Of a stretch of 19,562 nucleotides of DNA, positions 1 through 19,562 are shown in pieces. A model generated the notes under the pieces. That model searched no databases. It saw nothing but the letters and a program-made list of their open reading frames with translations, and was not told where the DNA came from. The stretch comes from Candidatus Thorarchaeota archaeon (lineage in GTDB: Archaea > Asgardarchaeota > Thorarchaeia > Thorarchaeales > Thorarchaeaceae). How positions within the stretch are numbered: position 1 is the first letter of the stretch; the number at the start of each line of letters is the position of its first letter. The position numbers and the translations under genes were made by a program. The DNA lies in NCBI GenBank assembly GCA_020348985.1, contig CP070761.1:1631565-1651126 (forward strand), written 5' to 3'.

Positions 1-160
1 TGCGGATGTCATGTCGAGCTTTCTTGTGCAAGTCAGAGAAATCCAGCATGAGCCTAGGTCATTGAAAGAACGCCAAAACTGTTTCCATCAGAATGGCGCT
101 AGATTCCACAGCTGTCGTTATCATCAAAAGGGGTTGCGATTAAATGTGGTTTGTATTGCC

Positions 161-838
161 TTGGGAAATAATGGAATTGGCACACTCAAAGAGAAGTCAC
201 TTCATGCTGACATCAAGAAATGGTACGCTCAACCAGGGGACCAGTTCGAGGTTCCTGTTGACGGTTTCATCATAGACATTGTTCGTGACAACCTTCTCAT
301 TGAGATACAAACAAGTAACTTCTCATCAGTGAAAGAGAAGCTCCGTGCTCTTGTTTCGAAGCGCCACGTCCGACTTGTTCATCCTATCTCAACTGAGAAT
401 TGGATAGTACGCGAATCGCTGAATGGCAATTCAATAATCGGTCGAAGAAGATCTCCGAAGAGGATGTCAGTTTACGACATGTTTGACGAGCTCGTGAGCA
501 TTCCCGATTTGATGAGAAACCAGAATTTCGAGCTCGAAATCCTCTTGATAAAGAGCGAGGAGACTCGTCGGAGAGATGGCAAAGGAACTTGGAGAAGAGG
601 CGGTTGGAGCATCTATGACAAGAAGCTGCTTGAAGTTGAGTCCACCAAGCTATTCCGAAGCAACTCTGAATTTGCCTCCCTGGTTCCTGAGGAACTAGAA
701 CGTCCCTTCACAACCACAGATCTTTCATTCGCCCTGGGCATCTCAAAGCGAATCGCGCGCAAGATGGCATACAGTCTGAGGAAGTCAGGCACACTAGTAC
801 AAGTGGGTAGGCGAGGAAACGCGATTCTCTATGAATGA
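161..838 (+). CDS. Uncharacterised PD-(D/E)XK nuclease-fold protein with C-terminal wHTH-like segment
   Basis: IGTLKEKSLH...EVPVDGFIIDIVRDNLLIEIQT gives the E...D...ExQ pattern. C-terminus FTTTDLSFALGISKRIARKMAYSLRKSG...VGRRGNAILYE is HTH/wing-like. The ORF is open from 11; TTG at 161 was chosen because the recognisable part starts there. Confidence 0.65.
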   Translation: MGNNGIGTLKEKSLHADIKKWYAQPGDQFEVPVDGFIIDIVRDNLLIEIQTSNFSSVKEKLRALVSKRHVRLVHPISTENWIVRESLNGNSIIGRRRSPKRMSVYDMFDELVSIPDLMRNQNFELEILLIKSEETRRRDGKGTWRRGGWSIYDKKLLEVESTKLFRSNSEFASLVPEELERPFTTTDLSFALGISKRIARKMAYSLRKSGTLVQVGRRGNAILYE

Positions 839-860
839 GTCCGGATTTGCCATGTGTTTG

Positions 861-1733
861 CTAGGATAGGATCTTGCGGAATCGAACTACCATGTCTTCG
901 TGTTCTGGATAGTACTTGTCTTCTAGGAACTGCAGGGCATCGGCATACTGCTCTCTTGCTGAACCGACCTCCAATTCGGCACCTAGACCCGGCGCAATCT
1001 CAAGCAGATTGGAACAATGTCGAATTCGGGCATTCTCAGAGACCCTCGAGATGCGCAGGTCCCATACTGAGAGTTGTTCAACATAGTCAAGATTCTCTTC
1101 AATCAAGACTCTAGCTCTACTTGGAGGATCATGACTCGGAACATAACAGCCCCAGTCCATATCCAGGTAACTCTTAAGGGTCGTTGCGTAGCTTGTCAGG
1201 TCGGAAGAGAAGAGAAACGGAATAGGTGATTCCACATTGTCACCTACAAAGAGAATTCTGTCTTCTTTGTCAAAACAAGATGCAGAGTCAGCCGAATGAC
1301 CTGGTGAGTGGAAGAACTCAACACCGTCTCTAGAGAAGAAACGGCTTGTCTCGAAAGAATCTGTGGGCAGTAATATCCTTACTTCACCCTTCATATGGCT
1401 ATTGTATCTCTCCAATGCCTCAGCACCTGAATTGAGAATCTCATTCTTGCATTGAGTAGTGGCAAGTATGATTTCATCTTCGAAAGCACAGTTTCCCCAG
1501 ATATGATCATAATGATGATGCGAGTTAAAGACAACAATGGGCTTTGTTGAGGCTTCAATCTCTCTGACGTAGGTCTTGATATGATCCATCGACTTAGGGC
1601 CACAGAAAGTATCACAGATGAAAATGTGATCAATGGAATTGATTACGTAGACGTTGGTGAGATATGGGTCATCAAACTCAAACACAGCACCGCGATTGCC
1701 AACATCCAGTATTCTCATTTCATTGCATTCCAT
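861..1733 (-). CDS. Metallo-beta-lactamase-fold hydrolase (glyoxalase II/cyclase-like)
   Basis: Motifs ICDT, SHHHYDHIWGN (HxHxDH), PGHSADS, LFVGD, PSHD. Start uncertain (1739/1733/1718). Confidence 0.9.
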   Translation of the reverse strand: MECNEMRILDVGNRGAVFEFDDPYLTNVYVINSIDHIFICDTFCGPKSMDHIKTYVREIEASTKPIVVFNSHHHYDHIWGNCAFEDEIILATTQCKNEILNSGAEALERYNSHMKGEVRILLPTDSFETSRFFSRDGVEFFHSPGHSADSASCFDKEDRILFVGDNVESPIPFLFSSDLTSYATTLKSYLDMDWGCYVPSHDPPSRARVLIEENLDYVEQLSVWDLRISRVSENARIRHCSNLLEIAPGLGAELEVGSAREQYADALQFLEDKYYPEHEDMVVRFRKILS

Positions 1734-1875
1734 ACTCAATTCTTCTCTGTCTGGTCTCGCTGAGATTCATGTCGCAAATAAGAGTAATCCCCAATGAGCT
1801 GCATGTTCCAAGAGTGACGTCCTCAGGCATAGTCTTATTTGCCAGACAAATACCGCAGACTAACTCTGTTAATCG

Positions 1876-3366
1876 ATGTGGCGTCTATTGAGTGAATTCG
1901 GAGCAGACTCTCATGAGCCAGGCAATCCAGCAAAACCACCGGGACCTTACTTGATTGTTGGCGCGACGAGCTTCGGGGTTTTCCTCAGTGCCCTTGATGC
2001 CTCGATTGTCAATGTCTCTTTAGCAACCATGGCAGCAAGCTTTGGAGTTGATATCCCTGAGATTCAATGGGTTGTCCTATCATACCTTCTCGCTATCACT
2101 TCACTCATGCCCCTGATGGGAAAATTGGGAGATCGCTTCGGAAAGACGAAAGTCTTCCAGTCTGGAATGGTCATTTTCGTAGCAGGCTCACTTGCTTGCG
2201 CATTATCTCCGAGTTTGACGGTACTCGTGGCTTCCAGAGTTCTCCAGGCAATTGGTTCAAGTATGATGTCGGCGAACGGCCTCGCACTCGTAACATATTA
2301 CACAACTCCAGAGAACAGAGGCAGAGCAATAGGACTCAACTCAATAACACTTGCGGCGGCACTTGGACTAGGACCCGTCGTAGGTGGCATTCTCAGCGAA
2401 TTCTTCGGATGGCCAAGCATCTTCCTAGTCAATCTGCCAATAGGTTTCATTGGTTTCATTGTGGTTGCGAAAGTTGTTCCTGACACTGAGAAGATCCGTG
2501 AGACAAGGTTTGATGCGCTTGGGGCGGGACTCTTCTTTGCATTCTTATTCCTGCTTGTCTATTACGTTTCAATTGCTGTAGGATTGAGCCTTGAGGTTTC
2601 CCTCGTATTCATGGGTTCGATTGTCGCAGCATGCGTGGCACTTCTTGTGAGAGAGCAGAGATTCCCTGTACCAGTAATCCCAACTAGAGTCATGGCGGAT
2701 CGTAGGATTTCCGTCAGCATCTTTTCGGCACTTCTTGCTTACATGGCGATTGTACCAATCACGTTTCTGTTCCCATTCTTCCTTCAGAGAGGCCTTGGTT
2801 TTAGTCAATCAATAACGGGCATTATTCTGACCGCTCACCCTCTGGTCATTTCCATCGCAGGACCTGTTTCCGGATTCATTTCTGAAAGAGTGCAAGCTAG
2901 AATTCAGACAGTGATTGGATTGGCAATAGAGGTAGCAGGTCTCTTGTTGTTCGGTCTCGCAGTGCCCAACCTGCCATTCATGATTCTAAGTATTGTCGTG
3001 ATGGGTTCAGGTCTTTCATTGTTCTCAGTCGCCAATGGAAACTTCATCATGACTTCCGCGCCCAAGGAATACATGGGCGTAGTCAGTGCCCTTACCAATC
3101 TTGCAAGAACAACAGGATTCTCAGTTGCGACAGCCCTTGTAACTACTGTTTTCGGCTTCTTCCTAATACTCTTCGACCCAAACTATTCACCCGCAAACCC
3201 AGTGGACTTATTGTCGTATTCGGCGGCTTTCCAACTCGCAGTGTGGGTCTTCTGTGCGCTGGCACTGGTTGGTATGATCATCTCTGCTTTCAGAGGACTT
3301 AGCCCTGCAGAACACGAAAGAGTTGGAGAGCAGGCGAAGTCGTTAGAAGCCAAAAGAGTCTGCTAG
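1876..3366 (+). CDS. MFS transporter, DHA2 (EmrB/QacA-like, 14-TM) family
   Basis: LDASIVNVSL, WVVLSYLL, motif A GKLGDRFGKTK, motif C LGPVVGGIL, GWPSIFLVNLPIG; many hydrophobic helices. Confidence 0.93.
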   Translation: MWRLLSEFGADSHEPGNPAKPPGPYLIVGATSFGVFLSALDASIVNVSLATMAASFGVDIPEIQWVVLSYLLAITSLMPLMGKLGDRFGKTKVFQSGMVIFVAGSLACALSPSLTVLVASRVLQAIGSSMMSANGLALVTYYTTPENRGRAIGLNSITLAAALGLGPVVGGILSEFFGWPSIFLVNLPIGFIGFIVVAKVVPDTEKIRETRFDALGAGLFFAFLFLLVYYVSIAVGLSLEVSLVFMGSIVAACVALLVREQRFPVPVIPTRVMADRRISVSIFSALLAYMAIVPITFLFPFFLQRGLGFSQSITGIILTAHPLVISIAGPVSGFISERVQARIQTVIGLAIEVAGLLLFGLAVPNLPFMILSIVVMGSGLSLFSVANGNFIMTSAPKEYMGVVSALTNLARTTGFSVATALVTTVFGFFLILFDPNYSPANPVDLLSYSAAFQLAVWVFCALALVGMIISAFRGLSPAEHERVGEQAKSLEAKRVC

Positions 3367-4689
3367 GAACAAAAGTCTACTTCGGAAGTCCGGATGGCTG
3401 AGCGCATAAAGCTTCATACCAAGCTCACTTTCGAACATCATCTTCGTAGGATTTTCTCTCAGAATCTCAACAAGATCGATCAGCTCTTCCTTAGACAGTC
3501 TGCGGTCTCCATCATAGTCAACATCTCGCCAATCGACTATCAGGTCACCTACCTCCTCTGCTTCACTTTTCTGCTCCAAGCTTCGTTTCTTGAACAACTC
3601 GACTGCAGCCGGCGCAACTGTCTCTTCGATCATTCCGTCTGTGACTCCAAGACCATAGACATCACGCAAGTTTCGGAGTCTGGTTGTCAAGAAGATGGTT
3701 GGCGCCATCCTTCGTGCATTCTTTTCGTCGATGTGATCTAGAGGATAGCTCGCAATCATAGCTCGTAGTTCAGTATTCGTCAACGGGCTAATACGTTCCG
3801 GATCAAGAGCCACTAGCCACTTTATCTCATCAATCAACGCCGAAACAGCTTCAACTCGTTGACCAAGTCTTACCAGACCATTGATTGTCTCGACATGACC
3901 CACCGTCTCGGCTGCATGAATGTCACCTAGCAGTTCCGCATCACGTGATGCCTTTTGCACTAGAATCTTCGATAGAATCATCAAGAATCTGGAGAGTCCA
4001 AAGAAGGCAATCAGAACAAGTATCCTCAGTAAGGCAGTAATCGCATCAAACGATACGAGTAAGGATGTTGCTATGCCCAAGCCAATTCTGATGTAGATGT
4101 AGAGATAGACCACATCAACGAAGAAGGCAGGCATTCTCGAGAAGATGCTGGTCAGCGAATCCCTGTTTTTGATATGACCGACTTCATGTGCGACTATCGC
4201 ACGTACTTCTTCCGGGTGGAGGATGTCGAGGAGATTTGTGTGAAGAACAACTGTAGAGCCAACGAACGGCAAGCTGAAAGTGAACGCGTTGGGAAGTGGG
4301 GATTTCATCACATAGATTCTATCAACTCTCACACCACTCCGCTCCGCCAACTCCATGGTCCATTTCATTACGTCATCTTTGCTGTGCTTGCATTCCCATT
4401 CTTCACCCTCAGGATAAGCGGGATGGATTTGAAGCATGTCTGCATTCTGCAACATCCGTCTTGTGATGAAGTAGACAAGAACTATCTGGGTGAGGGCAAT
4501 CGTCAGGAAAAGTGAAGTTGATACTAGTGGATTGGAGCGCGAGAAATCCACTCCAACTATTAGAGGGTCACTCTCATTGAGTGTAAGAAGTGAGACAAAC
4601 GCAATCTGAATCACATCTAGTACTAGAAAGGCACCCAAAGCAATCCACTTGCTTTGCCTAACAGATTCGGTTGTTCTTGTCATGATCAT
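3343..4689 (-). CDS. M48 (HtpX/Ste24-like) membrane zinc metalloprotease with an EF-hand-like loop
   Basis: PNAF, EEVRAIVAHEVGH (HExxH, 4174-4188), SRDAELLGD (third ligand ExxxD), C-terminal SHPDFRSRL; TM helices. GGAG precedes ATG 4689. 3' end overlaps the MFS gene by 24 bp. Confidence 0.9.
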   Translation of the reverse strand: MIMTRTTESVRQSKWIALGAFLVLDVIQIAFVSLLTLNESDPLIVGVDFSRSNPLVSTSLFLTIALTQIVLVYFITRRMLQNADMLQIHPAYPEGEEWECKHSKDDVMKWTMELAERSGVRVDRIYVMKSPLPNAFTFSLPFVGSTVVLHTNLLDILHPEEVRAIVAHEVGHIKNRDSLTSIFSRMPAFFVDVVYLYIYIRIGLGIATSLLVSFDAITALLRILVLIAFFGLSRFLMILSKILVQKASRDAELLGDIHAAETVGHVETINGLVRLGQRVEAVSALIDEIKWLVALDPERISPLTNTELRAMIASYPLDHIDEKNARRMAPTIFLTTRLRNLRDVYGLGVTDGMIEETVAPAAVELFKKRSLEQKSEAEEVGDLIVDWRDVDYDGDRRLSKEELIDLVEILRENPTKMMFESELGMKLYALSHPDFRSRLLFLADSFGF

Positions 4690-4747
4690 ACCACTCCTTG
4701 GAATGGGTCTTAACCACACACTACTCACGCAAATCGAAAACAGCCCG

Positions 4748-5308
4748 CTACAAACCAGGTCTCAAGAAGCTTTCTACGGCTTGCTTGGCCCTCATTCGTG
4801 AATTGCTACCGGCATTGATGAATATCTCAGCAACACCCTCACCTGTCTTGGCACTTGTCAAGAAGAAGTCAAGAGAAAGCAGATCTGCCATTTGTTTGCC
4901 TTCCTCTGGCGTGATTGCTATTTTGTCTTCCAGGTCAATCTTGTTTCCAACCAGAGACCCCCCAAAAGGGTTCTCTGAAGGCATGCAGATGCCTTCCGTC
5001 AGATTTGTGTACCATTCAGCTACTTCTCTCAAGGAGCCCCGATTGGTGACGTCATAGACTAGAATGAGATGGTGAGCTCCTTTGTAGAATCGCCCACCCA
5101 AGCCACGAAAGGACTGCTGGCCACCCAAGTCAACAAGGCTAAGAACAACCTTGCCGTCCGGAAGTTCAAGTTGTGCTACGTTCATCATGACGCCAATCGT
5201 GGCGGAGTAGGTAGTTTCGAACTCTCCACCAAGATAGGCCTTAATCAACGAAGTCTTGCCTGAATTAGGAGGACCTGCAATCAGTGTCTTGAAGACCTCG
5301 GCAGACAT
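4748..5308 (-). CDS. Rab/Ras-like small GTPase
   Basis: G1 GPPNSGKTS, G2 YSATIG, G3 DLGGQ, RFYKGA, G4 NKID, G5 TSAK. No C-terminal CAAX/CC. ATG 5308 preferred over GTG 5350. Confidence 0.93.
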   Translation of the reverse strand: MSAEVFKTLIAGPPNSGKTSLIKAYLGGEFETTYSATIGVMMNVAQLELPDGKVVLSLVDLGGQQSFRGLGGRFYKGAHHLILVYDVTNRGSLREVAEWYTNLTEGICMPSENPFGGSLVGNKIDLEDKIAITPEEGKQMADLLSLDFFLTSAKTGEGVAEIFINAGSNSRMRAKQAVESFLRPGL

Positions 5309-5481
5309 ATCGACCACTCGTCCAAGTTTACAGTTAGCCCCGTGTCCCACTTATGAGCGTTGTTCGGGCGTTCTCGTGCATCGGTGTGATGCAATGCTTA
5401 GCGGGTATTTGTGCATTACTCTAGCTCATTTGAGACATGCCGTAAGTGTTTTAGAGGAGTCGAGCAAGGCTTCCAAACACG

Positions 5482-5949
5482 ATGGTAGATCTCAACGACA
5501 TCAGAAGTCGGACACAGTCAACAGCCCAATATGTTGACGGCATGAAAGAGAAGTACCAGCAAGAAGTATTAGAGAGACTGAGTGGCCTAAAGCTCGACAG
5601 AGATGCAGTGGAAGAGCTTGAATCCTACTCGGACGACGTTGTGGTCGTATACATAGGTGCAAGCTGGTGCAAGGACTGCAGGGCAGCAATACCCGTTCTG
5701 ATGAAGCTTGAGGAAGAGATTGGACTGGAGGTCAGAGTCTTCGGTACTGTGAAGACTGCGCCTCTTGATCCGGACAAGCAATGGGCCATTCCACCTTCGC
5801 CCCCTGAGGTTGACGAGTGGGGTACTACTGCAATTCCATGGATTGAGATATTCGACAAGAATGGCGAAAGAATCGGAACAATCATTGAGAAACCATGCAT
5901 AAAGCCAACTCTTGAGGGAGAGCTTCTCCACGTGCTCAAGCATAAATAG
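5482..5949 (+). CDS. Thioredoxin-family protein
   Basis: GASWCKDC active site, cis-Pro motif TTAIP, followed by GERIGTIIEKP. Confidence 0.88.
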   Translation: MVDLNDIRSRTQSTAQYVDGMKEKYQQEVLERLSGLKLDRDAVEELESYSDDVVVVYIGASWCKDCRAAIPVLMKLEEEIGLEVRVFGTVKTAPLDPDKQWAIPPSPPEVDEWGTTAIPWIEIFDKNGERIGTIIEKPCIKPTLEGELLHVLKHK

Positions 5950-5991
5950 CTCTCAGCTTCTTTCTAGCTTGGGTCAAGGGAGGACAACACA

Positions 5992-7302
5992 TTGGAGATA
6001 CCACTACTAACCAGATTCAGCGAAGGACTAAGACTTTTCTTCTCATCGAGGAGGCTCAGGTGGCTGATGCTCATCTTCGTCATTGGGGCTATCGTGGCAA
6101 CCATCATGGAAAGAACGGGCGCCTGGTGGGGAAGCGTTGGCCTGGGAATTGTGCCATTGTTCCTAGGTGGGATATTCCCGACATTCTTCCTTATTGCAGC
6201 ATTCCTTTCGTTGTTGGGCCTTCAGCGTTTCGTGGCTGATGAGGAATCCTATCTGAAATCAGTCACCTTATTCATTCCCCTCCTAATCGCAAGTTTCGCA
6301 CTGCTAATTGTTCTGTGGATAGCCTTCAGTTTGTTCCTGATTGTTTTCGTAATCATTGGGTTTCTTGGGTGGATAGTCTTCCAAGCATACTTGGCATCGA
6401 GTAGCAGCCTGAGATATGCCGAGATTGTCGAAGTGGTGTCAAGAAAGGGATACGTGAAGTTTCTATTCTACTTCTCGAACATCCTATGTTACGCGGTTAT
6501 CGTTGTATCTGCAATAGGCACAATCATCTTTGTCAATCCGGCAATCGTCAACCCAGCCGACCCTGGCTTCTCGCTAGCAACTCTCTTCCTAGCTGCAATT
6601 GGTGCCTTCTTTGCGTTCGGATTCAACTTCTTGAACGGCATGATCATTCTCAAGGAACGAAACAAACAGACCGCAGATGCCATAGCACTACTCGGCATAT
6701 TTGTGTCGTTCTACTCGGCATACTTCCTCTACAATGTTCTCAAGGGCCCGGACTTAGGCATAGACATTGTTGGGATTGCCGTGTCGATGTTCTTCCTTCT
6801 CTATGCATTGAGCAATGTGGGCCTTACAATAACAAGTCGAGCAGACTTGGATACCCGCTGGAAGATTTCGAGAGAGCTAGGTGCAACATTCACGTTCTTC
6901 CTAGCTTCAGGATACATGTACGTGACGACATTGTTCACTGTGATAATCACTGTTGATCCAACGTTTGCACAAGCAGTCGGAGACCTTGTGAAACTCTTAT
7001 TGTTCCCGGGAGTTGCGTTCCTTATGGAACTTCTCTACCTTCGAAGAGCAGGAAGGACTCCGCCAGCGCCAGAACCCGAGGAGACTCCAGAGGTCACAGT
7101 AGAGGAACCGCCAAAACCGGATGTTCTTGAGGAAGAGCCTGCTGAAGAACCGTATGTCAACGATGAGGTTCGATACGAAGAAGAAGAGATAGTCGACGCT
7201 CCGGAGACAGAGGAAGAACCTGTGTGGACCGACTCCAAGGATGAAACAGAGGACCTTGCATCCGATGAGGACGTTGGCTTCGACGAAGATTCTGAAAGCT
7301 AG
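5992..7302 (+). CDS. Polytopic membrane protein (about 10 TM) with long acidic, Pro/Glu-rich C-terminal tail
   Basis: 436-aa ORF, TTG start after GGAGG, repeated hydrophobic segments; the last ~80 aa are dominated by E/D/P. Confidence 0.85.
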   Translation: MEIPLLTRFSEGLRLFFSSRRLRWLMLIFVIGAIVATIMERTGAWWGSVGLGIVPLFLGGIFPTFFLIAAFLSLLGLQRFVADEESYLKSVTLFIPLLIASFALLIVLWIAFSLFLIVFVIIGFLGWIVFQAYLASSSSLRYAEIVEVVSRKGYVKFLFYFSNILCYAVIVVSAIGTIIFVNPAIVNPADPGFSLATLFLAAIGAFFAFGFNFLNGMIILKERNKQTADAIALLGIFVSFYSAYFLYNVLKGPDLGIDIVGIAVSMFFLLYALSNVGLTITSRADLDTRWKISRELGATFTFFLASGYMYVTTLFTVIITVDPTFAQAVGDLVKLLLFPGVAFLMELLYLRRAGRTPPAPEPEETPEVTVEEPPKPDVLEEEPAEEPYVNDEVRYEEEEIVDAPETEEEPVWTDSKDETEDLASDEDVGFDEDSES

Positions 7303-7344
7303 ACAGATATACACTGACCTCAAAGGACTACATCGTGATTTCTA

Positions 7345-7530
7345 ATGGAGAGGCGAAGAGCGACAGTAATCCTGCTGGTCGTTTGGCTGGTGTTCACATT
7401 CGTTGGCCTACTAGGATTCCTCTCACCGATAGATGACAGAGTCCTAGTTGTGGTTTGGATTGCGTTGCTGCTAGCAATTAGTGTCTGCCGATGTCAAGCG
7501 TATGAAGCCCATACCAAAGGTTTAGAGTAG
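7345..7530 (+). CDS. Small 2-TM membrane protein
   Basis: Basic N-terminus MERRR, two clear hydrophobic helices, co-oriented with neighbours. Confidence 0.6.
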   Translation: MERRRATVILLVVWLVFTFVGLLGFLSPIDDRVLVVVWIALLLAISVCRCQAYEAHTKGLE

Positions 7531-7580
7531 TCTTGCGTTTTTCTGTTATCCATTTTTGGGCCACTGCTTTGAACACATAG

Positions 7581-7618
7581 CTTATATTGAGAAGATACGT
7601 TCCGTAAATACGGAACGT
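7581..7618 (+). promoter_or_regulatory. Putative TATA box plus perfect inverted repeat (operator-like) over the predicted transcription start
   Basis: CTTATATT at 7581-7588; ACGTTCCGTA-AA-TACGGAACGT at 7597-7618 (10-bp perfect arms). Confidence 0.55.
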
Positions 7619-7804
7619 TCCGACGAATTCGCACGCTGAAACGGAAGCGTTGTGAACCACATGGAAATCAGCGAAGAAGTAATCGTGATTCGTCGGAATG
7701 GCCGACATAGGTTCAAATACTAACCAATCGAAGTCCTTGTGAGTCTATCTGATTTCACTAGAGGACTTGATATTCGTATTCCAGAAATGTAAATTCACTA
7801 GGAG
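7616..7804 (+). ncRNA. Putative structured 5' leader of the 809-aa surface protein gene
   Basis: 13-bp stem 7616-7628/7688-7700 with inner CGCTGA/TCAGCG; second stem 7731-7742/7755-7768; SD-like GGAG at 7801-7804. Confidence 0.35.
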
Positions 7805-7813
7805 AAAATATGA

Positions 7814-10243
7814 ATGAAACGACGCAACTTCGCGCTATTTGCTGTATTTCTGGCCGTAACTTTAGTTCTGCCATCGCTTGCGGCAAGTAGCCAGCGCACG
7901 CCAGCTCTAGCATCGACAAATGCAGTTGCAGAGGATGATGGACCGCTTTTAGGAGCCATCGAACTCATGGGCACCAACGTTGACGCTTGGGGCGGTGTTG
8001 CTAACGTGATCGCAACTGTGCAGAATGCGACTCACTACGGCTATTCTCATGTTGATGCTCTTGAAGCAGTTGTGACGGACCAGATGGCAGATGATGATGG
8101 ATATGTCGCGCAATCGACATTTCAGTTGTCTGGCACAGTTCCATTCCCGAACGGTGCCATCGGTGGACCAATGGCAGTCCTGCAGGTTTGGATAAGGCCT
8201 GTTATTGAAGTGCCAATGGAGGCAAGTCTTGCAGATTTCGCAGACTTGAGCGAAGCAGAAGCAATCTCACTGGCTGAGGAATATGCTTCGGTCTATGAAA
8301 CAGCGTTGAGCATTGAGCTTGATAGATTCCTTACAGTTGAACAGTCTGAGAATTACTACTGGTCATATGGAGAGGCGAGCGAAAGCCTCGAAGGGAGTTC
8401 ATATCAGATAGCCTTCGTTGGCTTGTTTGATATTCCGGTTGGCGACGCTGTGATGAGTGACTTTCTCGATTTGCTGGCTGACTATGGTGGGTTCATGGGC
8501 GTTGTAGATGCTGCTGGTTGGCCAGACATCTATACTCAGGCCACCGAAGTCTACCTGCCTTCTCATTGGCGTCCAGCACACTACGATCCGGGATCAATGG
8601 TCACGGATTTGCTGGGAAGATCTGGGGATAACTACATTCGCGCCCATGCTTCGCACGTGGACCTCGTTGAAGTTGTTCAGTCAGCTGTGGCGGCTCAAGT
8701 GAGCTTCTTCGAGCCGGGTGTCGTTGAGGCAGTAGCCGGAGACGAGTCCTTCTCTCTATTGGACTACTTAGACGAGACTGGGACCATTACCAGCAAGATG
8801 ACTGAGGACCCAAGTGCAGTCGCAGTATCCATTGTTGGCGGAGCTGCTCCAGCATCGCTTGACATAGAGGGCATACCTGCTGATTGGATGAGTGTGGATG
8901 ACACATTTGAGATTCCTGAGTCTGTAATGATTCCTGGTGGGATTGTGGTACCTGCAGGATCAACTGTTTCGGATCTTATCACAACCTATCTGTCACATAT
9001 GCCAAGAGAGTTGGCTCTGATGGTCAACGACGGAATTGAAAGCTTGGATCCCACAATCCTCGATGGTTTTGTTGATAGTCTATGGGGATCCCCAATACCA
9101 CTAGTAGATATCAAGCAGATGATCCTCAATATGGACTTCTCGACCGACTTCCCGGAGACCCCAATCATTGAGTTGGATGTTGATCTACTTGCACTCGTGA
9201 TGGAGAGAGCAGGTATGACACCCGATCAGTTGATTAGTCGAATTGATGACTCATTGGCAGCGACCAACCCAATTGCAGCCATTGTAGAGGCTTTCGTCTC
9301 GTACTTTGACTCTTATGGGATGCTTGACATACTGACACCTTCCATATACTCAGACCCGGCGGCTCTCGAAGGATATCTGAACACCTTCATTGCTGGCATT
9401 CAACAGTTCATGGGCGACTTTGCCGGAGTCGACTTTCCAGCTGAGTTCCAGACAAAGGAGGCAATAGCCACGTTTGTTGAGGAGCATTGGGACATCACTC
9501 TTGGTGCTCTTTGGACTGCAATGGCAGCTGACGACAATGATGCAATCAAGGACGCCTTTTACAACATCCTTGACGATGACAACCTCCAAGAACATATCAC
9601 ACCATACCTTATGGCAGACCTCGGAGCATCTCTTGTTGGCGGCATAGGATTCGAGATTGCAATCAACACGAATTTCACACACTTCTTCGACCTTGATGCC
9701 GACTTGACAATGACCTTCGATGCAGATCCCGATTCTATCAGCTTTGACGGCCCATACCTGGTCGTATCGAAAACACCTACGACTCGCACGGTGAACGTCG
9801 GCAACGTGATTGAGTACACGATAACAGTCCACAACTACGGGTCTGCTAGAGCCTACGACGTGAAAGTTCTTGATGGAATGAGCTCGGGACTTGATGGAGT
9901 GCGAGAGTTCTACTGGACTCGAGACACGTTAGATGCAGGAGCCGAATGGGAGATTACCTACTCAGTTGCTGCAACAGACGGCGGTCTATACGCAGACTTG
10001 CCTGCAATCTGTGTGTATTTCAACACCACCCTTGCCTCATTCAATCCGAATATCGCGGAGACTTGGACGGGCTCAGCTTTCTACACCTGGTCAGCACCGG
10101 GTTACCAGATATTGATTCAGGGTACTGGCGGAGGATTCTGGGACAACATCCCAACAGAAATCTTCGGCATCCCGACCTTGTATGTTGGCATCGGTGGAGT
10201 AGGAGCAGTAGCTGTCATCATCATCTTGGTTCGACGAAGGTAG
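7814..10243 (+). CDS. Large acidic cell-surface protein: signal peptide, DUF11/Ig-like domain near the C-terminus, C-terminal TM anchor
   Basis: MKRRNFALFAVFLAVTLVLPSLAA signal. VSKTPTTRTVNVGNVIEYTITVHNYGSARAYDVKVLD is the DUF11-type pattern. Ends in a hydrophobic helix plus RRR; strongly D/E-rich; several NxT sequons. Confidence 0.85.
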   Translation: MKRRNFALFAVFLAVTLVLPSLAASSQRTPALASTNAVAEDDGPLLGAIELMGTNVDAWGGVANVIATVQNATHYGYSHVDALEAVVTDQMADDDGYVAQSTFQLSGTVPFPNGAIGGPMAVLQVWIRPVIEVPMEASLADFADLSEAEAISLAEEYASVYETALSIELDRFLTVEQSENYYWSYGEASESLEGSSYQIAFVGLFDIPVGDAVMSDFLDLLADYGGFMGVVDAAGWPDIYTQATEVYLPSHWRPAHYDPGSMVTDLLGRSGDNYIRAHASHVDLVEVVQSAVAAQVSFFEPGVVEAVAGDESFSLLDYLDETGTITSKMTEDPSAVAVSIVGGAAPASLDIEGIPADWMSVDDTFEIPESVMIPGGIVVPAGSTVSDLITTYLSHMPRELALMVNDGIESLDPTILDGFVDSLWGSPIPLVDIKQMILNMDFSTDFPETPIIELDVDLLALVMERAGMTPDQLISRIDDSLAATNPIAAIVEAFVSYFDSYGMLDILTPSIYSDPAALEGYLNTFIAGIQQFMGDFAGVDFPAEFQTKEAIATFVEEHWDITLGALWTAMAADDNDAIKDAFYNILDDDNLQEHITPYLMADLGASLVGGIGFEIAINTNFTHFFDLDADLTMTFDADPDSISFDGPYLVVSKTPTTRTVNVGNVIEYTITVHNYGSARAYDVKVLDGMSSGLDGVREFYWTRDTLDAGAEWEITYSVAATDGGLYADLPAICVYFNTTLASFNPNIAETWTGSAFYTWSAPGYQILIQGTGGGFWDNIPTEIFGIPTLYVGIGGVGAVAVIIILVRRR

Positions 10244-10266
10244 TCCATCCGAGAATACAGTACATT

Positions 10267-10311
10267 GGTTCACGCACCTAGCAAGGTGCGCGAACCCCAC
10301 TCCTTTCTTTT
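10267..10311 (+). terminator. Hairpin plus pyrimidine/T tract downstream of the surface protein gene
   Basis: GGTTCaCGCACCT-agca-AGGTGCGcGAACC (10267-10296) followed by TCCTTTCTTTT (10301-10311). Confidence 0.5.
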
Positions 10312-10444
10312 GTCTATTGACAATGCAATATAGACTCGCGGCAGGCATAATCAAGTGCTCAAACTCAACAAATGTTATCACGGGTGCAAGTCGGGCACGC
10401 AAGCCGGAGCATACACCCATGATAATCGCGGTTGAAATTGGTTA

Positions 10445-11302
10445 CTAACCCTTTCGAGACCTCAATACAACAACGACAATGACCAGCACCACGGGAATTC
10501 CTACTCCCAAAGCAATCAGCTCCATGGGTAATGCGGGAGGTGGATCAGTGGTCGTAGTTGTGTCAGATGTGGTCGTGGTGGTGGTTGTTGTCTCAGGAGG
10601 CGTAGTGGTGGTTGTCGTTGCAAGGTTTGGACATGTGTCGTTGAACGGCAGACTCTCATCGACGACATCTTGTACCACAATGTTGTCGATTGCTCCCCCA
10701 CCCGTTGATCCGAAGTGAAGATAGGTAATATCCGAGTCGTAGTACAAAGAGAAATACGTATTCACACACATTCGATGAACTCCACCAAAGAAGACATCGA
10801 AGTGATCATCCTCATTCAGTGTTATGTCCATGGAGTGAGATTGAGTGAGGTTTAACATCTCGCCTGTGTTATAAAACGCAAGATCTGTTATCCCACCGGC
10901 GTATTGCTGGGCGAACCAGTATTGGAACCCCCAGAATGCGATCATATACCATGTCCCTGAAGGAACAGGACCGCTATCGGATTCAGCAATGAAGACTATC
11001 CAAGTCGCATCTGGGAATTCGACATCGGGATCAAAAACGTCAAAGCTCCAGGTCCCCATTGTGACGTTGTGGGGATAGTAGGCGTCTGATTGTACGGTGC
11101 TGGAGCTAGTTGACTCAAGTCTGCCATCAATAATGGCGAATGCTCCATTTGTGACTTCCCAATCATCGAAGTTGCCATCGCTGAAGTCATCAGACCATAC
11201 TATTGCTGCTGATGCATTCAATGGCCCAATCAATGAGATTGAGAGCAAAAATGCCACTGCTAACCCTAGACACGAAATACGAACTACTTGTCTCCTATTC
11301 AT
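10445..11302 (-). CDS. Secreted, membrane-anchored protein with probable ConA/LamG-like beta-sandwich, Thr-rich linker and C-terminal TM
   Basis: Signal peptide; WSDDFSDGNFDDWEV...IDNIVV bracket typical of ConA-like domains; poly-Thr/Pro linker; hydrophobic helix plus RSRKG. Confidence 0.8.
   Translation of the reverse strand: MNRRQVVRISCLGLAVAFLLSISLIGPLNASAAIVWSDDFSDGNFDDWEVTNGAFAIIDGRLESTSSSTVQSDAYYPHNVTMGTWSFDVFDPDVEFPDATWIVFIAESDSGPVPSGTWYMIAFWGFQYWFAQQYAGGITDLAFYNTGEMLNLTQSHSMDITLNEDDHFDVFFGGVHRMCVNTYFSLYYDSDITYLHFGSTGGGAIDNIVVQDVVDESLPFNDTCPNLATTTTTTPPETTTTTTTTSDTTTTTDPPPALPMELIALGVGIPVVLVIVVVVLRSRKG
10546..10619 (-). repeat. Low-complexity ACN-codon repeat encoding the poly-Thr linker
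   Basis: The + strand shows GTG/GTT/GTC runs; the protein reads TTTTTTPPETTTTTTTTSDTTTTT. Confidence 0.8.
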
Positions 11303-11353
11303 TTTGTTTTCCTCTTTTCATGAAATAACGAAGCTTTTAGGGTACTATGTGTC

Positions 11354-11382
11354 ATATGTAAGAGCTTAAAAGCTTTACATAT
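11354..11382. promoter_or_regulatory. AT-rich dyad upstream of the 10445-11302 gene (possible regulator site/promoter)
   Basis: ATATGTAA-g-AGCTT-aa-AAGCT-TTACATAT, about 50-80 bp upstream of the start codon. Confidence 0.4.
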
Positions 11383-12215
11383 AATAAAATTAAGACTGCA
11401 AAGTTTAGTAATTGCTTGAAGTAATAATATGATTGCAATTATATATCTTAATAGTTATGTGAACTTCTTGCAGGCAGTCTAACGTGGTTGCATCATGCTT
11501 GGAAGAAGGCATATCGTCAAGACCCAAACTCCAAGTAGGGATTACGACCATTCGAAACTAGAATAGTTCATTTAAGGTCCAAAAGAACGGTACGGAACCT
11601 GCTGACTTTCCTGTTATCACAACACAACCATTACTCGTCAAGCCAGGAATCTTTCTCAGATGGACACTGATGAGTCGCTGAAACAGTTCTCTGAAATATC
11701 CATGGCACTATATTAGGCATCAGATTCACATTCATTGTATGCTGATTGACGGGGGATGTATTCCAAACCTGACTACCTCACCACAAATGGGGAAGTGCTA
11801 GTTTTCACTGTCAATCAGCACCACATGTTAGGACTGATTAGCTGGTGCACGCTGTCTTTCAGATTCTATGGATTTGCAGACCCAAACGGTCAAGGATTGA
11901 CCAAAGTGCGTCCAGCGGCGGTAACCATTATGAACACTGATCTATAATGTGCATTCTTCACATATTCGTAGAACCAGGACTAATTGACCGCTGATCAATG
12001 CAATCATCTAGCCTTCGAATACAGTACAACTATGTCACAGCAATTGCTGAGAAGCTCAACTCCGCTACTGCTCACCTCTGTAGCAGTGTCGAAATCCATT
12101 GTCTAATAGAGACATTCGCTGGGAATTGACAGTTTATATTCTAATTCAGTTCATTCAGGGCAGTCTAATGCGATTTCTACCTTTACTACAGCATTAGAGC
12201 TCTGAGGGTTTGATA

Positions 12216-12620
12216 ATGTCTACACGTGAACAAAAAGAAATCACGGGAACAACTAGACTAGTAGGGACAACGGCAGGTATTGCACTCAGCCTCCTCATCG
12301 GAGGTACTCTTATAGAAACCTTCACCTTGCTCTGGCAATTCATCTTTTCTCCCCCTGCGATTCTAGTATTTCCAGAAATACTGACAATCATCTATCTAAT
12401 CATACCCTGCATAATCGTAGGTGGCTACATCTGGGTAGCGTACTGGTTCTATCTATGCAGGTTCGTTGGTTGTTTTGAGTACATGGGAAGGTGTTTCCCA
12501 ATCTGGTCATGCAGATGGGTGAAGATCTACGTGCCAGTGTTTGTCATCTGGTGTGTTATTGTACGTATTATCCTTGTAGCTGCATATCCTTCGTATCTCG
12601 CATGGTTGTTCGTGCCTTGA
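12216..12620 (+). CDS. Small hydrophobic Cys/Trp-rich membrane protein, function unknown
   Basis: 134 aa from ATG 12216 (TTG 12210 is an alternative); three hydrophobic segments; protein-like composition. Confidence 0.65.
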   Translation: MSTREQKEITGTTRLVGTTAGIALSLLIGGTLIETFTLLWQFIFSPPAILVFPEILTIIYLIIPCIIVGGYIWVAYWFYLCRFVGCFEYMGRCFPIWSCRWVKIYVPVFVIWCVIVRIILVAAYPSYLAWLFVP

Positions 12621-12883
12621 CCACACTAGAGTGACCCATCCCGGCGACGCTTATACAGCCTAGCGGGCGACAAACTGTATTGCCTAACCTGGTCGGATTG
12701 CAGGCACCACGATAGTCCGAAGACCTAATGGCGCGCCCTTAAACACGACCATCTTCAAAAACAGCGTTTCAGAACTCCTTGTATGGACACAGGAGAACGC
12801 TTTTATCATGCTGAGCAAGACTTGGCGGAGACTCAACTCATGCACCGAGTCAGTGTTTCAATGAAGAACGGAGCAAGAATCTG

Positions 12884-13048
12884 ATGGCGAAATGGGAATG
12901 CCAGGTTTGTGGCTGGGTTTACGACGAGGCTGTGGGAGACCCTGATGGCGGGATTGCTGCAGGCACCAAGTTCGAGGATATCCCAGACGATTGGGTTTGT
13001 CCTGCTTGTGGCGCTGGAAAGGAAGACTTCGAGAAGATCGAAGATTGA
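12884..13048 (+). CDS. rub: Rubredoxin (54 aa; not in the ORF track)
   Basis: Hand translation: [54 protein letters not shown]; CxxCG...WVCPxCG signature. Confidence 0.97.
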
Positions 13049-13599
13049 TTTGGTCACATCAGAGAGCAGCGAGTCCGCTCTTTGACTTTGGCTCATTGGA
13101 CGAGTCCAACAAGGATTCAATATCTATTCGAGAGATGCGCATGTCTGCGGCCGCCTCTCAAGCAACTGTTCTCGTTTATGGCGGTTTCACGGTAACGAAC
13201 ACAAACCAAGTAGCCAAAACGGACGCGTAGTTGTACTGATAGTCATGAATCTTCTACCCCCCGCCTCAATCTACTGATTCTGCAGATTGTGCAATCTACA
13301 TGACATCGTAATCAAAAAGAGGTGAAATGCCCTCAGAATGTGCTCCTGTGCTTATCTGAGGCCATTTTCACGTACAATATGCTAGACGGTGTCTATCACC
13401 ACGAACCATGCCTACCAAGGCCACTCTGGTTCGTCATCAGGCCCACGATATCCTGACATCGTTATCAAGGGTTACTGGCAATAAGTATCTAGTAGTGCAA
13501 GTGGAAACATCGTACAGAAACGCCCTGGTGGGAAAAGGCTATCAGAAAACGGGGAGATTGGAAATTGGGACCATTCAGCCGACGTGGAGGGAAGAGCCT

Positions 13600-15204
13600 A
13601 TGTCAGTGGATTTCAGAAAAGACGTTAGGCGTCTCTGGAGGAAGTACTCGGGGATTGTGGAACAGCTTTTTGGATTGGAAGCAGAGGCGTGTCCTGATAT
13701 CATAGTCTCGGGATCCTGCAATGAAGAAGGCCAATGCATGGGGTGTCTGGAAGAGAATGGAAGAGCGTGTATACCAGAGGATGTTATCTCTGGACGGTTC
13801 CCGTTGGAGGGAGTAGTATCCAGACTCTGCCTAATGGCGGCCATATCTCGAGAGCATGTCTGCATAGAGGCCATAGAGGATATTGGATCCGAATTCGGCC
13901 GACAGAACATCGAGAAGAGTGCAAGAGCTGAATGGTTGGACCGGTGGGCCTCTGTGAAACCTAGGAGAGTGCAGAATGCAACCACGGTTCATGACCCTTC
14001 GAAGACGTATTCAAAGCTGTATGAGTTGGTTGGGCAGAAAGCGATTACGGAGCTAGTTCGGGAAATTTCGTACATGGCAAAGCACAAAGAAAGACTAGGT
14101 GTGCAAGATTATGTTGGATTCTTGAGAAGACGGTTTCAGAGATTCTCCGTCCAGCTGAGTCAGACCGAAGTTAGTATCGTGAACTGCCTTCTCAATAATG
14201 GTTCTGTGACCTACAAGAGAATTGGTGAGAACCTGGGACTTACACCTGAATGGGTTTCTCGCAGGATTTCGAACCTGCTAAATCGATCCATTCTGAGGAA
14301 ATTCAACAGAGTCCCGTTCTCAAGGATGGGAATCCGGATGTTCTATGTCCTCCTTTCTTCAGCTGGAGGCGTGGAGAGATCACTTAGATATCTTACACGA
14401 TGCCCATTTCTATATGCATACAGAAGAGTACTCTCGAGTTTGTGGGATGTTCTTGCGATTCTTGCTGTTCCTGAGAACATTGACAATCTCGAGGCGCTCA
14501 GACGTTTTGCCGACAGGGCCGAAAACGACTCGCTGAGGATTAGGATTCTCGAAATAGCTTCCTCAGGAGTCAGTTACTGCTTTGACCACTATGACACTGA
14601 GTTGGGACTGTGGAACATACCTTGGGACCTACTCCACTTCCAGCTCAAGAGAATCCACAGAGACAAGCTTTGGTCCGCCTTTCCAAGAGTAGACACACCA
14701 AGCTTGAGAGCAGGATTAATCATTGACAATCTGGACTTACGAATTCTGAACGAAGTGAAGCGTGGCATTTCTTCCGTAGGAAAGATTCGAAGCAGTCTTC
14801 AGATTGGTCAAGAGCGTGCGGCAGAGCGTCTCAAGAGATTGCGGAAGGCTGGAATCATACTTACATCTTGGGAGGTTCATAACATCGGGTTGAATGAATG
14901 CATTTTCCTTACGTGTAACGATCCTGAGCTCTCCAATGCGATTGCTGCTTGGGTCCAGCGGCTTCCTAAGAACATAGTCTCCTTTGATTCGGACGGCTGT
15001 CTTCTTATGATAAGTCAGCTACCAAAAGGTGGAGCGTTCGGACTAATCTCTGCTGTAGCGCACTTTGAGTCGAAAGCCCACGTTGAGGCTCTTGATGTGG
15101 CGATGTACGGAGCAAGAGGGTTTCCATACGACTACTGGGACACAAACAGCCAATCATGGATGTGCAATCGAAGAGAGCTCGAGGACTGGTTATCACTCCG
15201 CTGA
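13600..15204 (+). CDS. Large transcriptional regulator with two Lrp/AsnC-type wHTH modules and an N-terminal domain of unknown function
   Basis: LSQTEVSIVNCLLNNGSVTYKRIGENLGLTPEWVSRRISNL and IDNLDLRILNEVKRGISSVGKIRSSLQIGQERAAERLKRL. The ORF is open from 13408; ATG 13600 follows GGAGG and is the likelier start. Confidence 0.8.
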   Translation: MSVDFRKDVRRLWRKYSGIVEQLFGLEAEACPDIIVSGSCNEEGQCMGCLEENGRACIPEDVISGRFPLEGVVSRLCLMAAISREHVCIEAIEDIGSEFGRQNIEKSARAEWLDRWASVKPRRVQNATTVHDPSKTYSKLYELVGQKAITELVREISYMAKHKERLGVQDYVGFLRRRFQRFSVQLSQTEVSIVNCLLNNGSVTYKRIGENLGLTPEWVSRRISNLLNRSILRKFNRVPFSRMGIRMFYVLLSSAGGVERSLRYLTRCPFLYAYRRVLSSLWDVLAILAVPENIDNLEALRRFADRAENDSLRIRILEIASSGVSYCFDHYDTELGLWNIPWDLLHFQLKRIHRDKLWSAFPRVDTPSLRAGLIIDNLDLRILNEVKRGISSVGKIRSSLQIGQERAAERLKRLRKAGIILTSWEVHNIGLNECIFLTCNDPELSNAIAAWVQRLPKNIVSFDSDGCLLMISQLPKGGAFGLISAVAHFESKAHVEALDVAMYGARGFPYDYWDTNSQSWMCNRRELEDWLSLR

Positions 15205-15240
15205 CGACACATCTTTCCTCCGACGTGGAGAAAGCGTACA

Positions 15241-15732
15241 CTAGCCTGGCAAGCTTGGCTTTGGACGTGGCATCTCGGTGTCTGTCCAAAGCTCGTAGTA
15301 GTTCTCGACCTTCGTGAATCCGAGCCTTCTGTACAAGCCAGAACTCATCTCGGTATTATGAAGTGTGAACTTCTTTATCCCCCTCTTGGTGAAGAATGAC
15401 ACAACCTCAATCATGAGAGCCGTAGCAATCCCCTTTCTTCTGAATTCCGGTTCTACAAAGACATTGTGAATATAGGCTATGCGCGCGCATTGGATCTTTC
15501 TTGGATTGGGAAGTCTTGAGTAGACTGACACTGCGCATCCCCCAACCACCTCACCATTCTCAGTAGCCAAGAAGCACTTGATACTGTCATCCCATTCATT
15601 TTCCATAAAGTCTTGAATCTTTGGAGTTGCTCTTCTCAGCAGCTCATCATCATACCCCATACTTCTAAACATCTCTATTCGATGATGAATTATTCGTGGG
15701 ATATCATCTTTCTGCGCCAGTCTGATTTTCAT
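15241..15732 (-). CDS. GNAT family N-acetyltransferase
   Basis: Motif A NVFVEPEFRRKGIATALM, and LYRRLGF. Confidence 0.92.
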   Translation of the reverse strand: MKIRLAQKDDIPRIIHHRIEMFRSMGYDDELLRRATPKIQDFMENEWDDSIKCFLATENGEVVGGCAVSVYSRLPNPRKIQCARIAYIHNVFVEPEFRRKGIATALMIEVVSFFTKRGIKKFTLHNTEMSSGLYRRLGFTKVENYYELWTDTEMPRPKPSLPG

Positions 15733-15756
15733 CTAATGCCCCCCTAATTGCCTTTC

Positions 15757-16593
15757 CTACGATTCAGCTGTCTTGGTAGCTTTGAATAGGGCAAAACCGG
15801 GAAAAACCTCAACTGCACTAGTCTTAGGAAAGAATTCATCGATTATCCGTGATATGAAAACACCTTCTTTTACTCCCCAATCAGGAAACAGGTTCAATGA
15901 AGTGAATCTCAAGAAAGCGTCCAGGGAAGGGGCCTGCGGTTCGTCGAAGAAAGTGAGAGGAGAGGATATAAAAAGAGCCCCACTATCCTTCAACAACCTA
16001 CGGATTTCTGCAATCACCAGTGGCAGAATCCTGTCTTCGGGGACCCCGCTAAGCCAGACAAGTGAGTATCTGCTAGACCTAGCCCTCATTTCAGTTAGGT
16101 CGCCCTTGACCCTACGATGGGGGATTTCGTGGAGTGAGTTTGAAGTTTCCTCTCCGAGAACATGCAGTTTTGTGCCGTTACATCTTCTGACCAGGGTCTT
16201 TAGAAGCTCCAAATCAAAATCGTTCAATCTCTGCGGAGTAGCGAAGAGGACTCTACCAGAAAATAGGCTGATGTCTGTAGGCACTAGTTTGCATGCACAG
16301 GCGATCCTGTAGTGACAATACTTCACATAGAAGTGGGCGATTGTGTCTATTGCAGACTTCATCATCTCGCGAAGTCTCGTCTTTCCGTTGTCACCTACTC
16401 TGTAGACTCTTCGTGGCGGACCATGAGGACTAGGTTGTATCTCGCTTGCCACCAGCCCTCGTGACTCCATTTGATGAAGCCAACGGTAGAGAGTCGTGAT
16501 CATGATGTTTTGGTCATCTTGTTCCAATGTCTTGAGTAGATCATAACCGTGGCTTGGACTACTGTCTAAGGTAAGCAGGATTCTATCTTTCAA
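15757..16593 (-). CDS. PadR-family wHTH fused to a degenerate class I methyltransferase-like domain
   Basis: N-term ILLTLDSSPSHGYDL...LYRWLHQMESRGLV...GPPRRVYRVGDNGK (PadR). C-term VKGDLTEM...RYSLVW...IAEIRRLLKDSGALFI (MTase-like). Confidence 0.82.
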   Translation of the reverse strand: MKDRILLTLDSSPSHGYDLLKTLEQDDQNIMITTLYRWLHQMESRGLVASEIQPSPHGPPRRVYRVGDNGKTRLREMMKSAIDTIAHFYVKYCHYRIACACKLVPTDISLFSGRVLFATPQRLNDFDLELLKTLVRRCNGTKLHVLGEETSNSLHEIPHRRVKGDLTEMRARSSRYSLVWLSGVPEDRILPLVIAEIRRLLKDSGALFISSPLTFFDEPQAPSLDAFLRFTSLNLFPDWGVKEGVFISRIIDEFFPKTSAVEVFPGFALFKATKTAES

Positions 16594-16620
16594 TTTTCCA
16601 TTGTTCTCTTTCAGTCGAAC

Positions 16621-17223
16621 TCACACCCCTGCTGTTTCAGGAGACTTCTCTGTCACAATCATCCAGTCCTGATGCTCTTCCTCTGAGTATGTGTAATTGC
16701 GTAGATACTCTCTTAGCAGGGGCCCAATCGCGATTGTGAAGATGGAGCCCATTATCACTTGAACGGAGTTGATTGTCACAAGCTCAATCAGTGCAACTCC
16801 GAATGGCACACCTAGGACAAAAACCTCACCCAAGAAGTAGCCCGTCAGCATGGCTGCTGAGCCGAAGAGGACACCAATCACGTCCCACCAACTTGCCCTT
16901 TCTCGCAATCTTGTTCTACTACTGAAAAGGCCTACGAAGAAACCTTCGAACCCTTTTGCAAAGAATGTTATCGGCATAAACGCAGGGAAACCGAGAAGAG
17001 CATCTCCCAAAGCCGAACCAGTCCCCCCTGCAATGAAGCCTCCAATGGGTCCTAGAAGTAGACCACTTAGCATCACAAATGTGTCTCCGAGATTGAAGTA
17101 TCCTTGCGTTGAAGGAAATGGCACAACGAAGACAACTGTGGCAATGGTTGAAAGAGATGTAAAGATTGCAACCATTGCGATGAACATTGATCTGTTCGAA
17201 TTCTTGGTTTTGAAAGGCTCCAT
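16621..17223 (-). CDS. ECF transporter S-component, HmpT/PdxU-like
   Basis: AMVAIFTSL (AxxxA-like helix 1), VPFPSTQGYFNLGD, LLGPIGGFIAGGTGSALGD, TFFAKGFEG; about 6 TM. ATG 17223 (TTG 17247 is an alternative). No EcfA/T genes in the window. Substrate is inferred only. Confidence 0.88.
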   Translation of the reverse strand: MEPFKTKNSNRSMFIAMVAIFTSLSTIATVVFVVPFPSTQGYFNLGDTFVMLSGLLLGPIGGFIAGGTGSALGDALLGFPAFMPITFFAKGFEGFFVGLFSSRTRLRERASWWDVIGVLFGSAAMLTGYFLGEVFVLGVPFGVALIELVTINSVQVIMGSIFTIAIGPLLREYLRNYTYSEEEHQDWMIVTEKSPETAGV

Positions 17224-17255
17224 AGTTGATCCACGTGATTCTAGCAAGACATAGG

Positions 17256-17286
17256 AATATATAATAGTGGCCTTATATATAAGCCA
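17256..17286. promoter_or_regulatory. Overlapping divergent TATA promoters with palindrome
   Basis: ATATATAA at 17257-17264 and perfect palindrome CTTATATATAAG at 17272-17283, in a 71-bp divergent gap. Confidence 0.6.
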
Positions 17287-17294
17287 AAACTGTA

Positions 17295-18791
17295 ATGTCT
17301 CATACTCAGGGATTGAAATGCACTCAATGCGGAAAAGAGTTCACCTACCAGTTTCCCATGAATATATGTCCCGAATGTGGAAGTGTCCTCTTTATTCATT
17401 ATGACATTGAGGATGTCAAGAATCATCTCACAGCCCGGAAATTGAGGAACCGAAGACCCGGTGTTTGGAAGTATTCAGAGCTATTACCTGACATAGATGC
17501 GAGTAAAAGAGTCTCATTAGGAGAAGGAGGCACGTATCTTCACAAGTGTGATCGTCTTGCAGCAGAGATTGGGTTGGAGGAGCTCTATCTCAAGGATGAA
17601 ACGACAAATCCGACTGGATCATTTCTTGACCGAGGAATGTCTTTGGAGATTTCCGCTGCAAGACAGTGGGATATAAAGTCAGTTCACAACAGAGGGTTAG
17701 ATGCCGGGAATATGTCGGCATCACTTGTTGCTTATGCCGCCCGTGGAGGTCTTGGGTGCAAGACATTCATCGTGAAGATGGGTGATATCCATTTGGGTAA
17801 ACTACATCAAATCTTGGCTCATGCTTCTGAGATTGAGATTGTTGGTAGCAAAGATGAAGCTCTCAGAAGATCTGAGGAAGAGAGCAGATGGAGTCACTGT
17901 GTCAGGTGCACAAATCCTCATTTTCTTGAAGGTAAGAAGACAACGGTGTTGGAGATCTACGAACAGCTGAATTGGGACCGTCCCGACTGGATTGTTGCAC
18001 CAATGGGAACAGGCGGGAATGTTTCCGCTATTTGGAAAGGGATTCGTGAGCTAGAATCAGTTGGACTCATCGACACAACACGCCCTCACATTGTAGGTGC
18101 CCAAGCCGCATGCTGTGCTCCCATAGTGAATGCCTATGAAGAGATATCGGGAAAAGTCAATCCTTCCGGCGCCAAAACAACTGTAGCACTTCCGATAGCG
18201 ATATCGAATCCGCTTTGTGAAAAGACCGCTCTCGAGGTGATTCTGCAGTCAAACGGCTTGGGCATGAGAGTCACTGATAAAGAAATCCTGAACGCAGTCA
18301 TGCTTTTGTCCAGACTTGAGGGCGTCTACGCCGAGCCAGCATCTGCAACAACTATAGCAGTTCTTCAAAAGCTAGTAAAATCTGGTAGAATTCAAAGGGA
18401 CGAGAGAGTCGTCTGCATAATCACTGGTACGGGGCTGAAGTATCCTGAATTTGCAAAGACTCTGGTTGAGAGGAATGACGAGCTCGAGCAGCTATTGACG
18501 GAGATGGAGCGCAGGAAAGTTACTACCCAACTAGGTCAAACGAAAATCCAAATCTTACGAATTCTAGCTGAAGGAGAAACGTACGGGTATGAGATATGGA
18601 AGAAACTTGGAGAAGTCGCTGGAATAAGCGTGAAGGTGCCCGGTGTATATCAACATCTATCAGACTTGGTAAATAACGGACTAGTCATCAAAACAAAGAC
18701 AATTCAGGTCCTCAAGAGGATGAGAACTTACTACGGAATCTCAGAAAAGGGGAGATATACAGTCACCCAGCTAGACAAACTCGATCGATGA
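17295..18791 (+). CDS. Threonine-synthase-like (fold-type II PLP) protein lacking the catalytic Lys, with N-terminal Zn ribbon and C-terminal PadR-type wHTH; probable regulator
   Basis: CTQC/CPEC; VSLGEGGT; LKDETTNPTGSFLDRG; EGKKT; PMGTGGN; EPASA; ITGTGLK. C-term TKIQILRILAEGETYGYEIWKKL...VYQHLSDLVNNGLV...RTYYGISEKGR. Confidence 0.88.
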   Translation: MSHTQGLKCTQCGKEFTYQFPMNICPECGSVLFIHYDIEDVKNHLTARKLRNRRPGVWKYSELLPDIDASKRVSLGEGGTYLHKCDRLAAEIGLEELYLKDETTNPTGSFLDRGMSLEISAARQWDIKSVHNRGLDAGNMSASLVAYAARGGLGCKTFIVKMGDIHLGKLHQILAHASEIEIVGSKDEALRRSEEESRWSHCVRCTNPHFLEGKKTTVLEIYEQLNWDRPDWIVAPMGTGGNVSAIWKGIRELESVGLIDTTRPHIVGAQAACCAPIVNAYEEISGKVNPSGAKTTVALPIAISNPLCEKTALEVILQSNGLGMRVTDKEILNAVMLLSRLEGVYAEPASATTIAVLQKLVKSGRIQRDERVVCIITGTGLKYPEFAKTLVERNDELEQLLTEMERRKVTTQLGQTKIQILRILAEGETYGYEIWKKLGEVAGISVKVPGVYQHLSDLVNNGLVIKTKTIQVLKRMRTYYGISEKGRYTVTQLDKLDR

Positions 18792-18800
18792 ACCCAGAAC

Positions 18801-19301
18801 TCACATCTGCTCGATACTGCCACCTGAAGCAATCGTGGTTCGACCTCCGTTTCTGATAGGAAGATGCATTAGAGATTCCGATGTAGTGAACCCGCAGGAT
18901 GTGTATAGCCGTCGACTCACCTCGGACGCATGAAGAATAGCTACTCCTACTCTTTCTGACATACAGACGCCGACCACGTGGTTTAGAAGTTCTCTTCCAA
19001 CTCCATTTCTTCTGTCTTTGGGCTCAACGTACATATTGAATATGTAGGCCATCAGGCCTGTACGTTGCCTTGTGAGGGGAGGAATCCTGAAAACACTAAG
19101 ACCACACCCTCCTATGACATCTCCGTCTCTTTCAGCAAGGAAGTAACGAAAGTCGTCTGTCCAATTCATTGTGAGATAACGCTTGGTCAATGCATCGGTT
19201 TCATCGATGACCTCCTCCGAAGCACCCGAATCACGGAACAAGCCAAGGCGATGATGAAGGATCCACTCAGCATCTGTTCTTGCTGCATCCCGGATATTCA
19301 T
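18801..19301 (-). CDS. GNAT family N-acetyltransferase (paralogue of 15241-15732)
   Basis: NMYVEPKDRRNGVGRELL, LYTSCGF. Start set at MNIRDA (19301) by alignment with the paralogue MKIRLA and an AT-rich TATA-like element at about 19318-19333. Confidence 0.9.
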   Translation of the reverse strand: MNIRDAARTDAEWILHHRLGLFRDSGASEEVIDETDALTKRYLTMNWTDDFRYFLAERDGDVIGGCGLSVFRIPPLTRQRTGLMAYIFNMYVEPKDRRNGVGRELLNHVVGVCMSERVGVAILHASEVSRRLYTSCGFTTSESLMHLPIRNGGRTTIASGGSIEQM

Positions 19302-19410
19302 TTCACATGTTTTAGTCTTAATATTGATAAAAGAGCCTAGCAGCAATCCTGCATACACTTGGCCTGGGCAGATTTCTTCCGTCAACCTCGTTATGTCAGA
19401 GTCTGACCAA

Positions 19411-19560
19411 TTACACAACGGTGTAACCTGAAGGTACACTTCCGTCATGTTGCTCATTTGCTGCATCGTGTACATCGAGAGAATCCTTTACTCTATACCT
19501 GTCTGCATCCTCGAAGAAATCGACAAGTCGAGTGAAGGTCTTGATTTCGGCGCCATGCAT
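19411..19560 (-). CDS. Probable 3' end of a gene entering from beyond the window
   Basis: Open frame from the window edge: ...HGAEIKTFTRLVDFFEDADRYRVKDSLDVHDAANEQHDGSVPSGYTVV*; no family recognised. Confidence 0.4.
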   Translation of the reverse strand: MHGAEIKTFTRLVDFFEDADRYRVKDSLDVHDAANEQHDGSVPSGYTVV

Positions 19561-19562
19561 GA

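Follow-up and report, generated by a model that had tools for sequence, protein, structure and literature searches.

The locus analysed here raises the questions of which of its five genes form a functional unit and to which signal that unit responds. It lies in a window of 19,562 nucleotides (the whole stretch of DNA analysed) from a Thorarchaeota genome, here called the host genome, and an earlier interpretation made from the letters alone (the sequence-only reading) had taken all five genes as one cofactor-sensing module. In that interpretation, a regulator with the fold of a PLP enzyme stands next to a probable vitamin B6 uptake gene of the HmpT/PdxU type, served by a shared ECF module encoded elsewhere, and a methyltransferase (MTase)-like PadR protein possibly provides a second input. 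All five ORFs were confirmed (Table 1), and the distances claimed between them proved exact, with 71 bp between the head-to-head S-component and regulator genes, 27 bp and 24 bp within the run of S-component, PadR/MTase-fold and GNAT1 genes, and 9 bp between the convergent regulator and GNAT2 genes. The open frame of GNAT2 runs on to position 19475. From sequence comparisons, we estimate at roughly 0.6 the probability that a one-component vitamin B6 switch and its target operon make up the functional unit.

Table 1. Genes and candidate regulatory element of the locus (positions in the window)
Feature	Position	Strand	Evidence and remarks
GNAT1	15241-15732	-	PF00583, 60.7 bits; 163 aa; operon gene 3
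PadR/MTase-fold protein	15757-16593	-	PF03551, 55.9 bits; 278 aa; operon gene 2
ECF S-component	16621-17223	-	PF07155, 110.6 bits; 200 aa; gene 1 of the divergent operon
Bipartite operator/promoter element, candidate	17256-17285	.	Motif conservation and genome PWM scan
Regulator, ThrC-fold + PadR	17295-18791	+	PF00291, 192 bits, and PF03551, 44 bits; 498 aa
GNAT2	18801-19301	-	PF00583, 49 bits; 166 aa counted from the ATG at 19301

Conservation of the divergent pair

The conserved core of the locus is the divergent pair formed by the ECF S-component and the Lys-less ThrC-fold/PadR protein. The S-component gene divergently adjoins the regulator gene in 65 of the 80 archaeal loci examined, which bears out the proposed link between a PLP-fold sensor and a probable B6 uptake gene and shows it to be deeply conserved. 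The pair spans Asgard, Bathyarchaeia, Nitrososphaerota and others, amounting to at least five archaeal phylum-level groups within these 80 loci. S-components without the regulator also occur, in two genomes of the same genus and in about nine genomes of the host's family, and the host genome itself carries a second, unregulated S-component copy at a locus where the regulator has been lost; regulation can thus be dispensed with. No publication describing the regulator/importer pair was found in our literature search.

Genes accompanying the pair

The S-component, PadR/MTase-fold and GNAT1 genes are tightly packed behind a single operator-bearing promoter, which speaks for the reading of all five genes as one cofactor-sensing module, with the PadR/MTase-fold protein as a second input and both GNATs as integral members, a reading that we nevertheless consider unlikely. 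The PadR/MTase-fold protein combines a PadR winged helix with a class I methyltransferase-fold domain devoid of the Gly-rich SAM loop, A-x-P-R-L being found after strand 1 where GxGxG is expected. In a Foldseek search with its AF2 model (pLDDT 85.2), the best PDB matches were COMT-type O-methyltransferases (E 1e-10), and the description of this protein as MTase-like thus holds at the fold level. Like these enzymes (3P9C, 5F8E), it has a winged helix at the N-terminus and a Rossmann-type MTase domain after it, and differs from them in its true PadR match, in the altered SAM loop and in sequence (10-14% identity). The second regulatory input ascribed to it was not borne out: the family is rare, a search among 1.84 billion giving 12 cluster representatives below 1e-30, and it is patchy within the host's own family, the gene is missing or only 24-35% identical in the same genus, and among the S-component operons examined it was found in that of the host genome and in no other. 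Several Thorarchaeota (three loci and four genomes) have homologues at a distance of 3-7 kb from the S-component/regulator locus, but this loose linkage fits an inherited gene order in Thorarchaeota.

GNAT genes do recur in the regulon at other loci, in agreement with a larger module. RimI-like GNAT genes under the same operator were found in at least 13 loci, being placed directly under it in nine, at second operator copies in two and downstream of the S-component in two, and EamA/DMT transporters adjoin the regulator or lie inside operator-linked runs in four loci. Bacterial PdxR/PdxW/PdxQ regulons hold pdxST, pdxU, DMT transporters and RimI/RimL acetyltransferases (PMC5320631). The claim that both GNATs belong to the module stood only as far as this recurrence of RimI-like GNATs is concerned, since GNAT1 and GNAT2, which are 34% identical to each other, belong to another GNAT subfamily and are not orthologues of the regulon type (E 1e-4 to 1e-6). 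GNAT1, preceded by a G-rich ribosome-binding stretch upstream of its ATG, is tied to the unit through its operon position alone, and GNAT2 through its paralogy to GNAT1 and its proximity alone. GNAT2 has its own A/T-rich promoter-like stretch upstream of the ATG, where neither the whole-genome PWM scan nor the palindrome search of the window gave an operator match. Among the genes added to the core, comparative support appears to be good for one acetyltransferase and not for the second PadR protein.

Evidence for a vitamin B6 signal

In the regulator, a Cys4 zinc ribbon at the N-terminus (residues 9-28) precedes a threonine-synthase domain of PLP fold-type II, and a PadR winged helix forms the C-terminal part (residues ~415-497, positions 18537-18785); the AF2 model of the protein has a pLDDT of 85.7. 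At the position of the Schiff-base lysine it carries Leu111 (NPTGSF-L-DRG, codon 17625-17627), and Ile or Leu is found there in all 120 of the 120 best homologues. Because Leu replaces Lys, the internal aldimine is no longer possible; the rest of the ThrC motifs, namely the PLP phosphate loop, the SxGN loop and TGxGLK, are retained. The regulator is most likely a sensor of vitamin B6 controlling the neighbouring B6-type importer, and its ligand would be PLP or another B6 vitamer, bound non-covalently as a signal.

As had been proposed, the S-component is HmpT/PdxU2-like by family profile (E 1.2e-28, 103 bits, versus E 0.02, 17.8 bits for RibU), and its lone sequence match in the PDB is chain S of 4HZU, HmpT/PdxU2 of Lactobacillus brevis, which is also by far the best solved match. 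Both proteins belong to PF07155, the family (COG4720) that holds PdxU as well as HmpT (PMC9997740), and both are solitary and dependent on a shared ECF module, which in the host genome is encoded elsewhere, by an EcfA-EcfA'-EcfT operon at ~1.046 Mb. HmpT Glu41 corresponds to Asp or Glu and Asp68 is kept, whereas throughout the archaeal S-component family His84 is replaced by Lys and Gln87 (by our own count) by Glu; the non-Asgard members contain in addition an insertion of ~60 residues. Pyridoxamine co-purifies with HmpT (PMC4860826), and since the contacts of HmpT are conserved only in part, the vitamer transported here could differ from pyridoxamine.

The connection with B6 is further supported by genome content. 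In loci of other lineages where the S-component is absent, the same regulator adjoins pdxS-pdxT, being divergent from pdxS-pdxT in five loci and directly upstream of pdxS in two further cases. Across 41 Asgard genomes, PdxS and the S-component hardly ever occur together: 5 genomes have PdxS only, 33 the S-component only, 1 both and 2 neither, and in the host's own family the S-component was found in 24 of 25 genomes and PdxS in none of the 25. Neither PdxS nor PdxT was found in the closed host genome, nor was a clear PdxK (PF08543, 24.9 bits, below the cut-off); having no PLP synthase, the host would therefore need to import B6.

It could alternatively be supposed that the ThrC domain senses O-phosphohomoserine, threonine, an amino acid-PLP adduct or a similar compound, and that the S-component carries a micronutrient other than B6. 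The domain does resemble ThrC in fold and in most substrate-side motifs, the specificity of the S-component is not readable from its sequence alone, and the Lys in place of HmpT His84 is compatible with this view, but we regard it as improbable, given that the regulator adjoins pdxS-pdxT in seven loci or genomes, that PdxS and the S-component are complementary, that the regulon content parallels that of bacterial PLP regulons, and that the Arg of NPYR(I/L)EG in solved ThrCs, which we take to bind the substrate phosphate, is matched in the regulator family by a Phe that is almost invariant.

A bipartite element between the divergent genes

A 30-nt element, composed of a TATA-like box and a palindrome, is shared by about 60 of the 80 loci, across phyla and at a fixed distance of ~39 nt from the regulator gene on its upstream side, the spacer outside the 30-nt motif not being conserved across archaeal groups. 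In the host it comprises a TATA-like box (17257-17264), six bases and the palindrome CCTTATATATAAGC (17271-17284), starting 33 nt from the S-component ATG and ending 9 nt before the regulator ATG. The palindrome has a single match in the window, and in a PWM scan of the whole 3.16-Mb genome this site scored 29.1 and the next best 7.9, with no operator copy upstream of other genes. Because the operator is unique in the host genome, the regulon extends no further in this host. At pdxS-linked loci, the bipartite motif is present in a variant form.

Made of TATA-like sequence, the motif could be partly promoter rather than operator. If it were nothing but a strong bidirectional archaeal promoter, with two TATA boxes plus flanks, the pair would be co-located without direct control, and the position of the element does suit promoter geometry for both genes. 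This seems quite improbable, as the element is unique in a genome that must contain well over a thousand promoters, the motif is found before unrelated genes (GNAT, radical SAM, pdxS, EamA) always in regulator-carrying genomes, the palindrome covaries with the lineage of the regulator (CCTATATATAGG versus CCCATATATGG), and at the second S-component locus of the host genome, which has lost the regulator, the left box alone remains.

Proposed mechanism

In the vitamin B6 switch that we favour, the ThrC-fold domain, with its PLP pocket kept except for the Lys, would bind a B6 vitamer as signal, and the C-terminal PadR domain would bind the TATA-overlapping palindrome at 17256-17285, so that the regulator would control the divergent operon as well as its own gene. 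Repression when B6 is plentiful, by occlusion of TBP/TFB or RNA polymerase, would be the most likely mode. The S-component, together with EcfA-EcfA'-EcfT, would import a B6 vitamer. GNAT1 would be co-regulated within the operon and probably has the same B6-related acetylation role as the operator-linked RimI-like GNATs and the GNATs of bacterial PdxR regulons, while the PadR/MTase-fold gene may be a lineage-specific operon passenger and GNAT2 a nearby paralogue, presumably under its own promoter.

Comparison with known systems

The archaeal regulators ThiR (thiamine) and RbkR (riboflavin) also join a biosynthetic-enzyme domain to a winged helix and control uptake or synthesis genes of the same vitamin, with other enzyme folds, other DNA-binding families and other vitamins than the regulator described here; a B6 counterpart of these proteins was not found described in the literature searched. 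Regulators of the MocR subfamily (PdxR, PdxW, PdxQ, GabR) resemble it in the reuse of a PLP-enzyme fold as a sensor fused to a winged helix and in a gene that is often divergent from its target. However, MocR proteins consist of an N-terminal GntR domain and a fold-type I aminotransferase domain with the PLP lysine, whereas the archaeal protein has a Lys-less fold-type II (ThrC) domain and a C-terminal PadR domain, and its candidate operator, unlike those of MocR systems, overlaps archaeal TATA boxes. The bacterial PdxR-type and archaeal regulons have matching classes of genes, namely pdxST, a PdxU-type S-component, DMT/EamA transporters and RimI/RimL-type acetyltransferases, and MocR regulators are reported to be absent from Archaea (PMC5320631), in line with the earlier suggestion of a regulon distinct from bacterial MocR/PdxR.

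The regulator shares with the ThrCs of Aquifex (2ZSJ) and Bacillus (6CGQ) its fold, zinc-ribbon N-terminus, phosphate loop, SxGN and TGxGLK, and departs from them in the replacement of the Schiff-base Lys by Leu/Ile and of the NPYR(I/L)EG Arg by Phe and in the added PadR domain of ~85 residues. Threonine synthase is the name of the regulator and its homologues in every database source, and NCBIfam PRK08197 matches it just above the cut-off (305.1 versus 303), but it is hardly credible that the protein still acts as a threonine synthase or another PLP enzyme, through a different lysine and with PadR as feedback on its own gene, as the Schiff-base Lys is missing throughout the homologues, the other invariant lysines (K100, K215 and K382) are found in true ThrCs too, and the genome encodes two other ThrC paralogues, both with the Lys-bearing SFKDR.

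A divergent gene pair is the conserved core of the locus

Rechecking of the open reading frames in the window, which belongs to a closed genome of 3.16 Mb, returned five genes and a spacing exactly as given by the sequence-only reading. A Ras-family GTPase in the window and best protein matches that bear the name Thorarchaeota assign the genome to the Asgard archaea. The genes for an HmpT/PdxU2-like ECF S-component and for the regulator, a ThrC-fold protein with a C-terminal PadR domain, are arranged head-to-head with 71 bp between their start codons. The S-component gene is followed by the gene for a second PadR protein and by GNAT1, with gaps of 27 and 24 bp, and GNAT2 converges on the regulator gene with 9 bp from stop to stop (Table).

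Table. Location of the genes and elements discussed (plain numbers, window; C1, contig of the host genome G000; L, related loci)
Feature	Location	Strand	Remark
Ras-family small GTPase	4748-5350	-	
598-aa protein	13408-15204	+	
GNAT1	15241-15732	-	
Second PadR protein	15757-16593	-	278 aa
S-component	16621-17223	-	ATG at 17223
Predicted operator	17256-17285		
Regulator	17295-18791	+	498 aa; ATG at 17295
GNAT2	18801-19301	-	
ABC-ABC-CbiQ/EcfT operon	~C1:1045566-1047938		
Second EcfT-like gene	2.625 Mb		host genome
GNAT1-like fragment	C1:1203269-1203544		
Second PadR paralogue	C1:1211877-1212695		
Usual block without regulator (L010)	C1:2675051-2678509		at 2.67 Mb
Second S-component	L010:1447-2097	-	
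Operator remnant	L010:~2128-2142		
426-440-aa protein	L010:58-1338	-	
426-440-aa protein	L045:2772-4067	-	
S-component, followed by two ABC ATPases	L079:7170-7913		Njordarchaeum
EamA/DMT transporter	L038:6283-7188		
Radical SAM protein	L043:9675-10652		~320 aa

Scanning of one genome per species gave 80 loci from Thor-, Hermod-, Loki-, Borr-, Sif-, Njord- and Baldrarchaeia, Bathyarchaeia, Nitrososphaerota, Methanomethylicia and Thermoprotei. An S-component homologue lies immediately upstream of the regulator gene, on the opposite strand, in 65 of the 80, so the adjacency of PLP-fold sensor and S-component is kept in related genomes, and the additional genes are rarely or never nearby; therefore, the conserved core is the divergent S-component/regulator pair. 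The five-gene module proposed earlier finds partial support: the pair stands, GNATs recur only as members of other subfamilies, and the second PadR protein is not supported as a regulatory input.

In Thorarchaeota the usual, ancestral gene order is Rbr, a 430-aa unknown protein, S-component, regulator and SOR. The host genome carries this block at a second place without the regulator, and therefore the pair in the window is a second copy, placed in a new context. The HmpT-like S-component of that block is 52% identical to the window's copy, and the operator described below persists there as its left box only, an arrangement that looks like deletion of the regulator gene. The S-component is likewise kept without the regulator in both genomes of the same genus and in about nine genomes of the same family.

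The regulator combines a lysine-less ThrC fold with a PadR domain

The regulator matches PF00291 (192 bits) and PF03551 (44.1 bits; cut-off 27), as well as TIGR00260 (190 bits) and PRK08197 (305 bits), and the threonine synthase fold test identified the signature motifs of ThrC in a PLP-dependent domain of fold type II. The Schiff-base lysine motif S-F-K-D-R is absent, the sequence reading NPTGSF-L-DRG with Leu111 at this position, which is occupied by Ile or Leu in 120 of the 120 best homologues; the two other ThrC paralogues of the host genome retain SFKDR. Alignment with the solved ThrCs 2ZSJ and 6CGQ showed that the SxGN loop, the Gly-rich PLP-phosphate loop, EPAS and TGxGLK are kept. The Arg of NPYR(I/L)EG, which we take to bind the substrate phosphate in ThrC, corresponds to a Phe that hardly varies across the regulator family. 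With the lysine lost family-wide and the other ThrC motifs retained, the protein is a conserved pseudoenzyme whose cofactor pocket is apparently intact, and a PadR winged helix comes after the ThrC fold. In the AF2 model (pLDDT 85.7) the PadR part consists of three helices, a wing and a C-terminal helix.

The protein passed the PadR-family domain test and failed the MocR/PdxR test, which calls for a GntR N-terminus and a fold-type I aminotransferase-like domain. The regulator thus differs from bacterial MocR/PdxR, as had been proposed, in being PadR plus fold-type II ThrC rather than GntR plus fold-type I. Four homologues (P0002-P0005) are 81-64% identical to it, and a metagenome scan with the single protein yielded relatives at about 40% identity only. 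Every source that names such homologues calls them "threonine synthase"; this label is a systematic annotation error, and the mislabelled genes inflate predicted threonine biosynthesis.

A predicted operator lies between the two genes

The spacers between the two genes are otherwise unalignable, yet they share a 30-nt element of fixed spacing, composed of ATATATAAG, five to six bases and the palindrome GCCTATATATAGGC. The element begins about 39 nt before the start codon of the regulator in about 60 loci across phyla; in the window, the palindrome is 9 nt upstream of the regulator gene. With a weight matrix derived from 47 distinct instances, the window's site scored 29.1 and the next best in the host genome 7.9; the search across the 3.16 Mb gave no second site that would indicate a wider regulon. 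Within the window, the palindrome pattern matches at this site alone. Regulator loci linked to pdxS also have the bipartite element, there with CCCATATATGG as the co-varying palindrome.

The element overlaps the TATA boxes of both genes. Archaeal repressors usually act by blocking TBP/TFB or polymerase, and a regulator bound at this element would be expected to do the same. In a Njordarchaeum locus (L079) the S-component gene is followed on the same strand by two ABC ATPase genes, and the whole ECF transporter may be under the operator there.

Comparative evidence links the pair to vitamin B6

The S-component scores 110.6 bits against PF07155 (curated cut-off 26.7), a family whose known B6 S-components are PdxU and HmpT/PdxU2 (PMC9997740), and its sole sequence match in the PDB is HmpT (4HZU chain S). 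A profile of 31 family members (A2), compared with HmpT, RibU and CbrT as S-components of known substrate, matched 4HZU_S at 1.2e-28, RibU (3P5N) at 0.02 and CbrT (6FNP) at 2.7; by profile comparison, the S-component is closer to HmpT than to RibU or CbrT. HmpT carries pyridoxamine, with Glu41, Gln43 and His84 named as contacts (PMC4860826). In the archaeal family Glu41 is replaced by Asp or kept as Glu and His84 is replaced by Lys; position 43 of 4HZU chain S is Gly by direct count, a numbering mismatch with the published Gln43. The host genome also encodes an EcfA-EcfA'-EcfT energising module, in an ABC-ABC-CbiQ/EcfT operon, and a second EcfT-like gene. The S-component is a candidate importer of a B6 vitamer, with indirect support from its complementarity with PdxS and from the regulator that it shares with pdxST, both described next.

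In five loci that lack the S-component (L058, L059, L060, L066 and L067) the regulator gene is divergent from pdxS-pdxT; L086 and genome G031 have it immediately upstream of pdxS. PdxS was found in six of 41 Asgard genomes and the S-component family in 34, with both in one and neither in two, which are incomplete. Fisher's exact test for this exclusivity gave 1.6e-4 by genomes, a figure that overstates the case because related genomes are not independent, and 0.04 by families. In the Thorarchaeota family of the window itself (G000 and G001-G024), PdxS was found in none of the 25 genomes and an HmpT-like S-component in 24, and a search of the closed host genome found neither PdxS nor PdxT. This family as a whole looks B6-auxotrophic, a matter relevant to cultivation and syntrophy models. 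The suggestion of a PLP-fold sensor beside a probable B6 uptake gene is supported by the HmpT-like profile match, the adjacency to pdxST and the complementarity of PdxS and S-component, and the B6 interpretation of the core pair is well supported by independent comparative sequence evidence.

In 33 Thorarchaeota loci the gene just downstream of the S-component encodes a soluble protein of 426-440 aa that matches nothing in Pfam or the PDB and nothing informative in the Atlas. Because no clear PdxK was found in the host genome, this protein may be a B6 salvage enzyme that has gone unrecognised.

In Bacteria, the PdxR, PdxW and PdxQ regulons hold RimI/RimL acetyltransferases, DMT transporters, pdxST and pdxU, and MocR regulators are reported to be absent from Archaea (Suvorova and Rodionov, PMC5320631). 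The archaeal regulon, with pdxST, the S-component, a DMT transporter and a RimI-like GNAT, thus matches the bacterial regulons in make-up. The regulator may work like PdxR while lying outside the MocR/PdxR family. We give a probability of roughly one in three (about 35%) to the broadest reading, in which a PadR-fused fold-type II PLP pseudoenzyme would be a general B6 sensor of Archaea (Asgard, Bathyarchaeia, Nitrososphaerota, Methanomethylicia and Thermoprotei) that arose independently of MocR/PdxR and assembled the same regulon of PLP synthase, PdxU/HmpT-type importer, DMT transporter and RimI-like acetyltransferase. If so, the convergence would point to an unrecognised acetylation step in the B6 homeostasis of both domains, and the S-component family would be the missing B6 importer of archaea without PdxS. 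The recurrence of RimI-like acetyltransferases in bacterial and archaeal B6 regulons hints at an unknown enzyme step. Which proteins transport B6 has been called a major open question (PMC9997740). The literature searched yielded nothing relevant on a B6 regulator of Archaea, on a transcription factor resembling ThrC or on a pseudoenzyme with a PadR domain; with no B6 regulator described for Archaea in that literature, the locus addresses a gap in archaeal regulation, and it supplies a testable regulator, its putative operator and a candidate B6 importer.

Acetyltransferases and other genes around the pair

One RimI-like GNAT subfamily, with 45-56% identity between Thor-, Hermod- and Bathyarchaeia, recurs under the operator. 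Its gene lies between operator and S-component in eight loci (L011, L018, L020, L021, L024, L025, L047 and L050). In L038 (7188-7898 of that locus) it comes first on the divergent side, with an EamA transporter gene after it; in L022 it stands behind a second full operator copy (score 40); and in L054 it is downstream of the S-component, where L035 has a fragment of it. Another type of GNAT is found in L043, at a second copy of the operator, and in L035, downstream of the S-component. Beside the regulator or a second operator copy there are also, in several lineages, a radical SAM protein (L024, L025, L043 and L054) and an EamA/DMT transporter (L037, L038, L043 and L054), both possible further regulon members.

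Both GNATs of the window exceed the Pfam cut-off for PF00583 (GNAT1 60.7 bits, GNAT2 49 bits) and are paralogues with 34% identity. They match the regulon-type GNATs at E-values of 1e-4 to 1e-6 only and failed the orthology test; they belong to neither regulon-type subfamily. The host genome has no closer copy of a regulon-type GNAT, and orthologues of GNAT1 or GNAT2 were found beside the pair in none of the 80 loci (E 1e-5). GNAT1 is tied to the regulated operon by position; GNAT2 has its own A/T-rich upstream region without the operator. The proposed place of GNATs in the module therefore holds for the class, which recurs under the operator, but not for these two proteins, which belong to another subfamily.

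The second PadR protein matches PF03551 alone (55.9 bits; cut-off 27). Its AF2 model (pLDDT 85.2) has COMT-type O-methyltransferases as top Foldseek matches (E 1e-10, TM 0.45-0.52) and shares their layout, in which a Rossmann methyltransferase domain comes after a winged helix; therefore, the initial methyltransferase-like call was right at the level of the fold. Where the Gly-rich SAM loop (GxGxG) would follow strand 1, 11 of 11 aligned members carry A-x-P-R-L (family consensus G-R-I-L-x-x-A-x-P-R-L), which makes an active methyltransferase improbable, and the domain is probably non-catalytic.

This family is rare, with 12 cluster representatives below 1e-30 among 1.84 billion, and patchy within the host genome's own family. 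None of its homologues elsewhere has an S-component, a GNAT1-like gene or a regulator within 1.5 kb; a homologue occurs in 3 of the 80 loci, 4-8 kb away, and in several Thorarchaeota it is 3-7 kb from the pair, a linkage that fits inherited gene order. With a family so rare, patchy and not beside the pair elsewhere, the suggested second regulatory input is not upheld. The host genome contains a paralogue of the second PadR protein (34% identical) and, about 8 kb away, a GNAT1-like fragment (43% identical over 93 residues), and therefore both gene types lie near each other twice.

Converging on GNAT1 is the gene for a 598-aa protein with two winged-helix regions, one AsnC-type (residues ~250-300) and one ArsR-like (~440-486), in an otherwise uncharacterised body. 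Elsewhere in the window a Ras-family small GTPase (PF00071, 120 bits), of a kind typical of Asgard archaea, adjoins an M48 peptidase and an MFS transporter.

Follow-up and report, generated by a model that had tools for sequence, protein, structure and literature searches.

The window analysed here, a 19,562-nucleotide stretch of a Candidatus Thorarchaeota genome (contig CP070761.1), contains an open reading frame whose product joins a zinc ribbon, a threonine synthase (ThrC)-like PLP-enzyme fold and a PadR-type winged helix-turn-helix (wHTH). Divergent from it lies a gene for an ECF S-component, and the two are separated by a short intergenic region with a conserved palindrome. The features of the locus, in window coordinates, are as follows.

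15241..15732, minus strand: GNAT acetyltransferase (Pfam), after a 24-bp gap
15757..16593, minus strand: fusion of a PadR wHTH (4.3e-15) and an O-methyltransferase-like domain, 27-bp gap to the S-component
16621..17223, minus strand: ECF S-component of the PdxU/HmpT type (PF07155, Pfam 1.2e-31), 200 aa, divergent; proposed regulated B6-vitamer importer
17257..17264, no strand: ATATATAA box, probable shared TATA box, nearly invariant and at fixed spacing in 45 aligned loci
17272..17283, no strand: 12-bp palindrome CTTATATATAAG, proposed operator, conserved upstream of regulator loci
17295..18791 (stop codon included), plus strand: candidate regulator gene (zinc ribbon, Lys-less ThrC fold, PadR wHTH), open frame of 498 aa
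17319..17378, plus strand: N-terminal zinc ribbon, C9/C12/C25/C28; all of 87 family members keep C9, C12 and C28, and nearly all keep C25
17511..18428, plus strand: fold-type II PLP (PALP/ThrC-like) domain, residues 73-378 (PF00291, 1.7e-56), the proposed sensor
17607..17636, plus strand: NPTGSFLDRG, residues 105-114, opposite NPTGSFKDRG of ThrC
17625..17627, plus strand: codon CTT, Leu111, at the Schiff-base Lys position in the alignment to solved ThrC structures
17913..17933, plus strand: NPHFLEG, with Phe210 in place of the NPxRxEG Arg in the alignment to ThrC structures
18000..18020, plus strand: PMGTGGN, residues 236-242, a retained Gly loop (G238/G240 conserved in 95-100% of fusions)
18552..18761, plus strand: PadR-type wHTH, residues 420-489 (PF03551, 2.2e-11), then a C-terminal helix
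18801..19475, minus strand: second GNAT (Pfam), convergent with the regulator gene, 9-bp gap

The first-pass annotation had read this gene as a catalytically dead threonine synthase running without interruption into a PadR-type DNA-binding domain, and the domain layout bears this out. PF03551 scores 44.1 bits against a Pfam cut-off of 27, and the AF2 model of the whole protein (mean pLDDT 91.9) gives the PadR domain three helices, a beta-hairpin wing and a terminal helix at a pLDDT of about 90; the linker between the PALP and PadR domains is poorly modelled (residues about 381-410, pLDDT below 50 at 407-410). In Foldseek the model matches ThrC 2zsj with a TM score of 0.88, normalised to the target, and ThrC structures in the PDB match at an E-value of about 1e-54 with 35-39% identity. 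The relationship extends to the N-terminal ribbon, to which archaeal-type ThrC models align from position 2-7 on. The protein also passes the NCBIfam cut-offs for ThrC (PRK08197, 305.1 versus 303 bits; TIGR00260, 190.5 versus 167.1), and its homologues carry the name ‘threonine synthase’ at NCBI and JGI, just the mislabelling that had been anticipated.

In fold-type II PLP enzymes, the Lys that forms the Schiff base with the cofactor is essential. At this position the protein carries Leu111, whose CTT codon differs from AAA/AAG at all three positions, as originally noted. Other claimed departures from ThrC also reappear in alignment to the solved structures 2zsj, 6cgq and 2d1f, where NPHFLEG stands opposite NPYR(I/L)EG and LDAGN opposite ASTGN. 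The loss of the Arg proves general, since its column holds Phe in 118 and Tyr in 2 of the 120 close homologues, and Phe, Leu or Tyr in distant fusions, Arg being the commonest residue there in enzymes. The altered ASTGN motif is real in this protein but is not a family trait: LDAGN, with a 2-residue insertion, is confined to the regulator and about seven close relatives, and the family consensus is (C)GSTGN. Elements described as retained are indeed present, namely PMGTGGN at 236-242, EPASA at 347-351 and TGTGLK (TGxGLK) at 377-382. From what is known of ThrC structures, PMGTGGN is presumably the loop that holds the cofactor phosphate.

The Lys replacement is shared throughout the family. Among the closest homologues having that column, Ile occurs in 101, Leu in 18 and Lys in none (0/119). 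In a wider set of 150 representatives (50% identity clusters), Lys occupies the Schiff-base column in 72 of 72 enzymes lacking the DNA-binding tail versus 0 of 56 tail-bearing proteins, a subclade with Lys, Arg or Ser at this position having been set aside; the fusions carry Ile, Leu, Val or Met instead. A pattern of 100% in 72 enzymes and 0% in 56 fusions is not chance. Every tail-less protein of the 150 keeps the Lys, and the only tail-bearing ones to do so, P0177 and P0183, both fall in the Arg subclade, which has a different gene context. The tail-bearing representatives form one clade (support 0.73), and the tree points to a single origin of the fusion between ThrC and a DNA-binding tail. 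Loss of the Lys and the change of the Arg to Phe, Leu or Tyr are both family-wide.

The rest of the cofactor pocket is kept. The Schiff-base Lys is the sole cofactor-site position that categorically separates fusions from enzymes; F110, D112, R113, N139, G238, G240, E347-P348, T377 and G380 are 88-100% conserved in fusions, and the cofactor-site motifs are conserved there as well as or better than in enzymes. To judge from this conservation, the pocket is under selection. A compensating, fusion-specific conserved Lys was not found when the conserved Lys residues of fusions were compared with those of enzymes, since K100, K169, K215, K248 and K382 are equally conserved in true enzymes. Furthermore, the same genome encodes two Lys-bearing ThrC paralogues, one (L003) about 0.2 Mb and the other (L002) about 0.5 Mb from the regulator gene, which on their sequences are the candidates for its true ThrC. 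The sensor-regulator interpretation of the first-pass annotation is therefore supported by every in-silico refutation test that it named, including a conserved loss of Lys, a separate Lys-bearing ThrC, the lack of a substitute Lys, and an intact PadR domain with a conserved palindrome upstream at fixed distance.

The neighbouring genes point to vitamin B6. The divergent S-component, whose start was taken at ATG 17223 (the ORF list begins at TTG 17247), scores 110.5 bits with PF07155 against a cut-off of 26.7, and nothing in the PDB but 4HZU_S (HmpT/PdxU2; 1.9e-11) matches it up to E = 1. The 4HZU structure is HmpT, with pyridoxamine as substrate (PMC4860826), and PdxU and PdxU2 have both been placed in PF07155 (PMC9997740). 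All matches of this protein to NCBIfam S-component models are far below cut-off (the best being FolT family, TIGR04002 and riboflavin S-component), so we infer its substrate. PF07155 itself bears riboflavin in its Pfam name. A PF07155 S-component adjoins the regulator gene in 66 of 85 loci, either divergent from it or downstream on the same strand, and in five other genomes (L077, L049, L044, G041 and G007) pdxS or pdxST takes its place. Genes for thr, hom or amino-acid transport were found beside the regulator in none of the loci whose genes were inspected.

Other neighbours may belong to the same module. The PadR-methyltransferase-like protein (AF2 pLDDT 81.6) is matched by O-methyltransferases at about 1e-10 in Foldseek; its gene recurs beside the S-component in Thor loci and is probably co-transcribed with it, and the GNAT at 15241..15732 is probably the last gene of this minus-strand unit. 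GNATs recur in Hod and Thor loci of the regulator, just as RimI/RimL GNATs recur in bacterial PdxR/PdxW/PdxQ regulons (PMC5320631). Whether the second GNAT is part of the regulator module is uncertain; L009 and L010 hold a GNAT at the same place.

The genome's own B6 genes give this arrangement a context. Neither PdxS nor PdxJ was found in the single-contig genome, and a PdxS match is absent from 45 of 50 regulator-bearing genomes. Across the same phylum PdxS was found in only 32 of 201 sampled genomes, given as a simple count, the regulator profile in this comparison also matching true ThrC; within the organism's family it was found in 0 of 43. Reliance on partner organisms for B6 would agree with a regulated importer. 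An ECF A-T module is present in the genome. A PF08543-type B6 kinase, which would turn an imported unphosphorylated vitamer into PLP, was not found there, a point against the importer reading.

A candidate site for regulation lies in the 71-bp intergenic region. Near its centre is the ATATATAA box, probably a shared TATA box to judge by its position, and 7 bp away is the palindrome, between this TATA-like box and the regulator start; with respect to the divergent gene, it sits a short way upstream of the TATA/BRE region. The CTTATATATAAG palindrome occurs once in the 3.16 Mb genome. Palindromes of the CCTATATATAGG type lie within 250 bp upstream in 44 of 82 loci, mostly starting at about -23 from the ATG (about 40 loci), with only 9 sites elsewhere in 683 kb. 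The palindrome is conserved across phyla and with both kinds of partner gene, being found also where pdxS is the divergent partner (L077, L044, L049 and L116). A second PF07155 paralogue in the genome, 52% identical, has no operator-type palindrome. A wider regulon was considered and set aside: four other YTATATATAR sites and one more TATATATA site occur in the genome, in unrelated contexts and without the flanks.

The palindrome also has gaps in its distribution. It was found upstream of none of the unlinked pdxS genes in 14 pdxS loci; six Asgard genomes with such loci carry a Lys-to-Arg ThrC-PadR paralogue, not the Ile/Leu type, and in L096 (G237), whose regulator belongs to the Ile/Leu-pattern set, the unlinked pdxS lacks it too. 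The absence from the loci of the six Arg-type genomes speaks neither for nor against an operator. Bathyarchaeia of a more distant subgroup, in which the S-component gene lies downstream, likewise show no palindrome of this kind. The palindrome is rich in A and T and might belong to a bidirectional core promoter instead of being an operator, and conservation alone cannot separate the two because it always travels with the regulator gene.

The best explanation of these observations is that the gene specifies a transcription factor of the one-component kind instead of a threonine synthase. We consider it likely that this factor is a non-covalent sensor of B6 (PLP) that regulates B6 uptake or synthesis, an analogue of bacterial PdxR without homology to it. 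In such a scheme, the ThrC-fold domain, its pocket whole but its Lys gone, would reversibly bind a B6 vitamer, most likely free PLP, and thereby signal how much B6 the cell contains. The PadR winged helix, which presumably dimerises, would bind the palindrome at 17272-17283, and occupancy of this site would set transcription of the divergent S-component gene, probably together with the PadR-methyltransferase-like gene and a GNAT, as well as that of the regulator itself. The expected outcome would be negative feedback, in which ample B6 lowers uptake or, in relatives with pdxST, the expression of those genes. The geometry is compatible both with a repressor that acts when PLP is bound and with an activator that works in the apo form and represses its own gene, as bacterial PdxR does. 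Stand-alone PadR proteins usually leave DNA on ligand binding, a habit that would give feedback the wrong sign unless the regulator's family works differently. Beyond this genome, we lean towards the view that the protein represents an undescribed and widespread archaeal family, found in Asgard, Bathyarchaeia, Nitrososphaerota and other Thermoproteota, in which a fold-type II PLP enzyme minus its Schiff-base Lys became a reversible PLP/B6 sensor wired through PadR to B6 uptake by a PdxU-type ECF S-component or to synthesis by pdxST.

The ligand could be different. A ThrC-derived domain that keeps most substrate-side motifs in its family consensus (STGN, E212-G213, K215-T216) might sense an amino acid or threonine-pathway metabolite, such as O-phosphohomoserine, homoserine or Thr, with PLP as a fixed non-covalent cofactor forming an external aldimine with the effector; PLP enzymes without their Lys are still able to form external aldimines. 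MocR regulators such as GabR work in this way, with GABA as effector (PMC5320631). We nevertheless judge this unlikely, as the column of the substrate-phosphate Arg of ThrC holds Phe, Leu or Tyr family-wide and the genome's ThrC paralogues are distant from the regulator gene. Moreover, the partners are a PdxU/HmpT-type S-component or pdxS/pdxST, with no thr, hom or amino-acid transport gene in the inspected loci, which favours a B6 vitamer over a threonine-pathway metabolite. A slightly slimmer chance is left to a domain that switches nothing, serving as a dimerisation scaffold in a constitutive regulator or as a PLP buffer or carrier in a DNA-tethered storage protein. The enzyme fold could supply the PadR dimer, given that ThrC is itself dimeric and that PadR proteins are dimers on DNA; however, cofactor contacts near-invariant across phyla, combined with a targeted loss of the covalent anchor alone, are what a reversible site predicts and more than a scaffold needs, and linkage to B6 genes offers such a site an obvious signal.

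That the protein is still an enzyme, an unusual threonine synthase or another PLP activity that also binds DNA, is very improbable. The ThrC cut-offs that the protein exceeds speak for such an enzyme, as do the Lys retained by the tail-bearing P0177 and P0183 and the precedent of RbkR, a bifunctional archaeal enzyme-regulator (cited in PMC8305020). Against an enzyme, the essential Lys has become Ile, Leu, Val or Met with no other Lys recruited, the NPxRxEG Arg is lost as well, two Lys-bearing paralogues are available for the chemistry, and P0177 and P0183 belong to a separate subclade with its own gene context. Gene decay, misassembly and sequencing error can be dismissed almost entirely: the frame of 498 aa is intact, the codon is off at every position, the same class of substitution occurs in at least 579 stretches of species-representative archaeal genomes, and 30 members drawn from several Asgard lineages share a mean column identity of 61%. 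Loss of the Lys is an old family trait, not decay.

Literature searches returned nothing relevant on fusions of ThrC with PadR, on B6 regulators in Archaea or on ThrC pseudoenzymes that lack the Lys; two leads concerned only a cysH-thrC fusion (PMC11237513) and only the ThrC zinc ribbon (PMC5906684). Nor did any paper turn up on the regulation of B6 or on its transporters in Archaea. For prokaryotes as a whole, a recent survey counts just three B6 transporters that have been characterised (PMC9997740), and according to a 2025 preprint it is poorly understood how the PdxST route is regulated (10.1101/2025.11.07.685452). New here are the linkage to the S-component, the pdxS/pdxST partners, the palindrome, and a genome in which no PdxS or PdxJ was found. 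If the B6 sensor-regulator reading is true, this would be the first description of a B6 regulator from Archaea, the linkage would also identify the archaeal B6 importer, and the family would show clearly how an enzyme can become a reversible cofactor sensor by losing only its covalent anchor and keeping the pocket. It supplies regulator, operator and importer candidates that are directly testable. The name ‘threonine synthase’ extends to homologues in hundreds of archaeal genomes, so that in metabolic reconstructions of Asgard and Bathyarchaeia ThrC is counted too often and a regulator is overlooked.

Comparison with known systems places the protein among, but apart from, several families. With ThrC (TIGR00260, PRK08197; 2zsj, 6cgq, 2d1f, 1uim) it shares the fold, the archaeal-type zinc ribbon and the cofactor-pocket motifs; unlike ThrC it has neither the catalytic Lys nor the motif Arg, carries a C-terminal DNA-binding domain, and is surrounded by B6 rather than threonine genes. 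It shares its architecture of zinc ribbon, ThrC fold and C-terminal wHTH with the PRK05638 (NF004170) clade, which is nested in the tail-bearing clade. This Arg sister clade even owns a ‘threonine synthase’ equivalog model, which aligns over residues 7-493 of the regulator but scores it at 288.1 bits versus a curated cut-off of 421, making it a non-member, whereas the Arg-clade protein P0163 scores 451.6. The clade differs in its residue at the Lys position, which is Arg or, rarely, Lys or Ser, and in adjoining GINS/Sld5-like and MCM-like ORFs instead of an S-component gene or pdxS.

A typical PadR protein is a small repressor, standing alone at roughly 110-180 aa, which comes off the DNA when its ligand binds. 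The regulator resembles the PadR family (PF03551) in a wHTH above the Pfam cut-off and a palindromic site near its own gene, but here the module forms the output end, at the C-terminus, of a protein of 498 aa. Other archaeal factors join the fold of a vitamin-pathway enzyme to a DNA-binding domain and govern genes for the synthesis or uptake of that same vitamin, a role like the one predicted for the regulator, though with different folds and vitamins. ThiR, for example, combines a ThiN-like domain with a helix-turn-helix (HTH). RbkR combines riboflavin kinase with an HTH and stays an active enzyme (PMID 28073944 as cited in PMC8305020). The donor enzyme of the regulator, ThrC, is by comparison a user of the vitamin and not a step in its synthesis.

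A proposed functional parallel is bacterial. In the MocR/PdxR group, as is proposed for the regulator, a one-component factor senses through a fold taken over from a PLP enzyme. MocR members bind PLP through a retained Lys, whereas PLP binding by the regulator could only be non-covalent because the Lys is absent. Characterised MocR members (GabR, TauR, PdxW and PdxQ belong to the group) do bind PLP, and in Bacteria the regulons of PdxR take in pdxST, pdxK and the transporter gene pdxU, which often stand divergent to the gene of the regulator (PMC5320631). The GNAT genes of PdxR-type regulons (RimI/RimL) likewise have counterparts beside the archaeal gene. The two are nonetheless non-homologous: MocR proteins pair an N-terminal GntR wHTH with a fold-type I (aminotransferase) domain, whereas the regulator has a fold-type II domain, a C-terminal PadR module, an N-terminal zinc ribbon and no Schiff-base Lys, and so does not qualify as MocR. 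With MocR/PdxR bacterial and the ThrC-PadR family archaeal in distribution, the latter would be a sensor that arose independently of the bacterial fold-type I solution.

The ORF at 17295-18791 (+) has an intact frame, encodes 498 residues and, as the first-pass annotation had read it, continues uninterrupted into a PadR domain. It comprises:

Residues 9-28 (+), zinc ribbon, CxxC...CxxC
Residues 73-378 (+), PALP domain (Pfam 1.7e-56)
Residues 420-489 (+), PadR domain (Pfam 2.2e-11, over the cut-off)

An AlphaFold2 model of this ThrC-PadR protein (87-sequence alignment, mean pLDDT 91.9) adopts the threonine synthase (ThrC) fold (target-normalised Foldseek TM of 0.88 against 2zsj); a winged helix-turn-helix comes after a linker, residues about 381-410, that is poorly modelled. 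Alignments to the solved threonine synthases 2zsj, 6cgq and 2d1f (E about 1e-54) place Leu111 (codon CTT at 17625-17627) at the Schiff-base Lys of NPTGSFKDRG and NPHFLEG opposite NPYRIEG, replacing the Arg of NPxRxEG; the Gly loop, EPASA and TGxGLK are retained. Because the alignments, the Leu111 codon and the kept motifs all agree with it, the earlier description of this protein is accurate. Its altered ASTGN motif holds here (LDAGN aligned to ASTGN) but not as a family trait, as the family consensus is GSTGN and only about seven close relatives share LDAGN.

Loss of the Lys is conserved among PALP-PadR homologues. All of the best 120 matches (45-81% identity) from a search of 5.8 billion proteins carry both domains, those with a named source deriving from Thor-, Loki-/Promethe-, Hod-, Odin- or Sifarchaeal bins. 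Only Ile (101) and Leu (18), and no Lys, occupy the Lys column in these matches, and the Arg column holds Phe (118) or Tyr (2). Furthermore, among 150 distant proteins found when 1.84 billion cluster representatives were searched exhaustively with HMMER, a C-terminal extension of 75-99 residues goes together with absence of the Lys, except in P0177 and P0183, the replacing residue being Ile, Leu, Val, Met, Thr, Asn, Ala, Phe, Ser or Arg. Every full-length distant protein without the extension has the Lys, and the only tail-less ones lacking it (P0155, P0169 and P0195) are C-terminally truncated or fragmentary entries. A FastTree phylogeny of the PALP core gathers all tail-bearing proteins in one clade (support 0.73). 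In species-representative genomes, a scan turned up at least 579 stretches coding for relatives with PTG[SA]F[IL]DRG, distributed over Asgard lineages, Bathyarchaeia, Nitrososphaerota, other Thermoproteota, Brockarchaeota, Methanomethylicota and one Thermoplasmata bin.

The loss is also selective. In a column-by-column comparison of 56 fusions with 72 enzymes, setting aside a subclade in which the Lys position is filled by Arg, Lys or Ser, that position is the sole cofactor-site column with a categorical difference. The rest of the pocket is retained: the fusions conserve F110, D112, R113, N139, G238, G240, E347-P348, T377 and G380 to at least the same degree as the enzymes do. A compensating active-site Lys, which the first-pass annotation had named as evidence against its reading, is absent from these columns, since every conserved Lys of the fusions is also a conserved position among the enzymes. 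The separate Lys-containing ThrC that had been asked after does exist: the genome, one contig of 3.16 Mb, encodes two such paralogues, L003 (391 aa; NPTLSFKDRG, EPYRVEG; PRK08197 478 bits) and L002 (1255-2586 of its locus, +, at about 2.158 Mb; 443 aa; NPSGSFKDRP; PRK08197 337.8 bits), so threonine synthesis is independent of the regulator gene. L002 lacks the motif Arg (FNCFQFEG) and, from this motif, may use a substrate other than O-phosphohomoserine.

The Arg/Lys/Ser subclade is nested within the tail-bearing clade (FastTree support 0.993) and corresponds to the NCBIfam model PRK05638 ‘threonine synthase’, for which P0163 scores 451.6 against a cut-off of 421. With 288 bits, the window's regulator is not a member but a sister of this clade. 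The Arg-clade members at eight loci in other genomes (L118, L119, L121-L126) are likewise ThrC-PadR fusions, with the motif NPTNS[FY]RDR, and are misnamed by this curated model. Their context differs from that of the window's regulator: at most loci inspected, a small ORF (Sld5/GINS-like in L118, a weak call) and a long ORF, MCM-like by eye, adjoin the fusion gene. L125 additionally has an S-component-like ORF directly downstream, and pdxS was not found beside the fusion gene at any of these loci.

In the window, the regulator is accompanied by the following features:

4748-5350 (-), Ras-family small GTPase (PF00071, 5.8e-35)
13408-15204 (+), 598-aa ORF whose sole Pfam signal is a mid-protein AsnC-type HTH (residues about 250-298)
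15241-15732 (-), GNAT acetyltransferase
15757-16593 (-), PadR winged-helix and O-methyltransferase-like protein, 278 aa, separated by 27 and 24 bp from the S-component and GNAT genes on either side
16621-17223 (-), ECF S-component (PF07155), directly upstream of the regulator and divergent
17257-17264, box ATATATAA, within the 71-bp intergenic region
17272-17283, palindrome CTTATATATAAG, after a 7-bp spacer, with the regulator ATG 11 bp further on
18801-19475 (-), GNAT acetyltransferase

Ras-family small GTPases are usual in Asgard genomes, and in the Hodarchaeal locus L006 a similar one is found close to the regulator. GNATs on both sides of the module also occur in Hod- and Thorarchaeal loci; RimI/RimL-type GNATs recur in bacterial PdxR, PdxW and PdxQ regulons (PMC5320631). 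The 15757-16593 protein has an N-terminal PadR domain and a C-terminal domain modelled like class-I O-methyltransferases (AF2 pLDDT 81.6; Foldseek matches 3mcz, 8rxg and 5f8e at about 1e-10). As no Gly-rich SAM motif is evident in it by eye, this protein could represent a second regulator of the pseudoenzyme type; the named ones among its 40 matches are all Asgard.

The pairing of regulator and S-component recurs in Hod-, Loki- and Thorarchaeal contigs and, by tblastn, in 66 of 85 fetched loci, a set that includes a few duplicate copies of the same contig. The S-component gene sits upstream in divergent orientation in Asgard and in some Bathyarchaeia, and on the same strand directly downstream in a more distant bathyarchaeial subgroup (among L062-L090); adjacency that outlasts such rearrangement argues for a functional link. 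With E values up to 1 allowed, the PDB yields a single match to the S-component, 4HZU chain S (1.9e-11). This chain is HmpT/PdxU2 of Lactobacillus brevis, which has pyridoxamine as a demonstrated substrate (PMC4860826), and both PdxU and PdxU2/HmpT have been assigned to PF07155/COG4720 (Denise et al., PMC9997740), suggesting a B6 vitamer as substrate. Moreover, the PLP synthase gene pdxS is the divergent neighbour of the regulator at 61-74 bp in three loci (L077, L049, L044), follows it by 44 bp in genome G007, and in the Asgard genome G041 stands in the order pdxT, pdxS, 95-bp spacer, regulator in the opposite direction. Judging from these neighbourhoods, the regulator's partner is a B6-type importer or PLP synthase. 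A second PF07155 S-component elsewhere in the genome (G000:C1:2676551-2677009; L094 1447-2097, -), 52% identical to the window's, has neither a ThrC-PadR gene nor the palindrome nearby, and an inverted repeat, GGATGC-N12-GCATCC, lies upstream of it.

Neither PdxS (Pfam search and tblastn) nor PdxJ was found in the single-contig genome, which possesses an ECF A-T module; no PF08543 (PdxK/PdxY/ThiD-type) kinase exceeded the cut-off genome-wide (best 24.9 bits, a 533-aa frame). This genome and those compared with it are MAGs, where a missing match does not equal absence, though this one is a single contig. PdxS went unmatched in 45 of 50 other regulator-bearing genomes and was found in 32 of 201 sampled genomes of the phylum and 0 of 43 of the family. 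The imported vitamer may be unphosphorylated B6, for which no such kinase exceeded the cut-off, or alternatively PLP itself.

An alignment of 45 loci anchored at the palindrome shows almost no variation in the two boxes or in the distance between them (ATATATAA-N7-(g)CCTATATATAGG(c)). In 44 of 82 loci a CCTATATATAGG-type palindrome is found no more than 250 bp upstream of the regulator, in most cases with its start exactly at -23, and only 9 occur elsewhere in 683 kb. Loci in which pdxS replaces the S-component have it as well (two tandem copies in the G041 spacer). The distant bathyarchaeial subgroup lacks it upstream of the regulator, so any operator there is different.

We propose that the ThrC-PadR protein is a one-component regulator whose Lys-less pocket would reversibly take up a B6 vitamer, with free PLP the likeliest, and hand the signal on to the PadR domain. 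Palindrome occupancy would then set the expression of the importer operon (S-component, PadR-methyltransferase-like and GNAT 15241-15732 genes) and of the regulator gene itself, placing B6 supply under negative feedback. The ATATATAA box stands about 35-37 bp from both start codons and so may serve both genes as a TATA box, the leaders being very short. The palindrome, placed between this box and the regulator gene start, is positioned for autorepression; relative to the divergent gene, it is immediately upstream of the putative TATA/BRE region, where a bound protein could block or recruit TFB. Regulation may consist of PLP-dependent repression or, by analogy with bacterial PdxR, of PLP-sensitive activation with autorepression. 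The palindrome, which always accompanies the regulator gene, may itself be a core-promoter element; it is not part of the organism's promoters in general, because CTTATATATAAG occurs once and even TATATATA only six times in the genome. The fold, the selective Lys loss, the intact remainder of the pocket, the gene linkage and the conserved DNA element are computational results, from which the ligand, DNA binding and direction of regulation are inferred. Overall, the evidence supports the family as an enzyme-fold one-component regulator, and the pseudoenzyme sensor reading is supported, with gene context narrowing its probable ligand to vitamin B6.

The family is systematically mis-annotated as threonine synthase, and neither it nor an archaeal B6 regulator of any kind was described in the literature searched. 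Its proposed mode of action resembles that of PdxR, a bacterial regulator of the MocR family; PdxR regulons contain pdxST, pdxK, pdxU and often GNATs (PMC5320631). The window's regulator is nevertheless outside the MocR family, because its fold type is II rather than I, its DNA-binding domain is a C-terminal PadR rather than an N-terminal GntR, and it lacks the Lys. It is homologous to ThrC, yet fails two defining ThrC residues. Conceptual parallels, each for another vitamin, are archaeal RbkR and ThiR.
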